From Myxococcota bacterium (lineage in GTDB: Bacteria > Myxococcota > UBA4151): a stretch of DNA of 64,000 nucleotides. The notes beneath the pieces are model-generated. The model saw nothing but the letters and a program-made list of their open reading frames with translations, did no database searches and was not told where the DNA came from. Numbering within the stretch: position 1 is the stretch's first letter; each line of letters begins with the position of its first letter. The translations under genes were made by a program, and so were the position numbers. Shown one piece after another: positions 1 through 64,000 of the stretch. The stretch lies in assembly GCA_036338695.1 (NCBI GenBank), contig JAYZBQ010000058.1, forward strand, positions 17,109 through 81,108. The letters are read 5' to 3'.

Positions 1-2
1 AC

Positions 3-329
3 GGCGTCTCGCCCCTCGATCAGATGGCGGACGACTTCGTTGCGCAGATCGATTTTGCTGAGGCGATGAAGCGGCTGGACGAGCGCATGAAACAGACCGT
101 CCCGGGCGGTGACGAGACCTACGCAGACCAGATGCAACGGCTCGAGAACACGCTGTTTGAGCGCTTTGAGGGGATGCTCGGCGACGACGACTACGAACGC
201 TTTCGAGACCTTAATCTGGCGCCGACGATGATCTACACAGGTTATGACCCCATGCAGGGTCATCTTCAAAAGGTGCTCGAGCGCCGCGCACCAGAGTTTG
301 CGCCGACAGGTTCGGCTCCGCCTCCTTGA
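3..329 (+). CDS. Hypothetical protein, probably 5'-truncated by the window edge
   Basis: Frame is open upstream of the ATG at 24 to the window start; protein-like acidic helical composition; no recognised motif. Confidence 0.6.
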   Translation, partial: GVSPLDQMADDFVAQIDFAEAMKRLDERMKQTVPGGDETYADQMQRLENTLFERFEGMLGDDDYERFRDLNLAPTMIYTGYDPMQGHLQKVLERRAPEFAPTGSAPPP

Positions 330-423
330 GCCACCGGGATCAGACGCCGCTCCACCGGAGCAGGGCTTGTTCGATGCGCTGGAGTCGGCCATTTTCCCAG
401 CCCCTGGTGGCTGGAGGGAGATC

Positions 424-537
424 ATGATCCGTTCATCGATGTTTTGGCTGTGCGGCTTCTTTGTGGTCACGCGCCCGTCCTGCGGCGACCAGGTCGTGGT
501 GCGTGAGACCCAAGCAGCTTGCGGAAATGGGGTGTAG
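424..537 (+). pseudogene. Short remnant resembling the N-terminus of a Cys-rich-repeat secreted protein
   Basis: GGAGG SD before ATG 424; MIRSSMFWLCGFFVVTRPSCGDQVVVRETQAACGNGV* ends exactly in the CGNGV motif that starts the repeats of the next gene. Confidence 0.4.
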
Positions 538-539
538 TC

Positions 540-1799
540 ATGTTGTCTCGATCATTCGCGACGCTTCTGCTGCCAGCGCTTTGGCTCGGGATCAGCGCCT
601 GTTCTTTGCCGGACACCATCGACGCCGTCTGCGGGAACGGAGTCGTTGAGGCGGATGAGGCATGCGATGACGGGAACGCAGAAGATACGGACAGCTGCTT
701 GAGCACGTGCGTGGCGGCGACCTGCGGTGATGGAGCGGTACACCAGGACGTTGAGGCCTGCGATGACGGCAACACGGAGGACACCGACGCCTGTCTGAGC
801 ATCTGTGTCGCCGCGCGCTGCGGCGATGGGTTCGTCCACGAGGGCGTTGAAGCGTGCGATGACGGTAACGCCGAGGACGGCGACGCCTGTCCAAGCACCT
901 GCGCTGAAGCGACCTGCGGTGATGGGTTTGTCCATGGCGGTGTAGAAGCCTGCGATGACGGCAACGACGACAACTCAGACGCCTGTCTCGATGACTGCAC
1001 CGACAACCGCTGCGGCGATGGCTTCGTCCACGCGGGCGTGGAAGCCTGTGATGACGGTAACGACGGCAACGACGACGCCTGCTTGGATGACTGCAGCCAA
1101 GCCGCTTGCGGCGATGGCTATGTTCACGTCGGCGTCGAGGCTTGCGATGACGGTAACCTGGAGCCTGGAGATGCCTGCACCGATCGATGTGAGGTCGCCC
1201 GATGCGGCGACGGCGTACTGCACCGCGGTGAAGAAGCCTGCGATGACGGCAACACCAACGACCGAGATGACTGCTCGAATGACTGCGAGGACCAGAGCCA
1301 CCTCGTAAACAATTTTAGCGGCGTGGCGGGTCCCGTCATAGGCGATGGCTGGCGTCAATGCGCCGGCTACTTCGATCGCCGAGACCAAGAGGATGTGCCG
1401 CTCGATTGGGGCGCTGCTTGCGCGACGCCCGGGACCAATAAAGTGCGCCTGTATTGCGGCGGCGACCTGCAAGAGCATCGCTTCATCGAGGTGAACCGAA
1501 ACGTGTTTCGTGAAGGGCTAGGGCAGGGGATTAATGCTGGGGAACCGGCTCGCGATCTCATCACGCGCAGCAGCTGGGGCACCGGCCGCAACCTGGGGAT
1601 GCCGAACCTGATCTGGGCGGATGGGCGCCCCTCTCATCCCCACGTGGGCATGTCGCACTGGGGCAGCGACGGCGAGCCCTGCGTTTGGAACTATGAGCGT
1701 CGACTGATCATCAATGGACCGGGCTGTACCTACGAGGTCTCTGATTGCCTGGGGCAAAACCCGGGTCACCGCTACCTCTGGGTTTACGTCAAACCTTAG
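540..1799 (+). CDS. Lipoprotein with myxobacterial cysteine-rich repeats (DUF4215-like)
   Basis: Signal peptide/lipobox (LGISAC); seven repeats of CGDGxVxxGVEACDDGN...C...C; unique C-terminal domain. ATG 540 preferred over 519. Confidence 0.88.
   Translation: MLSRSFATLLLPALWLGISACSLPDTIDAVCGNGVVEADEACDDGNAEDTDSCLSTCVAATCGDGAVHQDVEACDDGNTEDTDACLSICVAARCGDGFVHEGVEACDDGNAEDGDACPSTCAEATCGDGFVHGGVEACDDGNDDNSDACLDDCTDNRCGDGFVHAGVEACDDGNDGNDDACLDDCSQAACGDGYVHVGVEACDDGNLEPGDACTDRCEVARCGDGVLHRGEEACDDGNTNDRDDCSNDCEDQSHLVNNFSGVAGPVIGDGWRQCAGYFDRRDQEDVPLDWGAACATPGTNKVRLYCGGDLQEHRFIEVNRNVFREGLGQGINAGEPARDLITRSSWGTGRNLGMPNLIWADGRPSHPHVGMSHWGSDGEPCVWNYERRLIINGPGCTYEVSDCLGQNPGHRYLWVYVKP
630..1287 (+). repeat. 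Seven intragenic ~96-nt (32-aa) cysteine-rich tandem repeats
   Basis: Recurrent TGCGGCGA(T/C)GG and TGCGATGACGG(C/T)AAC blocks at ~96-nt spacing, all in frame. Confidence 0.9.
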
Positions 1800-1832
1800 G
1801 GCTTTATCGCAGGCTCGTGGACAAAGCCTCCA

Positions 1833-3272
1833 CTAACGCACAAACACGAGCCCCCACGCCGTGGTGCGCTTGACGCCGTTGTCCGGCGCAAAGCCGATCG
1901 CCTCGTTACCCACCGACCGACCGGGGCCGCGCCCCAGATCGTTGGAGCCCGCCCCAAAGCCGATCCGTGAATCGGGCGTGACGCAGTCGTTCTCCTGGTT
2001 GGCGACGATCCCGATTCGGACGCGCATGAGCGGGTTGTAGACGTTGAAGCCCTCGCGGTTGCATCGCGCTTGCAAGGAGCCCCCTTTGACCAGGCGCTTC
2101 CAAGCCTCTCGACCGACCTTGGTCGGCTGGTACTTATTGCCCTTGAAGAGGTGGTAGAGCGACCGTGCGCTGTGGTCGATTTTGAGGTTGCGCCACAGCT
2201 TGCCTCCGTCCCAAGTGACCAGGTTGATGGCGTCAAACGGGATGCGGTAAAACCCTTTGGTTTTCGCTTCATAGGGCGTCTTTTTATCGAGCTTTGCATT
2301 GAGCGTCTGGCGGTTTGTCCAGAGCGGTGAGTCATAGGCAAAAGTCGGCTTACGGCCGTCGATCGAGAGCACGAGCGTCCAGCCGCCCCCATCATAAGTC
2401 ATATCGCAATAGGACGGATACGGCGCCTTACTGCGCTTGAGGAAGTACATGCCATCCTTTGCCTTCGGCCGGGCGCGCTTGATCGCTTTGCAGTGCTTTG
2501 CAGGGCGTTCAAAACTTCCCAGCGCCTTCTTGGCACGCTTCGCCGCCTCACGCTCCGCTTGCTCCTGAGCTAGCGCCTCCGCTTCGCGCTTTGCCGCCGC
2601 CCGGCGCGCAGCTTCGACCGCTTTGGCTTGCTCACTCGCTTGCGCCGCTCGGCGTTGCGCCTCGGCGATCCGGCGCTGATCGGCCGCACGCTGTGCCGCC
2701 TCAAGCTGCCGCCGCGCGTCGTCCGCCTCGCGCTTGGCTTGCTCCGCTGCTCGCTGGGCGGCTTGTACCGCTTTGGTGGCGTCCTGACGCAGCACCTGGA
2801 GCTCGAGCGCCGTGGGTGCTCGGCCGCCATCCTTGAGCAGCTCGCGGACCTTGGCGGGGAGCGAGTCAGCGAAGGCTTCGACCGTCTCGCTCTGGTCCGC
2901 CACGGTTGAGAGCGCGCGAACCTTCTCGATATCGACCAGCTTGAGCGTCAGAATGTATCGCTTGCCGAGCTGGTCGAGCCCGCCGGTGACCAGGTATTTG
3001 GCGCCCAAGGCGCCGCCAAGCTCGGCGATGCAGCTCGCCTCATCGCAGCCGCCTGACAACTGGCGCTTGATCTCCTCATCGATGGCGCCGAGGTCCTCGG
3101 GGGTGACCAGCGTGTATTGGCTCGACTGTCCCGCATAGATACGCACCAAGCGGGTCAGCGTTTGCGCGTCCTTGGAGGCGCCCTGGCTCGACCGCAGAGG
3201 CGCCACGATCAAGGTGGGAGGGAGGGGCATCGAGCTCACCATCAGCGCGGCCGTAAGGGTCAGACTTGACAT
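1833..3272 (-). CDS. Secreted protein: TolB-N/DUF2380-like domain, coiled coil, fibrinogen-like (YCDxxxxGGGW) C-terminal domain
   Basis: N-terminal signal-like segment; GCDEASCIAELGGALGA motif; Ala/Gln/Arg-rich coiled coil; PAKHCKAI...YCDMTYDGGGWTLV. Confidence 0.8.
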   Translation of the reverse strand: MSSLTLTAALMVSSMPLPPTLIVAPLRSSQGASKDAQTLTRLVRIYAGQSSQYTLVTPEDLGAIDEEIKRQLSGGCDEASCIAELGGALGAKYLVTGGLDQLGKRYILTLKLVDIEKVRALSTVADQSETVEAFADSLPAKVRELLKDGGRAPTALELQVLRQDATKAVQAAQRAAEQAKREADDARRQLEAAQRAADQRRIAEAQRRAAQASEQAKAVEAARRAAAKREAEALAQEQAEREAAKRAKKALGSFERPAKHCKAIKRARPKAKDGMYFLKRSKAPYPSYCDMTYDGGGWTLVLSIDGRKPTFAYDSPLWTNRQTLNAKLDKKTPYEAKTKGFYRIPFDAINLVTWDGGKLWRNLKIDHSARSLYHLFKGNKYQPTKVGREAWKRLVKGGSLQARCNREGFNVYNPLMRVRIGIVANQENDCVTPDSRIGFGAGSNDLGRGPGRSVGNEAIGFAPDNGVKRTTAWGLVFVR

Positions 3273-3430
3273 GGTGTGTTTGGCTCCAACTTGAGGGCGA
3301 CAGGACCAGCAAACGGTGACTGCGTCACCAAGTCAAGGACGCAGGATGCCGGCGCCTATTCACAGAAGGCGTCAGGCGTGATCCAAACAACACGGCGGGA
3401 TCAATGCGCCGTGCGATGGAGGCTCTCGGT

Positions 3431-3973
3431 ATGGCACAACCTGCGACCATCAGACGCTTTGAGATCGACGTCACGAATGTCGACGGCGGTGTGTATGAGT
3501 CCGTCTCGCTTCGGGTGGCGCAACACCCTTCCGAGAGTGAAGCGTACTGCGTGGTGCGCGTCATCGCCTATTGTCTGCATCTGGGCGACGGCGTTCGGAT
3601 GTCCAAATCCGGGCTGTGCGATGCTGACGAGCCGCCGCTGAGCTCCGAGTCGCTAACGGGCGAGCCGCGTCTGTGGGTTGATATCGGATCGCCCTCGGCT
3701 GATCGCCTTCATAAGGCCTCGAAGCGCTACGCTCGCGTGGTGGTGTACACCCACAAGCGCCCCGAGCTGCTGATCGACAAACTCAACAAACAGCGCATTC
3801 ACCGCGCTGACGAGCTCGAGCTCTACGCACTGGATAACGCCGCCATTGAACAACTAGCCGCTCGGCTGAGCCGGTCCAACAACTGGTCGTTCATACGCCA
3901 AGATGACGAGCTCTTCATCACGGCAGGCGAGTCCCCCGTGAGCTTTCCGCTCCGTGCCTTGCCTGCGCCGTGA
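3431..3973 (+). CDS. yaeQ: YaeQ family protein
   Basis: AQHPSES, GLCDADEP, LWVDIGSPSADRLHKAS and VVVYTH motifs typical of YaeQ. Confidence 0.9.
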   Translation: MAQPATIRRFEIDVTNVDGGVYESVSLRVAQHPSESEAYCVVRVIAYCLHLGDGVRMSKSGLCDADEPPLSSESLTGEPRLWVDIGSPSADRLHKASKRYARVVVYTHKRPELLIDKLNKQRIHRADELELYALDNAAIEQLAARLSRSNNWSFIRQDDELFITAGESPVSFPLRALPAP

Positions 3974-4055
3974 GCCTGAGGTGTCCTACACCCTTATAGC
4001 TAAAGAACAACGGCCTCGACTAGCGCATCCCGGCCGGGTTCGCTAAACCCCGCTC

Positions 4056-6365
4056 ATGAGATACCTAAACCTTCTTGTTCTGACGGTGCTGGCGGCCTGT
4101 GGTGCGCCGAGCCTCGAAGCCCACCAACTCAAAGTCACCATCGAAGACGAACGCCTGACGATCCGTGGCGTCGGCGAGCGCCTTTTGCTCGATCTTCCGA
4201 TCCGGGAGCTCGCGGCACGCAGCGGCTCGGCGAGTCACCAGATGAAGTTTGGCTCGTTCTTAGTCGAGGACCTGCCGCAACAAGCCTGGCAAGTCAGCGA
4301 GTCGATCGACGTCTCAAGCGATGACGAGACCTTGACCGCAAAGCTTGACGGTCTGGGGACGCTGACCGCTGAGATCGTCGCCGACGGACACGCTAAGGTG
4401 ACCTGGGCTGCCGAGCAAGGCAACCGCGCTCGGATGGTGATCGACTGTGCAGCCGACGAGCGCTTCATGGGCTTTGGTGCGCAGACCCATGACGTCGATC
4501 ATCGCGGTCAGCGGATCCCTTTGTGGGTGTCGGAGCAGGGGATCGGGAAGAATGACACGGATGAGGTGCCGCCGGTCTGGTTTTTGGTGGGGCGCCGCCA
4601 CTCAACCCATATCCCGGTCGCAGCGACCGTGACCTCGCGCGGGATTGCTTGGGCAGTCGAGACCGACGCCTACACCGAGGTAGATCTCTGCCTTGAGCGC
4701 GCCGACGCCACGGCGATTGAGCTGCACGAAGCGACCGTCCGACTGCACGTCTTTGATGGCCCGTCCCCGATGGAGGCGCTCAAGCGCTTCACGGGCTGGG
4801 TTGGGCGGCCCAAGCTGCCACCGGCGTGGGTTTTTGCGCCATGGAACGACGCCGTTTTCGGTGAAGAGAACGTGCAGCGCTTCGCTGAATTCTTACGCGA
4901 TGACTCGATCCCGACCTCAGCGATCTGGAGCGAGGACTGGAAGGGCGGGAACTGGCACGGCGACGCCTACCGGCTCGAGGAAGACTGGCGCCTTGACCGG
5001 GAGATCTACCCCGAGTTCGAGACCCTCACTCAGACGCTTCGCACCATGGGGATCCACCTGATGGTCTACTTCAACACCTTCGTCTTTGAGGCAGCCGAGA
5101 TCTTTAACGAGGCGCATGATCAAGGCTTCTTGGTCAAAGACAAGAGCGGGGAGTTCGTCCGTTTCCAGGGGCCTAACGCCAATTTTACGCACGCTGGGTT
5201 GATCGATCTGACCAATGAGGCTGCCGTAGAGTGGGTCGCCAATGAGCTCCGCCAGGCGCTCGACTACGGTGCTCGGGGATGGATGGCAGATTACGCGGAG
5301 TGGATGCCTGTGGATGACGTGGTCCTGGCGAGCGGGGAGGACCCCGCGCTGGTTCACAACCGCTACCCGATCATGTGGCAGCAGCTCAATGAGCGCGTGA
5401 TCGAGGAGGCAGGGCTCGCAGACGAAGCGATCGCCTTTTATCGCTCAGGCTGGATGGGCTCGCAGCCCTACGCTCGGGTGATCTGGGCCGGTGATCAAAA
5501 CACGGACTTTGACCCCAACGACGGCTTCCCGACCATCTTGCCCTTGGGTATCGGGCTGAGCGCAACCGGCTTCCCGTTCTACGGTCACGACATCGCCGGC
5601 TACCAGAGCAACACCACGGACCCGTCGACTAAAGAGCTGTTCCTGCGCTGGACCAGCCTCGGCGCCTTCTCTCCGGTGATGAGGACCCACCACGGAACAC
5701 ACGCCTCCGAGAATTGGAACCTTGAGCGCGATGAGGAGACGACGGCGCACTGGAAGCGCTACGCCCGGCTCCACATGCAGCTGTTTCCCTATCTCTGGGG
5801 TCTAGCGCAGCGCGCCGTGAACGAAGGTGAACCGATCTGGCGAGGCCTCGGTCTCGAGCACCCGGCCGAGCTTGAGCTCTGGTCCATCATGGATCAGGTC
5901 TACTTGGGTCCGGCGCTCATGGTTGCGCCCGTTCAGACTCAGGGCGCGACGGCGCGGCAGGTGGTGATCCCGAGCGGACGCTTCGCACCCTTCTTCGGCG
6001 GCGAGGCGGTGACTGGGCCAAAGACGGTTGAGGTGCAAGCGCCCGTGACCGAGATCCCGGTTTTCGTGCGCGCCGGCGGGTTGGTGCCCATGCTCGCTGA
6101 GCCGGTCGATACCTTAATGCCGGATGTTGAGGGGCTGCGCGACCTCGGCGACACAAACGGCGATCGTTTGCTTCATGTCGGGCTCGGGGCCGCCGGGCGC
6201 TTTTGTGAGGCGGATGGCGCCTGCTACGAGCTGACGGGAGAGGGCACCGCACAGCCTGCCAACGAGTTGGTTCTTCAAGGAAATACAGCGCATCAAGGTG
6301 ACGGCTGGCGGCTGGTGACCACCGGTCAGCCAAGCGGTCGCCAGACCCGAGTCATAGCCCACTAA
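4056..6365 (+). CDS. Glycoside hydrolase family 31 lipoprotein (sulfoquinovosidase YihQ-related)
   Basis: Lipobox LAAC; PLWVSEQGIGK; nucleophile motif GWMADYAE; acid/base WAGDQ; GHDIAGY; FSPVMRTHHG. Confidence 0.88.
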   Translation: MRYLNLLVLTVLAACGAPSLEAHQLKVTIEDERLTIRGVGERLLLDLPIRELAARSGSASHQMKFGSFLVEDLPQQAWQVSESIDVSSDDETLTAKLDGLGTLTAEIVADGHAKVTWAAEQGNRARMVIDCAADERFMGFGAQTHDVDHRGQRIPLWVSEQGIGKNDTDEVPPVWFLVGRRHSTHIPVAATVTSRGIAWAVETDAYTEVDLCLERADATAIELHEATVRLHVFDGPSPMEALKRFTGWVGRPKLPPAWVFAPWNDAVFGEENVQRFAEFLRDDSIPTSAIWSEDWKGGNWHGDAYRLEEDWRLDREIYPEFETLTQTLRTMGIHLMVYFNTFVFEAAEIFNEAHDQGFLVKDKSGEFVRFQGPNANFTHAGLIDLTNEAAVEWVANELRQALDYGARGWMADYAEWMPVDDVVLASGEDPALVHNRYPIMWQQLNERVIEEAGLADEAIAFYRSGWMGSQPYARVIWAGDQNTDFDPNDGFPTILPLGIGLSATGFPFYGHDIAGYQSNTTDPSTKELFLRWTSLGAFSPVMRTHHGTHASENWNLERDEETTAHWKRYARLHMQLFPYLWGLAQRAVNEGEPIWRGLGLEHPAELELWSIMDQVYLGPALMVAPVQTQGATARQVVIPSGRFAPFFGGEAVTGPKTVEVQAPVTEIPVFVRAGGLVPMLAEPVDTLMPDVEGLRDLGDTNGDRLLHVGLGAAGRFCEADGACYELTGEGTAQPANELVLQGNTAHQGDGWRLVTTGQPSGRQTRVIAH

Positions 6366-6400
6366 TGGCGGCTTAGGGCAGTTGACCGAGCCGCGGCGTC

Positions 6401-6429
6401 TTGCGCCGGGTGCGAAGTCCTTCTAAAGT
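6401..6429 (+). promoter_or_regulatory. Putative sigma70-type promoter for a leaderless transcript
   Basis: TTGCGC (6401-6406), 17-nt spacer, TAAAGT (6424-6429); predicted +1 falls at or next to the ATG at 6436. Confidence 0.6.
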
Positions 6430-6435
6430 GGAACC

Positions 6436-6522
6436 ATGATGAGCCTCAACGTGATCACCACCGACGTCTCTGGGAACGGCACCTGTTGTTGTTGCTGTTG
6501 TTGTACGTCGACCCCGTGGTGA
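6436..6522 (+). CDS. Polycysteine leader peptide (28 aa, MMSLNVITTDVSGNGTCCCCCCCTSTPW)
   Basis: Translated by hand: TGT TGT TGT TGC TGT TGT TGT at 6484-6504 in frame with ATG 6436/6439 and TGA 6520-6522; too short for the ORF track. Confidence 0.8.
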   Translation: MMSLNVITTDVSGNGTCCCCCCCTSTPW

Positions 6523-6633
6523 ACTGAGCGCCTTCCTTCCTACTCGCCAGTCTTCAGTCACCACGGAGGTCCTCTTCGGGTGCTGGAATGATCTGTCTCA
6601 TGCATCCGTCTCCTCCCTACTTATCGGATGCAT
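6510..6633 (+). promoter_or_regulatory. Putative attenuator with alternative RNA hairpins
   Basis: CCGTGGTG(A)ACTGA 6514-6527 pairs with TCAGTCACCACGG 6554-6566; ATGCATCCG 6600-6608 pairs with CGGATGCAT 6625-6633 just before ATG 6636; CGGGTGC 6577-6583 can alternatively pair with GCATCCG 6602-6608. Confidence 0.65.
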
Positions 6634-6635
6634 CC

Positions 6636-7595
6636 ATGACCCACTCACTACCCACTGTTCACATCCTCTATGAAAACGCTGCCTGGCTGCCGCCCTTGAC
6701 CGAGGCGCTCAAAGCTGAGGGCTTTCCCATCCGGCTGTGGCCAGTTGACGGCGGTTTGATCGATCCGTCCGAGGAGCCACCGGAGGGGTTGTGGATCAAT
6801 CGCATCAGCCCATCGTCGCACACGCGTGGGCACCACCACAGCGTCGGCCTGACGCGCGAGTGGCTCTCCTGGCTTCGAGTCCACCGGCGCCGGGTGATCA
6901 ACGGCCTCGAGGCGTTCGAACTCGAGATGAGCAAGCTTCGGCAGGACATGGCGCTGCGTCGCCACGGCATCTTGACCCCTAAGACCGTCCTCGCGGTGGG
7001 GCGTGACCAGATCCTCGACGCTGCGGCGCGCTTTGAAGGTCCCTTCATCACCAAGCACAACCAAGGCGGTAAGGGCTTGGGGATCCGGCAGTTCACCGAC
7101 GTCGCATCGCTTCGAGCCTATCTCGACTCGGATGCCTTTGATGAGGGCCCCGACGGCAAGCTGATCCTTCAAGAGTTTATCGAAGCCGCCGAGCCGGTGA
7201 TCACGCGGGTCGAGGTCGTGGGCGGTGAGATGATCTTCGCCATGAACAGCTCGACCGAAGAGGGTTTTGAGCTCTGCCCTAGCGACGCGTGCCAGGCGAC
7301 CCCGGCGTCGGTGTGCCCAGGTGAGGCGCCGAGCAGCAAGTTCAGCCCTGCCACGCTGAGCGCCGACGACCCGCTGGTGCAGAAGTATCTTCGATTCTGT
7401 GCCCTCGAGGGCGTTGAGGTCGCGGGTATCGAGTTCATCACCGACCGACACGGTCGCCGGTACACTTACGACGTCAACGGGACCACCAACTACAGCAGCG
7501 GCGTCGAGCGCGCCGTCGGCGTCGACGGCATGCGCGAGCTCGCCAAGTACATTCGGGGTATGGCGGGCTGCGCCAGCCTGGACCGGGTCGCCTAG
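6636..7595 (+). CDS. ATP-grasp ligase, RimK/glutathione-synthetase-like
   Basis: NRISPSSHTRGH, TKHNQGGKGLGI, LILQEFIE, AGIEFI and YDVNGTTNY motifs; ATG 6636 preferred over 6588. Confidence 0.85.
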   Translation: MTHSLPTVHILYENAAWLPPLTEALKAEGFPIRLWPVDGGLIDPSEEPPEGLWINRISPSSHTRGHHHSVGLTREWLSWLRVHRRRVINGLEAFELEMSKLRQDMALRRHGILTPKTVLAVGRDQILDAAARFEGPFITKHNQGGKGLGIRQFTDVASLRAYLDSDAFDEGPDGKLILQEFIEAAEPVITRVEVVGGEMIFAMNSSTEEGFELCPSDACQATPASVCPGEAPSSKFSPATLSADDPLVQKYLRFCALEGVEVAGIEFITDRHGRRYTYDVNGTTNYSSGVERAVGVDGMRELAKYIRGMAGCASLDRVA

Positions 7596-8014
7596 CCCAC
7601 GTTGTAGGAGCTGTGGTGCAGCGTAATGCGCACCTGCCCATCCACCTTCCGGTAGGCGAAGCTGTAGTCGGCGAAGACTTCCGTGCCATCAGGCTGGGTG
7701 AAGGTGTAGTGCCCCATGTCGTGCGCTGTCAGGCCGTCGCGAGCGATCACGGGTCCGCGGGCGCTGTCAAAATCGACGGCGACGAAGCCGTTGTGCAAGA
7801 AGCCTTTATCGCCCGGATAGTTGACGTCTCCGCCCACAAAGTACGACCGAGCGCCGGCTGCGTCGGTACGAATCGATGGCGACATCGTGGGCTTGAAGAC
7901 CAGCTCGGAGAAGTCATAGAGCGCAAGCAAGGCTTCAGGGTCTGCTGCGACGACGCCGGCGCCCCATTGGCTTTGCGCTTCGATGACTTCGTCGCGTGTG
8001 AGTGTATCGTTCAT
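7592..8014 (-). CDS. NTF2-like protein, probable iota-class carbonic anhydrase (COG4337-like)
   Basis: FKPT, IRT...SYFVGG, MGHYTF, YSFAY and C-terminal ITLHHSS motifs. Confidence 0.72.
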   Translation of the reverse strand: MNDTLTRDEVIEAQSQWGAGVVAADPEALLALYDFSELVFKPTMSPSIRTDAAGARSYFVGGDVNYPGDKGFLHNGFVAVDFDSARGPVIARDGLTAHDMGHYTFTQPDGTEVFADYSFAYRKVDGQVRITLHHSSYNVG

Positions 8015-8024
8015 GATGCAGTCC

Positions 8025-8942
8025 TTACTCGGGGCAGGTTTGATCGCTGATCCAGGCGCCGACCTGTTGTGCGTAGCGGTCGTAGCCTTCGGTCACGGCG
8101 ATCCCGCCACTGATGCCATGACCGGCGCCGGAGGTGCGCCAGAAGCACTTCGGTGCGTTCATCGCATCGTAGAGCGCCTCGCTGTGCTCGATCCGGATGA
8201 AGGTATCATCCGAGCTGTGCATCAGGAGAATCGGGGCGGTGACCTCGGGCAGTTTCTCTAGGTTGTCGTAGCTCCCGCTCAGGACGAAGGAGGCAGGAAA
8301 CGAAGTGGCGCTCGAGTCGGCGAGGAAGAGCGAGGCGCTCGGGTAGGGCGCCTCAAGGATAACGCCCTTGACCGCATGCTTGCGGGCAAGGTGCACCGTG
8401 GGCAGCGCACCCAGGCTCATGCCGTAGAGGATCACACCTGATTCTTGCAGGCCACGCTGCTGCAGCTCCGTCAACAACAGCGCGTAAGCGTCATCGGCGT
8501 TGGCGAAGAAGGCGGTCTCCGAAGGCGCTTGATCGCTGCTCGACTGACCGTAGCCTGGGTACTCATAGGTGAACAGGTTGGGGCCGGCGCCGTACAACGC
8601 CTCCATGGTGTGCAGGTAGTGCTCGATGCCGCCACGGTTGCCGTGCGAGACCACCACCGTGACCTCAGCGAGCGGCGAGCCCTCAGGAGCCGCCACAAAG
8701 TAGGCGTCGTTGGTGACCCCGCCGCTCTCAAACGAGAGCGCACTCACCCGGTCAGCAGGCATCCCTCGATCGGCGAAGGGGTAGGACTCGCCGCACGGTG
8801 TGCACAAGCGGTCCATCTCTTCGGTCTCGTCCTCGCAGGTCTCGGTACCGATCACGCTGCAGTGTCTGGGGTTGTGTTGAAAGCCGTCCAGATTGGCGAT
8901 GCAGGCGCTCAGCGTGAGCGCCAGGGGTAGAATGGAACGCAT
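8025..8942 (-). CDS. Alpha/beta hydrolase lipoprotein
   Basis: Lipobox LSAC; HGN oxyanion motif, YPGYG, GMSLG nucleophile, HSSDD, GAGH. Confidence 0.88.
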   Translation of the reverse strand: MRSILPLALTLSACIANLDGFQHNPRHCSVIGTETCEDETEEMDRLCTPCGESYPFADRGMPADRVSALSFESGGVTNDAYFVAAPEGSPLAEVTVVVSHGNRGGIEHYLHTMEALYGAGPNLFTYEYPGYGQSSSDQAPSETAFFANADDAYALLLTELQQRGLQESGVILYGMSLGALPTVHLARKHAVKGVILEAPYPSASLFLADSSATSFPASFVLSGSYDNLEKLPEVTAPILLMHSSDDTFIRIEHSEALYDAMNAPKCFWRTSGAGHGISGGIAVTEGYDRYAQQVGAWISDQTCPE

Positions 8943-9601
8943 TACTTACCTCCAAACTGTCGTGAGATCCCGAGACCAAGTCCTTGAGCGCCTAAGTCGG
9001 CGATACCCGCCCAGGCGAGCGCCGCCTTGCTGTTGTCGGCGTTGGCACCGAACCAGCGGTACTCGACGTAGTAGGTCCACTTGTTGCGACGCAGCTTGGC
9101 GCCAAGCGCCGGCGTGAGCAAAAGCCCGGGCATGCCCAAGTCGAGGTGCTCCATCAGGCTCGCATAGTAGGTGGCTCGCCCGTGCGTCCACGACCCGGTC
9201 AAGGTCAGCTCATTGTTTAGCCAAAGGCCGCGCGAGTCCGCAGGTTTTCGATCGTCGAGGTGATTCGAGAAGACGTAGAGGCGGTTCGTCACGAGCAATC
9301 GAGGGCGCCGGCCCGCTTGCTCGCTGAGCTGATAGCTTGCCCCGACATGACCACCGAGCGCACCGAAGACGGGCGGAAGCAGGTGCGTCCCAACGTTCCA
9401 GTCCCAGCGCTCGCCACCGCCCTGGCGGTATTCGGCGGTCATGCTTGGAAGCGCAATGGTGGGGCCGCCTCCAGGCAACGCGATCATCGGCCCCCCGAAG
9501 GTCGCGCTGACCTCCTGCTGACCGGGCTTGAGAGTTTCGGTCACCGGGACCGTGATGCACCCAGCGCTGGCGAGCAGCGCCATGATATATGTTCTGCGCA
9601 T
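8942..9601 (-). CDS. Hypothetical exported protein, possible outer-membrane beta-barrel
   Basis: Lipobox-like SAGC; alternating beta-strand pattern ending GLGISRQF; TAATG overlap with the hydrolase gene. Confidence 0.65.
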   Translation of the reverse strand: MRRTYIMALLASAGCITVPVTETLKPGQQEVSATFGGPMIALPGGGPTIALPSMTAEYRQGGGERWDWNVGTHLLPPVFGALGGHVGASYQLSEQAGRRPRLLVTNRLYVFSNHLDDRKPADSRGLWLNNELTLTGSWTHGRATYYASLMEHLDLGMPGLLLTPALGAKLRRNKWTYYVEYRWFGANADNSKAALAWAGIADLGAQGLGLGISRQFGGK

Positions 9602-9757
9602 GGCGACCTCCGCTCGAGCCTTTAGCGACCTGGCGATGCGAGGTCGAGTAAGAAGCGATCCTGCGCGCGGTCAACGCAACAACGCAAACGCACGCCAAGG
9701 TCTAGTCAATCGACCGAGCGCTGCCTTATGGTTGAGCGTCGCTAGGGTGAGACGTCA

Positions 9758-12700
9758 ATGGAAGCTATTCGGTTAGGTGCGTTTGAGCTGCGGCGCCGGG
9801 TCGGATCAGGCGGTATGGGTGAAGTCTGGCTGGCAGAGCACGCCCTGAACGGCAAGCCCGTAGCGATCAAGACCATTCACCTGCGCCAGGACGATGACCA
9901 GCAGATGGGGCACCGCTTCGTCGCTGAGGTGCAGGCGGTGGCGCGTCTGTCGCACCCGAACATCGTCGGGATCCATGACTTCGGCGTGATCTCAGAGCGT
10001 GCCGCCGAGCACTCACTCGGCGTGCTGCAAGCGCATGCTCCGTGGTTCGCCATGGAGTTTTGCGCCGACGGGGACTTGATCTCGGAGCGACCGACCGACT
10101 GGCGAGGGATGCACCATGTGCTCTCGTCGATTCTGGAGGCGTTGGCGCTTACCCACGCCAACGGTGTGCTTCATCGCGACCTCAAGCCAGGGAACGTACT
10201 TATCGCTCGGCAGCCAGACGGAACCCTCTGCTACAAGCTCGCTGATTTTGGGCTCGCCTGGAGCCAAGACCGCTCGGCCGACCTAAACCGAAGCAGCCAG
10301 AGCGTGGGGACGCCGAACTATATGGCGCCCGAACAGGCGACCGGTCAGCTGCACGCCTTTGGACCGGCGACGGATCTCTATGCGCTGGGGTGCCTCGCCT
10401 GGAATTTGGCGTGCGGTAGCGCGCCCTTTACCTCCTTTGGCCAAGACGCCACGGCGCTCATGAATGCACAGGTGCACGCGCACCCGCCGCAGTTCCGACC
10501 CCGCTTTGCCTTACCTCGAGCGGTAGAGCACTGGATCCGCCGGCTGCTACGCAAAGACCCAAGCGACCGCTATGCCGTGGCTGCTGAGGCGCTCGCCGAG
10601 CTGCCCGGAGCAGGCGCTCACTGTGACTTGAACGCGCTCCCCGTCGAGGGTTCTGCCGAGAACGCTGCGCCGACCGTTGAGGTTCAGAGCGTCACGCCTC
10701 ATCACGAGCCGCCGGCGCCCCCGGCGCCGCGCACAGCGAGCCGCCTAAGCACCTTTCGCAGCGCGCCGGTGACCTGGCCAAGTTGGCAGCAAAATGAGCA
10801 AACGCTGCGACCTGAGCCCGGTGTTGGGATGGGACTCGTGGGCCTTCGATCGCTGCCGGTGGTCGGGTTGCAGGCACAGCGACAGCAGCTCTGGGATGCG
10901 CTCAAAGAGACGATCGCCGGTGGCCAGCAGCGCTTGATGTTCATCGAGGGCGCAGCGGGCAGCGGCAAATCCCGCCTGGCGATGTGGCTCACTCGAGCAG
11001 CCCATCAGCAAGGGCTCGCTCAATACGCCATGGCGAGCTTCCGTGGGGAGCTGGAGCAAGGCGCTAGCCTCGCCGCTGCGCTGGCGGCGCATATTGGCCT
11101 GGATCGCGGGATGACCGCTCAGGAGGCGCTGCTCGTGGTGGCCTCGCATCTGAGCCGGCATCGCTGTGACAGCGTGGCTGCGCGTAAGGCGTACCTCTCG
11201 GCTTTTGACAGCGTCTTGTCCCAACTCGAGATCGAAGAGTCGAGCTCCGATGAGCTGCGGCGAGAGACCCTCGGCGAGCTCGTCAAGCAGCTTGCGCGTG
11301 CCAAACCGCTGATCCTTGTGCTCGACGATCTCCTGCACGACCCAAGCGCCCTCGAGTTTGCGGAGTATGTGCTTGAGCAAGAGCGCTGTCCTTGCCTGAT
11401 CGTGGCGACCTATCGCCCCGATGACCTCGCTCGAAACGAACAGAACCAAGGACTCCACGGTGTCTTGATCGAGCGGGAGGCGTGCAGCCGCGTGACCACG
11501 CAGGCGCTCAACGCCCAGGAGTGCCAGGATTTTACCCGCTCGCTGCTGGGGTTATCCACCGACCTGACACAGCGAATCGCCAGCGGCTCGAAGGGGTCGC
11601 CCGAGACGGTGCGGCAGCTGTTGATGCAGCTGGTCGAAGAGGACTGCCTCGAGGTGAGCGAGGGAGGGCTCGACCTCAAAGCGGGGCATCAACTGCGCTT
11701 CCTCGACAGCCTCACTGCCGTGATCGCGGAGCGGACACGGCGCGCGCTCGACGCGCTGTCACCGGATGAGCGACGGTTTCTCATCTTGGGGACGCTGCTC
11801 GGCGAGCGCGTCGAGATCTCCCTGCAGCATCAGCTCTGCCGTCGGCTCGGTCAGCGCCACAGCCCTGGCTTGGTCGCAGACTTGGCGCGTGGCAGCATGC
11901 TGGCACTCCGGCGCGACAGCTGGGGATTTGTCGACGCTACCCAGCGCGAGATGTTGCTGGCTTATCCCGAGGCACAGCTCGACCGGGCTGCCTATATCGC
12001 CGCCGCTGAGGTCCTCGAAGGCAGCTCCCGGCATATGAGCCTCGTCTATCGCTGGGCTGCCGCGCACAACCGTTTGGCCGCCGGCGAAGCGCTCGGCAAA
12101 GAGCGCATGCTGGAGCTGATGACCGGGACCATTGCGAGCGGACGTTATCAAGCGGCGATGCGGATGGGGCAGGACTATCTCTCCCTTGTCGAAGCGCCGG
12201 AGCACCTTGAAGAGGCGACGCCGTGTTTCGAGGTGCGGATGGCTTACAATCTGTGCCTGTACCGACTCCACCGGATCGAGGAGGGGCTCGCGGATATCGA
12301 TGCGCTCAGCGCGCGCTGGCCCAACCTGCCGACGGCGTTGCGCCATCACGTCCTGACTCGGCGTGGGCTCTATCTCCACCCCAAGTTCCGACAGGTGATC
12401 TACGAGGAGATGTTGGAGGAGGGGGTCGCGCCCGAACTCGAGGTAGAGATCCGACCAGCGCTCGCCCGCCGCTGTGAGAGCAAAGGGCGCGTCAGCGAGG
12501 CGCTGGACCACTACGATCAAGCCTTGGCGGCCGCCGCAAAGCTGGGCGAGGACGCCGCTTTTCCCATTCTAGCGAAGCGATCGGCTTTGGCGATCGCAGC
12601 CGATCGCTCCCGGGAAGCCGAGCAGGACCTTCTCGTCTGTCAGCGGCAGCGAGACGCGGTCGAGGAGCGCGCTCGCTGGAGCTTGGAGCGGCGGTGGATC

Positions 12701-13177
12701 GAGTGGCTCGCCGCCAATGAACGCGACGCCGAGGCTTGGCAGCGCCTCGAGCAACAGGCGGACACCGAGCAACGCAGCGCGGGCGCTGTGCACCCCAACA
12801 CGCTCGAGTTGTATCTGCTGCTCGGCGCACTGGCCGGTCGTCTGGACGCCGTGCGCAAAGCGGCTGACGAGGGCCTTGCGCTGGGCTTGGAGCCGTTCGC
12901 CGAGATCTTCGAGGCGGCGCGCGTGATCGGCTATGGAGACGACGTACCGATCGAGGACCTCGAAGCGCTCGCCCATACTGTCAACGCGATCCCCGCGCGC
13001 TATCGCTTAGCCCAGGTGATCTATCTGATCGGGGTGGAATTGGCGCGCCGAGGGCAGCGAGATTTCGCCGCTGCCACGATCCGGCATGCCCAAGCGCGCC
13101 TGGCGATCTACAACAACCGAAGCTGGGTCAGCCGCTGTGATCATGCGCTCGCTGAGTTAAGCCCGTTAGACGTCTAA
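9758..13177 (+). CDS. Ser/Thr protein kinase fused to an AAA/STAND-type ATPase and a TPR-like helical region
   Basis: GSGGMGEV, VAIK, HRDLKPGN, DFG, GTPNYMAPEQ; Walker A GAAGSGKS, Walker B LVLDDL. Confidence 0.92.
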   Translation: MEAIRLGAFELRRRVGSGGMGEVWLAEHALNGKPVAIKTIHLRQDDDQQMGHRFVAEVQAVARLSHPNIVGIHDFGVISERAAEHSLGVLQAHAPWFAMEFCADGDLISERPTDWRGMHHVLSSILEALALTHANGVLHRDLKPGNVLIARQPDGTLCYKLADFGLAWSQDRSADLNRSSQSVGTPNYMAPEQATGQLHAFGPATDLYALGCLAWNLACGSAPFTSFGQDATALMNAQVHAHPPQFRPRFALPRAVEHWIRRLLRKDPSDRYAVAAEALAELPGAGAHCDLNALPVEGSAENAAPTVEVQSVTPHHEPPAPPAPRTASRLSTFRSAPVTWPSWQQNEQTLRPEPGVGMGLVGLRSLPVVGLQAQRQQLWDALKETIAGGQQRLMFIEGAAGSGKSRLAMWLTRAAHQQGLAQYAMASFRGELEQGASLAAALAAHIGLDRGMTAQEALLVVASHLSRHRCDSVAARKAYLSAFDSVLSQLEIEESSSDELRRETLGELVKQLARAKPLILVLDDLLHDPSALEFAEYVLEQERCPCLIVATYRPDDLARNEQNQGLHGVLIEREACSRVTTQALNAQECQDFTRSLLGLSTDLTQRIASGSKGSPETVRQLLMQLVEEDCLEVSEGGLDLKAGHQLRFLDSLTAVIAERTRRALDALSPDERRFLILGTLLGERVEISLQHQLCRRLGQRHSPGLVADLARGSMLALRRDSWGFVDATQREMLLAYPEAQLDRAAYIAAAEVLEGSSRHMSLVYRWAAAHNRLAAGEALGKERMLELMTGTIASGRYQAAMRMGQDYLSLVEAPEHLEEATPCFEVRMAYNLCLYRLHRIEEGLADIDALSARWPNLPTALRHHVLTRRGLYLHPKFRQVIYEEMLEEGVAPELEVEIRPALARRCESKGRVSEALDHYDQALAAAAKLGEDAAFPILAKRSALAIAADRSREAEQDLLVCQRQRDAVEERARWSLERRWIEWLAANERDAEAWQRLEQQADTEQRSAGAVHPNTLELYLLLGALAGRLDAVRKAADEGLALGLEPFAEIFEAARVIGYGDDVPIEDLEALAHTVNAIPARYRLAQVIYLIGVELARRGQRDFAAATIRHAQARLAIYNNRSWVSRCDHALAELSPLDV

Positions 13178-14062
13178 GGGGTCTGGAACGGCTTTCTTAC
13201 TGAGCGCTAAGCCGTCCAAATGCATCTCCATATCGATCCGATGCGGCTCTTCTCGGCTGTCGGGAGCGCGCAGGCTCCTCAGGGTGTCGAGGATCTCTTG
13301 CTCGGTGACCACAAAGGTCCCTGAGGCGCCGCGGATGCCATGGGCGTAAAACTCGCCGTCTCCCAGGTAGATGACGTTCTCACCGCCCCAGGCTGAATTC
13401 TTGGGATCAGCGCCGGGGTTTTTGTAATAATAATGGGAGCCCGGTTTGAGCTTGCTCGGCACGTGAGCGAGCCGCTTGACGTCGATGAAGTCGTCGTCCT
13501 CGACGCTCCAGCGGAAAAACTTGAGATGACGCGGCTCGGTAAAGAGCCGATCAAAGGCTTCGTCTCCGATATGGTCGAGGATCGCCTTGTGATAGATGAC
13601 CATCATCGCCGTGGCGCATTCAAAGCTGTACGCTGACCCATTCTCAAAGATGTCTCGCAAGGCGACGCTGGGCTTGCCGACTTCGCCGTCGCCGAGCCAT
13701 TTGCGGACCTGCATCTTGCCGCCATACCCCATCGTCCACAGGGTTTTGTTGACCTTGTCTTGCTTGGAGTTTGAGGCGAACGATGCCCCGCTCTTAGCCA
13801 AGTCTTTGCTCGCTTGAACCACCGCCGCCCGAAAGGCGAGGTCTTCGGTACGCTCAGCACCTAAGCGCTCAATCAGGGGGTTCGAGGGGCCGCCTGAGAC
13901 GAAGCGGTCCCCTGGGTCGATCTCTCCGGAGCGACCGCCCGGCTGGTCCTCGAGCTTGACCGGTGCGTCGTAGACCTCGGCAGCGAGCGCCTCGGCGCGC
14001 TCGAGGTCGCGCAGGGACGGCGGCTGCACGCGACCAAACAGGTGATTAAGCCAACTAGGCAT
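13166..14062 (-). CDS. tgl: Protein-glutamine gamma-glutamyltransferase (Bacillus Tgl-type transglutaminase)
   Basis: KPSVALRDIFENG, YSFECATAMMVIY, GDEAFDRLF, YYKNP and WGGENVIYLGDGEFYAHGI match Tgl motifs, including the catalytic Cys, Glu and His. Confidence 0.8.
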   Translation of the reverse strand: MPSWLNHLFGRVQPPSLRDLERAEALAAEVYDAPVKLEDQPGGRSGEIDPGDRFVSGGPSNPLIERLGAERTEDLAFRAAVVQASKDLAKSGASFASNSKQDKVNKTLWTMGYGGKMQVRKWLGDGEVGKPSVALRDIFENGSAYSFECATAMMVIYHKAILDHIGDEAFDRLFTEPRHLKFFRWSVEDDDFIDVKRLAHVPSKLKPGSHYYYKNPGADPKNSAWGGENVIYLGDGEFYAHGIRGASGTFVVTEQEILDTLRSLRAPDSREEPHRIDMEMHLDGLALSKKAVPDPLDV

Positions 14063-14119
14063 CGATCGCTCCCTCTCAACAGGAGGGCGTCATGCCATGA
14101 TCTCGCTGTTTCGCCAAAG

Positions 14120-15142
14120 TCACTTCGTGGGCGTGACAAGCCTGAGGTGCTCTTCGAGTCGCTCGAGCCCCTCATCCAAGCTGACCACAGGGTGGTAGTT
14201 CAGATCGCGCTCGGCAGCCGCAAGGTTGTACCAGTTCGGGGTGCTTAGCTGGTAGGCGAGGAAGCGGGTCATCGGCGGCTCGCCGGATAGCCTTCCCGCA
14301 GTCCAGACAGCCTCGAGCGTGGCGCCGAGGACGACGGCGAGCCAAGCTGGGACGCGCCGCCGAACCGGTGGCGCAGAAGCCGCCTTGAGGAGCTGATTGA
14401 TCAAGGTGCCCATCGGCCGAGGCTCGCCGTTGGAGATGAAATAGGCTTTGCCTGCACAGGGCGAGGGGACCTGATCGAGCGCATCGGCTGCGAGGAGGTG
14501 CGCATCCACGACGTTGTCGATGTAGGTGCTGTCGACCAGCTCTTCACCGTCACCCACGAGCGCCAGCCGCCCTGCATGAGCGCGCTCGACCAAGCGTGGC
14601 AGGAGGTGCGGGTCACCCGGCCCCCAAACGAGCCGAGGGCGAAGCGCCACGGTCCGCAGCGACTCGCAATAGGCGGCTAAGACCATGCGCTCGCTCTCAG
14701 CCTTAGTCGCTTGGTAAAAGGTTCGATGCGTTTCGGGGATCGGCTGCTGCTCATCGCCGCCAGAGCAGCCTTGGTCAGTCTGCGCCACCGAGGGGCTCGA
14801 CGTGAACACAAAGCGCGTGACGTTGAGCTCTCGACAGCCAGCCAGGAGGTTCTGCGTCGCCAGCACGTTGCTCCGATGAAAGGTCTCGCGCTGACCCCAG
14901 ATCCCCGCCAGAGCCGCTACATGAAACACGGCTGAGCAGCCTTGGAGCGCTTTGCGGACCGTCTCACGATCCGCAAGATCTCCTTGGACCTGTTCGACCT
15001 CAAAGTCGTCGAGCCAGTCGTAGCGGCTGCGCGAGACCGAGCGGACCTTGAGCCCTACGCTGCGCAGGCGGCGGACGATCGCGCCACCGATAAAGCCGCC
15101 CCCGCCGGTCACCAAGATCGTCCCGTCTCGCCAGCTGTTCAT
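14120..15142 (-). CDS. oleD: 2-alkyl-3-oxoalkanoate reductase (3-beta-HSD-like SDR)
   Basis: GGGGFIG, FTSSPSV, YQATK, LRPRLVWGPGD; last gene of an ole cluster. Confidence 0.88.
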   Translation of the reverse strand: MNSWRDGTILVTGGGGFIGGAIVRRLRSVGLKVRSVSRSRYDWLDDFEVEQVQGDLADRETVRKALQGCSAVFHVAALAGIWGQRETFHRSNVLATQNLLAGCRELNVTRFVFTSSPSVAQTDQGCSGGDEQQPIPETHRTFYQATKAESERMVLAAYCESLRTVALRPRLVWGPGDPHLLPRLVERAHAGRLALVGDGEELVDSTYIDNVVDAHLLAADALDQVPSPCAGKAYFISNGEPRPMGTLINQLLKAASAPPVRRRVPAWLAVVLGATLEAVWTAGRLSGEPPMTRFLAYQLSTPNWYNLAAAERDLNYHPVVSLDEGLERLEEHLRLVTPTK

Positions 15143-16800
15143 GCGAGCTCCTTCGCAGCGAGCTGCGCCAGGCGTTCTCGACCGATCTTGGCGTTGTGGC
15201 GAATGTCGACGGGGAAGGGCTCGTGAAACAAGACCGTCTCGACGCAGCGCGTCTGGTCGTGCTGCCGAGCCAGCTCGAGCAGCTCCGCTCTGAGTTGCTG
15301 CTCGCCTATCGGCTCGCTCAGCTCACGCTCAGGCTCCACAAAGAGCACCGCCCGCTGAGCGCCGGCATCACCGATCCCAACGAGCGCGCTGCGGTGCACG
15401 CCGGGGTGGGCGTTAAAGACCCCCTCAACCGCCACCGTAAAGCGGTCACCGCTTGCGAGACGCACCCGCTGCGACTTACGACCGCAGAACCACAGCCGGC
15501 GTTGCTCATCGACCCAGCCGAGGTCGCCCATGCGGTGGATCACGCTCCCGTCGGAGCGAGCGATCTTCGCCAACGCCGTCGCCCGCTCCCGCCCAAAGTA
15601 GCCCGTCGTGACCGCAGGCGAGGCGACGCACACCTCGCCGATGGTGCCAGGTTCAGCAAGCGCCGAGTTGAGCGCCTCTTCCGTGGTGATCACCTCATCG
15701 CTGACCTCAGCGATCCAGAGCTCAACGTCGTCGGCGACGCGACCAACACAGACACCTCGCCCGAGCTGGCTCGACGCTGCCGTCTCACCGAGGACCTCAC
15801 GGCTCTCGATGCTCGCGATCGGGAGCGTCTCGGTCGCGCCATAGGGCGTGACGATGTCCGCGCCGTCAGGCAGGGCGTCGCGCATCCGCTGCAGAACGGC
15901 TGCAGGGACCGGCGCGCCGGCGGAGATCACGCGCTTGAAGCCATCGAGCCGATGCTTGCGCCGAGCGCACCAGCGGCTCAAGGTGTTCAAGAGCGCAGGG
16001 GAGCCGAACATCGTGTTGACCCCGTGCTGATCGATCGCATCGACGAGCACCGCCGGGTCGACCTTCGCTGGGCGTGTAAAATCCATCGGAGGGATCACGG
16101 ACGTCGTCCCAAGGGCGGGGGAGAAGAGCGCAAACAAGGGGAAGGTCGGCAGATCAACTTCTCCCGGCTCGATCGTATAGAGATCTCGGATCATCCTCAC
16201 TTGCGCCGCAAAGTTGCGGTGCTCGTAGATCACTCCTTTGGGGATCCCCGTACTCCCGCTCGTGAACAAAATGGCGGCGCGGTCCTCTGGCTTGATCGTC
16301 ACCTCGGGGAGGTCATGCTCAGCGGTCTTGCGGATTAGCTGGTCGAGGCGGTGTTGCGCCCAAAACCCCGAGGGTCCGACGCTAATCGTCGTACGCACCG
16401 ATCCTTTACCCCATCCAAGGACCACCCGCGCCAAGTGCGCCGGAGGAATCCCGATGAAGACCTCAGGTTGTGCCTCTGCGAGACAGGACTTGAGCGCTTT
16501 GAGCCCGATCCCTGGGTCGATCAACACCGGCAACGCGCCGAGCTGAAACAGCGCGAAGGTAAGGCTAAAGAACTCGAGTCCGGGCTTGACCATGACGGCG
16601 ACGTGTGCGCCCTGGCGCACCCCCACATGATGCAGCGCCCGCATGGTGCGCTCGCACTGCGTGTTGAGCTCACGAAAGGTGACCGGCGTGTACCGCACTG
16701 GCGGCTTAGCCTTGAGGCTGCTGGGCAGCCACAGCGCAACGGCGTCGGGCTGCTGCGCCGCCATCTGAGGAAGCGCCGCTGCGATCGTCTGAGCGCCCAT
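15139..16800 (-). CDS. oleC: Olefin beta-lactone synthetase (AMP-dependent ligase)
   Basis: FTSGSTGIPKG, PYGATE, HRMGDLG and PVDIRHNAKI, characteristic of OleC. Confidence 0.92.
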   Translation of the reverse strand: MGAQTIAAALPQMAAQQPDAVALWLPSSLKAKPPVRYTPVTFRELNTQCERTMRALHHVGVRQGAHVAVMVKPGLEFFSLTFALFQLGALPVLIDPGIGLKALKSCLAEAQPEVFIGIPPAHLARVVLGWGKGSVRTTISVGPSGFWAQHRLDQLIRKTAEHDLPEVTIKPEDRAAILFTSGSTGIPKGVIYEHRNFAAQVRMIRDLYTIEPGEVDLPTFPLFALFSPALGTTSVIPPMDFTRPAKVDPAVLVDAIDQHGVNTMFGSPALLNTLSRWCARRKHRLDGFKRVISAGAPVPAAVLQRMRDALPDGADIVTPYGATETLPIASIESREVLGETAASSQLGRGVCVGRVADDVELWIAEVSDEVITTEEALNSALAEPGTIGEVCVASPAVTTGYFGRERATALAKIARSDGSVIHRMGDLGWVDEQRRLWFCGRKSQRVRLASGDRFTVAVEGVFNAHPGVHRSALVGIGDAGAQRAVLFVEPERELSEPIGEQQLRAELLELARQHDQTRCVETVLFHEPFPVDIRHNAKIGRERLAQLAAKELA

Positions 16801-17688
16801 CTAGGGGGCGCTCAAGAAGGCGTCGATGCGCTCGAGGATGTCTTCGCCCGCGTCTTCGAGCACATAGTGCCCGCAGTCTTCGTAGCGCGTGATCTCAGCG
16901 TGCGGCCAGTGGCGCTGCCAGCGGCGAAGAAAGGCTTCGGTAAATACAAAATCTTTGAGCCCCCAACAGATCATCGCCGGGCGATCGCTGAACTGACCAA
17001 GGCCCTCCTCGACGCCGAGCACGGTCTGATAGGACGGGTCATCGGGTGAGAGCGGTATGTCTTCGACAAAGCGGCGCGTCGCCACCCGGCGCTCGGGGGC
17101 CTCGTAGGGCCAGCGATAGGCGCGCCTGACCGCCGGCGAGACGGGGCGCGAGAAGGCGAGATAGGAGGCGGAGCGGGCGAACAAGCTGAAGCGCTCGATC
17201 AGCCACCGCCCGACGCGGCTGCGCGCAAAGGCGATCGCTCGGGGCATGGGCTGATCCTCCGGCAGCCGAAACCCCGCCGTGTTGAGGATCACGAAGCGCC
17301 GAACGCGATGGGGGTGACGGTGAGCCCAAGCCATGCCGATCATCCCGCCCCAGTCATGCACGACCAGATCGATGAGCCCCTCTGGCACGCGCTCGTCCAA
17401 GAGGCGCTCGAGGTCGTCGACTCGGTCCTCGAGCGTGTAGCCGTAGTCAGAGTCCTTCGGCGCATCGGAGCGGCCGCAGCCGATATGGTCCGGCACGATG
17501 CAGCGGAAGCGGTCACGCAGGCGCCCCACCAGATTGCGGTAGTAAAAGCACCAGGTCGGGTTGCCGTGCACCATCACCACGGGCGGTCCGTCGCCCTCGT
17601 CTAGGAAATGCTGCCGCCTGCCCTCATCGCCAATGTAATGGGCTCGATAGGGCATCAACTGCGCGACCATGTCGTCGCTTTCGCTCAC
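16801..17688 (-). CDS. oleB: Beta-lactone decarboxylase (haloalkane-dehalogenase-like)
   Basis: HGNPTW, VHDWGG, CGHYVLED; lies between oleA and oleC. Confidence 0.9.
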   Translation of the reverse strand: MSESDDMVAQLMPYRAHYIGDEGRRQHFLDEGDGPPVVMVHGNPTWCFYYRNLVGRLRDRFRCIVPDHIGCGRSDAPKDSDYGYTLEDRVDDLERLLDERVPEGLIDLVVHDWGGMIGMAWAHRHPHRVRRFVILNTAGFRLPEDQPMPRAIAFARSRVGRWLIERFSLFARSASYLAFSRPVSPAVRRAYRWPYEAPERRVATRRFVEDIPLSPDDPSYQTVLGVEEGLGQFSDRPAMICWGLKDFVFTEAFLRRWQRHWPHAEITRYEDCGHYVLEDAGEDILERIDAFLSAP

Positions 17689-18701
17689 CAGATCAGCTCG
17701 CTCATCGAACAGTTCAGCCCGGAGCCGATCCCGAGCAGCGCGACCCGGTCGCCCTTCTTGATCTGCCCCGCCTCGACCGCCATGCTCAACGTCAACGGCA
17801 CGCCGGCTGGACCGACGTTACCCCACTCAGGGTAGATTTTATAACAGCGCTCGCTGTCGATCCCGAGCGTGGCGCAGAGCTGGTCCGTGTGCACGCGGCT
17901 GACTTGGTGCAGGACGAACTGGTCGAACCGGTCAACCGACCAGTCGAAGAGTTTCCAGGCACGGTCCCAGGTCTGTCGAGCGAGCTTGAGCCCTTCGACC
18001 AAGAGGGTGCGCGTGTCGGTAAACATCTGCTCGGTGGTGCCGCGGCACAGGTGGCTCCACTCGGTCGCCGCCTGGCTGACGCTGCGCAGATAGCGGTGCC
18101 CGTCGGGCGCCAGATCGGTGCGCGACAGCACCATGGCCACCGCGCCTGAGCCCAGCGTCAGGGCAGCGAACTCGGCTCGAAACTGCTGCTCGGTGCAGCC
18201 CTCATCGGCCATGCGCTTCATCGTCTGGCTGATCACGTGCCGGCTGCCCTCGCCATTGACGATCAGCGCGTAATCGATCTGACCCGTCTCGATGAGGTGA
18301 GCCGCCGTGTCCATGCCGTTCATAAAAGCGAGGCACGCGTTGCCGAGGTCGTAGCTGATGCAGTCGCTCGAGAGCCCGAGCTTGCCGTGCACGATGCAGG
18401 CTGTCGACGGCTCGATCCAATCGCGGCAGACCGAGGTGTTGATGAGCAAGCCGATCTGGTCAGCCTCAACCCCTGCCTTCGACAGCGCCTGGCGGGCTGC
18501 GTCGGCGGCGACATCGCTCGGCTGAATGCCCTCGTCCCAGAACTTCCGCGCCACGATCCCCGACAGCTGCTCGAGCAGCCCTTTGTGGACACCAAGTCGA
18601 TCCATAGTCTGGCTGAGCTGATCGTCGATCCACTCCGATGAGACACGATGCGGCGGGACGGCGTGAGCCACACTCACCACCGAGACGTTTTCAAATTCCA
18701 T
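17685..18701 (-). CDS. oleA: Acyl-CoA condensing thiolase OleA (FabH-like)
   Basis: IEPSTA, NACLAF, LTLGSGA, HQVS, GNVGPA, GIGSGLNC. Confidence 0.92.
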   Translation of the reverse strand: MEFENVSVVSVAHAVPPHRVSSEWIDDQLSQTMDRLGVHKGLLEQLSGIVARKFWDEGIQPSDVAADAARQALSKAGVEADQIGLLINTSVCRDWIEPSTACIVHGKLGLSSDCISYDLGNACLAFMNGMDTAAHLIETGQIDYALIVNGEGSRHVISQTMKRMADEGCTEQQFRAEFAALTLGSGAVAMVLSRTDLAPDGHRYLRSVSQAATEWSHLCRGTTEQMFTDTRTLLVEGLKLARQTWDRAWKLFDWSVDRFDQFVLHQVSRVHTDQLCATLGIDSERCYKIYPEWGNVGPAGVPLTLSMAVEAGQIKKGDRVALLGIGSGLNCSMSELIW

Positions 18702-18737
18702 GCGTCGTCCGAAATGTCGGTTAGCGTGAGCCGCCCT

Positions 18738-18753
18738 TGCCAGCGCCGTGCCA
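18738..18753 (-). promoter_or_regulatory. Putative sigma54 (-24/-12) promoter of oleABCD
   Basis: Minus strand TGGCACGGCGCTGGCA has correct GG-N10-GC spacing and lies ~37 nt upstream of the oleA ATG. Confidence 0.5.
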
Positions 18754-18819
18754 GCCCGTCAATTCTCTAAGCGTCGCAGCTTTGTATGGGGTCGGGCACA
18801 CGCCGGATATGCGCACCCT

Positions 18820-19455
18820 TTAGTCGTAAACCACTCGGGCGCGGCTGGCGCCAAACTCAGCGTCCCACCGCCGAGGCTCGTTCTCCATCGCCTCGCCCGA
18901 CGCCAGCGGCCTACCGTCTGCGCCGAACAGCTCCATGTAGTTGTCCGAGCCGTCGGTGCGGGTCGCCACCATGTAGAGGGACTCACCGTCGAGCTCGTGG
19001 CGGCTCAGGTACACGGTCGCCCAGTCGTTCGCCTCTGCGTGGTCGTAGTAATGCGCAAAACTGTCTCGTACCGACTCAGGCAGCGCATTCATCACCTCGG
19101 GGTTGCGATCATCGAGCGCGTTGCGTTGCGCGTTTTGGTAGTCGCTGAGGTCGTAGCGCCCGAAGGCGTCTTGAGCCCGCTCAGCCGTCACACCGCCTTG
19201 GCGATCGGACAGCAGCGCAGCGGTCGCCGCGCCGACGGAGCGCACGCTGCGCCCCCCGCCATGCGGCGCCGCCTCAGCGCGCGCTTTGAGGTTCATGAAG
19301 CGCTGCATCTCCGCGCGCTCGGCGCCGCTCAAACCCTCGAAACGATCAAGCCCCTGCGGAGAGGGCGCACGCGGCGCCTCAGGTTTCGCCTGATCAGCAG
19401 GCTCGAGGGAGGCTCGGCGCAGCTGAGGGGGAACCCCGTGGATTTTCATGCTCAT
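18820..19455 (-). CDS. Hypothetical protein
   Basis: SD GGAG; Pro/Ala-rich N-terminus followed by a globular acidic domain. Confidence 0.7.
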   Translation of the reverse strand: MSMKIHGVPPQLRRASLEPADQAKPEAPRAPSPQGLDRFEGLSGAERAEMQRFMNLKARAEAAPHGGGRSVRSVGAATAALLSDRQGGVTAERAQDAFGRYDLSDYQNAQRNALDDRNPEVMNALPESVRDSFAHYYDHAEANDWATVYLSRHELDGESLYMVATRTDGSDNYMELFGADGRPLASGEAMENEPRRWDAEFGASRARVVYD

Positions 19456-19518
19456 GACGTCGCTCCAAAGCGCAAGGTGCCAAAAGCTGCACGCGAAGGA
19501 AAGCGCTCAGCGTTGGGG

Positions 19519-21675
19519 TTATCGTCCGCCCGTCCTGGCGGTTTCGCCCTCAACCCAGTCCATCCCTAAATGGTGCATGAGGAAGGTGTATTGTTCGGCG
19601 AGTTTCTCGATGGTCAACGACAGCGCTCTGCCGGCGCCGTGGCCGACGCGGGTCTCGATACGGATAACCACCGGCGCCTCGCCGCCCTGCGCCGCCTGCA
19701 TCGCTGCGGCGAACTTGTAGCTGTGGGCTGGCACCACTCGGTCGTCGTGATCGGCGGTGCTGATCAGGGTGGGGGGGTAGCGCACCCCCGCTTTGGCGTT
19801 GTGGACGGGTGAGTAGCGAAGCAGCGCCTCGAACTCCGCCTTGTCATCCACCGTGCCGTAATCACTCGCCCAGCGCTTGCCGACCGTGAACAGGTGATAG
19901 CGCAGCATGTCGAGCACCCCGACGTCCGGCAGCGCAGCGCCAAAAAGCTCAGGCCGCTGTTGCATCACCGCAGCCACCAGCAGGCCGCCGTTGCTTCCGC
20001 CATTGATCGCAAGCTGCCCCGGCGTGGTGACGCCCTCTTGGATCAGATGCTCGCTGGCTGCGATGAAGTCATCAAAGACGTTCTGTTTCTGGGTTTTGGT
20101 GCCCGCTTTGTGCCAGCGCTCGCCATACTCACCGCCGCCGCGCAGGTTGGCGATCACGAAGACGCCGCCGCGCTCCAGCCAGACCGCTCGGCCGACCGAG
20201 AAGTAGGGCGTCAGCGAGACGTTGAAGCCGCCATATCCATACAGCAGCGTGGGCTTAGGTCCGGCAGGGAGCCCCTTCTTGTGGATGATGAACATGGGCA
20301 CCTTGGTCCCATCTTTGCTCTCAAAGAAGACCTGGCGGCTCGTGTACTCCGCGCTGTCAAAGGCGAGCTTCGGCGCACGGTAGAGGCTGCTTTGTCCGGT
20401 GTTCATGTCCAGGCGATAGATCGAGCTCGGGCGCACAAAGTCCGAGTACACGTAGAACACCTCTGGGTCATCAGCGTAACCTCCCAGCCCCCAGACGCTA
20501 CCCATACCAGGGAGCTCGAGCTTGCCGAGCGGTTTGCCGTCCAGCGTGAGCCGCTCCGCCACGGCGTGCGCGTCTTTGAGAAAACTGACCAGGAGCTGTC
20601 CACCCACGACAGAAGCCGAGCGCAGCACCTCGTCTCGCTCGGGGATCACCTCGACCCAATCCGACCGAGCCGGGCGATCGAGCGTCATCTTCATCACGCG
20701 CTGCTTCGGGGCTTGCCAATTGGTCTTGAGCCACACCGTCTCGTTGAGTTTCCCCATCGGCCAGGTGCCCGCTTCCCAGTCCGTCTGGACGGCTGTGGGC
20801 GCAGCCCTCAAGTCGTCGAGGCGCTTGAACCAGAGCATGTTCCGGTTGTCCGTATCCTTTTTGGCATAGAGCCAAAGCAGCTGATCGTCGTCGCTGACCC
20901 AGCCGCCAACGTGCCACTCCGGCTGGTCGGGCTGCGCAAAAACCACCTGATCACTCGCCTGATCGTCGCCGAGCCGGTGAAAATAGAGCCTGTGGTTTTG
21001 ATTGGTCTGCTGCAGCTTATCCTCGGGCTCCGGATAGCGGCTGTAGAAGAAGCCCGAGCCGTCCTTACGCCATGATATCCCCGACCATTTGACCCACCGC
21101 AGGCGCTCCTTAAGCTCGCCCGTCTGCGCGTTCATCACCTGGATCTCGCGCCAGTCTGAGCCGCCGTCCGAGATCATGTAGGCGATCCAGCGACCATCCT
21201 CACTCGCCGCGTACGACCCGAGCGACACCGAGCCGTCCTTCGAGAAGGTGTTCGGGTCGAGCAGAACGCGCGCCTCCCCGTCCAGCCCTTTGGACACCAT
21301 CAGCACCGAGTGTTGCTGCAGGCCGCTGTTGTAGCGGTAATAGTAGTGCTCACCGACGCGCGACGGCGCGCTGAACCGCTCATAGTTCCACAAGCCCTTG
21401 AGCCGGTCCTTGAGGCGCTGTTTGTGCGGCAGCGACCCGAGGTGCTGCTGCGTCAGGCGGTTCTGCGCTGCGATCCAAGCCCGGGTTTGCTCGCTCTTGG
21501 AGTCCTCGAGCCAGCGGTAGGGGTCCGGGACCGAGACGCCATGGTGCACGTCGACGACGTCACCGGGTGGGCTCGGCGGGTACGCGAGCGCTTGGCTCGA
21601 TGGGGCGTGCGCGCAGGCGGCGAGCGCGTTCAGGGCGAGCGCAGCAACAGACGCCCGAACACAAGCTGAACGCAG
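19519..21675 (-). CDS. Prolyl oligopeptidase (S9A) lipoprotein; start uncertain
   Basis: DPYRWLED, YGYGGF, RGGGEYG, GGSNGG, DHDDRV, GHGAG. The ORF-track start 22116 overlaps another gene; candidate starts are CTG 21675 or ATG 21765. Confidence 0.92.
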   Translation of the reverse strand: MRSACVRASVAALALNALAACAHAPSSQALAYPPSPPGDVVDVHHGVSVPDPYRWLEDSKSEQTRAWIAAQNRLTQQHLGSLPHKQRLKDRLKGLWNYERFSAPSRVGEHYYYRYNSGLQQHSVLMVSKGLDGEARVLLDPNTFSKDGSVSLGSYAASEDGRWIAYMISDGGSDWREIQVMNAQTGELKERLRWVKWSGISWRKDGSGFFYSRYPEPEDKLQQTNQNHRLYFHRLGDDQASDQVVFAQPDQPEWHVGGWVSDDDQLLWLYAKKDTDNRNMLWFKRLDDLRAAPTAVQTDWEAGTWPMGKLNETVWLKTNWQAPKQRVMKMTLDRPARSDWVEVIPERDEVLRSASVVGGQLLVSFLKDAHAVAERLTLDGKPLGKLELPGMGSVWGLGGYADDPEVFYVYSDFVRPSSIYRLDMNTGQSSLYRAPKLAFDSAEYTSRQVFFESKDGTKVPMFIIHKKGLPAGPKPTLLYGYGGFNVSLTPYFSVGRAVWLERGGVFVIANLRGGGEYGERWHKAGTKTQKQNVFDDFIAASEHLIQEGVTTPGQLAINGGSNGGLLVAAVMQQRPELFGAALPDVGVLDMLRYHLFTVGKRWASDYGTVDDKAEFEALLRYSPVHNAKAGVRYPPTLISTADHDDRVVPAHSYKFAAAMQAAQGGEAPVVIRIETRVGHGAGRALSLTIEKLAEQYTFLMHHLGMDWVEGETARTGGR

Positions 21676-22550
21676 ACGCTCGCAACGAGTAACGCGCCCG
21701 CCGCAGCGCGCACCGGCGCTGGCAGGTCGCCGAGCACACAAACGAACAGGAAGAACCCATGCCATAAGATCGAAACTCCAAGAATCAGCCGGTCCGAGGT
21801 GCCTCGAAATTGAGGTTGGTCCAGCGCCACGATGAGGACACCCATGATGATGAAGAGCACGAGGATGACGCCATCGGTCAAACCGAGGAAGCGCAAGCCG
21901 TGGTAGGGTAGAAACAGCAAGAAGCCGAGCACGAGCGTGGCGAGCGCCACCCAGGCAACGGAGAGGGTGAGCTGCAGCGGACTCGAGGCAACCGGGTCGC
22001 GACGCCCGAGCAGCCAGCACAACCCGGCGTGGAACAAGAAAATCCACAGGGTCGAGCTGTAGGGTACACCCATCCAGCGCGCCTCCGTGGTCAGGTGCTC
22101 CTTCCAGACCCACCAACCCATCTCGGGCCCCATCAGGTCGTAGGGGGTGTACATCACCATGGCGATCAGACCGCAGACCACCGCCTCGGGGACCGGGTCC
22201 AAGCCCAGCCGGCGAGCGAAGTGGTACGAGGCGTACACCACGCTGTGATAAACAAAGGTGATGTAGAGGGGGAGCTTGTGGTGGTAGAGCATCACGCTGA
22301 AGCGCTGGTGACCAAAGCTGTCCACGTAGTTGTAGGTGATCACCTCGAGCGCCACGGCGTAGACCAGGATGGCGCTCCAGACAAAGAGTGGCTGCTGATC
22401 ACCCTGACGAAGCGCCCGCAGCACGTGCGCGACGGTGAGCAACCAACACAGCAGCAAGGTCGCCTCCATCAAGCCGTTGCTCAGCGGGTTGGATGCGGGC
22501 GAGAAGAGCTCCACCATCGGCAAGCTGGTATCCACGACGGGCAGCTTCAT
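21630..22550 (-). CDS. Polytopic membrane protein, possibly CruF/carotenoid-biosynthesis-protein-like
   Basis: Multiple TM helices; LEVI, KLPLYI, PYDLMG...WWVW and GVP motifs; ATGA overlap with the desaturase gene. Confidence 0.65.
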   Translation of the reverse strand: MKLPVVDTSLPMVELFSPASNPLSNGLMEATLLLCWLLTVAHVLRALRQGDQQPLFVWSAILVYAVALEVITYNYVDSFGHQRFSVMLYHHKLPLYITFVYHSVVYASYHFARRLGLDPVPEAVVCGLIAMVMYTPYDLMGPEMGWWVWKEHLTTEARWMGVPYSSTLWIFLFHAGLCWLLGRRDPVASSPLQLTLSVAWVALATLVLGFLLFLPYHGLRFLGLTDGVILVLFIIMGVLIVALDQPQFRGTSDRLILGVSILWHGFFLFVCVLGDLPAPVRAAAGALLVASVCVQLVFGRLLLRSP

Positions 22551-23431
22551 GAGGCGCCCTCCGGGGTCAACTGCGCCGCCGGGCGACGCCGAGCCCTGCG
22601 GCGCTTCTCGAGTCGAGCCAGCGAGCGCGCCTCGACCGCCGCGTGCGAATAACTCATCGGGGTGGCGACCGGGCGCTCATTTTGGTCCTCAACAAATTGC
22701 CGCTCGCCGTAGTCGAGCTCCTCGCAACGCCAGGTGCCAAAAAGGCGGTCCCACCAATGAATCGTCTGCGCAAAATTGACGTGGAAATAGGTGTGGTGAT
22801 CGTCGTGAAAGGCAGCGGGTCCTTGCCACGGAAGGACCATCCCAAAGCGGATCCCGGAGTGATCGATCAGCGAGACCATGTGCTGGTACAGCAACACAGC
22901 GATCACGCCACCTGGATGGAGCGGAACCAGGAAGATGGGCGCCATGGTGACCACCTGGAAGGTGAGCAGCTCAAAGGGATGGGCTGCGACCGCCGTGAAC
23001 GCGCTGGGCGTTCGGTAGCGGTGATGGATGCAGTGCGCAAAGCGGTAGGGGCCTTTGCGGTGCATCCATCGGTGCGCCCAGTAGAGCCCAAAGTCACCGA
23101 CGACGAAGAAGCCGACGCTCGAGAGCACCGTGTAGGTCCAGCCGTACTCGGCGACGTCGAAATAGAGCATGCTAAAGCCGCCGGTGATCACATGATAGTA
23201 TAGGACGCCGCTGACGAGCGAGAGCATGATCATGTTCTGCGTGCCGAGCCGGCGCTCCTCCCGCGCCAGCCGCTTGGGCGCCCAGCGGTCAGGCTGTACC
23301 TTCCAGGTCTCGGGCTTATCCTTACGCTGCTGATAATAGACCCAATCCAGCGCCAGGCTCGGCAGCCAATAGACCGCCAAACCACCGCCGACGGTGATCG
23401 CAAAGCACTTGAGCAAAAGAAGCCAATCCAT
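22547..23431 (-). CDS. Sterol desaturase / fatty-acid hydroxylase family protein (C-5 desaturase-like)
   Basis: His boxes HRWMH, HCIHH, DHSG, HDDHH; NFAQ...WDRLFGT. Confidence 0.88.
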   Translation of the reverse strand: MDWLLLLKCFAITVGGGLAVYWLPSLALDWVYYQQRKDKPETWKVQPDRWAPKRLAREERRLGTQNMIMLSLVSGVLYYHVITGGFSMLYFDVAEYGWTYTVLSSVGFFVVGDFGLYWAHRWMHRKGPYRFAHCIHHRYRTPSAFTAVAAHPFELLTFQVVTMAPIFLVPLHPGGVIAVLLYQHMVSLIDHSGIRFGMVLPWQGPAAFHDDHHTYFHVNFAQTIHWWDRLFGTWRCEELDYGERQFVEDQNERPVATPMSYSHAAVEARSLARLEKRRRARRRPAAQLTPEGAS

Positions 23432-23541
23432 CTGCGGTCCCTCGGCTTTTGACCCCGTACCTCAACGCGACCATGCCCCGACGTCAAGGCGGGGGACCTT
23501 TTGAGTTGGTCAAGGCGGGCGATATTTTGTAAGCCCTGCGC

Positions 23542-24321
23542 ATGATGAATCTGCTGATGACGCTTGCGCTCGCTGCGCCTCCCGAGGCGGCGGCGACCCC
23601 CGAGTCGCCAAAGCTGGCGGTGATGGACCTTGAGCTCAAAAAAGGGCTCGATCAAGCGACCGCAGAGATGCTCAATGAGCTCATGCTCGAGCGGCTGAGC
23701 CGCTCCAAGCGCTTTGGTGGCGTGATCGGTGGCTCGGACCTGCGTGAGATGCTCAGCCTCGAGGAGCAGAAGGCAGCCATGGGCTGTGACGCGGACAGTT
23801 GCTTAGCCGAGCTCGGCGGGGCGCTGGGGGTGCCGTTGATGCTCTCGTCGAGCCTGGGGACCTTTGCCGGCAACTACATCCTCAACCTCAAGCTGATCAG
23901 CGTGGAGGACGCCAAGGTGCTTGCGCGCACCAGCCGGGTGGTCAAGGACGAGTCCAAGCTGCTCGATGAGCTCGGCGCAAGCCTCGATCAGATCGTGGCG
24001 GAAGGGATGGACGGCGCGGTCAAGCCCAGCGGTGAGCCGGCGCCCGCTTCTGTCAAGAGCAAGCCAAAGGGCGCAAGCGGCGGCGTCTGGATCGCCACCG
24101 CAGGCGGCGGCTTATTCGTCGGCGGCTTGGTCGCCGGCGTGCTGCTCAACAACGTCGGAGACCCACGCCTGCATGTTGCGCAGACCGACTTTGTCCTCGG
24201 CAACACCTCGTGGTCTGAATTCTCGTCGGCGGTCGAGCGCCGCAACCGCTTGAACCTGATCGGAGGGAGCCTCGGCGCGCTCGGGGCGGTCGTGACGGCT
24301 TATGGGCTGTGGGGGCGATGA
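23542..24321 (+). CDS. Exported protein with TolB-N/DUF2380-like domain and C-terminal membrane segments
   Basis: GCDADSCLAELGGALG resembles the N-terminal domain of 1833-3272; hydrophobic C-terminus. Confidence 0.75.
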   Translation: MMNLLMTLALAAPPEAAATPESPKLAVMDLELKKGLDQATAEMLNELMLERLSRSKRFGGVIGGSDLREMLSLEEQKAAMGCDADSCLAELGGALGVPLMLSSSLGTFAGNYILNLKLISVEDAKVLARTSRVVKDESKLLDELGASLDQIVAEGMDGAVKPSGEPAPASVKSKPKGASGGVWIATAGGGLFVGGLVAGVLLNNVGDPRLHVAQTDFVLGNTSWSEFSSAVERRNRLNLIGGSLGALGAVVTAYGLWGR

Positions 24322-25394
24322 TGAGGGCGTTTGCGATCGTTTGTACGTTGAGCCTCGGTTGCTTGCCCGTCGGCGGTGACGTCAGCCAGCTCTACGATTC
24401 GCAGCGTCAGGCGCGCCAGAACCGCTGTGATGACGAGCAAGCGGGCGGGGGAGCCTGGTGCGAGGCGATCGATGGCGCGTGTTACGGTGCGCGCGTCGCC
24501 CCCACGATGTCTCCCGCAGAGGGTACAGCGAAGCCGCGCTACGGACACACCTCGATGTGTTTGGCGCCGCCGACGGAAGGGGAGTGCTACCTAGGCTATC
24601 AACGGATGCAAGCGCTGCGAAATGACGGCACCGACGTCTATCACGAGGTCTGCGCGCCCAAGCCGCTGTGCAAGGGACCAGCTGACTGCGCCCAACCAGG
24701 CTATGGGTTCACCTATGGATCGACGTTCTGTGCTGGGCAGGACCCCGTGTGCCGGTTTCAGCGTGGCGATCGCTGCGATAGCGACGCCGAGTGCGTGGAC
24801 CGCCACGGCGACGGCTCGCTGTGCTTTCAGAACTATTGCGAGTCGACCAACCCCGACGCCGTCGCGGCCTGTGATGATGAGGAGCTCTTCACGGGACGAT
24901 GCGAGCTTGGGGAGGACCCTCCGACCATTCCAACCCACTTCACCGAGAATCGGGGATTGGTGAAGACATGTGAGCTCTCTAACGGTGAGTGTACGTTGAC
25001 GATGGGCCAGGTGGGCGCCTGTCGGGAGCTGTTCCAGGGCACCTATTATTGTTTGCCCGTGGTCGTAGACCAGACGCGCTGCCCAACTGGCTGGTTCGAA
25101 GATACGACACAAAACCCTGCCGTGTGCGTCCCGATGATCCCCTGCAAGGGCTTTGGGGTGATCAACACCGACCCCCAAAGCGGAGGCGGTGGCTGGTGCG
25201 GTAGCAGGCCCGGTGAAAGCGCCTGTGAGTCAGGCAATAACCTCCAGGTCCTCGGTAATGTCCCGCCCTGCAGTGACGAGCAACCGTGTCCGGACGGCAG
25301 CAGCTGTTTCCTTGACCTGTGTGTGGTCGCCGAGTCGAGCACTGAGCGGGCAGACAACCAGGTCACCATCCCCGTGTGCAACCAGCGGGGCTGA
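24318..25394 (+). CDS. Cysteine-rich lipoprotein
   Basis: Lipobox SLGC; many Cys; ATGA overlap with the upstream gene. Confidence 0.8.
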   Translation: MMRAFAIVCTLSLGCLPVGGDVSQLYDSQRQARQNRCDDEQAGGGAWCEAIDGACYGARVAPTMSPAEGTAKPRYGHTSMCLAPPTEGECYLGYQRMQALRNDGTDVYHEVCAPKPLCKGPADCAQPGYGFTYGSTFCAGQDPVCRFQRGDRCDSDAECVDRHGDGSLCFQNYCESTNPDAVAACDDEELFTGRCELGEDPPTIPTHFTENRGLVKTCELSNGECTLTMGQVGACRELFQGTYYCLPVVVDQTRCPTGWFEDTTQNPAVCVPMIPCKGFGVINTDPQSGGGGWCGSRPGESACESGNNLQVLGNVPPCSDEQPCPDGSSCFLDLCVVAESSTERADNQVTIPVCNQRG

Positions 25395-25469
25395 GCTCAA
25401 AAATTACGTCACGCGCGATCTAGACCTTCCGCACGCTTCTGGTAATTAAGCTTCAACGAGGAGTGATGC

Positions 25470-27644
25470 GTGCTCGAACTTGAACGCCGACTCGGTCTGA
25501 CCAGTATCATCGCCATTAGCCTGGGCGCGACGCTCGGCGCCTTCTTTGTCATCCCAGGCCTTGCCGCCGAGCTCACCGGTCCGAGCATGTGGGTTGCGTT
25601 TGGGATCGCCGGGATCTGCGTCTTGCCAGCGGCGCTGTCCAAGGCCGAGCTGGCGACGGCGATGCCGACGTCCGGTGGTGCCTATGTCTACCTCGAGCGC
25701 GCCTTTGGACCGATGGTGGGGACGATCTGCGGTCTCGGCCTCTGGGCGTCGTTGCTGCTCAAGAGCTCCTTTGCGCTGGTCGGTATCACGCTGTACCTCG
25801 AGATGCTCGTCCAGCTCGACGCCACCACCGCAGCGGTGGGCTTCCTCGCCTTGGTGACGGTGGTCAACATGGTCGGCGTACGCAAGGTCGGGCAGGCGCA
25901 GATCGTGATGGTCGGGGTGAGCGTGGTCGGTTTGATCGTGCTCATGATCATGGGCACCAAGACCTATGAGCCCCAGCTGATGCAGCCCTTCATGCCCAAC
26001 GGCTGGGATGGGCTCGTGACCTGCGTCGCCGTGGTCTTTATCTCTTACGCCGGGGTCACCAAAATCGCGGCGGTCGCCGAGGAGGTGAAGAACCCAGAGC
26101 GCAACCTGCCGCTCGCCATGCTGATCACGCTCGCTATCGCCGCCCTGATCTATGTCTGCATGTCGATCACCATGGCGGGCAGCGTCTCAGCGAACGCAGG
26201 GATGAGCGAGGGTGGCTTGCAAGGGGACTACCGCTCAGTCTACACCGCAGCCCTCGCGATCGGCGGCAAGACCGTGGCGCTCGCCGTGGCGGCGCTCGGG
26301 GCGCTGACCATGGTCGCCATGGCGAACGCTGGCTTGCTGGCGTCCTCACGCTTTCCCTTCAGCATGGCGCGCGACCAGCTCCTGCCGAAGGCGCTCGGCG
26401 AGGTGCGCTCGCAGTTCCTGACGCCCATCCCGGCGATCTTACTGACCTCAGGCGCTATGCTGCTGGTGATCTTGACGCTCGACGTCGCCAAAATCGCCAA
26501 GCTCGCGAGCGCCTTTAAGATCCTCGTCTTCATGGCGATTAACATCAGCGTGATCGTGCTGCGCGAGAGCCACGTGCGCTGGTATCAGCCCAAGTTCCGC
26601 TCGCCACTCTACCCGTGGATTCAGATCGTCGGGATCGTCGTCTGCCTGGTCCTGTTGTTTTTTATTGGGATCGCTGGGTGGCTGGCGACCGCAGGCGTGA
26701 TCGTCATTGGCGGTGCGCTCTACGCCATCTATGGCAAGCAACGCGTCGGTGAGCGCTCGGGTGTGGCGCAGCGCTTAGGAGCTCGTGAGGTCAGCGGCTT
26801 GAGCCGGCCGACAGCGGCTTCTGGGGAACACCTCGCCGAGATGAAGATCGGCTCGATGGTGACCTTGCTCGACCGAAACCCGCCGGAACCCCTCGTCGAG
26901 TTAGGGGTAGCGCTCGGGCGGGGGCAGACGCTGGCGGCGCTGCGTGTGCGTGAGGTCCCCGAACAGCTCGCCATGAAGGACCTCGCCAATGACCACCCGT
27001 ATGAGCTGGCGCTCAAGCGCAGGACGCTGGCGATGGGGTCCAACCTCGGCGTCGAGGTGGAGTACGTCAACGCGGCCTGCCGTGATCTGCGTGAGGAGGT
27101 CCTCGGCCTGAGCCGGATCATCAAGCCAGAGTGGGTGCTCTTTGAGTGGCAAGACCAAGGCGAGCACGCCGTGTGGCTGCGCGACCCGTTGGCGTGGATC
27201 TTCTCCCACCTCGAGACCAACGTCGCCGTCTTCAAGGACGTCGGGATCCGCTACTTCCGTGAGGTCTTGGTGGTGGTCGATCAAGGGACACACGACGAGA
27301 CGCTGGTGAAGATGGCGGACCAGATCGCCGTGCGCCCGGGGCGGCCGTCGCGCTTTAATGGTGTCGTGACGATCGCCTCGTATCTCGAGCCCGAGGCGGA
27401 CGAGGCGGCGGTTCAAGCGCACCTCAAAGAGCTGAGCTCACTCTGCGAGGCGGAGACCCGCGTCCTCGTCGCCCGAGGTCCTGACCGGGTCAACCAGTGG
27501 ATCGCGCAGAGCGCATCCTTTGACCTCATGCTGATCGAGGAGCCTCCCTATGATCACTTCTACAGCGGGATGATGCGGCGAACCGCCGAGCGTATCACCG
27601 GCAAGGCGAGCTGTTCGGTGCTGAGGCTCCGTATCCCGGAGTAG
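25470..27644 (+). CDS. APC-family amino-acid permease with degenerate universal-stress-protein-like C-terminal domains
   Basis: AELATAMPTSGGAYVY, AEEVKNPERNLP, SSRFPFSMARD, FRSPLYPW; soluble C-terminus ending ASCSVLRL. Confidence 0.9.
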   Translation: MLELERRLGLTSIIAISLGATLGAFFVIPGLAAELTGPSMWVAFGIAGICVLPAALSKAELATAMPTSGGAYVYLERAFGPMVGTICGLGLWASLLLKSSFALVGITLYLEMLVQLDATTAAVGFLALVTVVNMVGVRKVGQAQIVMVGVSVVGLIVLMIMGTKTYEPQLMQPFMPNGWDGLVTCVAVVFISYAGVTKIAAVAEEVKNPERNLPLAMLITLAIAALIYVCMSITMAGSVSANAGMSEGGLQGDYRSVYTAALAIGGKTVALAVAALGALTMVAMANAGLLASSRFPFSMARDQLLPKALGEVRSQFLTPIPAILLTSGAMLLVILTLDVAKIAKLASAFKILVFMAINISVIVLRESHVRWYQPKFRSPLYPWIQIVGIVVCLVLLFFIGIAGWLATAGVIVIGGALYAIYGKQRVGERSGVAQRLGAREVSGLSRPTAASGEHLAEMKIGSMVTLLDRNPPEPLVELGVALGRGQTLAALRVREVPEQLAMKDLANDHPYELALKRRTLAMGSNLGVEVEYVNAACRDLREEVLGLSRIIKPEWVLFEWQDQGEHAVWLRDPLAWIFSHLETNVAVFKDVGIRYFREVLVVVDQGTHDETLVKMADQIAVRPGRPSRFNGVVTIASYLEPEADEAAVQAHLKELSSLCEAETRVLVARGPDRVNQWIAQSASFDLMLIEEPPYDHFYSGMMRRTAERITGKASCSVLRLRIPE

Positions 27645-27648
27645 GGCG

Positions 27649-28422
27649 CTAGCCCTCGAGCACAAAGTCGTATTGGTAATGGAGGCGAGCGTCGACAGGC
27701 TCGCCGTCGACCATTGCAGGCTCAAAACGCGCCGTTTTGAGCGCCCTAACCGCTGCGGCTCCGAGACCAGCGCCCGGGTCTTTAAGGATGCGCGCTTTGA
27801 CGACCTTACCCTTGTAGTTGATGTCGAGCAGGAGCACGACGCGCCCCTCCATCTCCTCGTCTCGGGCTCGCTCCGGGTAGGGGAGCCGCTCAAGGCGCGC
27901 CCGCTCGGCTGCTGAGAGCTTGGGGTACTGCGTGAGCTTATGACCGGCAACAGGCGCATACGGGCGCACGTCCTGCGGCTTGGTGAACTCCTTCTCGGGC
28001 GCCTTCATCAGCGTGTTACCGACGCGCATGGTGATGCCCGGGCCGGTCTTTGATGTCGCCTTCATGTTGACGCCAAACACTGGCTTGGGCGGCTCGGCGG
28101 GCGGCTTCTCGACTGGCTTGTTCGGCTTGGGGACGCGTTTCTTGGTCAGGTCGACCTTCTTGCGCTTCTTCTTCTTCTTGGGCTTGGGTTTTGGCTTGGG
28201 CTTCGGCTTTGGCTTGGGTTTTGGCTTGGGCTTTGGCTTTTGGATGACCACGTCAACGAGCGATTTAAGGCCGATCTCTTCGGCGACTGCGCGCAGTTGA
28301 TTCCCCGCGTAACCGAGCACGCCATGCAGCAGCACCGCAGCGACCGCAGCCACGACGAGAAACCAGCGCCGCCGGCGCCGCTCTGCATAGATTCGCTCTT
28401 CGAGGCTGCGGTCCGCCATCAC
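27649..28422 (-). CDS. tonB: Energy transducer TonB
   Basis: N-terminal TM with His, long KP repeat, YPERAR...EGRVVL, FEPAMVDGEPV. Confidence 0.9.
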   Translation of the reverse strand: MMADRSLEERIYAERRRRRWFLVVAAVAAVLLHGVLGYAGNQLRAVAEEIGLKSLVDVVIQKPKPKPKPKPKPKPKPKPKPKKKKKRKKVDLTKKRVPKPNKPVEKPPAEPPKPVFGVNMKATSKTGPGITMRVGNTLMKAPEKEFTKPQDVRPYAPVAGHKLTQYPKLSAAERARLERLPYPERARDEEMEGRVVLLLDINYKGKVVKARILKDPGAGLGAAAVRALKTARFEPAMVDGEPVDARLHYQYDFVLEG

Positions 28423-28856
28423 TCACCCTTCGGGTTGATCTCCGGATCGGATTCAATGTTCAGCGCGTAGCGCTCGACCCCGTCCACACGAATCGCATCG
28501 ATCAGCCGCATCACGCGTCCGTACGAGAGCGTGCTCGAGGCTGAGATCACAGCCTGCACCTTCTCATCCTCAGCCTTCCTCCGGCGCACCTCCGCCCGGA
28601 AAGCCTCCCAAGACATCTTCTCGCCGTTGACGTAGACCTGCTCTTTCTCGTCATACACCACGGCGAAGGTCGAGGGCTCCTCGACGCTGCGTCCGCTGCT
28701 CGCCTTTGGTAGGTCCACCTCGATCGCTTTGGGCGCAGCGACCACCAAGGCTGCGGCGATCATGAAGATCACCATCAGGCAGAGCATAATGTCGACGAGG
28801 GGCGTGACGTTGATGTCCTCGATCGAATTATCGCCGCCTCCGCCGCCGCCAGCCAT
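28419..28856 (-). CDS. exbD: Biopolymer transport protein ExbD/TolR
   Basis: INVTPLVDIMLCLMVIFM, VDLPKA, YGRVMRLID. Confidence 0.92.
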   Translation of the reverse strand: MAGGGGGGDNSIEDINVTPLVDIMLCLMVIFMIAAALVVAAPKAIEVDLPKASSGRSVEEPSTFAVVYDEKEQVYVNGEKMSWEAFRAEVRRRKAEDEKVQAVISASSTLSYGRVMRLIDAIRVDGVERYALNIESDPEINPKGE

Positions 28857-29498
28857 CTAGGCCTCCTTCTCAGGGTGGGGCAGGTTCGCAAAGGAGATCA
28901 GCTCATGTCCGATCGCCTGCGAAGCCGACTCCATCATCTGCAGGCGGCGCCTAAAGTAGTTGTTGGCTGCCACAGCGGGAAGCGCCACCAGCAAGCCAAC
29001 CGCCGTGGCGGCGAGCGCCGTCGAGAGATCCGCCATCATCTGGGGGATCTTCTCTGCCGACATATTACCTGAGTTGCTTAGCGTGTGGATGATCTCAACC
29101 ACTGTCCCGAGCAGGCCAACAAACGGTGCGTTAGCGCCCAAGGTGCCCAGGACAGCGAGGAACCGCTCGCCCTTTTGCCGCTCAAGGAGCGTCACCGCCG
29201 CCATCGACTCCTGTACCGCCTGACGCCCGTGATGCAGCCGATCAAGGCCAGCACGCGCCACGCGCCCCACCATGGTTGGGTCGTCCTCAAGCTCCTGGCG
29301 AGCCTCCTCGAATTCCTCATTGCGGAGGTGCTCGCTCAGGCGTGCGTACTGAATCTCAATGTCGCCGGCGGCGCGCCGAAAGTGGAGCACGCGCTCGATG
29401 ATCAGGAGGACAGAGATCACCGACAAAGCCACCATGAACCACATGATGACGTGGCCGGCGCCGGCGTTACTCACCCGGACAGTTAATTCAGTAATCAC
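28857..29498 (-). CDS. exbB: MotA/TolQ/ExbB proton channel
   Basis: LGTLGANAPFVGLLGTV, ALAATAVGLLVALPA. Confidence 0.92.
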   Translation of the reverse strand: MITELTVRVSNAGAGHVIMWFMVALSVISVLLIIERVLHFRRAAGDIEIQYARLSEHLRNEEFEEARQELEDDPTMVGRVARAGLDRLHHGRQAVQESMAAVTLLERQKGERFLAVLGTLGANAPFVGLLGTVVEIIHTLSNSGNMSAEKIPQMMADLSTALAATAVGLLVALPAVAANNYFRRRLQMMESASQAIGHELISFANLPHPEKEA

Positions 29499-29511
29499 TT
29501 GCGGATCCTCC

Positions 29512-29528
29512 GCTAACTTGATGTTAGC
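29512..29528. promoter_or_regulatory. Palindrome next to the exbB ribosome-binding site (possible operator)
   Basis: GCTAAC-TTGAT-GTTAGC perfect 6-5-6 inverted repeat in an AT-rich divergent intergenic region. Confidence 0.35.
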
Positions 29529-29644
29529 TTTTTACACATTTGGGTACCTGCGCAAGCTAAACTTACGACAAACCGCTCAAACCGTTCAGGAAATCGTCCG
29601 CTGGATGATTTCGCCGGCTTGGCGTGTGAAACGGAGCTTTACCG

Positions 29645-30007
29645 ATGTTTTCACTTCTCTTTTACAAGGTCATGCACTTGGTCGGGCTGTTCGTCGCCTT
29701 TATGGGGCTTGCCGGTCTGGTATGGGCTGCGGCGACGGGCGCAGACAAGGCGTCGAAACGCCCCGCCTTGATCTTTCATGGCGTGGGACTTTTCTTCGCA
29801 CTTGTCGGGGGGTTTGGTCTCGCCGCTCGCCTTGGGCTGGTCACCGGTTTACCGGGTTGGGTCCACGCGAAGGTGACGATCTGGCTGCTGCTCGGATTGA
29901 TGCCAATCGTCGTCAAGCGCCGGCCCGACCTTGGAAAATGGGTCTGGTATTCGGCGCCGACCCTCGGGCTCCTCGCCGCCTACATCGGCGCGTACAAACC
30001 GTTCTGA
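29645..30007 (+). CDS. Small four-helix membrane protein (SirB2-like)
   Basis: YKVMHL, FHGVGL, GWVHAK; four TM segments. Confidence 0.7.
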   Translation: MFSLLFYKVMHLVGLFVAFMGLAGLVWAAATGADKASKRPALIFHGVGLFFALVGGFGLAARLGLVTGLPGWVHAKVTIWLLLGLMPIVVKRRPDLGKWVWYSAPTLGLLAAYIGAYKPF

Positions 30008-30064
30008 ATCGGGACGTTCCGAGTGAGCTCAAGCGCTCATTAAGCGTTCAAAGCGACCCTGCGC

Positions 30065-31285
30065 TCACAAAAAGGGTGGGGCGTCCATCTGGACCACCGA
30101 GCCATCGCAGCGTTCGATCGTCATCTGGTCGTTTCGAGCGAGGGGCAGGTGCTTTCGCCTAAGCAACAAGATCGGGTCGACCTCATCACATAGGGCGCGC
30201 TGCAAGCGCCGCATGAAGCCCGCATCCGGCGGGTACGTCACACCGAGCTCTTTCATGATCTGGGGCGGGTAGGCGATCGCTTGCAAGCGATCCACCGCAC
30301 CGAGCTCCGGCGCAGCGTACTCAAAGGCCGCTCGGATCAGGCGTGGCGGAAAGGGCAGGATCGCTCGATCGATCTCGGGGCTTGAGGCGCTGTGCTGCGC
30401 CGCCAGGATCCCGACGTCGTAATTGCCTGCGTACAGCGCCCAGCTGATGTTCGCCGGCGCCAGCCGAACGACATGCAGAGCCGGCAAGAGCAGCGTCAGC
30501 GCAGCGAGCGCAAGGGTTGGGCGGGCACGCGCCGCAAGGAGCTGGCGCAGCGAGGTCGCAACGCCTCCCTTGTGAAGCAGCAAGACCAGCAAGACCGCCT
30601 GGCTAATGTTCCATGTCCAGACGTTCGGGTCGTAGTTCTGGCCGCCGGGCCCCAGTAGGGCGACCACGCCGAGGTGCAGCGCCACGCCGAGCCGTAACGC
30701 CCAGCGATCCCAGCCGCCTGCCTTCGCCAACATCACACCGAGCGCGAGCTCAGCCCCGATAATGAGCAGGCCGAACGGGACAGCGAGCGCAGCGCTCGGC
30801 TCATTCACCCCAAAGGGCTCAAGAAAGAAGGGCACCGTCCGGTCAAAGAAGTCGGCGTTAAGTTTGTGCAAGCCCGCCCAGAGGTACATGCCGACCAGGA
30901 TCAAGCGGAGGTGCTGAGCCGCAAAGACATCGCCCTTGCGCCCATCCCGCCGCCGCGCCTCGAACAGCAACGGACCGCAGAGCATCAACAGCCAAGCCCA
31001 GGGCTGGAGACGCAGCTCGTCCAGCGCACACAGCAACAGAACCAGCAGCGACGCTACCCAGGTCGCCTGCCGGTGCCGCGGTCGAATCACGAGCGCAACG
31101 GCTGCGCCGGCGAGCAGCCCCGACAGGACCAAGTGCAACCAGCCGGGCGCCCCCACCCACAGCGGCACAAAGACGGGGCGATCAGGTGGCAAGACGAACC
31201 ACAGGCGCGGGGTGGTGAGCATCTGCGCCAAGATTGTGATACCGAACCAAGCCTGGAGCCGCTGGGTGTAGAGGCTGGGTGTCAT
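30065..31285 (-). CDS. Polytopic membrane protein (HTTM-like)
   Basis: DELRLQPW, YLWAGLHKLN and LHL...WTWN motifs; many TM helices. Confidence 0.65.
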   Translation of the reverse strand: MTPSLYTQRLQAWFGITILAQMLTTPRLWFVLPPDRPVFVPLWVGAPGWLHLVLSGLLAGAAVALVIRPRHRQATWVASLLVLLLCALDELRLQPWAWLLMLCGPLLFEARRRDGRKGDVFAAQHLRLILVGMYLWAGLHKLNADFFDRTVPFFLEPFGVNEPSAALAVPFGLLIIGAELALGVMLAKAGGWDRWALRLGVALHLGVVALLGPGGQNYDPNVWTWNISQAVLLVLLLHKGGVATSLRQLLAARARPTLALAALTLLLPALHVVRLAPANISWALYAGNYDVGILAAQHSASSPEIDRAILPFPPRLIRAAFEYAAPELGAVDRLQAIAYPPQIMKELGVTYPPDAGFMRRLQRALCDEVDPILLLRRKHLPLARNDQMTIERCDGSVVQMDAPPFL

Positions 31286-31797
31286 GACGGCTTTCTTTTC
31301 AGCGAGATCGTGAGCTCAAACCGGGCAGCCGGGCCTTGAGCTTCTTTGCCCTCAACCAAGCAATGCAAGGGTGCTGTGACGTTCACGCGCTCGCCGGTGT
31401 CGGCAGCCTCACGAACGGCTTGAGCGATCATCTCGCCTGCGTCACAGACGAAGCGTGCGTGCCCGTCGACGCGGCTCAGGAAATCGGCGCGGAAGTCCTT
31501 GAAGATCAGGACAACGTCCGGGTCGATCTGTCGGATGTGACGCAGCGCCAAGAAACCTGCGGCGGTGTCGGCTCCTGCCGCCAGGACACCAAAATACATA
31601 CTGTGCAGATGATTCTTCGAGCGGCGTCCCAGCGGGATACGCACATCGATCGATTCGTCGCTGAGCGCGACGATCCGCGGCCGAACGTAGCCCAACGAGG
31701 GGATCAAGGTCCCCCCGAGGAGCTTGAGTAAGAGGTTATCCCCTTTGGGCGAGCCGAGGCGATCGGCGATCTGAAAAGCGGTCTTCATCATAGCCAA
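31282..31797 (-). CDS. Hotdog-fold thioesterase (PaaI/DUF4442-like)
   Basis: SKNHLHSMYFGVLAAGAD, FKDFRADFLSR. Confidence 0.85.
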   Translation of the reverse strand: MAMMKTAFQIADRLGSPKGDNLLLKLLGGTLIPSLGYVRPRIVALSDESIDVRIPLGRRSKNHLHSMYFGVLAAGADTAAGFLALRHIRQIDPDVVLIFKDFRADFLSRVDGHARFVCDAGEMIAQAVREAADTGERVNVTAPLHCLVEGKEAQGPAARFELTISLKRKPS

Positions 31798-31841
31798 GCG
31801 CTTCGCCTGCTCACCAGCAAAAGAAAAGCGATTGAGTCAGG

Positions 31842-32480
31842 TTAGCCGCAGTCGCTGCCAAATCGGCAGAGGCGATCGATGGGCTCGAAGGGGCCAGCGT
31901 CCACTCCTGGATCGACCGGCAGACAACAGCCGAGACCATCGCAAGGGTCCGGGTGGGGGTGCCAACCGATGTCGATCCCGGCGTGATGTCCGTCATTAAC
32001 CTGCTCCACGGCGCAGGCTTTGGTGCAGTAGCCACCTTGACCGTCAAGCCGCGCAACACAGTAAAAATTGGGGTCCTCAGCGCTGCACGAGTCCACCTCA
32101 CCGGCGTTAAAGTCGGGTACGACACAGGGCGCTCCGAGCCCGGTCGCTGGCCCGCCACCCGCATCCTGCGGTGGCGAACCCGTGTCCGGCCGAGCGCTCA
32201 CCTCTCGGCTCATAAAGCCGAGGTCGTCAGCTCCGCTGTCACGGGGGGGCGCGACGCCGGTGTCCCTTGCCGCATCCGGTAGGCTCTGGCCTGAATCGAT
32301 AACGACGGCGCCGGCGTCACGCTCGGTAGGACGCTGGCAGGCCCCTTGCTGGCAGACCCAGCCGGCGGCGCAGGTGCCCGGCCCGTCACACGGCGCGGTA
32401 CGCTCGCAACTGCTCAGCAGCACAGCGAGCACCCAAAGAGGTGTGATTCGCCTCAGTTGCAGTCCGGCGCGAAGCGACAC
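31842..32480 (-). CDS. Cys-rich lipoprotein (paralog of 32453-33109)
   Basis: Lipobox LSSC; CDGPGTC; D-A-G linker; C-terminal YCVARLDGQGGYCTKAC. Confidence 0.75.
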   Translation of the reverse strand: MSLRAGLQLRRITPLWVLAVLLSSCERTAPCDGPGTCAAGWVCQQGACQRPTERDAGAVVIDSGQSLPDAARDTGVAPPRDSGADDLGFMSREVSARPDTGSPPQDAGGGPATGLGAPCVVPDFNAGEVDSCSAEDPNFYCVARLDGQGGYCTKACAVEQVNDGHHAGIDIGWHPHPDPCDGLGCCLPVDPGVDAGPFEPIDRLCRFGSDCG

Positions 32481-33109
32481 ACGCCCTCGATCAGGTCACC
32501 GGGCAGCTGCCCAGCGTCTTCGTCGTTGGGCACGGCGACGCAGCAGCCGGCGCCGCAGTTGTTGTCAACGTTCCCGGCGTCACCCTCTTCTTCGTGATCG
32601 CTGACTTCGCACGCTTGCGTGCAATAACCACCCTGGCCGCTCAGGTTCGCAATGCAATAGTAGTTCGGGTTATCGATGCTGCATGGATCGGTCTCACCTT
32701 GCTCAAGATTAGGCACCTCGCAGGCGTCACCGAGAGTGAGTACGTTGACGACGGGGACGTCAAAGACCGGCTCGCCCGCATCCGCTGGGTCGACACCACC
32801 GCCGACGTCCTGGGGGACGGAGGGCGCAGCGTCGAGATCAAACCCCATGTCACGAAAGACGATGTTGGCATCGATCGGGGGGCGAGCGGGACCCGAATCC
32901 ACCACCGGACCTGCATCATAAACGCCCGTGCCGGTGTCCGGTCGAGCGCTGGCGTCTGGAGCAGGGGTCATGACCGCTTCACAGATCCCGCCGGAGCAAA
33001 TCGCACCGGCTGGGCAATCTCCTGGACCTTCGCAGGTTTGTTCTTCCGATTTGCAAGCCGAGACAATCAACGGCAAGGCGAGGACGATAGGCAGGAGGCT
33101 GTGTTTCAT
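32453..33109 (-). CDS. Cys-rich lipoprotein (paralog of 31842-32480)
   Basis: Lipobox VSAC; CEGPGDC; C-terminal YCIANLSGQGGYCTQAC. Confidence 0.8.
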   Translation of the reverse strand: MKHSLLPIVLALPLIVSACKSEEQTCEGPGDCPAGAICSGGICEAVMTPAPDASARPDTGTGVYDAGPVVDSGPARPPIDANIVFRDMGFDLDAAPSVPQDVGGGVDPADAGEPVFDVPVVNVLTLGDACEVPNLEQGETDPCSIDNPNYYCIANLSGQGGYCTQACEVSDHEEEGDAGNVDNNCGAGCCVAVPNDEDAGQLPGDLIEGVCRFAPDCN

Positions 33110-33187
33110 CGGACAGGTTCCCTTCACGTGGGTGCCGAGGGCGACTGAACCGACTCATCGACCTGCACCTTACGGAGGCACATACCG

Positions 33188-33862
33188 GTGAAACGGCACG
33201 AAAAAGCAAGCAGAATCCTCGACACGCTGGAGGAACTTTACCCGAATCCGGGGATTCCGCTAGACCACAAGGACCCTTACACGCTCCTGATCGCCGTCCT
33301 CTTGTCCGCTCAAAGCACGGACAAGAAGGTCAACGAGATCACGCCCGGCCTCTTCTCTCTTGCCGACACGCCGGCGGCGATGGCGGCGGTTGAGCTGAGC
33401 TCGATCCGCGAGGCGATACGCCAAATCGGCTTAGCGAACACGAAAGCCAAGGCGATTAAACGCCTCAGCGAGCTCGTCGTAGAGCGTCACCAAGGGACCG
33501 TGCCTTCGTCCTTTGAGGCGCTCGAGGCGCTCCCAGGCGTGGGCCACAAGACCGCATCGGTCGTGATGGCTCAGGCTTTCGGTCACCCCGCCTTCCCGGT
33601 CGACACCCACATCCACCGACTGGCGGCCCGTTGGGGCTTGAGCGCCGCCAAGAACGTCGAACAGACCGAGCGCGACCTCAAGCGCCTCTTTCCGAGGTCG
33701 AAGTGGAACGCCGTGCATCTGCAGATCATCTACTTTGGGCGGGAATACTGCCCGGCGCGCTACCACGACCTGACGACGTGTCCGATCTGTTCGTGGGCGT
33801 CCACCAAGAAGCGCCAAGCCGAGGAGGCGCGCAGCAACGCTAAGCTGCGTCGTCGAACCTAA
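33188..33862 (+). CDS. nth: Endonuclease III
   Basis: LLSAQSTD, HhH motif LPGVGHKTA, PVDTHIHRL, HLQIIYFGR. Confidence 0.95.
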   Translation: MKRHEKASRILDTLEELYPNPGIPLDHKDPYTLLIAVLLSAQSTDKKVNEITPGLFSLADTPAAMAAVELSSIREAIRQIGLANTKAKAIKRLSELVVERHQGTVPSSFEALEALPGVGHKTASVVMAQAFGHPAFPVDTHIHRLAARWGLSAAKNVEQTERDLKRLFPRSKWNAVHLQIIYFGREYCPARYHDLTTCPICSWASTKKRQAEEARSNAKLRRRT

Positions 33863-35030
33863 GTACCTGCCCTTTAGCGAAGTCGAGCAGATAGAGCGCA
33901 CCGTCGGCACCCTGGGCGAACGAGGCGATCAAACGCCCAAACTCGCCGATCAACCTCAGCTCGCTCACCGCTCCGGCTTGAGCGGGCAGGGCAGCTGACC
34001 AGACCCTTCCCGTGACAAAGTCACCGAACACATAGCGACCCTTGTGGGCGGCGAGAGCAGCGCCACGGTGGACATAGCCGCCCGTGATCGAGCGCCCAAG
34101 GTCGTGCCCGTACTGCACGAAAGCCGGCGCGTAGTCGCTTAGGTTGCAGTCGCCTGATTTTGAGAAGCAGTTGTTCCCCTCGGTTCGATCCCAGCCCAAG
34201 TTGTCGCCCGAGCTGACCAGTGAGACCTCCTCCCACTTGTCCTGACCGACGTCCGCCACGATGAGTCGTCCGTCCGGAGCGAACGAGAACTTCCAGGGGT
34301 TGCGCACGCCGTAGACGAAGACCTCAGGGCGCGCGCCGGCTTCACCGACGAAGGGGTTGTCGGTCGGTATGGCGTACGGTTTCTGCGGGCTCGAACCAGC
34401 GACGTCGATGCGCGCAATCGTGCCCAGCAACGTCCCCTTGTTCTGCCCGTGTTTACCCGGGTCATCGCGCCACCCACCATCGCCAAAACCAACATACAGG
34501 TAGCCATCCAAGCCAAAGCTCAACTGTCCAGCGTTGTGGTTGGGGTAGGGCTGAACGACGTCAAACAGTACGATCTCGCTGCGCTTATCGAGCTGACCCG
34601 ACGCATACTCAAAGCTGGCGATCCGAGTCAGCTGCTCCGCTCCACGCTGTATGTTGCGATTGATAAACACGCGCCGGTCGCGCGGGTAATCGGGGTGGAA
34701 GGCGAGCCCCAGCAAACCCATCTCGGAGTCGCTAATGACCTCGAACTGATGAACGAGCTTCACCGATCGTGTTTTTAGATCGAAGCGCTTAAGGGCGCCG
34801 CCCTTCTCGAGCAGCAAACCACGTTGCGGCGCGCCCGGCTCGAACTGCATGTCCGTTGGCTGCGCCAAACCGTCGAGCACCAAGCGAAGCTCAACGCCCG
34901 AGACCGCTGCCGCCGCAGCCTCATCGACAGCGGGCGCTTCGTACGAAGGGCTGAACCAGCTAACGAGGGTTCCTCGGCAGCCGCTGCAACCGACGATGCT
35001 CAACAACGCAAGGGCGGCTGTGAGCCTCAT
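33840..35030 (-). CDS. PQQ-dependent sugar dehydrogenase (GSDH/YliI-like) lipoprotein
   Basis: GLLGLAFHP, NHNAGQL, GDGG, YGVRNPW, DVGQDKWEE, SITGG. Confidence 0.9.
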   Translation of the reverse strand: MRLTAALALLSIVGCSGCRGTLVSWFSPSYEAPAVDEAAAAAVSGVELRLVLDGLAQPTDMQFEPGAPQRGLLLEKGGALKRFDLKTRSVKLVHQFEVISDSEMGLLGLAFHPDYPRDRRVFINRNIQRGAEQLTRIASFEYASGQLDKRSEIVLFDVVQPYPNHNAGQLSFGLDGYLYVGFGDGGWRDDPGKHGQNKGTLLGTIARIDVAGSSPQKPYAIPTDNPFVGEAGARPEVFVYGVRNPWKFSFAPDGRLIVADVGQDKWEEVSLVSSGDNLGWDRTEGNNCFSKSGDCNLSDYAPAFVQYGHDLGRSITGGYVHRGAALAAHKGRYVFGDFVTGRVWSAALPAQAGAVSELRLIGEFGRLIASFAQGADGALYLLDFAKGQVLRFDDAA

Positions 35031-36442
35031 TTGTTGAGCACGATGTAGAGCGTCCGCTGCCGCCTCTGAATGAGCAAGAGGGTTCGTTTGCCGCTGCGCT
35101 TGTAGCGCTGCTTGAACGCTGCCAGGCTTCGGACGGACTTCTGGTTTACCTCAACCAACACATCACCAGCCTGCACGCCAGCCCGGTCAGCGGGGGAGCC
35201 CGGCTCGACCGCAGTGACGACCACGCCTGCCTTAATCCGCCGCGGGATCGCATACTGCTCGCGTAGACGACCGTCGATGTTCTCAAGGACCAGCCCAGCC
35301 AGATGCCCACTCTTCGCCTCAGCGGGCGGTTCCTTTTGGGCGCGCCCGCCGTCGCCCTCGAGCTCACCGAGCTTCACGCTCATCGTACGCGCACGTCCTT
35401 TGCGCAGGAGCTTCAACTTGACCCGAGCCCCCGAACCCGCTGCAGCGACTCGGTTCCGCAGATGAGCCGGGTCTCTCAAGGTCTCGCCGGCGAGCTCCAC
35501 GATCACGTCGCCACGCTTGATCCCGCTGCGCGCCGCTGGGCTGTCTTGCATCACATCCGAGATCAGCACGCCCTTGGTCGACTTCAGCCCCATCGCTCGC
35601 TGAAGATCTTTCGTGACGGGCTGTATCGCGACACCAAGCCAGCCTCGAACAACCCGTCCGTGCTTGAGGAGGCTGTTCATGACGGCACGCGCCATGTTGG
35701 AGGGGACTGCAAACCCGATCCCCTGATAGCCGCCGCTGCGTGAGGCGATGGCCGTGTTGATGCCGATGAGCCTGCCTTGCAGATCAATCAGCGCACCGCC
35801 GCTGTTGCCCGGATTAATCGCCGCATCGGTCTGGATAAAGTCTTCATAGTCGACGATCCCCACGTTGGCGCGCCCCTTAGCCGAAACGATCCCCATCGTG
35901 ACGGTATGTCCCAGGCCAAAAGGGTTGCCGATGGCGACCACCATCTCGCCCAGCCGCAGCCTGTCCGAGTCACCCAGCGCGATCGGCGCGAGGTCTTTAG
36001 GCGGCTTCAACATCTTGATAACGGCAATGTCCGACTTTGGGTCGGCGCCCACCACCTCAGCGTCAAAGTCCCGCCCATCGCTAAGCGTCACGCGGATCTT
36101 CGACGCGCCTTCGATCACGTGGTTGTTCGTCAGGATCACGCCGCTCTTGCGCACGATCACCCCACTTCCGAGGCTGTTCTCACGCTCTGGCATCGACCGC
36201 CGCTGCTGCGGCGCACCCGGGCCAAAGAAGCGCTTGAAGAAGGGGTCATTGAGCAGCGGGTGACCACCCGGCCGGGCGCTCATCGCCTTGGTCGTCGAGA
36301 TGTTGACCACCGCACGCACCCGACGCTCCGCCACGTTGGCGATGGCGTCGCTCGCAAAACCCGTTGGGTCCCACTTGGCGGCTTGAGCGACCGGCGTAGA
36401 CAGTGAGAGGGCGGCGAGCGCCCAGAGCATTCGTGGGATCAT
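35027..36442 (-). CDS. degQ: DegQ/DegP (Do) serine endoprotease with two PDZ domains
   Basis: TNNHV, DIAV, TDAAINPGNSGG; two PDZ domains; SD GAGGAG before ATG 36442. Confidence 0.93.
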   Translation of the reverse strand: MIPRMLWALAALSLSTPVAQAAKWDPTGFASDAIANVAERRVRAVVNISTTKAMSARPGGHPLLNDPFFKRFFGPGAPQQRRSMPERENSLGSGVIVRKSGVILTNNHVIEGASKIRVTLSDGRDFDAEVVGADPKSDIAVIKMLKPPKDLAPIALGDSDRLRLGEMVVAIGNPFGLGHTVTMGIVSAKGRANVGIVDYEDFIQTDAAINPGNSGGALIDLQGRLIGINTAIASRSGGYQGIGFAVPSNMARAVMNSLLKHGRVVRGWLGVAIQPVTKDLQRAMGLKSTKGVLISDVMQDSPAARSGIKRGDVIVELAGETLRDPAHLRNRVAAAGSGARVKLKLLRKGRARTMSVKLGELEGDGGRAQKEPPAEAKSGHLAGLVLENIDGRLREQYAIPRRIKAGVVVTAVEPGSPADRAGVQAGDVLVEVNQKSVRSLAAFKQRYKRSGKRTLLLIQRRQRTLYIVLNK

Positions 36443-36513
36443 TAAAACGGCTCCTCGTTCTATCGCCTTGACGATAGAGCCACCTAAACTATTTCGAAGA
36501 AATGGCGCTGCGA

Positions 36514-37518
36514 TCAATCCAAGCAGTGGCCGTAGTCAAAGACGCTGACCCCTTGAGACGCTGCGGTGCACGCGCTGGTGTAGGTCTTTTGATCACAGCC
36601 ACACACGGGGGTGGGGTACAGGTCCACCGGACACAGCGGGGCGCCCGAAGCGTCCTGCTCGACGTTCGGCGCACAGTATCCGCTGCCGCCGCAGACTGCC
36701 AGCTCCGGCTGACGACACCACTGACCTTCGCCGCACGGGTTGTCGGCGTCGCACGCCACTTTGCCAAGGCTGAGCGCCTTGAGGGTCGCCTTGAATGAGC
36801 GGTACTGGTTCAAGTCCGATAAGACGATGCGTTCTCCAGCCGAGACGTAGATCGCCAGCTTACCGTCGGCTCGATAGACGTAAAACTCGTCCTTAGATGC
36901 GCCGTCGTGTGCGTTCAGCCAGACATGGTCCGCCTGCGTGTCCTGGAAGACTGGGTAGTTCACCTGGACCTGGCTTGTCCGCTCGTTGCCGTCGCAACTG
37001 TCCGTCGCGTGAAGCGCGCACGCCCCGTAAGAGTTGCGCAACTCGGACATCACCTTCTGCTCCGATGAGTGGCAGAAGCCCTGCTCGCAGGTCTCGCCGT
37101 CGCCGCAGTCCGAAGCAGCGGCGCAGGTCGTGCCGACCTCACCCGAGTTCTTGAGCACCGTCGCAAAGGCGACGTCGAACCCCTCACTCGCCAGCTGATC
37201 TTTGAGCACCTGCAGATAGCCCATCTGCTGGGCGCAAAAGGCGCAGTTGATCTTGTACATGCTCACGACCGTGACCTTACCTTCGAAAGCTTCGAGCCCG
37301 AAGGTCTCCATAAACCGCTCACTGTTCTGGTTCACGTCCTGGAGCTGCCAAGTCGGAAGATCCGCGCAGACACACTGCGAGGCGGCGCCTCCCTCACAGG
37401 CGGGGGGGGCATCACACGACACCTCGGTCTGCTCCCAGCCACCGACCCGCTGCTTGGGTTGAATGTTCCGATAGTCCGAACAGCCGGCGATCAGCACCGC
37501 AAGCGCCAGGTAACGCAT
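36514..37518 (-). CDS. Lipoprotein with selenoprotein-P-like thioredoxin fold (CAFC) and C-terminal Kazal domain
   Basis: GKVTVVSMYKINCAFC...PVFQD...VW...SKDEFYVYRADGKL; C-terminal PVCGCDQKTYTSAC...GHC. Confidence 0.72.
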   Translation of the reverse strand: MRYLALAVLIAGCSDYRNIQPKQRVGGWEQTEVSCDAPPACEGGAASQCVCADLPTWQLQDVNQNSERFMETFGLEAFEGKVTVVSMYKINCAFCAQQMGYLQVLKDQLASEGFDVAFATVLKNSGEVGTTCAAASDCGDGETCEQGFCHSSEQKVMSELRNSYGACALHATDSCDGNERTSQVQVNYPVFQDTQADHVWLNAHDGASKDEFYVYRADGKLAIYVSAGERIVLSDLNQYRSFKATLKALSLGKVACDADNPCGEGQWCRQPELAVCGGSGYCAPNVEQDASGAPLCPVDLYPTPVCGCDQKTYTSACTAASQGVSVFDYGHCLD

Positions 37519-37850
37519 TATCGCCGCCGTCTTCTCAAGCCGATGACAGGCACCAGCCACAGCCAGCTCGCTGCGCCGCCGACCGAGCAGCCGCCCTCGG
37601 GCTCAGGCGGCGTGACGCCAGCGTCCGCTCGAGGGCGCCGCCGCCGCTGCCCGGTGTCCACCGGCCCAGCGTCATACATCCCTGCGTCCCAGTCTGGCAG
37701 AACAACACAGCAAAGCCCGTCAGCGCAACCGGTGTCTGGATACGCGCCAGCGTCCATCGCTGAGCCAGTATCGGCCTCGGGCACGTTAGCGCCTACATCT
37801 GCGTAAGCCGACGTCGCCACCAACACCATCAACACTCCTAAGATGCGCAT
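37518..37850 (-). CDS. Small exported protein with a MYXO-CTERM-type sorting tail
   Basis: Signal peptide (AYA), D-A-G repeats, C-terminal GGCSVGG-hydrophobic-RRRRR. Confidence 0.8.
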   Translation of the reverse strand: MRILGVLMVLVATSAYADVGANVPEADTGSAMDAGAYPDTGCADGLCCVVLPDWDAGMYDAGPVDTGQRRRRPRADAGVTPPEPEGGCSVGGAASWLWLVPVIGLRRRRR

Positions 37851-37865
37851 GGAGGTCCCCCTAAA

Positions 37866-38942
37866 CTAGTCGTCCAACAGCTCGTCGATGGCTGCTGTGT
37901 AGCCCGTCTGAGCGCGTGGGTCGTCCTCGCACCGCGAGGCGAAGTTGAAGCTCATGTCGTCGCCGTCGAGCACGTAGTAGTTGGGTAGCCCGTTGTCACA
38001 GGTGGTGATCCACTCACGACGCCAGACCTCGTTGAAGCCCGCTCGTCCGTTGCCGTTATCGAGCAGCATACGCGCCGGGTCGATGCTTTTGGCCTGCGCA
38101 TCGGCGAAGCATTCCTGCACCGTAGCCGGCGTGCGGGTGTTCCCCTGACCGATGACGTAATACGCTTCGACCGGTTGCCCTTGGTCTTTGTACTGCTGGA
38201 TCAGTTGCTCAGTCTGCGGGAGGCGCTGGCGACAGGCTGAGCACCAGCCCGCCGTCAACACCATCACCTGTGCTTTGACGCGACCGCAGTTGTCGTGAAT
38301 CGCTACCGTGTCACCGTAGCAGTTCGGCAGCACGAGGTCGCGCAGCTTATCGCCGCGCTGGTTGCCCTCACCTTCGCTCTCGCACTCGCCCAAAATGTTG
38401 GTTTCGATCGGCGCATCCCAGCGCACGTTGCTGCCACAGAAGCTCGTGCCACGCCGCTTGGGCTCCGAGCCGTCCTCTTCCATCTCCTCAAACATCACGT
38501 TGTTGAGGCGCGCCTTGAAGGTGCCGCCCACCACGCCGGTCGAGACGATCTCGAGCACGCCGGTCGCTTGGTAGATCTCGTTGCAGACGCCGTCGTCGTC
38601 GCAATCACGGTAGGCGCGCACCAGCGGGTCGGCTTCGTTGCCGTCGTCGGCTTCGAGCATGTAGGAGCCAGCGGGTAGGGGCTCCGTCTCATCCGGCAGC
38701 AAGAAGGACGTGAACTCGATCTTATCAAAGCGGGAGCCCGCCCCCGAAGCCTCGTAGCCCAAGTACTCCTTACCCGTCTTGCGACCGAACACAGCGGTCC
38801 CCGAATCGACGGCAAAGTCCGCTTGGTCACAGGTCCCTTCGTGGATGATATCGTCCCAAGAGGGCTCTTGAGGCCCGTCATCGGCGGGACCGCAAGCGGT
38901 CGCCAGTGCGAGGCATGAAATGGCAAGTGCGATACGCGTCAT
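37866..38942 (-). CDS. Lipoprotein with C-terminal redoxin/thioredoxin-like domain
   Basis: Lipobox ATAC; TAGWCSAC redox motif; GLPNYYVLD cis-Pro loop. Confidence 0.8.
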   Translation of the reverse strand: MTRIALAISCLALATACGPADDGPQEPSWDDIIHEGTCDQADFAVDSGTAVFGRKTGKEYLGYEASGAGSRFDKIEFTSFLLPDETEPLPAGSYMLEADDGNEADPLVRAYRDCDDDGVCNEIYQATGVLEIVSTGVVGGTFKARLNNVMFEEMEEDGSEPKRRGTSFCGSNVRWDAPIETNILGECESEGEGNQRGDKLRDLVLPNCYGDTVAIHDNCGRVKAQVMVLTAGWCSACRQRLPQTEQLIQQYKDQGQPVEAYYVIGQGNTRTPATVQECFADAQAKSIDPARMLLDNGNGRAGFNEVWRREWITTCDNGLPNYYVLDGDDMSFNFASRCEDDPRAQTGYTAAIDELLDD

Positions 38943-39084
38943 GAGACGTCTCCTGTCTAAGCCTTTGGGTCATGCACCAGAACGCTATCCCGAACAAGTG
39001 CAGCAGCGCATGAACGCTAAGAAGTTATCACGATTTGATCTCGCGCGCACGGCGGCGCACACTGTGGTCGCTGGAGAACCCCAC

Positions 39085-40710
39085 GTGACGAGCACCGCAC
39101 GGCGATGGATCGCAGGCCCTTGGCGCGACAGCGTCTTGCTGGTCGGCTTGCCGCTGCTGATCCTGCCAGCGTGTGCGCTCATCCTAGGAGCAGGGCTTAG
39201 CGATGAGCGCCAACTGAATGCGTGGATCTTTGCGCTCGGCGCGCAAGGTCATCACCTGCCTGGCTGGCTGCGCGCCTATGGCGACAAAGCCGTGTTTTCG
39301 GCGTATCGCCAACGACTCATCTGGGGGCCGGCGGTGATCGTGAGTCTGAGCGTGGGCTTTGCGCTCGCCGATCTCCACGCGTTGGTACTGACTGCCTATC
39401 TGTGGGGTGTTTGGCATGGGCTGATGCAGACCTACGGTGTGGCGCGAATCTATGGCCGGATGAACGGCGCAAGCGCACAGCTTGCTCGGTGGGACCTGCT
39501 CGTCTGCCAGGTCGGATTCATCGCAGCGGTTTTGGCTTCGCCCGTGCGACAACACTACATCCTCGACCTGGCGTTGCGCATCGGTTTGACCATCCCAGAC
39601 GCTGCAGCGCTTGAGGCCTTGCGCACCGTCGCCGTCCTCGCCACCGTGGCAGCGGTTTTCGGGTGGGTGGTGGTCAACCTGCGCGCCGGCTGGCGCCAAG
39701 CGCACCCAGCCCGGCTCGTGCTGATCCCGTCGAGCCTGGCGTTTTGGTGGTTTTGTAACCTAACGGTCGAGCATATGCTCATCGGCCTTGCGCTGTTCGA
39801 GGTGTTTCATGACCTTCAATATCTCGCCCTCGTGTGGTGGGTGGGCAGGGCGCGGCACCAGCAGGGGGCTGGGGGACGCTCGGCCCGGTGGCTCTATGGT
39901 CGAGGGGCGCTCTCGATCGGTCTCTACGCGGTCGCCTGTCTCTTGTACGGCGCGCTGGTGCCGCTCGGCGAGGCTGGCTCGACCTTTCAGCGCATCGGCG
40001 TAGGGGTTCTCGCCGCGTCGCAGCTTGTTCATTTCTATTTCGATGGGTTCATCTGGCGCCTGGGTGAGACGACACACAGCGGCTGGCTGCGGCAGGATGG
40101 CTCGAAGTCACAACAGCGCCACCACGCTCGCCCAGCGCTTGCCCTCGCTGCCCTGTCGCTGATCCTTGGCGCAGGTGTGCTCGAGCGGATGCAGCGCTCT
40201 CGCCCGGAGGATCGCATCGTGCGCTTAGCCGGTGTGATACCAGGAAGCCCCATCCTGCAGACCCAGCTCGGCGCGCTCCATCTCCAGCGCGACGCGCTCC
40301 TCGATGCCGCAGGCGCCTACCGCGCAGCGCTGGCGCTGATCCCCGAGTACGACCTGGCGAGCGACGGACTTGAGCACGTTCTTCGGCGCGCAGCCGAGAC
40401 CGGCGGGCTGCATCAACTCGTTGCCCCTGACTGCGAGCCGTTTGCGAGCACGCAGCACGCAGCCCTGGCGTTCAAAACGGGGCGCGTGGCGATCGAGAGC
40501 GGTCGCCCCGAGCTGGCTCGACGGGCTTGGCACACGGCGCTGTGTATGGATCCACGCCACACCGCGGCGAGCCACAGCCTGGGCGTCTACTACGCCCAGC
40601 GCGGCGACTACTCGGCGGCTGCAGCGATCCTGCGGCGTGCGCTCGAGCGTCAACCGAACGAGGCGCAGCTACGAGCTTTGCTCGAGCGAGTTACTGACCG
40701 CCCCGAGTGA
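39085..40710 (+). CDS. His-motif polytopic membrane protein with C-terminal TPRs; start uncertain
   Basis: GHH, WHGLMQTYG, FHDLQY and HFYFDGFIW in the TM region; TPR helices at the C-terminus. GTG 39085 (SD GGAG) or ATG 39010. Confidence 0.75.
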   Translation: MTSTARRWIAGPWRDSVLLVGLPLLILPACALILGAGLSDERQLNAWIFALGAQGHHLPGWLRAYGDKAVFSAYRQRLIWGPAVIVSLSVGFALADLHALVLTAYLWGVWHGLMQTYGVARIYGRMNGASAQLARWDLLVCQVGFIAAVLASPVRQHYILDLALRIGLTIPDAAALEALRTVAVLATVAAVFGWVVVNLRAGWRQAHPARLVLIPSSLAFWWFCNLTVEHMLIGLALFEVFHDLQYLALVWWVGRARHQQGAGGRSARWLYGRGALSIGLYAVACLLYGALVPLGEAGSTFQRIGVGVLAASQLVHFYFDGFIWRLGETTHSGWLRQDGSKSQQRHHARPALALAALSLILGAGVLERMQRSRPEDRIVRLAGVIPGSPILQTQLGALHLQRDALLDAAGAYRAALALIPEYDLASDGLEHVLRRAAETGGLHQLVAPDCEPFASTQHAALAFKTGRVAIESGRPELARRAWHTALCMDPRHTAASHSLGVYYAQRGDYSAAAAILRRALERQPNEAQLRALLERVTDRPE

Positions 40711-42196
40711 CAAATTCCCACGCCTTCTTAAGCGAGGCAGCGCTGACCTTGGCGCCGTTGCCCGTCTGATCCCGCAGGTAGTCATAAATGGGAGCGCGCC
40801 ACGGGATCCCTAACATCAGGGGCTTGGGGTCGTACTCTTTGAAGCGGTACCCGTCGCCCCCACCGAGCATGAAATCGTTAATCAGGACGCGCACCTTGGC
40901 GTCATCGGTCATCTCCTTGCCGCGAACGAACAGCTTGCCGTCTCGCAGCTCCGCACCGGAGGCGATGGTCTGCGGATTAGCGAAGGCTTCGATGAGCTGC
41001 GCTTTGGTCAGCTCGACGCGCACGACCGTGTTGTTGAAGGGGAGGAGCCCGATGACCGATTGAACGGTGATCTCGCCGGGAAGAAACGAGGAGCGCAGCG
41101 CGCCCCGGTTGTTGATCGCGACCTCGGCGTCGGGGATCTGCTCAAGCCAAGCGAGGGTGACCAACTGCCCGAGCGCGTTCTGCTCGCTCCCGCCCTTGCG
41201 ACCAAGCGGCCCGACGGCTTGCGCGAGCACCTCTTTACCACGCTGTGCGACCTCCTCTTTAGCGTCCTCGTAGATCTGCTTGAGGATCGGGTCGTTGATG
41301 TCATTGTCGCGGCTGCCCATCGGGTCGCGCTGAACCAAGCCCACTTTGCCCGTGGTCTTGTCGATCTCCACCTGGCAGACCTCACGGAGCTTGTCGTAGG
41401 GCACGCAGAACGCGATTCCCTCGGACTGCATCTCAAAGGGCTGATAGATGTGACCGCCGAACACGGCGCGCACCCCAAGCGCTGCCAGCGGCTTCGCCAC
41501 CGGTTCGAGCTCTGCTGCGCTGTCATGGATCAGAATGATCGTGGCCTGGGCGCCTGCATCTTTAGCCTTTTGAGCCTCAGCCAAGGCGCTCTCGGCATAG
41601 TCCGAGAAGACGATCCCCTCGATGTTCGTCGCCAGGGTCACCTTCGGCGTGTCCAGATAGGTCAACCCGATGATGCCGAGCTTGAACCCTTTGACATCGA
41701 CGATGATGTGCCCCTCGACCGGCATTGCCTTGTCTGCGGGGACTTCCATGTTGGCGCCGAGGTAGCTGTACGCACTGGCCTTTGCGTTTCGGCGGAACGC
41801 CTCGACGCCGAAATCGAACTCGTGGTTGCCCATCGCCGCAGCGCGGTACCCGAGGTGATTCATGGCTTTGACCATGGGCTCCCCCTGAAGCAGGGTGCTT
41901 AGCGCCGGCCCGGTCCAAGAATCACCGCTCGAGACGAGCACGTCGAGGTCACGATCAAAGCCGTGATCCTTAAGATATCGGCTCAGCAGCTCAAAGCCGC
42001 CGGTCCGGACATCGTGCGATTTGCTGTAGCGCCCCTCAAACCATCCATGCTCGTCGCTGGTGTGGAAAATCCGAAGGATGTTACCGTCTACTTTACGAGC
42101 CGCATCGACAGCTTTAGCCTCGGGCGCAACCTCGGTGTTCTTCGGCGCCGTCTTGCAGGCGGCAACAAGAAGCGAAAGGGTCAGCAAAGAGCGCAT
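40691..42196 (-). CDS. Bifunctional metallophosphatase/5'-nucleotidase lipoprotein
   Basis: SDEHG, SGD, GNHEFD, GGH, NRGALR, GGGDGY; lipobox VAAC. Confidence 0.9.
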   Translation of the reverse strand: MRSLLTLSLLVAACKTAPKNTEVAPEAKAVDAARKVDGNILRIFHTSDEHGWFEGRYSKSHDVRTGGFELLSRYLKDHGFDRDLDVLVSSGDSWTGPALSTLLQGEPMVKAMNHLGYRAAAMGNHEFDFGVEAFRRNAKASAYSYLGANMEVPADKAMPVEGHIIVDVKGFKLGIIGLTYLDTPKVTLATNIEGIVFSDYAESALAEAQKAKDAGAQATIILIHDSAAELEPVAKPLAALGVRAVFGGHIYQPFEMQSEGIAFCVPYDKLREVCQVEIDKTTGKVGLVQRDPMGSRDNDINDPILKQIYEDAKEEVAQRGKEVLAQAVGPLGRKGGSEQNALGQLVTLAWLEQIPDAEVAINNRGALRSSFLPGEITVQSVIGLLPFNNTVVRVELTKAQLIEAFANPQTIASGAELRDGKLFVRGKEMTDDAKVRVLINDFMLGGGDGYRFKEYDPKPLMLGIPWRAPIYDYLRDQTGNGAKVSAASLKKAWEFVTRGGQ

Positions 42197-42263
42197 GAGA
42201 TCTCCTTAGGGGAGTCGGTTCATACGAGCTACGGCGCATTGTGGAAAGGTTAGAATCGTTCTG

Positions 42264-43448
42264 ATGAACTCGGCAGCTACGGACCCCGTGCTCCTGCGCG
42301 ACGGCCTCGCGGCTTGGCGAGCCAGCCTCGCTGAACTCGAGCGCCGGAGCAGCCTCGCCTCGCTCACCTGGCATCCGCCGAATCAGCTGACCTACGACGG
42401 CGCCGTCGTCTTCTCGGGTTGTGATCAAGTCCATGTGCTCGCCGTGGGTAAAGCCGCTTGCCAGCTCGCCCGAGCGGCTTCCGCTCAGCTCGGCGATCGC
42501 CTGGCAGGCGGACTCGTCGTCTGCCTCGCCTCCGATCCGACCTCAGGTCTGGACGAGCGCTGGCAGCGTGCACCCGGCGCTCACCCCGCACCCAATGACT
42601 CAAGCCTTGCCGCTGGTGAGGCGGTCATGCGGTGGCTGGTGCAGCTGAATCCGAATGATCATCTCCTGGTGCTCATGAGCGGTGGCGGATCAGCCATGAT
42701 GGAGGTCCCTGCGAGCGGATGGGACCTGGCTGGATTGGCGCAGCAGCGACTCAGCGACCTCAACAGAGGTTACACCATCGAGGCGATCAACCAGCGAGCT
42801 TCGGCGCGCAGCGCGCTCAAAGATGGGCGTTTGGCAAGGCTCGTTCCGTGCCCATGGCGACAGCTGACCCTCAACGACGTCAGCGACGCGCCGGACGGCT
42901 GCGTCTCTTCGGGGCCTTTTCTCGGCTTGAGTGGAAGTGACCTCCAGATCGCAAACCACCTCACGGCGCGGCAGGCGGCGATGCACGCGCTGGCTGAGCG
43001 AGGCTACCGCGTCGCCAGCGGGGACACGCTCAAGGGCGAGGCGCAGCGAGCCGGGGCAAGCTTACCGGACGCCGGCCCGTGGGACGCCCTCGTGCTCAGC
43101 GGCGAGACCGTCGTAACCGGACCGTACTCCGGTCGCGGCGGGCGAAACCTCGAGCTCATCGCCGGTTGGCTCTTGAGGCAGCATCACCCTGCGCACTGGG
43201 CTTTGGTCGCTGGGTCCACCGACGGCGCAGACGGCAGCAGCGGCGCCCCCGGTGCCTTCTATAACTCGCGTGACGCCATCGATCGAGCGAGCCTCGAGCG
43301 TGCGCTTGCACGGCACGACACCGCGCCATGGTTTGCGCAGCGTGGGCGCCTCCTTCCGACGCATCACGCCGCCAGCCATACGGGAGATTTGGTGATCCTC
43401 ATTCGCCGTGGTCGTTCGCCCGAGACCGGCGTCTCATCACCCGGCTAG
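42264..43448 (+). CDS. Glycerate 2-kinase-like protein (DUF4147 + MOFRL)
   Basis: [36 protein letters not shown]. Confidence 0.85.
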
Positions 43449-43531
43449 GTGAAATGAGCGAATGGGGTGGACCGTTGCGGCTCCTTTCCCTAGGTTCGGC
43501 GCCGTCGAGACGGACGACGGATAGGAACGGC

Positions 43532-45079
43532 ATGCGTATCGGGATTCCGAAAGAGACGCTGGCGGGCGAGCGACGAGTCGCTGCGACCCCAGCCTCCATC
43601 AAGAAACTCATCAAGCTGGGCTACGAGGTCTGCGTGCAGCCAGGCGCCGGCGAACAAGCCAGTTTTCGCGACAGCGACTACACGGACGCGGGCGCAACTC
43701 TGGCAGACAATATCTGGGCTGAGGCTCAGATCGTCCTCAAGGTGAACCCACCTGACGCTTCCGAGGTCGCCCAGCTCGACGCATCCAAAACGCTGATCTC
43801 CTACGTGCTGCCCGCAAAGAACAGCGGCATCGCTGAGCAGCTCAGCGCCACAGGGGCTACCGTGCTCGGTATCTGCTGTGTGCCGCGCATCAGCCGCGCC
43901 CAGAAGATGGACGCGCGCAGCTCCATGGCGAACATCGCTGGCTACCGCGGCGTGATCGAAGCGGCGAACCACTTCGGGAGCTTCTTTACGGGTCAGATCA
44001 CGGCGGCAGGTAAGGTCCCGCCCGCTAAGGTGCTGGTCGTCGGTGCTGGGGTCGCCGGACTGGCGAGCATCGGCGCTGCACGCGGTCTGGGCGCGATCGT
44101 TCGCGCCTTTGATGTGCGCACGGCCGTCAAGGATCAAGTCGGTAGCCTCGGCGCTGAATTCCTTGAGGTCGACGTCCAGGAAGACGGCGAGACGGCCGGC
44201 GGCTACGCGAAGGAGATGTCGGACGCCTACAAAGAGGCTCAGCGGCAGCTGTTTCTCGATCAAGCGGCCGAGGTCGATATCGTCATCACCACGGCGCTGG
44301 TTGCGGGCAGTAAAGCGCCGATCCTCTGGGACGACGCCATGGTCGAAGCCATGAAGCCGGGGTCGGTGGTCGTGGACCTCGCCGCCGAGCAAGGCGGTAA
44401 CTGCTCGAAGACGGTCCCGGGCGAGGTGGCGCAGGTTGACGGCGTCACCATCGTCGGTCACCGCGACCTCACCAGCCGTTTGCCCGTCACAGCGAGCGAG
44501 CTGTACGCTCAAAATCTTGTCCACTTGCTCAGTGATATGACGGTGGATGGGGAGCTGACCGTCGACCATGAAGACGAGGTGGTTCGCGGCGCGCTGGTCT
44601 GCCAAAACGGTGAGGTCATGTGGCCTCCGCCAGCCCCCCCTGCGCCTGCTCCGCAGCCCAAGCCGGCGCCTGAGCTAGAGCCTGAGCCAGTAGCCGAAGC
44701 GGAGGAAGAGCGCAGCCCGACGCCGTGGCTGCTCTATGCCACCATCCCGCTGACGGCGCTGTGGCTTTTCTTCAAGTTCAGCGCCGGAGACGCAGATGGC
44801 GGCGAGTCGCCCTTCCTGCAGCACTTCACGGTCTTTGTCTTGGCGTGTTTTGTCGGTTGGCAGGTGGTCTGGAACGTCACCCACGCACTGCACACGCCGT
44901 TGATGTCGGTGACCAACGCCATCAGCGGGATCATCATCGTCGGGGGCTTACTGCAAGCCTCCGGCGCGCTGACATCGCCAGCGACGCTCCTTGGGGTCGC
45001 CGCTATTTTCTTCGCAACGATCAACATCAGCGGCGGGTTCTTGGTGACCAAGCGTATGCTGCAGATGTTCCGGAAGTAG
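43532..45079 (+). CDS. pntA: NAD(P) transhydrogenase subunit alpha
   Basis: [46 protein letters not shown]; true start 43532, not 43328. Confidence 0.97.
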
Positions 45080-45090
45080 GGGAGTAAGCC

Positions 45091-46485
45091 ATGGAACAGT
45101 CGCTTCTCACCACAGCGTATCTCTTCGCCTCCGTCTTTTTCATCCTCAGCTTGCGCGGCCTGAGCAGCCAGGAGACCGCCAAAACCGGTAACTGGTACGG
45201 CATCGTCGGGATGGTCGTGGCGATCGGCGCAACCGTCCTCTCGGACAGCGTCACCGGCTACGGCCCGATCCTGATCGCCATCGCCGTCGCTGCGATCATC
45301 GGTGCCGTCCTCGCCGCACGCGTCGAGATGACGGCGATGCCCGAGCTGGTCGCCATCCTGCACAGCTTTGTCGGCTTGGCCGCCGTGTTCGTCGGCTTCG
45401 CGCTCTACCTCGACGAGTCGGGCGAGGTCCACGGCAGCCGCACCGTCATGCTCATTGAGATCGCGGTCGATGTCTTCCTCGCCGCCATCACCTTCACCGG
45501 CTCCGTGCTGGCGTTCTTGAAGCTACGCGGCACGCTCAGCGGCACCCCGCTGCTGCTGCCGGGGCGTCACCTGATCAACCTTGCGATGGTGATCGGCTGC
45601 GTCGTCTTGAGCGTGCTGTTCTGCCAGGCCGAGGGCACGAGCGGGCTCAACTACCTGCTGATCATGTCGCTGATCGCCTCGGTGCTCGGCGTGCACCTGG
45701 TGGCAGCGATCGGTGGCGCCGATATGCCCGTCGTGGTGAGTATGCTGAACAGCTACTCGGGTTGGACGGCAGCTGCCGCCGGCTTCATGCTGGGGAACGA
45801 CCTCTTGATCATCACCGGGGCGCTGGTTGGCTCCTCGGGCGCCATTCTGTCGTACATCATGTGCAAGGCGATGAACCGCTCGATCGTCAACGTCATCTTC
45901 GGTGGCTTTGGCACCGGTGGTGGAGCCGCCGCCGGACCGGCTCAAGCGGTCGAGGGTGAGATCACCGAGTTCAGCGTTGAGGATGTCGTCGACGAGCTGC
46001 GCGACGCAACGTCCGTGATCATCGTCCCTGGCTACGGGATGGCGGTGGCGCAGGCGCAGCACGCCGTACGGACCATGACGGACATCCTGCGCAAAGCGGG
46101 TACAGACGTCCGCTTTGGGATCCACCCGGTCGCGGGCAGGCTCCCTGGTCATATGAACGTGCTGCTCGCCGAGGCGAACGTCCCTTATGACATCGTGCTC
46201 GAGATGGACGAGCTCAACGACGACTTCCCCGAGACCGACGTCGTGCTGATCATCGGCGCGAACGACATCGTCAACCCAAGCGCTCAGACCGACCCCAACA
46301 GCCCGATCGCCGGGATGCCGGTCCTCGAGGTCTGGAAGGCGCGCCGAGCGGTTATGATGAAGCGCAGCCGGCGCACCGGCTACGCGGGCGTCGACAACCC
46401 GCTCTTCTACGAGCCCAACACGCGCATGCTCTTTGGGGACGCTAAAGACTCGATGGATGCGATCGTCAGCGCGCTCAAAAGCTAG
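45091..46485 (+). CDS. pntB: NAD(P) transhydrogenase subunit beta
   Basis: [42 protein letters not shown]. Confidence 0.97.
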
Positions 46486-47669
46486 ACGGCGCCGCGCACC
46501 ACATCGCCTGCTCGCATTACCAGTGAGGGGCGAAAGCGCTCGCTGACGGTCTCGAATTCGGCGCGCGACAGAGCGATCAGATCGGCGCGTTTACCCGGCT
46601 GCAAGCTGCCGCGGTCGTCCAGCCCGAGCGCCTGCGCGCCGTTGCGCGTGGCGGCACGCCAGCAGTCGAGCGCATCCAGGCCGTGATCACGTAGACCTGC
46701 GAGCTCGACCCCGATGTTTCCGTGCGGGTTGCCCGGCGTGCCTGCGTCCGTGCCGGTCGCAATACAGCAGCCCGCAGCGTGGGCTCGGCGGATGCTGTCA
46801 CCGTGCGGGATCGCCGCCTCGGTCAGTTTCTGATTGATCTCATCGGGTAGCAGATCGCTCATCCTGCGCATACAGATCAGCGCGGCGAGGGTCGGAACGA
46901 GCGCTCGATCTGGTGCCTTGAGCACCTCAAGCGCAAAATCGCTCAGCCAGAAGCCGTGCTCGATGGTGTGGACCCCTGCGCGCAACGCCGCGTCGATCCC
47001 GTCCGCGCCCTGAGCGTGCGCTGCGACCCGTTTACCCGCCTTGGTCGCCTCCTCGACCGCTGCGCGCATCTCGTCTTCGGTGAGCTGCTGCGCGCCGGGG
47101 CGCACCCCGGAGGTGAGCACGCCGCCTGTGGCGATGATCTTAATCAGCCGGGCGCCTGCCTTTAGGTTCTCCCGCGCCGCTGCGCGTACGGCGTCGGGAC
47201 CGTCCGCCTCGATACCCAGCATGCACGCATGGCCCCCGGTCATGGCGATCAACCGACCCGCAGCGAACACTTGGGGACCCTCCACCTCGCCGTCATCCAC
47301 GAGGCGCTGCAGCTCGAGATCAACGCCCGCAACGCCCCCAACGTCGCGAATGGTCGTGACGCCAGCGTCGAGGTGTGCGCCGAGGCTGCGCACCGCCCTC
47401 ATCGTCATGCGAGCGGGGTGTTCTTTGAGCGCATCACCGAAGGGGTCCAGACTCGCCGAGAGGCAAAGGTGGGTGTGGACATCGCACAGGCCGGGCATCA
47501 ACACGCCAGAGACTGTGAGCTCCTCAGCGCCCTTGCGGCGCAGCTCATCGACATGACCGACCGCCTCGATATGTCCGTCCGAGCCGATGAGGACGGCGCC
47601 CCCTTCAAGCAGTTCAGGCTGATCATCGCTGGCGCTAAAGACGGCGTCGGCTGCGAGTAAGCGGCGCAT
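46482..47669 (-). CDS. Metal-dependent amidohydrolase (Xaa-Pro dipeptidase-like)
   Basis: [41 protein letters not shown] before ATG 47669. Confidence 0.9.
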
Positions 47670-47822
47670 ACCAGCACCTCCTTGATTAGGTGAACCGCAC
47701 CTGTGAACCAAGCACACAGCGTCTCGGTCAAGCCGGCTTCTTGGGCGACGATCAACAACGGGGGTTCTATTTGGTCCAACTGTCCTGCTACAGAGCGAAG
47801 AGCTTGCTTGAGAGGAGACCTC

Positions 47823-48527
47823 ATGAGCTCAGACCCCGTCGCCGTCCTCAAAGCCCTCAAGGCGAGCCGCACCGCAAGCGCACGCTGGCGGCTGATCATT
47901 GCGCTGAGCGTTGTCGCCGTCTTCGGCGTCTACGGTTGGTGCTTCTACAGCTTGGTGACTGGGTTCGACTCGGAGAAATTCGCCGCGCGGTTTGCCGAGC
48001 GCGGATCGCAGGCGACGCCGGGCCTCGTGGCGCAGACGGGTGAGGCGATGGATCGGTTGATCCCCATCTACAGCGACGAGGTCGCCAAGCAGGCTGACGC
48101 CGGCTTGCTCGCGATGCACAAGAAGCTGCTCAAGGAGTACGAGGTCTTGCTCAAGGACGTTGACCTGATGACCTCGCAACGCAGCACCAAACTCAAAAAC
48201 TTGATCCATGGGCGCATCGACAGCGCGCTCAGCACCAACTATCCGGTGTTCGCTCAAAACGCCGAGCTTCGGGGTCAGACCAAAGACGCCATCTTGAGCG
48301 CTTTTGAGGGCGCAGCTCAAGACGCGCTTGATGCGCGCGTCAAGCGTCCCTCCAACGAGCTCAAACGCTTGATCGAGGCGAGCTCTAAGCTGGCAACTCA
48401 GGCGACAAAGGAACGCGGTAAACAAGCCGACGCGCCGGAGCTTCGCATGGTGATCGCCATGCTCGGTCTGGTCTCACGCGAGCTCGCGAATCAGCGAGCC
48501 CGCTTGGTTGAGGAGGCAAAGCAATGA
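47823..48527 (+). CDS. Hypothetical single-pass membrane protein, helical
   Basis: SD GAGGAG; N-terminal TM followed by amphipathic helices. Confidence 0.75.
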   Translation: MSSDPVAVLKALKASRTASARWRLIIALSVVAVFGVYGWCFYSLVTGFDSEKFAARFAERGSQATPGLVAQTGEAMDRLIPIYSDEVAKQADAGLLAMHKKLLKEYEVLLKDVDLMTSQRSTKLKNLIHGRIDSALSTNYPVFAQNAELRGQTKDAILSAFEGAAQDALDARVKRPSNELKRLIEASSKLATQATKERGKQADAPELRMVIAMLGLVSRELANQRARLVEEAKQ

Positions 48528-49225
48528 ATGACCAAGAGTTAAGCCAAGGGCTCATGGACGAACTCGCCGCAGCCGAGGGAGGGCTGAGCAAGCTGCGCAT
48601 CGGCGGCGTCGTCCTCGTCATCTTTCTGATCGCCTATCTTCAGTTCATGTACTCCCAGCTCAACGCCATGATGGAGCCGGAGGGGCTCGCTGACATCGGC
48701 GTGATGATGATCGAAGATCACGCCACCGAGGTCGTTCGTGCGGTCGAATCCGACTTCGTGGACTCGGCATCTCACCACGTCCAGGAGTTCTACACCGCTC
48801 TCGTTGAGGGGGTGCCGGTCGTGCGCGTCAGCTTGATGGACCACATGCGTGCAGGCGACAGCGCGCTCGCTCGGCAAATGGAGGCGTGGCTGACCGACTA
48901 TTTTGACACCCTGGTCAAAGAGAACCCGCAGCTTCAGCTCGCCGCCGAGAAAAAGCAGATCATCGCTCAGGACGCTTTTAAGGGCTTGGGCGACATCATC
49001 CGCTCGGACCTCGAGATGACCTTCGAGGCGGGTGGGGTGGACCGCGAGCTCGGCGAGGCGAGCGCCATGATCTCGGGTTTTGCTGACCGACTTGAGCGCT
49101 ACAGCTCCGGCATCGGGCTCGGCAGCGACGAGCGAGAAGAGCGCGACCTGCTGTACGCCTGGATCAACCTCGTGGCGCCTGACTTCGAGGGCCTGACGGA
49201 GCCGATCGAGGCGGCTGCCCCCTAA
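48524..49225 (+). CDS. Hypothetical single-pass membrane protein, helical
   Basis: ATGA coupling with the upstream gene; N-terminal TM followed by acidic helices. Confidence 0.75.
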   Translation: MNDQELSQGLMDELAAAEGGLSKLRIGGVVLVIFLIAYLQFMYSQLNAMMEPEGLADIGVMMIEDHATEVVRAVESDFVDSASHHVQEFYTALVEGVPVVRVSLMDHMRAGDSALARQMEAWLTDYFDTLVKENPQLQLAAEKKQIIAQDAFKGLGDIIRSDLEMTFEAGGVDRELGEASAMISGFADRLERYSSGIGLGSDEREERDLLYAWINLVAPDFEGLTEPIEAAAP

Positions 49226-50360
49226 GCTCGAGCACAAACCAACTCACCAAACCGAGCAGCACGAAAGCGGCGGCGACGATAAAGCACCAGGCGTCGCCAT
49301 GCCGATCGGCGACGGCGCCAAAGAGGGGCTGGGCTGCGATCGCCGAGGCTTCCCAGATCCCGGTCGAGAGCGCCATGGCGCTGCCGCGATACTGTTCGGG
49401 CGTTCGCCCGACCACCTGACTTGCGATCACTGGAAAACAATACCCGTGTCCGACGCCGCACAGCGCCGCGGCGACCAAAAACTGAAGGTCCAGCTGCGCC
49501 CAGGTGAGCCCGAGCATCCCGAACGCATAGATGGCGATCGCCGGGACCACCATGTTCCGAACGCCGACATAGTCGGGCAGACGCGCTCCAACGAGGCGCA
49601 CCACAATGGCGCCGAGCGCATAGGGGATCCACAGCCTCGAGGGCTGCTCCATGCCCGCGCCTGAGGCGGCGACGGCGGAGAATGCCATAAACACCGCAAC
49701 GGAGGTCGCAAAGGTCATGTTCGCAACCCAAACAGGTCGCAGTTGCGCAGTCCAAAAAGTGCTGAGACGGAAGCGGCTGCGCGCCGCCTCGACTCGCCGG
49801 ACGGGCTCCTCGATGAGGATGATGAACGGGAGCGAACCCAGGACCCCGACGCTCATGACCGGAAAGACGTAACGCAGCGACTCAGCGCCAGGCGCCAGCC
49901 CCTCGGCGAAGGGGTTCATCATCAACGGCAGGAGCCCCGAGATCCCGAAGAGCGCGATCCCCTCGGTGCGGCGCGAGGCGGGGATCAGGTCTGCGACGAA
50001 GGCAAAATAGCCCGCAAAGAGAGTGCCTGTACCGACGCCAGCGACGAAGCGCATGACGCTGATGCCCGCTGACATGCTGTCGAAGAACCCGAGCCCGACC
50101 AATCCAGCCACGGTGCAGCAGGTCCCGGCGATCAAGGTCGGGCGCCGCCCGACGCGATCGAGCGCTGCGCCGGCGAAGGGGAGCGCCAACAGCCCACCGA
50201 GCCCGCCGACGGCCATCACCTCACCGATCTGGGCGCGGTCGGCCCCGATCGACTCGAGATACATCGGTAAGAGCAACATGCTCGTCCAGCCCAAGCCCTG
50301 AAGGAAATGGGCGATCAACAAGAGCACGAAGGGCTTCGTCACCAAGCGCTCGCGTTCCAT
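49164..50360 (-). CDS. MFS transporter
   Basis: Motif A GAALDRVGRR; about 12 TM segments. Confidence 0.9.
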   Translation of the reverse strand: MERERLVTKPFVLLLIAHFLQGLGWTSMLLLPMYLESIGADRAQIGEVMAVGGLGGLLALPFAGAALDRVGRRPTLIAGTCCTVAGLVGLGFFDSMSAGISVMRFVAGVGTGTLFAGYFAFVADLIPASRRTEGIALFGISGLLPLMMNPFAEGLAPGAESLRYVFPVMSVGVLGSLPFIILIEEPVRRVEAARSRFRLSTFWTAQLRPVWVANMTFATSVAVFMAFSAVAASGAGMEQPSRLWIPYALGAIVVRLVGARLPDYVGVRNMVVPAIAIYAFGMLGLTWAQLDLQFLVAAALCGVGHGYCFPVIASQVVGRTPEQYRGSAMALSTGIWEASAIAAQPLFGAVADRHGDAWCFIVAAAFVLLGLVSWFVLELRGQPPRSAPSGPRSQAPRG

Positions 50361-50398
50361 CACTTGCGCCCCTCCGCTTCACGCCGCAAACTGGTGGC

Positions 50399-50779
50399 AT
50401 GAGCTTGCGTGCCCACCTGTTTGCATTGATCTGCCTTGTCCTCAATGGCTGCGGCACCGATTGTCCGTCCATCGACTGCGAAGACGTGGTCAACGTGATC
50501 TTTAGTGGTGCGCAATCGGGTGATTACACGGTGGTGTGGGGTGGTGACGAGCACGTCTGCGCAGGCGGCGAGCCGCAATCCGAAGGCCTGATCAGCTGCG
50601 GCGCGAGCGGCTTTGTGGTCGCAGGTCAGGGCGACACTCTTGCCCTCACAGTCCAAGGCGGCGACTGGTCAGGCACGCTCGATGCCTCGCTCGATTACAC
50701 GCCGATCACCGATGCGCAGCGAGCCGACTGCACCTACCCGTGCGGCCGCGCCGAGGCGTTGCTGATGGTCACTCCGTAG
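50399..50779 (+). CDS. Small Cys-containing lipoprotein
   Basis: Lipobox LNGC; CPSIDC...C...C; beta-rich. Confidence 0.7.
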   Translation: MSLRAHLFALICLVLNGCGTDCPSIDCEDVVNVIFSGAQSGDYTVVWGGDEHVCAGGEPQSEGLISCGASGFVVAGQGDTLALTVQGGDWSGTLDASLDYTPITDAQRADCTYPCGRAEALLMVTP

Positions 50780-50789
50780 CGAAGCGACC

Positions 50790-53072
50790 TTACCGAGGTG
50801 GCAGGGTCACCCGACCGTGCCGTCGGCTCTTCGTCCCGTACTGAACCGCCGTGATGGCGGTCATGTTGACGATCTCGGCGACCGATGCGCCGCGCTGCAT
50901 GATCGTCAGTGCGTGGTCCATGCCGAGCAAAATCGGCCCAACCACCTCGGCGTTCGAGAGCTGCTGCAGGATTTTGTAGGTGATGTTGGCGGCGGCGAGG
51001 TTGGGCATCACCAGCACGTTGGCGTCGTCGCTCAGCTCGGTGAAGGGATAGAACTGCTCGCGCACTTTCTGCGACAGCGCCGTGTCCACCTGCATCTCAC
51101 CGTCGATCTCGAGATCCGGGCGCTGCTCTCGAACCAGCTGAACGGCGCGCTGAATTTTGCGCGAGGACTCGTCCTTGACGGCGCCGAAGTTGGCGTAGCT
51201 CAGCATCGCCACGCGCGGCTCGATGTCCATGGAGCGGACCATATCCGAGGCCAAGATCGCGATCTCCGCCAGGGTCCGGTCGTCCGGGTCGATGTTGACG
51301 GTGGCGTCGCAGATGAACTTGACCGTGTTGGGCATCACCAACATGTACATACCCGCCGCTCGGCGCACGCCAGGCGCCACGCCAACGACCTCAAGCGCTG
51401 GGCGCATATAGTTCGCCCAAGCGTCTGATATCCCGCAGATCAACGCGTCGGTGTCGCCGCATTCAAGCTGCAACATCCCGAAACCTCGGCGGCGTTTTGC
51501 CAGCTGCTCAGCGCTGTTGCGCGTGGCGCCACGCCGGCAGGATTTCTGGAACCAATTCTCGATGTATTGGACCTGCCGATCGTCGGTCCAGGGCTCGACG
51601 ATCTCGATCCCATCCAGGTCGAGGTTGTGTTCATCGGCGTAGCTCTTGATGTCTTTCGAGCGCCCCAGCAGCCGAGGCTGGCAGATCCCTTCGTCGCGAG
51701 CGATGACCGCGGCGTGGATCATACGGCCCTCTTCACCCTCCACGAAGGTCATCGTCGGGCAGTACCGGCGCGCCTTAGCGTACTCGGTCGACAAGACGGC
51801 GTGGGTGGGCGAGACGCGTCGCCGCAGCGCCTCTCGATACTGATCCTTCTCAAAGCCGTCGACCCGAGCGATGCCCTCATCGACAGCCGCTTGCGCCACG
51901 TCCGGCGCCACCCAAAACAGGACCCTTGGGTCAAAGGGTTTGGGGATGATGTAGTTCGCCCCAAACTTGATCGCGTCGACCCCATAAGCTTCCGAGACCG
52001 AGTCGGGGACCTCCTCACGAGCGAGATGCGCAAGCGCCCGCGCAGCGGCGAGCTTCATCGCCTCGCTGACGCCGGTCGCCTGACAGTCCAGCGCGCCGCG
52101 AAAGATGTACGGAAAGCCGAGCACGTTGTTGACCTGGTTCGGATGATCGGAGCGCCCCGTTGCGATGACCGCGTCGGGACAGGCTGCCACGACCTCGGCG
52201 TACGGAACCTCCGGGTCCGGGTTAGCGAGCACAAAGATGATCGGTCGCTCCGCCATGGTCTTAAGGTCCTGCGCAGTGCACACCCCGGGGACGCTCAGCC
52301 CAAGGAAGAAGTCAGCACCCTCAAGCGCCTCGCCGACGGTCGACGCGGCGACGTCCCGAGCCCAAGGCTCCTTGACCGCTGTCATCCGTTCTCGCCCCGG
52401 CTTGAGAACGCCTTTGGAGTCGCACATGATGATGTTCTCGGCGCGCAAGCCCAGCTCGATCATGAACTTGACGCACGCGATCGCTGCGGCGCCTGCGCCG
52501 CTGACGACGGTTTTGAGCTCGCTGAGCTCTTTACCTTGAAGGTGGGCAGCGTTGAGCAACGCAGCACCTGCGATGATCGCCGTGCCGTGCTGATCATCGT
52601 GGAAAACGGGGATATCGAGTCGCTCGCGCAGGATCTCTTCGACCTCAAAGCACTCGGGCGAGCGGATGTCCTCGAGGTTGATCCCACCGAAGGTCGGCGC
52701 CATGGCGACGATCGCGTTGACCATCTCATCGACGGTGTCGGCCTTGAGCTCAATGTCGAAGACGTCGATGTCGGCGAACTGCTTGAACAGGACCCCTTTG
52801 CCCTCCATCACCGGTTTCGAGGCTTCTGGACCGATGTCGCCCAAACCCAGCACCGCCGTGCCATTCGTCACCACCGCAACGAGGTTCCCCTTCGCCGTGT
52901 ACTTGTAGACGTCCTGTGTACGCTCTGCGATCCGGCGACAGGGCTCGGCGACCCCCGGCGTGTAAGCGAGCGAGAGGTCCCGCTGCGTCTGACACGGCTT
53001 ACTCGGCGTCACCTCGATCTTACCGGGGCGCCCGTCGGCGTGATAGTTTAGCGCATCTTTGATTCGAAACAT
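50790..53072 (-). CDS. maeB: NADP-dependent malic enzyme fused to a phosphotransacetylase-like domain
   Basis: [36 protein letters not shown]-terminal IDGEMQ PTA domain. Confidence 0.97.
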
Positions 53073-53084
53073 TCGGTGGCTCCT

Positions 53085-54722
53085 TTAGGGGGTCACGCGG
53101 CAAGCCTCAACGAGCTCGTCGAGCTGTCGCCGCTCGACGCGATTCGCTAACCGCTCAAAGGGTTGTAGTTGGCGGGCGCCGAGCTCGACATGCCACGAAC
53201 CGGGCTGCGCCAGATCCAGACCGATCATGCGGCTCAAGCGGGCGGCGAGGTCGGGCATCACAGGCGACAGCGCGGCGAAGAGCACCTGCGCCGCATCGAT
53301 CGCTGTTGCGCAGACAGCCTGCGCTGCGCTTGGGTCCTCCTTGAACAAGGCCCACGGCGCTCGGTCCTGAAGATAGGTGTTGGCCTCGTCAGCGGACTCG
53401 ATGAGCAGGCGCATCGCCTGGGCGTGCCGGAACCCTGCAAAATGCTCGACCGCTTGTTGACTGCGCGCCCGGAGCCGCTCCACGAGGTCACCAGCCGCCG
53501 GGTCGCGCGCCTCGATGGTGCCGTCGAAGCGCTTGCCTACAAAGCCGATGGTGCGGCTGCACAGGTTAACCACCTTACCGACAAGTTCGCCGTTGATCGC
53601 GCCCACGAAGTCATCGAAATCGAGGCTCATATCCTCGATCCCTTCATTCAACCGGCGAGCATAGTAGAACCGGAGATACTCGGCGGGCAGGTGCTCCAAC
53701 CACGCTCGAGCGCCGATAAAGGTGCCGCGGCTCTTCGACATCTTCTCGCCGTTGACCTGAAGCATGCCGTGGACCTGCACCTTACTCGGCAAACCCCAAC
53801 CCGAGCCCATCAACATCGCCGGCCAAAACAGCGCGTGGAAGTACACGATGTCTTTGCCGATCACGTGAATGCGCTCAGCTTCCTCACCACGCCAGAGGCG
53901 GTCGGGGTCGTCCCAGCCTTGATCGAGGCTCCATTTGCGCGCCGTCGAGATGTAGCCGACGGGTGCGTCCAGCCAGACGTAAAAATACTTGTTGTCTTCG
54001 CCCGGGATCGGAAAGCCGAAGTAGGGTCCGTCGCGACTAATATCCCAGGGCTTGAGCCCGCCCTCAAACCAACCATCGACCCAGTTCTTGACCGAAGGCT
54101 GAAGCGCCGACGCCGTCCATTCTCGCAGGCGGTCGGCGTAGCGGGGCAGATCGAAGAGCAAGCGCTCCGAGGAGCGCGTCACCGGCGTGGAGCCACAGAT
54201 GGCGCAGCTCGGGTCACCTAGGTCCGTCGTGTCGTACGTTGCGCCGCAACGCTCGCAGCCGTCACCGTACTGGTCGGTGGCGCCACACTTCGGGCAGACA
54301 CCTTTGATGAATCGATCCGGCAAGAAGCACTGGTCGTGCTCGCAGTAGAGTTGCTCTCGCTCCTCACGAAGGATCTCACCGCGCGCCCGCAGCGCCTCGT
54401 AAATCTCGGTCGCAATCGCCTGATTTTCCGGGCTGTGGGTGGTGTAGAAGATGTCGAAGTCGACGCCAAACTCGTTGAAGTCTTCGATGAAGGCTTGGCG
54501 CGCCGAGGCGACCAACGCCTCTGGCTCGATCCCTTGCTTACGCGCGTTCATCTGAATCGGCGTACCGTGAGAGTCGGCTGCGCAATGAAAGTGCACGTCC
54601 TGTCCGAGCAGCCGCTTGGCTCGGACGGTGATGTCCGCCTGGACGTACTCGACAAGGTGGCCGATGTGCAGCTGTCCGTTGGCGTAGGGTAGGGCGGCTG
54701 TGATGACGGTCGGCTTAGCCAT
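53085..54722 (-). CDS. metG: Methionine--tRNA ligase (short form, no C-terminal tRNA-binding domain)
   Basis: ALPYANG.LHIGH, Zn knuckles CPKC/CERC/CAIC, YVWLDA, KMSKS; start ATG 54722. Confidence 0.97.
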   Translation of the reverse strand: MAKPTVITAALPYANGQLHIGHLVEYVQADITVRAKRLLGQDVHFHCAADSHGTPIQMNARKQGIEPEALVASARQAFIEDFNEFGVDFDIFYTTHSPENQAIATEIYEALRARGEILREEREQLYCEHDQCFLPDRFIKGVCPKCGATDQYGDGCERCGATYDTTDLGDPSCAICGSTPVTRSSERLLFDLPRYADRLREWTASALQPSVKNWVDGWFEGGLKPWDISRDGPYFGFPIPGEDNKYFYVWLDAPVGYISTARKWSLDQGWDDPDRLWRGEEAERIHVIGKDIVYFHALFWPAMLMGSGWGLPSKVQVHGMLQVNGEKMSKSRGTFIGARAWLEHLPAEYLRFYYARRLNEGIEDMSLDFDDFVGAINGELVGKVVNLCSRTIGFVGKRFDGTIEARDPAAGDLVERLRARSQQAVEHFAGFRHAQAMRLLIESADEANTYLQDRAPWALFKEDPSAAQAVCATAIDAAQVLFAALSPVMPDLAARLSRMIGLDLAQPGSWHVELGARQLQPFERLANRVERRQLDELVEACRVTP

Positions 54723-55791
54723 CCTGACCACCACTCTTGGGCTTGCGACGCCGGCGGCGCCGGCGACGCGGACGCTTGCCCTCAGAGCCGCTCTCCTGCG
54801 GCTCTTTGCTCTGGCGCGCCGCCGTCTCCTTCGACCGGCCGGAGCCCTGAGCCGAGCGCTCCCGCCGCGGACGCGTAGGGCGTGCGGCGCTGCGCTCCTC
54901 GCGCTGCCCCGATCGCTGGCGAGGGGGCGGTCCATCCGGCCCATGATAGAAGCCACCGCGCTCGTCGCCTTGTGGGACGCCTCCTTTGACCCGCTCGACC
55001 TCATCCGCCTGAAAGCTAGCGAGCTCGCGATTGGCGAGCGTCGAGACGCGCACGCGCCGCTGGAGCACGTTCAGGTCGATGACCTTGGCGTACCCCTTGG
55101 GCGAGCGGACGGTGTGCCCCACGCGCAGCGCCACCTCCTCGAGGTACTCACGGTAGGTATCAGCTTCGTACGCCAGGCAACACTTCAGCTTCCCGCATCG
55201 ACCCGAGAGCTTTTGCGGTGTCAGCGAGATCCCCTGGTCCTTCGCCATCTTGGTCGTAGGGTTGGGGAAGACCTTGAGAAAGGTCGAGCAGCAGGTCGGC
55301 CGACCGCATGGACCGAGCCCGCCGAGCTGTCCCGCCGCCTCACGCGGCGCCAGCTGCACCAGCTCGACCTCAACGCCGAACTCGACGGCGAAGTCTCGCA
55401 TCAGGTCGCGCACGTCCTCGGTGTTGTCGCTGGCATAGTAGAGCCGGATCTTTCGGTCGTTGCTGATCGTGCAGCGTACGAACTTGAGCTTGAGCCGACG
55501 CGCCCGCGCTCGCTGGCGTGCAAATCCAAAGGCTTTGGCTTCGAACTGCTGTCGCCGCTCGAGCAGCTCGAGCCGATCGGGTGTTGCCAAGGCGAGCGCT
55601 TGGGGTGCGTCCGTCGCCTGCCGGGGCTGATGCCCCGTGACCACCGCCACCTCTTCGCCGCCGCCAGGCCTCTCGACGATAACCTGCGCCCCGACCTCGG
55701 GGAGCGGACGATCCCAGCGGTACGGCTTGGGCAGCGCGCCAGCGCGGGTCACCGCCTCAAAGCTGTTCATTTCTTCTGGAGTTTGGCTCAC
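54715..55791 (-). CDS. ricT: PSP1-domain protein RicT/YaaT
   Basis: GGLGPCGRPTCC, KMAKDQ, KLSGRCGKLKCCLAYE; upstream of metG. Confidence 0.88.
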   Translation of the reverse strand: MSQTPEEMNSFEAVTRAGALPKPYRWDRPLPEVGAQVIVERPGGGEEVAVVTGHQPRQATDAPQALALATPDRLELLERRQQFEAKAFGFARQRARARRLKLKFVRCTISNDRKIRLYYASDNTEDVRDLMRDFAVEFGVEVELVQLAPREAAGQLGGLGPCGRPTCCSTFLKVFPNPTTKMAKDQGISLTPQKLSGRCGKLKCCLAYEADTYREYLEEVALRVGHTVRSPKGYAKVIDLNVLQRRVRVSTLANRELASFQADEVERVKGGVPQGDERGGFYHGPDGPPPRQRSGQREERSAARPTRPRRERSAQGSGRSKETAARQSKEPQESGSEGKRPRRRRRRRRKPKSGGQDG

Positions 55792-55813
55792 TTAAGAGCT
55801 CCTTCTTCTAGCC

Positions 55814-56806
55814 TTAAAGGCTATCGTCTAAGGAGCGCTCCACGTCAATGACTCCGAGCACCTCGGCTGCAGCTGCGAGGACGCGCTCCGGGCTTAAGCC
55901 CGTCAGACACGGGCGACCGCCGACGTGGCACGGTCGATCTCCTTTCTGGCTGCAAGGCTGGCAGTCTAAGCCCAGCCGTAGAACCTGAGCGCTGGGGGTA
56001 TCACCCTGCGGCGCTGCGCCGAGCCGCTGATCCGTCGGCCCGATCAAGACGCGCAGCGGCACCCCGAGCCCCTCGGCGATGTGAGCAAATCCGGTGTCGT
56101 TGCTGATCACAAGGCGCGCCCCTGCGATCAACTCGATGCAGCCGCTGAGGTCCAGATCGCCTTCAAGCTGCGCCGCGCCCCAGTCAAAGTCTTCGATCGG
56201 TAAGTCATCGCCTCGGCTGTACAGCACGGTCACACGCATCCGAGCGCTCAGGGCGCACGCAACCGCGTGAAACGAAGCGAGTGGCCAGCGCTTCTCGGGC
56301 CAGGCGGCTCCCGGCACCAAAATGACCTCGGCGTCACCCCGAGGTTCGACGTGAAGCCAGGGCTCGTCAGGCAGGCGCAAACCGCTCACGAGCTGCGCCT
56401 GTTGCTGTTGCACGCGGTAGCGCGCAGGCAGCGCGTCGGCTCGCCCCGAAACCAGGGCGCGGCGTTTTCGCCGCCTCTTCTTCAGCCGCCTCCAGGTCAG
56501 CAGCGGTGTCTGAGCGAACACCAGGCTGGTGCGAAGGCTCCGGTGCAGGTCGACGACCTCGGCTTGAAGCGAACGCAGGAACGCTGCGATGTCTCCAACG
56601 TTCTGCAGCTCCTCTCCCAGCGCAACGAACTCTACCTCACTCGCAAGCGCCGCGATGACGGCTCGATACAGAGCATGCGAGATGAACACGATGCGGCGCT
56701 CAGGCCACGCACGGCGAGCAGCGTGCGCAACGCGCAGTGCGCTGGCCACATCGCCAAGCGCTGAAAAGCGGAGCAAGGCTAGGGGAGGCAGTGCGGTTTC
56801 AGTCAT
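55814..56806 (-). CDS. Glycosyltransferase family 9 (heptosyltransferase-like)
   Basis: RFSALGDV, PGAAWPEKRWP, SNDTGFAH, CQPC...C...C. Confidence 0.9.
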   Translation of the reverse strand: MTETALPPLALLRFSALGDVASALRVAHAARRAWPERRIVFISHALYRAVIAALASEVEFVALGEELQNVGDIAAFLRSLQAEVVDLHRSLRTSLVFAQTPLLTWRRLKKRRRKRRALVSGRADALPARYRVQQQQAQLVSGLRLPDEPWLHVEPRGDAEVILVPGAAWPEKRWPLASFHAVACALSARMRVTVLYSRGDDLPIEDFDWGAAQLEGDLDLSGCIELIAGARLVISNDTGFAHIAEGLGVPLRVLIGPTDQRLGAAPQGDTPSAQVLRLGLDCQPCSQKGDRPCHVGGRPCLTGLSPERVLAAAAEVLGVIDVERSLDDSL

Positions 56807-56904
56807 TTTCCTTTGTCGAGTTCCGGCTGTTGGCGTATGCGCCGCCTGCTCAAGCGGCTCCTACGCTTGGGGACTAACCGTCAAGACTGGAAAAGGTTAA
56901 GACT

Positions 56905-57327
56905 ATGACTGTGGAACGCACGCTTAGCATCATCAAGCCCGACGCCGTCGAGCGAAACCTCATCGGCGCCATCGTCGGCCGCTTCGAACAAGAGGGTCTT
57001 CGCCCCGTCGCCATGCGGCGTTCGCTGTTGTCTCGCGCCGAAGCCGAGGGGTTCTACGCCGAACACTCCGAGCGCCCCTTCTTTGGTGAGCTCGTCGACT
57101 TCATGACCCGTAGCCCCGTCGTTTTGATGGTGCTTGAAGGCGAAGGTGCGATCGCAAAGAACCGTGAGATCATGGGCGCAACGAACCCGGCAGACGCAGC
57201 GGAAGGCACCCTTCGCAAGCTCTACGCCGAGAGCATCGGTGAGAACAGCGTACACGGTTCGGACTCGCAAGCGAGCGCCGAGCGTGAGGTCAACTGGTTC
57301 TTCAAGGGCAGCGAGGTCACTTCCTGA
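56905..57327 (+). CDS. ndk: Nucleoside-diphosphate kinase
   Basis: [29 protein letters not shown]. Confidence 0.98.
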
Positions 57328-57359
57328 TCGTCGCAGCCCTGACGCCGACCAACGCCGTC

Positions 57360-58745
57360 ATGCTTAGGGTTCAGCGTTTTTGGCGTGGCGCGTGCTGCGC
57401 TAGCCTGCTGGTCTCGTGCGCCACGGCGCCCCTGGCGTCACCGCCCAACGATCCGGTCGCCACGCTCGGTGACGACCTGATCGCTGCGGGCATTGAGGCA
57501 GAGCTCGACAAGGCAGCTATCAGCGCCCACCGAGGCCTCTTAAGGCGGGACTGTGACGCAGGGGAGCTCCTCGCCTGCGGCGCGCTGGTCGCTCAGTTGC
57601 CCGCAGGCTCAGAGCGTCAAGAGCGGCTCGAGTCACTGATCGAGCGCCGGGACCAAGCCGGATTTTTCGTCTGGTCGACCTTGGTCTACACGGCGCCTGA
57701 GTCGGTCCGGAGTGACCTCGTCGCTGAGGCGCACAAACGCTTCCCGCACAGCGACGCGTTCATCAGCGTCTCCAACGCCATCCCGGCGCGCGCTGAGGCG
57801 ATCGAGTCCTTCGTCAACAACCCCACGTTTATGACGCTGATGCAGCTCAGCCTGCGGCTCGCCAAAGACGATGACTGGGCGCTCCTGAGCGAGGCGATGA
57901 CGCTTGCGCTGAGCGCAGACGCCGTCGATACAGCACGCACCGCCGAGTATTGGATCCTCAGGAGCCGTGTGGCGCACCGGCTCAAGCAGCGAGAGCTCGC
58001 CTGGGCGTACAGCGCCGTCGCTGCGGTGGTGCGCCAGCGCGGGCAGAACAAGCACACGTTCATCGAAGTCCTCGCAAACCAGGCGGCGCTGAGCGCCGAC
58101 ACGCTCGACCTCCTGCCCACGTTGCTGAGCCTGCCCAGCGCGCAGCGCATCCGGGTCAGCGAGGGTGTGCTACTCGACGGCTTGAGAGCGCATCGAGCGC
58201 GCGTGCAACTCACGGCTCGGGCGCTCCTCGCGCCCAACCCATCTCGTGAGCAGGTCTTTGGTCGCGGGCTGATCGCAGCTTTGGTCGGCACGCGCTTTGA
58301 GACCGATATGAGGCGCCGGCGGCGACTGCTTGCAGAAGCCGTACTCCAAGCCCCCGATAACCTGCAGGCTTGGGTCCGCCTCGCCGCGATCGAGGATGAG
58401 CTCAAAAACATCCCCGAGGCGATCGGCGCGCTGCGCAACGCCCTGCGGGTCGACAGCGACAACCCGGAGAGCCTGAACAACCTAGCCTACATGCTGGCGC
58501 TGCACCGACCGGAAGACCTGGCTGAAGCCGAGCGCTTGGCGCGCCGCTCGCTCGTGATCCGCCCAAGCCCGAAAACTCTCGATACGCTCGCTGAGATCTG
58601 CTTCCGGCGAAATCGTCAAGCCGCAGCGCTGCGTTTTATTCGGCTCGCAAAACGGCTCGAGCCGAGCGACAGCTTCTATGCTAGGCAAGAGGCGCGTATG
58701 CAGGCCGGTGATCCGAGCGCGCCGGTTCCCGCGGAGAACGAATGA
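57360..58745 (+). CDS. TPR-containing lipoprotein
   Basis: Lipobox LVSC; C-terminal TPRs (SLNNLAY, LDTLAE). Confidence 0.8.
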   Translation: MLRVQRFWRGACCASLLVSCATAPLASPPNDPVATLGDDLIAAGIEAELDKAAISAHRGLLRRDCDAGELLACGALVAQLPAGSERQERLESLIERRDQAGFFVWSTLVYTAPESVRSDLVAEAHKRFPHSDAFISVSNAIPARAEAIESFVNNPTFMTLMQLSLRLAKDDDWALLSEAMTLALSADAVDTARTAEYWILRSRVAHRLKQRELAWAYSAVAAVVRQRGQNKHTFIEVLANQAALSADTLDLLPTLLSLPSAQRIRVSEGVLLDGLRAHRARVQLTARALLAPNPSREQVFGRGLIAALVGTRFETDMRRRRRLLAEAVLQAPDNLQAWVRLAAIEDELKNIPEAIGALRNALRVDSDNPESLNNLAYMLALHRPEDLAEAERLARRSLVIRPSPKTLDTLAEICFRRNRQAAALRFIRLAKRLEPSDSFYARQEARMQAGDPSAPVPAENE

Positions 58746-59875
58746 GCACAGCGCAGCGGCAGGAACTTCGCGGGCTCGCGTACGCCGAGCTTGAGCGGTG
58801 GGTGACCGAAGAGCTCGGCGAGAAGCGATTTCGCGCACACCAGATCGCTGCGTGGCTGCATCGGCGCAGCGCCCGCAGTTTTGACGAGATGACCGACCTG
58901 TCCAAGAAGCTGCGAGCCAAGCTTGAGCGGGTCGCTCGGATTGACAACGTCGAGTTGGACCAGCGGCATGTGGCCTCGGACGGCACGCGGAAATACCGCT
59001 TCAAGGGGCTCGAGGGCGAGATGATCGAGTCGGTCTTCATCCCGGCGGCGAGCTCGGAGAAGCGCAACGCGCTGTGTATCTCCAGCCAGGTTGGCTGCGC
59101 CATGGGATGCGCCTTCTGCCTAACGGGGCGCTCGGGGCTGATCCGTAACCTGACCGCCGCAGAGATCCTGAGCCAGGTCACCGAGGTCGCGCGCGACGTC
59201 GCCGAGGATGAGCTCAAGATCACCAACATCGTGTTCATGGGGATGGGGGAGCCGCTCCACAACCTCAAGGGCGTGCTCCCAGCGATCAATATGCTCTGTC
59301 ACGACAGCGGCTTCGGTCTCTCGACGCGCCGGGTCACGGTCTCGACCAGCGGTCTCCTGCCCGGCCTGAAGAAGCTGGCGGAGCAGGGAGATCCTATCCA
59401 GATCGCTGTCAGCCTCAACGCCAGCAACGACAAGGTGCGGACCGAGATCATGCCGGTGAACAAGCGCTGGAACATCGCCAAGTTGATCGAGGCTTGCCAG
59501 GCGTTTCCGCTGGCGGCGCGGCGGCGCATCACCTTCGAGTATGTCCTGATGAAAGGGCTCAACGACTCGCTCGAAGATGCGCAAAAGCTGGCGAAGCTGG
59601 TGGCGCCTGTTCGCTGCATGGTCAACCTGATCCCCTTCAACCCGCACCCTGGCTCCCGGTTCGTACGTGGCACGCGCGAGGAGGCGATCGCCTTCCAAAA
59701 TGTCCTGCGCGCCAAGGGGATCCAGTGCTACATCCGGCACACGCGAGGGGACGAAGTGCTCGCCGCCTGTGGGACCCTCTCGGACGTCAACTATGTTGCG
59801 CCAGAGACCGATGAGGACCGACGAATTCGTGACGCCGCGCTCGACGCCATTGACGCCATCCAAGATTCTGCCTAG
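58742..59875 (+). CDS. rlmN: 23S rRNA (adenine(2503)-C2)-methyltransferase
   Basis: CISSQVGCAMGCAFC, MGMGEP, TFEYV, NLIPFN, AACG. Confidence 0.97.
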   Translation: MSTAQRQELRGLAYAELERWVTEELGEKRFRAHQIAAWLHRRSARSFDEMTDLSKKLRAKLERVARIDNVELDQRHVASDGTRKYRFKGLEGEMIESVFIPAASSEKRNALCISSQVGCAMGCAFCLTGRSGLIRNLTAAEILSQVTEVARDVAEDELKITNIVFMGMGEPLHNLKGVLPAINMLCHDSGFGLSTRRVTVSTSGLLPGLKKLAEQGDPIQIAVSLNASNDKVRTEIMPVNKRWNIAKLIEACQAFPLAARRRITFEYVLMKGLNDSLEDAQKLAKLVAPVRCMVNLIPFNPHPGSRFVRGTREEAIAFQNVLRAKGIQCYIRHTRGDEVLAACGTLSDVNYVAPETDEDRRIRDAALDAIDAIQDSA

Positions 59876-59926
59876 CCGGCATACAACGCCGAGCCCTGAT
59901 CCGGCCGGCTCGCAAGGAGAAGAGCC

Positions 59927-60418
59927 ATGAGTCATCCGAACCTGTACGGGATCCAATCCGTTCGCTTGTTCGCTGATTTGACTGACGACGACCGCAAAGA
60001 GCTTGCGCTCATCGCTGAGAAACAGACCTTCAACGCCGGCTCGGCGGTGATGCGAGAGGGCGACCAAGGCAGCGCCATGTTCATCATCGTCTCGGGCACC
60101 GTCCGCGTCCTGAAGCGCTCACCGCACAGCCATGAAGAAGAAGAGATCGCCGAGCTCGGCAACGGCACCTACGTCGGACTCAACGCCTTGATCGAGCGCT
60201 CGACCCGGAGCGCCACCGTGGAAGCGGTTGAGCCGGTCTCCGTGCTGCGGATCGAGTTCGATGACCTCAACGATCTGCTCGAAGACGACCACGGCTTTGC
60301 GCTGCGCTTCTGGCGCTGCGCTGCGGTCGGCTTGTCGCGCCAGCTCCGCAGCGCCAACCGCTCGAACAGCCTGCTGCGCGAGATGATGCACCACCGCAAC
60401 GCCGAGGCGCACGACTAA
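59927..60418 (+). CDS. Stand-alone cyclic-nucleotide-binding domain protein
   Basis: REGDQGSAMFIIVSGTV, RSATVEA. Confidence 0.9.
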   Translation: MSHPNLYGIQSVRLFADLTDDDRKELALIAEKQTFNAGSAVMREGDQGSAMFIIVSGTVRVLKRSPHSHEEEEIAELGNGTYVGLNALIERSTRSATVEAVEPVSVLRIEFDDLNDLLEDDHGFALRFWRCAAVGLSRQLRSANRSNSLLREMMHHRNAEAHD

Positions 60419-60419
60419 G

Positions 60420-61244
60420 CTAGATCGGTCCGTCGGTCCGCCACGCTGCGCCTGCGGTTCGCAGCTCCACGCGCAGACCGTTCACGAGATTAGCGAGCGC
60501 CTTGTTCGCGAGCACCTGCGGCGAGTCAAGCTCCGGGTCGAGCGCGTCGAACAAGAAGGCGAGGGGACGCCGCACCGTGACCTCGACCAGGTCGTCGCGT
60601 GCTGCGAGATCCGGCTGATCAAAGCGCAGCGTGTAGAACGCGCCGCGCGGCAGCGGCGTCGACCAATCAAAAACCTGCCACGCGGCCTGAGAGCCTGCGC
60701 GCCAGCGCCCGAGCATCCGCAACGACTGACCGGAAATCGAGGGTTCTTCTGGCTTATCGACTGTCGCCACATCGGCGCGTGCGCTCGCGAAGCTGAACTG
60801 ACAGTAGGCGACGGGCTCGGTCTCATGCGTGCTGTAAGCGAGCACTCTGGCTGCGTGCAGCGGCTCGGCGAAGTTGAGCACCCGAGTGGGGTTTGGCGCA
60901 TCTTCGCCGTGTCCCGCTAGGGCTCGCTTACCCGTTAGCCAACCCAGCGCCTCGCTGACGACATCGAGGACCCCGCCGTCACGATCCTCACCCCAATCGC
61001 ATGGCAGCAGCTCCATCCTGTTGGTGGTGAGGTAGCCTTGAGACAGCTCGAACTCAAAGCCGAGCGCGTTGACCGCACGCCAGCCACCACCGGGTGCAAG
61101 CTCGATGCCTGCGCGATCCCAGTCCAGCGTATACACCAAACGCTCACCGAGAATGAGCCGATCAGGGCTCGCGGGCGCAGCGTCAAGGCAGGCTGATCCC
61201 GCGCAGATAAGAAAGGTGCTTATCAGCCGCGTTGCGGCCGGCAC
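60420..61244 (-). CDS. Hypothetical lipoprotein
   Basis: Lipobox-like GSAC; internal AGHG motif; overlaps the stop of the YHYH-like gene. Confidence 0.65.
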   Translation of the reverse strand: MPAATRLISTFLICAGSACLDAAPASPDRLILGERLVYTLDWDRAGIELAPGGGWRAVNALGFEFELSQGYLTTNRMELLPCDWGEDRDGGVLDVVSEALGWLTGKRALAGHGEDAPNPTRVLNFAEPLHAARVLAYSTHETEPVAYCQFSFASARADVATVDKPEEPSISGQSLRMLGRWRAGSQAAWQVFDWSTPLPRGAFYTLRFDQPDLAARDDLVEVTVRRPLAFLFDALDPELDSPQVLANKALANLVNGLRVELRTAGAAWRTDGPI

Positions 61245-62560
61245 GCGAGCCCTCCAGCTGTCTCACCGCAGACACCCGTGACGCGCTCGCCGCCGCGCCC
61301 TTCAAAGCTGCAGGCGTCACCCGCGCTTAGCCCATCGCAGGCATCCACCGCCGCCTGGGGCGGCTGACCGCCGCCGCCACCGGGATTACCGCCGCCGCCG
61401 TTGCCGCCACCGTTGCTGCCGCCCACCGGCGTCCCCCGATAGCAGCCAGCCCAGTAGGGGAAGGTGTCCGTGATGTGGTAACCGTAGCTGCCATCCGGCT
61501 GCACACGGCCGTTGCATTCGTCTAAGTATTGCTCACCGTCCTTGGCGACATAGGCGTTGGTGTCCCAGGCATAATCTTTGGGGATGCAGGCGCGCACCTC
61601 GGCGCCGTCGACGACCGTCAGGGCGCAGACGTGGCAGTTGTTGCCAGCGTTGTTGCGCGGGTCGTTGTCGTCACAAGCCGCGACGTTGTTGCACGCAGCG
61701 CTGTCCACACAGCCGATCGTACCATCCATGGGCTGCTGGTTCTCCCAGCTCGACTTGAACGACACCACGCGCGAGCACTCAGCGTCTGCGCAGCCGCGGT
61801 TCCCGTAAACCGGAAAGCCGTCCAGCGCATAGCCGAGCACAGGCGACGGCTGGCTCGGGTCTGGGTCGGCGTTGTTCCACGGCTCAGCCACCAAGCCACT
61901 CGCCGTGAAGCACTTCTCCATCATCGTGTGGTTGTGGTAGTCTTGGCCGGTGTGCCCGCCACAGGGATCCAAAATACCGGCAGCGATCGGGTCACCGTAA
62001 GGGTCGGGCGTAGGCCCCTCCGATGCGGCATTGAGCGAGAGGCCTGTGTTCGTCACGCCGGCGCTGCCGAGCTGCGGGAAGCCCTCATTGATCCGCGTCG
62101 GAGACTCAGCGACCTCTGGATAGCGAGGAAACACGTGCGTGACCCGGTTTTCGACCAGCGCGTTCGGCGTCAGCGCCAGAAAGGTGTAGTGCGGGATGTC
62201 GTTGGTCGTCACGCGGATCTCGGTGTCCGTGCACTCCACGCTCAGCTCGGGCATCAAGCCGTTCTCGTCCGGTCCGGGCGCTGATGCGACATCGAGGAAG
62301 TGGTCCGCTTGAGGGCAGTCCGACGGGACGTCACCACAGGCGCACGCGCCATAACCGGAGCCATCATCTAAGCAGACCCTCTGCGCCGAAGCACCATCTG
62401 GGCAAGCCGCTGAGTCGCAGGTCGAAACCTCTCCGGGCGTGCAGACGGTCTGAGCCGACCCCGCATCCGCAGACGGTTCGGGCTCATCGATCGGCTCAGA
62501 GGGGCAACCGGCAAGCAGCGCGAGCGAGCAGACAAGCGAGGAACGGGCGCGGTGGATCAT
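61223..62560 (-). CDS. YHYH-family lipoprotein
   Basis: LDPCGGH...YHNH, LGYALDGFPVYG, LDECNG...YGYHITDTFPY; Cys-rich termini. Confidence 0.82.
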   Translation of the reverse strand: MIHRARSSLVCSLALLAGCPSEPIDEPEPSADAGSAQTVCTPGEVSTCDSAACPDGASAQRVCLDDGSGYGACACGDVPSDCPQADHFLDVASAPGPDENGLMPELSVECTDTEIRVTTNDIPHYTFLALTPNALVENRVTHVFPRYPEVAESPTRINEGFPQLGSAGVTNTGLSLNAASEGPTPDPYGDPIAAGILDPCGGHTGQDYHNHTMMEKCFTASGLVAEPWNNADPDPSQPSPVLGYALDGFPVYGNRGCADAECSRVVSFKSSWENQQPMDGTIGCVDSAACNNVAACDDNDPRNNAGNNCHVCALTVVDGAEVRACIPKDYAWDTNAYVAKDGEQYLDECNGRVQPDGSYGYHITDTFPYWAGCYRGTPVGGSNGGGNGGGGNPGGGGGQPPQAAVDACDGLSAGDACSFEGRGGERVTGVCGETAGGLACRPQRG

Positions 62561-62722
62561 GTCAGGGTCTCCTTGTGATGGATCTCATGACGGGCCCTGC
62601 GAATCAGCGTCAAGCGTCACGAGCAAATTGAGACGCCGATGGAGGCCGTCGATCAACCAGCCTGGCAACGATGAGCAGTGGACACGGGCGAAAGGGGTGC
62701 CCCTCTTACTTTCGGGCTTTGT

Positions 62723-62750
62723 GCGCCCGATAAGTAATATTATGTAAAGT
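62723..62750 (+). other. dif site (XerC/XerD chromosome dimer resolution site)
   Basis: GCGCCCGATAA-GTAATA-TTATGTAAAGT has the 11-6-11 architecture with a near-consensus XerD arm (E. coli TTATGTTAAAT), in an AT-rich intergenic region. Confidence 0.85.
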
Positions 62751-62962
62751 AACAACCCACTGAATAAACTTATGAATGGGCACTTTCGACGACTTATGCG
62801 ATCCGGGTGTTCCACGGTTTCCAAGTGTCGCTCCCGAACGAGCCTTCAGATTCGCCTGTGTGGCCGTTGCGGCTCCTTATGGAGGTCACGGCTTGTGCGG
62901 GCGGCGCTTGCGGCGCTGAGCGACGCTCGCTAGAGCCACGCTGCAGCCAACGGAGATGTGCC

Positions 62963-63535
62963 ATGCTCTGCCTCGCAAGCGACACCGACCCGGCGTGGGT
63001 TCACGCAGCCCTCAAAGATCCGGCGGCGCTGCTGTCGGATCATGCACAGTGTGAGAAGAAGGCGGCGCTGAGCGCGCTGAGTCTGACGCAGGCCTTCGCC
63101 CACGACACCGAGGTGGTCACCGAGCTCGCAGCCTTCGCCCGTGAAGAGCTCGAACATTTTGAGGCTTGCTGTCAGCACCTGCTCAAGCGCGGCTGGGCGC
63201 TCGAGCGCGGCGGCAAGGACCCGTACGCAGCGCAGCTGATCAACGCCGCCGCTGCCGACGTGACCCACCATCTGGTGGACCGCTTACTGATCGCTGCGTT
63301 GATCGAGGCGCGCAGCACCGAGCGGCTTAAAATCTTGAGCGAGCACCACCCGGACGCCGAGCTCGCAGCGTTTTGTCGCGAGCTCATGGCGACCGAAGCC
63401 GGTCACTACATGTTCTTTGTGCGGCTCGCCGGGCGCGTCAGTGATCCAGAGTTTGCTAAAGTTAGACTGACCGAACTCGCTAAGCGTGAGGCTGAGATCG
63501 TCGCCGGATTACCGCACCTGCCGCGGGTTCATTAG
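62963..63535 (+). CDS. miaE: tRNA-(ms2io6A)-hydroxylase MiaE-like di-iron protein
   Basis: DHAQCEKKAA, AREELEHF, LIEARS.ER, EAGHY; ATG 62963 with SD GGAG. Confidence 0.9.
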   Translation: MLCLASDTDPAWVHAALKDPAALLSDHAQCEKKAALSALSLTQAFAHDTEVVTELAAFAREELEHFEACCQHLLKRGWALERGGKDPYAAQLINAAAADVTHHLVDRLLIAALIEARSTERLKILSEHHPDAELAAFCRELMATEAGHYMFFVRLAGRVSDPEFAKVRLTELAKREAEIVAGLPHLPRVH

Positions 63536-63558
63536 CCAGCTTAGGTCAGAGAAATCTG

Positions 63559-63999
63559 CTAATTGCCATCACCACCAAATGAGACGACCGCGCCTATCTC
63601 GGCAGTAGCTTGCCCTGTGTTGTTTCGACCAAGTTGACCGCGGTCGTTTTCACCCCAGCAGCGAACAGCTCGGTCACCCGTTATCGCACAGCTATGCCCT
63701 CTTCCCGCAGCTGCTCTTCCCGCCACAGCGACACCCTCGACCTGCCTAGGAGACGAGACCGTGCTGTACCACTGATGCCCGCATTGTTTGGTTGCATTCG
63801 AGCCAAAACAATAAAGCGCATCATTGATAGCAACAAGCGTGTGCTCGCTCCCTACGGCTAAGACCTCAGCCACTCCCCTGACGCCGAATTCGACTTTAGT
63901 GGGCTGATCGGAGCTGCCGTTGTCGGTCTCGTAACCAAGTTGTTCCTCGTCGTCACTTCCCCAACAGTGCACACCCACCTGACCAAACCAACCTCGCCC
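63559..63999 (-). CDS. RCC1-repeat protein, C-terminal part (gene starts beyond the window)
   Basis: CWGSDDEEQLG, VGSEHT, CFGSN..QCG, AGRGHSCA, CWGENDRGQLG; frame open to the window end. Confidence 0.85.
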   Translation of the reverse strand, partial: GRGWFGQVGVHCWGSDDEEQLGYETDNGSSDQPTKVEFGVRGVAEVLAVGSEHTLVAINDALYCFGSNATKQCGHQWYSTVSSPRQVEGVAVAGRAAAGRGHSCAITGDRAVRCWGENDRGQLGRNNTGQATAEIGAVVSFGGDGN

Positions 64000-64000
64000 C

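Follow-up and report, generated by a model that had tools for sequence, protein, structure and literature searches.

Leader-peptide attenuators tell which amino acid the downstream gene serves. In trpL, hisL, leuL, thrL and pheL of enterobacteria, the position of the ribosome on the leader codons selects an antiterminator or a terminator.

For cysteine, the closest described systems are the following. In M. smegmatis, polycysteine leaderless short ORFs were shown to be Cys-responsive attenuators; Ms5788A and six others are listed, together with Rv2334A (Canestrari et al., 10.1101/834739). Cys leader peptides were also predicted at cys/cbs operons of Mycobacterium, P. acnes and B. longum, where termination was suggested to depend on Rho (Seliverstov et al., BMC Microbiol 2005, PMC1262725). 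The uORFC-8-2 motif ahead of Rhodobacterales cysS is a further predicted attenuator (Brewer et al., RNA Biol 2021, PMC8632094). Concerning the type of enzyme treated below, LdmS is the S. aureus L-aspartate-L-methionine ATP-grasp ligase, and CymR/CodY sites or an S-box riboswitch are found in its operon (Pederick et al., JBC 2022, PMC9486568).

The window (the whole 64,000-nt stretch of Myxococcota DNA analysed here) carries a short ORF with a Cys run ahead of an ATP-grasp ligase gene:

6401-6406, + strand: -35-like hexamer TTGCGC; TTGC-type hexamers are equally distant in four family orthologues
6424-6429, + strand: -10-like hexamer TAAAGT, 6 nt ahead of the ATG, also present in four family orthologues
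6436-6522, + strand: leader short ORF, 28 codons plus stop, ATG at 6436, TGA at 6520-6522, product MMSLNVITTDVSGNGTCCCCCCCTSTPW
6484-6504, + strand: seven Cys codons in succession (three TGT, one TGC, three TGT), the putative sensor
6636-7595, + strand: ATP-grasp ligase of the RimK/LysX branch, 319 aa (Pfam RimK, 1.9e-08)

The frame at 6436-6522 is most likely a ribosome-mediated, Cys-tRNA-sensing attenuator of the ligase at 6636-7595, a reading to which we assign a probability of about 0.7. A previous reading of the letters alone (the sequence-only reading) had described the poly-Cys ORF and a gap of 113 nt to the ATP-grasp gene. Both were borne out when frame, Cys codons and stop were re-read: the leader stop ends at 6522 and the ligase ORF begins at 6636. 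This start is fixed because the N-terminus M-x-x-x-LPTVHILYEN is conserved in five orthologues; at locus L002 an in-frame TAA lies directly upstream of it.

The mycobacterial polycysteine ORFs are the closest counterpart: an unannotated short ORF at the 5′ end of the transcript (predicted in the window), a C-terminal Cys run, stalling that would relieve downstream repression, and loci that evolved separately with poorly conserved non-Cys residues. As in the mycobacterial type, a row of Cys codons (two or more there, seven here, at 6484-6504) lies close to the 3′ end of the short ORF. The phylum is different, Actinomycetota for the mycobacterial ORFs versus Myxococcota/Gemmatimonadota here. The control shown in mycobacteria is translational, with a stalled ribosome blocking an RBS-hiding duplex, and several Cys-metabolic operons form a ‘ribulon’, whereas here we observed terminator/antiterminator arrangements in relatives, an anti-T/T pair in the window and one locus in the genome, its target being an uncharacterised ATP-grasp ligase.

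The sequence-only reading knew of no description outside Actinobacteria; this was incorrect, since uORFC-8-2 lies upstream of cysS in Rhodobacterales (PMC8632094). That motif resembles the present loci in that its uORF has Cys codons in tandem, an intrinsic terminator comes after it (here in relatives) and the host is outside Actinobacteria. It has two Cys codons, mostly UGC, located in the first stem, and targets cysteinyl-tRNA synthetase, whereas the present leaders have 3-7 Cys codons, mostly UGU, ahead of the switch helices and an ATP-grasp ligase as target. The leaders of Seliverstov et al. (PMC1262725) have Cys codons near the leader stop and no obvious terminator, as in the window; they come from Actinobacteria only and have known cysteine-synthesis targets, in contrast to the window's ATP-grasp ligase. 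Classical attenuators are SD-led, whereas here the start would be leaderless, cysteine would be sensed and the window terminator has no U tract. What is new here is the target enzyme and the phyla; the regulatory principle itself is already known.

The Cys run exceeds chance expectation. Four codons separate it from the stop of the leader ORF, and at least six TGY codons in a row occur once in the 3.36-Mb genome, at the leader; the control search, with the pattern reversed, gave 12 matches in the genome. Two other short frames with at least four Cys and TGT-rich codons (whole-genome search), C47 and C26, were considered as further poly-Cys leaders and rejected, since they fall within regions that code in a different frame or on the other strand. 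The genome has two CysK/CBS-like genes; a leader was searched upstream of both and none was present. The ligase-linked locus was the only Cys leader of its kind found in the window's genome.

The leader Cys codons are biased to wobble-read TGT. The six TGT codons of the run had been remarked upon as unusual amid TGC-dominated genes, rightly so: the ligase gene has 1 TGT and 4 TGC, and in the genome's long ORFs the counts are 4913 TGT versus 16114 TGC. Pooled over 24 short ORFs, Cys codons number 88 TGT and 48 TGC (65% TGT), against 18 and 81 (18% TGT) in the adjacent ligase genes (Fisher p = 7e-13, the related loci not being independent). A single tRNA-Cys gene, with anticodon GCA, is found among the genome's 44 tRNAs.

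The TTGCGC-N17-TAAAGT promoter that had been proposed was recovered by direct reading, with a spacer of 17 nt. Both hexamers are weak by E. coli standard, agreeing with the consensus at 7/12 positions, and a strict sigma-70 promoter scan of 6200-7800 returned zero promoters. At 17 of 23 distinct loci an RTG that opens the Cys-cluster frame stands in a TTGNNN-N16-18-NANNNT-N5-9-RTG arrangement; the other two frames gave 0 loci. The leader ORF has no conserved SD, in agreement with the lack of a clear SD reported before. From this promoter geometry we infer a leaderless mRNA with +1 on the start codon or adjacent to it; at most loci the -35/-10 pair would start the transcript at the start codon or a few nt from it. 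Four runs of an RNA library gave one contig (X4, 6481-6680, no differences) that spans the Cys run and reaches 45 nt into the ligase ORF, with DNA carry-over possible. No contig covered 6200-6465, and the library is silent on the transcript start.

The sequence-only reading had recommended collecting ligase homologues and looking upstream for in-frame Cys runs. This was done with a uniform criterion, a short ORF with at least three Cys within six residues ending 40-200 nt ahead of the ligase start, and the outcome was positive: 25 of 42 distinct ligase relatives carry such an ORF, versus 18 of 2065 genes of the window's own genome (G000). The raw count was 28/44, before removal of the duplicates L024 and L025 and of a false match, L057 (the end of a 463-aa ORF). 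Leader and Cys cluster thus recur ahead of the ligase family in Myxococcota and Gemmatimonadota, and not by chance. By record titles, the loci belong to Myxococcota and Gemmatimonadota/Longimicrobiales, in addition to metagenome contigs. Within the window's family, all five orthologues found (G000, G001, G002, G004, G005) have the short ORF; when genomes of the family other than G000 were searched, leader and ligase were present in four of five, the fifth genome being 59% complete.

Across loci the short ORF keeps its position and its Cys cluster (CxCCCC, CxCxCxC and similar), while both termini of the peptide vary and its final residue is W, R, I, S, H, C, G or others. The short ORF is absent in 17 of the 42 relatives, two of them at 65% identity (L027, L042). 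In 20 loci without a Cys short ORF, the search for Met- or Cys/Met-rich leaders gave none bar the false match L057. Among 301 Actinomycetota genomes sampled, four had a ligase match at E <= 1e-25, and these four loci showed no Cys- or Met-rich leader. An Rfam scan of window positions 6300-6700 at E <= 10 gave a chance lncRNA match and nothing relevant; at gathering thresholds, 20 loci that are distant or have no short ORF gave one tRNA and nothing else.

Downstream of the Cys run, the window RNA is predicted to form the following helices:

6510-6531, + strand: 5′ strand of helix P1 (anti-T), running from the last four sense codons through the stop to 9 nt past it
6550-6571, + strand: 3′ strand of P1, pairing with 6510-6531 and overlapping the 5′ arm of T
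6553-6587, + strand: terminator-like hairpin T, 14 bp, 6553-6568 with 6574-6587 (-17.3 kcal/mol, z -2.7)
6600-6633, + strand: hairpin H3, 9 bp with a CU-rich 16-nt loop, closing 2 nt short of the ligase ATG or other start codon position at 6636

P1 and T cannot form together because 6553-6571 is common to both. The P1 segment (6506-6575) folds at -29.0 kcal/mol with z -4.2 against shuffles, and P1 prevails in folding whenever the RNA from 6506 onward is unoccupied. P1 supplies an alternative to the terminator-like hairpin: the two exclude each other, and a ribosome at the leader stop would cover the 5′ strand of P1, which holds the stop codon. Comparison with L002 revealed one compensatory change, U6517:A6563 to A:U, which keeps the pairing though Trp becomes Arg. 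Hairpin T aligns with a conserved segment, YUCGGGYGCUGGA...UCUGUYCUC, of L002-L005 and L044; its tail in the window, AAUGAUCUGUCUC, has no U tract. Searches for an intrinsic terminator between leader and ligase gave no terminator-like site in 6200-7800, and a separate terminator script was negative for the window (L001) as well as for L004 and positive for L002, L003 and L044. RNAalifold on six leaders of the window's own clade gave no useful consensus because the alignment puts the helices out of register. H3 (-12.6 kcal/mol, z -6.3) is predicted in both modelled ribosome states, and a similar hairpin was seen elsewhere in L002 and L043 only.

Among the relatives, 16 of 23 loci have a hairpin of terminator type followed by a U-rich tail. 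The Cys cluster is placed 3-30 nt ahead of the stop and is followed by alternative helices and terminators, an arrangement of terminator and antiterminator that is clear in L028, L029, L046 and L052. The tail of the short ORF is complementary to the 5′ arm of the terminator at p <= 0.05 against shuffles in 6/16 loci, with z < 0 in 13/16; in the other 10 the complementarity is no better than shuffles, L059, L061 and L063 having a z above zero. In six Gemmatimonadota sequences the antiterminator helix is paired in 58 of 60 cells, versus 27-57% when slid. It shows one CG-to-GC double change, in two sequences, and 185/500 shuffles score at least as high as the real alignment. Double changes are absent from the terminator helix, all covariation counts being small. 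Taken together, the relatives point to a terminator/antiterminator switch, not to the RBS-sequestering duplex of Ms5788A, and leaderless starts are pointed to in combination with such switches.

How the attenuator would work can be outlined from these helices. When Cys-tRNA is ample, the ribosome would reach the stop and cover the 5′ strand of P1, T would fold and ligase expression would be curtailed. When Cys-tRNA is scarce, the ribosome would stall in codons 17-23; a stall at the first four or five Cys codons would leave 6510 onward free, so that the more stable P1 forms, T is blocked and the ligase is expressed. As T has a counterpart with a U-rich tail in 16/23 relatives, the output there would be intrinsic termination. 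In the window, where T has no U tract, the output may be intrinsic termination of low strength, termination by Rho acting on the G-poor spacer, or another step. An RBS-hiding duplex opened by a stalled ribosome was looked for and not found, H3 being predicted to stay the same with the ribosome in the Cys run or at the stop. Since H3 is predicted on the ligase initiation region in both states, the model leaves the translation start unexplained. The claim of a Cys-sensing attenuator made by the sequence-only reading therefore stands in part: TGT bias, promoter geometry and alternative helices fit it, but in the window a canonical terminator and an RBS switch that depends on the ribosome were both sought and not found.

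The ligase itself belongs to a family with more than 5900 homologues, all under generic names, and a Protein Atlas search gave generic ATP-grasp clusters and nothing more specific. Against TIGR00768 it scores 63.8 bits, far under the 143.4-bit cut-off. A structure model built from 58 sequences (pLDDT 89; a 5-sequence model with pLDDT 57.7 was discarded) has ArgX/LysX/RimK as closest folds (TM 0.68-0.72, E about 1e-16; PDB 3vpb, 3vpd, 5k2m, 5zct), and LysX/ArgX/RimK are also the best sequence-profile matches (E about 3e-12). Identity to these enzymes is 15-21%, and the ligase differs from them by an extra segment with invariant C214-P and C219, by scores far below NCBIfam cut-offs and by having no evident LysW- or S6-like acceptor. 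Similarly to LdmS, it is an ATP-grasp ligase of unclear physiological role under sulfur-amino-acid control, predicted in the present case; the LdmS regulator types (CymR/CodY, S-box) differ from the Cys leader. A sequence relation to LdmS was not detected: PDB searches with the protein and with the 58-sequence profile matched RimK, LysX/ArgX, Ddl and others, and no chain named LdmS.

At one locus, L033, the Cys short ORF and the ligase lead CysM-like (TIGR01138, 3.5e-102), JAB/Mec-like, ThiS-like and ThiF-like genes; from these matches, the unit appears to head a CysM-Mec-CysO-MoeZ-like operon. This is the only one of 23 loci with a sulfur gene beside the ligase. With none in the other 22 and the ligase reaction unassigned, induction by cysteine shortage has no known metabolic rationale.

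Other explanations of the short ORF have to be weighed against this. The Cys-rich peptide might be a substrate or partner of the ATP-grasp enzyme, ligated or cross-linked as in a RiPP-like or carrier-peptide pair. The short ORF adjoins the ATP-grasp gene in 25/42 loci, and this reading stays alive because the nearest folds, ArgX, LysX and RimK, act on small proteins (at their C-terminus) or peptides; PsnB, a graspetide ligase, was also matched, at TM 0.61-0.65. The model is nevertheless nearer to LysX/ArgX/RimK than to PsnB, NCBIfam offers no family for the peptide at E <= 1, and the MvdC maturase model TIGR04185 gave E = 0.09 and 11.9 bits versus a 425-bit cut-off. A graspetide precursor would have a conserved leader region and, in its core, Ser/Thr/Lys and Asp/Glu partners for cross-linking; here the N-termini vary across loci, and the window peptide has one acidic residue (D10) and zero Lys or Glu. 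The variable C-termini do not have the conserved terminal Glu of LysW or S6. Their C-terminal residues follow the RNA helix instead, xGxG endings corresponding to CGGGGC..GGCUGA, which is complementary to the terminator arm. Considering also that a peptide-only function does not predict the TGT bias, that 17/42 relatives, including the two at 65% identity, do without the peptide, and that neither a protease nor an exporter gene adjoins the leader in the window, we regard a substrate role as decidedly unlikely. A free-standing, thiol-rich metal- or redox-binding small protein, co-expressed with the ligase and in which the Cys would matter as protein, would account for the conservation of the Cys cluster alone, and the CxCxCxC of Gemmatimonadota copies resembles metal-binding motifs. 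It leaves aside the TGT bias, the fixed placement of the cluster ahead of stop, alternative helices and terminators, and the cysteine-synthesis operon link in L033; no metal-related gene neighbours the leader in the window, and we consider this role highly improbable. Both alternatives, already raised in the sequence-only reading, are thus weakened.

A stalling sensor could also respond to another signal (tRNA-Cys inactivation, oxidative or thiol stress, general translation stress) or work with inverted logic, fast translation opening the ligase start. H3 over the ligase start region is unaccounted for by the simple model, no part of the ligase in cysteine synthesis is known, and in M. tuberculosis toxin cleavage of tRNA-Cys reportedly stalls ribosomes at Cys codons (PMC13096801). 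Against this, the Cys leader-ligase unit of L033 heads cysteine-synthesis genes, where induction by shortage is the ordinary logic, and relatives with a clean terminator, in which a stall would free the antiterminator and a ribosome at the stop would cover it, give ON when Cys-tRNA is scarce. We find such a signal or logic unlikely.

Under Cys-tRNA-sensing attenuation, the ligase would be part of a response to cysteine or sulfur shortage, and cysteine-codon attenuation, hitherto demonstrated in mycobacteria only, would extend to further phyla. It is conceivable, at somewhat less than even odds, that the ligase family is a missing cysteine-shortage enzyme, tied to Cys-tRNA charging by independently diversified leaderless leaders in at least two phyla and heading the L033-type operon. 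If so, identifying its substrate would reveal a reaction new to sulfur amino-acid metabolism. The probable cysteine gauge kept in Myxococcota and Gemmatimonadota points to this generically named ligase and gives a testable handle on the enzyme.

The short ORF at 6436-6522, its run of seven Cys codons and the TTGCGC-N17-TAAAGT sequence that the sequence-only reading had placed before its ATG were all borne out by sequence and translation, as was the 113-nt spacer between this ORF and the ATP-grasp ligase gene (6636-7595). The elements of the region are the following:

6401-6406 (+), -35-like hexamer TTGCGC, followed by a 17-nt spacer
6424-6429 (+), -10-like hexamer TAAAGT, 6 nt from its end to the ATG
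6436-6522 (+), short ORF, ATG ATG ... TGA, encoding MMSLNVITTDVSGNGTCCCCCCCTSTPW (sequence reading, translation)
6484-6504 (+), Cys run, codons 17-23, TGT TGT TGT TGC TGT TGT TGT
6600-6608 with 6625-6633 (+), hairpin H3, 9 bp with a CU-rich 16-nt loop UCUCCUCCCUACUUAU, -12.6 kcal/mol, z -6.3
7592-8014 (-), 140-aa ORF convergent with the ligase, weak match to the metal-independent carbonic anhydrase family NF047901 (68 against a 350-bit cut-off)

The true start of the ligase is 6636, since the N-terminus M-x-x-x-LPTVHILYEN is common to five orthologues and an in-frame TAA lies directly upstream in the own-family relative L002; an in-frame ATG at 6588 was set aside. In the genome of the window (3.36 Mb, 99 contigs, 93.6% complete), no run of six TGY codons other than this one was found on either strand. 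Two other TGT-rich short frames of the genome (four or five Cys) were rejected as leaders, both lying inside longer coding frames.

The search covered five further genomes of the family and detected ligase orthologues (64-82% identity) in four; the fifth, 59% complete, gave no match. All four loci carry a Cys-run short ORF at the same position (MITTFTSPNTSSSCACCCCRLTSR; MIKPITSHALPNNCVCCCCATTGRCALI; MISTVNIQMTAGNCACCCCCSTAPQAS; MISAxYIQTTAGNCLCCCCSSASQAS). A one-genome-per-species scan gave 21 ligase loci and a metagenome scan 25, and Cys-rich short ORFs were seen 5′ of the ligase in MAGs of Myxococcota and of Gemmatimonadota/Longimicrobiales (the latter including ...RGATCTCTCTRF... and ...GAACACSCSCTCAAR...), as well as in many contigs of no assigned taxon. 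A uniform criterion was then run on loci whose sequence reaches 250 nt or more upstream of the ligase: an ORF on the ligase strand, of at most 60 codons, with its stop 40-200 nt 5′ of the ligase start and at least three Cys in six residues, starting at most 30 codons before this cluster. The raw script count was 28 of 44 loci. After leaving out L024 and L025, which are the same contigs as L004 and L005, and L057, a false match rejected as a Cys leader because it is the Cys-rich C-terminus of an upstream 463-aa protein, such an ORF was present in 25 of 42 distinct loci (23/40 if the close pairs L029/L031 and L061/L062 are each treated as one), against 18 of 2065 (0.9%) for long GC3-rich ORFs of the window's genome. 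The scan for in-frame Cys runs upstream of homologues, proposed in the sequence-only reading, is thus positive. The 17 loci where the ORF is absent comprise more distant homologues (29-52% identity) and also L027 and L042 (65%), so the element was lost or never gained in some close lines. Short frames occupy the leader position in these two loci, MILITQSSCARRSWFSTLVAPT with one Cys (L042:2385-2453) and MTIDLSSTS (L027:2409-2438), and may be decayed or replaced leaders.

In the window and the four family orthologues, TTGCxx is followed by 17 nt, TAnnnT, exactly 6 nt and the ATG, and the hexamer sequences vary. The 130 nt preceding the Cys cluster were searched for the broader pattern TTGNNN-N16-18-NANNNT-N5-9-(A/G)TG: 17 of 23 distinct loci have it in frame and open, and in none of the 23 did it end on an out-of-frame ATG or GTG. 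No SD-like motif is common to the short ORFs of the compared loci. As far as sequence can tell, this geometry would be that of a leaderless or nearly leaderless mRNA. Strict consensus scans of 6200-7800 detected neither a sigma-70-type promoter nor a canonical terminator. Contigs from four RNA libraries, uninformative on starts, ends and strand, were placed on 6200-7700: X4 covers 6481-6680 (200 nt, identical to the window) and X1 covers 6466-6620 with 2 differences. They show the Cys run, the spacer and the first ligase codons on one molecule in an RNA library, DNA carry-over being possible. The element GGCAGTTGACCGAG (6378-6391), about 10 nt 5′ of the -35 hexamer, has counterparts in two further own-clade relatives, L004 (GGCAGTTGCCCGAG) and L005 (GGCAGTTGTCCnAG), and may be bound by a protein or resemble an UP element.

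Across loci, conservation is confined to the Cys cluster and its location, 3-30 nt ahead of the stop: N- and C-termini vary freely. The Cys codons of 24 short ORFs are 88 TGT versus 48 TGC, those of the adjacent ligase genes (GC3 0.58-0.87) 18 versus 81 (Fisher p = 7e-13, related sequences not being independent). In the window the ratio is 6:1 in the short ORF versus 1:4 in the ligase, and long ORFs of the genome hold 4913 TGT versus 16114 TGC. One tRNA-Cys gene, with anticodon GCA, is present among the 44 tRNAs found in this genome; TGT is therefore read by the G:U wobble by which this anticodon decodes it. Such a bias is expected from selection on codons, beyond residues. Slower decoding is one purpose it might have and preventing (UGC)n hairpins another, the data favouring neither.

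Clean intrinsic terminators lie in many spacers, e.g. GAGCCGCCCGGGUCACCGCGAUCCGGGCGGCUCUUUUUU (L029), GACCGCCCGGUUCCCACCGGGCGGUUUUUUUU (L059) and CGCUGCCCCGG...CCGCGGCGGCGUUUUUUUU (L028), and a script that accepted hairpins of -10 kcal/mol or lower with no fewer than five U among the next eight nt identified a terminator in 16 of 23 loci. Several short ORFs end in codons complementary to the 5′ arm of the terminator: CCGGGGCA pairs with UGCCCCGG in L028 (duplex -22 kcal/mol, z -4.0), and the corresponding duplex in L029 reaches -23.1 kcal/mol (z -2.7). With 500 shuffles, p ≤ 0.05 was also obtained in L002, L044, L052 and L046, giving 6/16 loci, and z was below 0 in 13/16, the exceptions being L059, L061 and L063. 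Peptide endings of the xGxG type recur because they are encoded by the antiterminator strand CGGGGC..GGCUGA. Across six Gemmatimonadota sequences the antiterminator pairs in 58 of 60 cells, versus 27-57% after shifting the partner by 1-3 columns; a single double change, CG to GC, is seen in it in two of the sequences, at a column where the terminator is mismatched in four of the six. A shuffle control on this helix, which shows little variation, was not significant (185/500). In L033 and L056 the Cys codons nearly reach the stop (ending 9 nt before it in L033) and a hairpin, long in L033, begins by eye at the stop codon; here a stalled ribosome would cover the 5′ arm of that hairpin itself.

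In the window, the RNA left free behind a ribosome stalled near the fourth Cys codon (6506-6592) folds into an anti-T helix, P1, pairing 6510-6531 with 6550-6571 (segment 6506-6575, -29.0 kcal/mol, z -4.2). With the ribosome sitting at the stop codon, the remaining RNA (6533-6592) folds into a terminator-like hairpin, T, pairing 6553-6568 with 6574-6587 (-17.3 kcal/mol, z -2.7). P1 and T are mutually exclusive, since 6553-6571 is common to both. P1 includes the stop codon and the four codons before it, and a terminating ribosome therefore forbids it; a ribosome held at Cys codons 1-5 would allow it. In L002 (82% identity), U6517:A6563 is replaced by A:U, which keeps P1 and changes Trp to Arg; in T, A6563 is bulged out. 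Among six own-clade sequences, the spacer is best conserved over the 3′ arm of T with the segment that follows, YUCGGGYGCUGGA...UCUGUYCUC. The tail of T in the window is AAUGAUCUGUCUC, not a U tract, and in the own clade the terminator script passes L002, L003 and L044 and fails the window locus and L004. The spacer just after the leader stop (6523-6549), which is the loop of P1, is G-poor and C/U-rich, likewise in L002, L004 and L044, and would suit a Rho-loading site. Rho-dependent termination, long since proposed for terminator-less mycobacterial Cys leaders (PMC1262725), is a possibility for the output step in the window.

The ligase has 319 aa and matches Pfam RimK (1.9e-08), with scores far below the cut-offs of NCBIfam rimK_fam, LysX and others; its more than 5900 homologues (E ≤ 1e-3) bear only generic names (alpha-L-glutamate ligase, ATP-grasp domain-containing protein). 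A structure model built from 58 sequences (pLDDT 89) has ArgX, LysX and RimK as its best solved fold matches (TM 0.68-0.72, 15-21% identity), above PsnB, Ddl and DcsG, and a sequence-profile search agrees with this ranking. C214-P215 and C219 are invariant across the 58 family sequences; Cys227-Pro228, Cys255 and Cys312 are additionally invariant in the five of the own family. Cys214-Pro228 falls within an insert that is partly disordered in the model (pLDDT < 50 at 223-232), whose conserved Cys could form a metal or redox site. The gene is monocistronic in the window, the next gene being the convergent ORF, to which no Pfam family was assigned. Neighbours are mostly unrelated between loci. 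The exception is L033, from a MAG titled Deltaproteobacteria bacterium UBA6601, where the order over L033:2246-5931 is Cys short ORF, ligase, CysM-like PLP enzyme (TIGR01138, 3.5e-102), JAB/Mec-like, ThiS/CysO-like and ThiF/MoeZ-like genes, matching the gene set of CysO-dependent cysteine synthesis in M. tuberculosis. A co-directional gene for a luciferase-like flavin monooxygenase (PF00296, 2.7e-67) comes after a distant homologue lacking a Cys leader (L036:3590-4636, 43% identity).

The poly-Cys frame is real and conserved, and we read it best as a cysteine-codon leader-peptide attenuator, with a probability of about 0.7; the main value of this reading is to place an uncharacterised, widespread ligase in the response to cysteine shortage. 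The LysX/RimK-like fold would also suit a RiPP-like or carrier-peptide pair, the Cys peptide being substrate or partner of the ligase. This we hold to be quite improbable: the peptides share neither a leader nor a C-terminal residue, lack the terminal Glu of LysW and S6 and match no RiPP family, the match of the enzyme to MvdC is very weak (E = 0.09), and many close homologues have no peptide. The Cys codon bias and C-terminal residues set by the RNA also speak against it. A free metal- or redox-binding peptide would account for the conservation of Cys but leaves the codon bias, the switch helices and the L033 operon unaccounted for, and appears very improbable.

A stalling sensor for another signal, or one of inverted logic, is unlikely but stays viable for the window, because the cysteine attenuator does not account for H3. 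This hairpin ends 2 nt before the ligase ATG, hides the sole SD-like letters and is predicted in both ribosome states. It is common to L002/L043 only, L003, L004 and L044 having instead ordinary AGGA-type SDs.

Attenuation by Cys codons has precedents. In M. smegmatis, leaderless polycysteine short ORFs have been demonstrated to act as Cys-responsive attenuators, the sequestered RBS being freed when the ribosome stalls (10.1101/834739), and predictions of Cys leader peptides for Mycobacterium, P. acnes and B. longum date from 2005 (PMC1262725). For Rhodobacterales, a Cys-Cys uORF with a terminator before cysS is presented as a candidate ribosome-mediated attenuator in PMC8632094. The principle is therefore already known, outside Actinobacteria too, and the Rhodobacterales case contradicts the sequence-only reading, which knew of no description there. 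In open-access full text, no paper was found in which a Cys leader is tied to Myxococcota/Gemmatimonadota or to ligases of this family. The nearest analogue as a target is LdmS, an L-Asp-L-Met ligase controlled by CymR/CodY or an S-box (PMC9486568); both are ATP-grasp ligases, yet they are unrelated to each other.

Elsewhere in the genome, the two best CysK/CysM-like genes (G000:C85:17038-17946 and G000:C65:8307-9158, each on its own contig) do not reach the family cut-off, and no Cys leader precedes either of them. The open frames that contain them measure about 470-490 aa, a length that would fit cystathionine beta-synthase-like proteins. Further along the window, 9758-13177 encodes a 1139-aa protein with an N-terminal Ser/Thr kinase domain and an AAA_16/NB-ARC (STAND-type) NTPase, and the ORF at 13166-14062 (-) gives a match to the Tgl-type protein-glutamine gamma-glutamyltransferases (PF20085, 2e-46), an uncommon family for a Myxococcota MAG.
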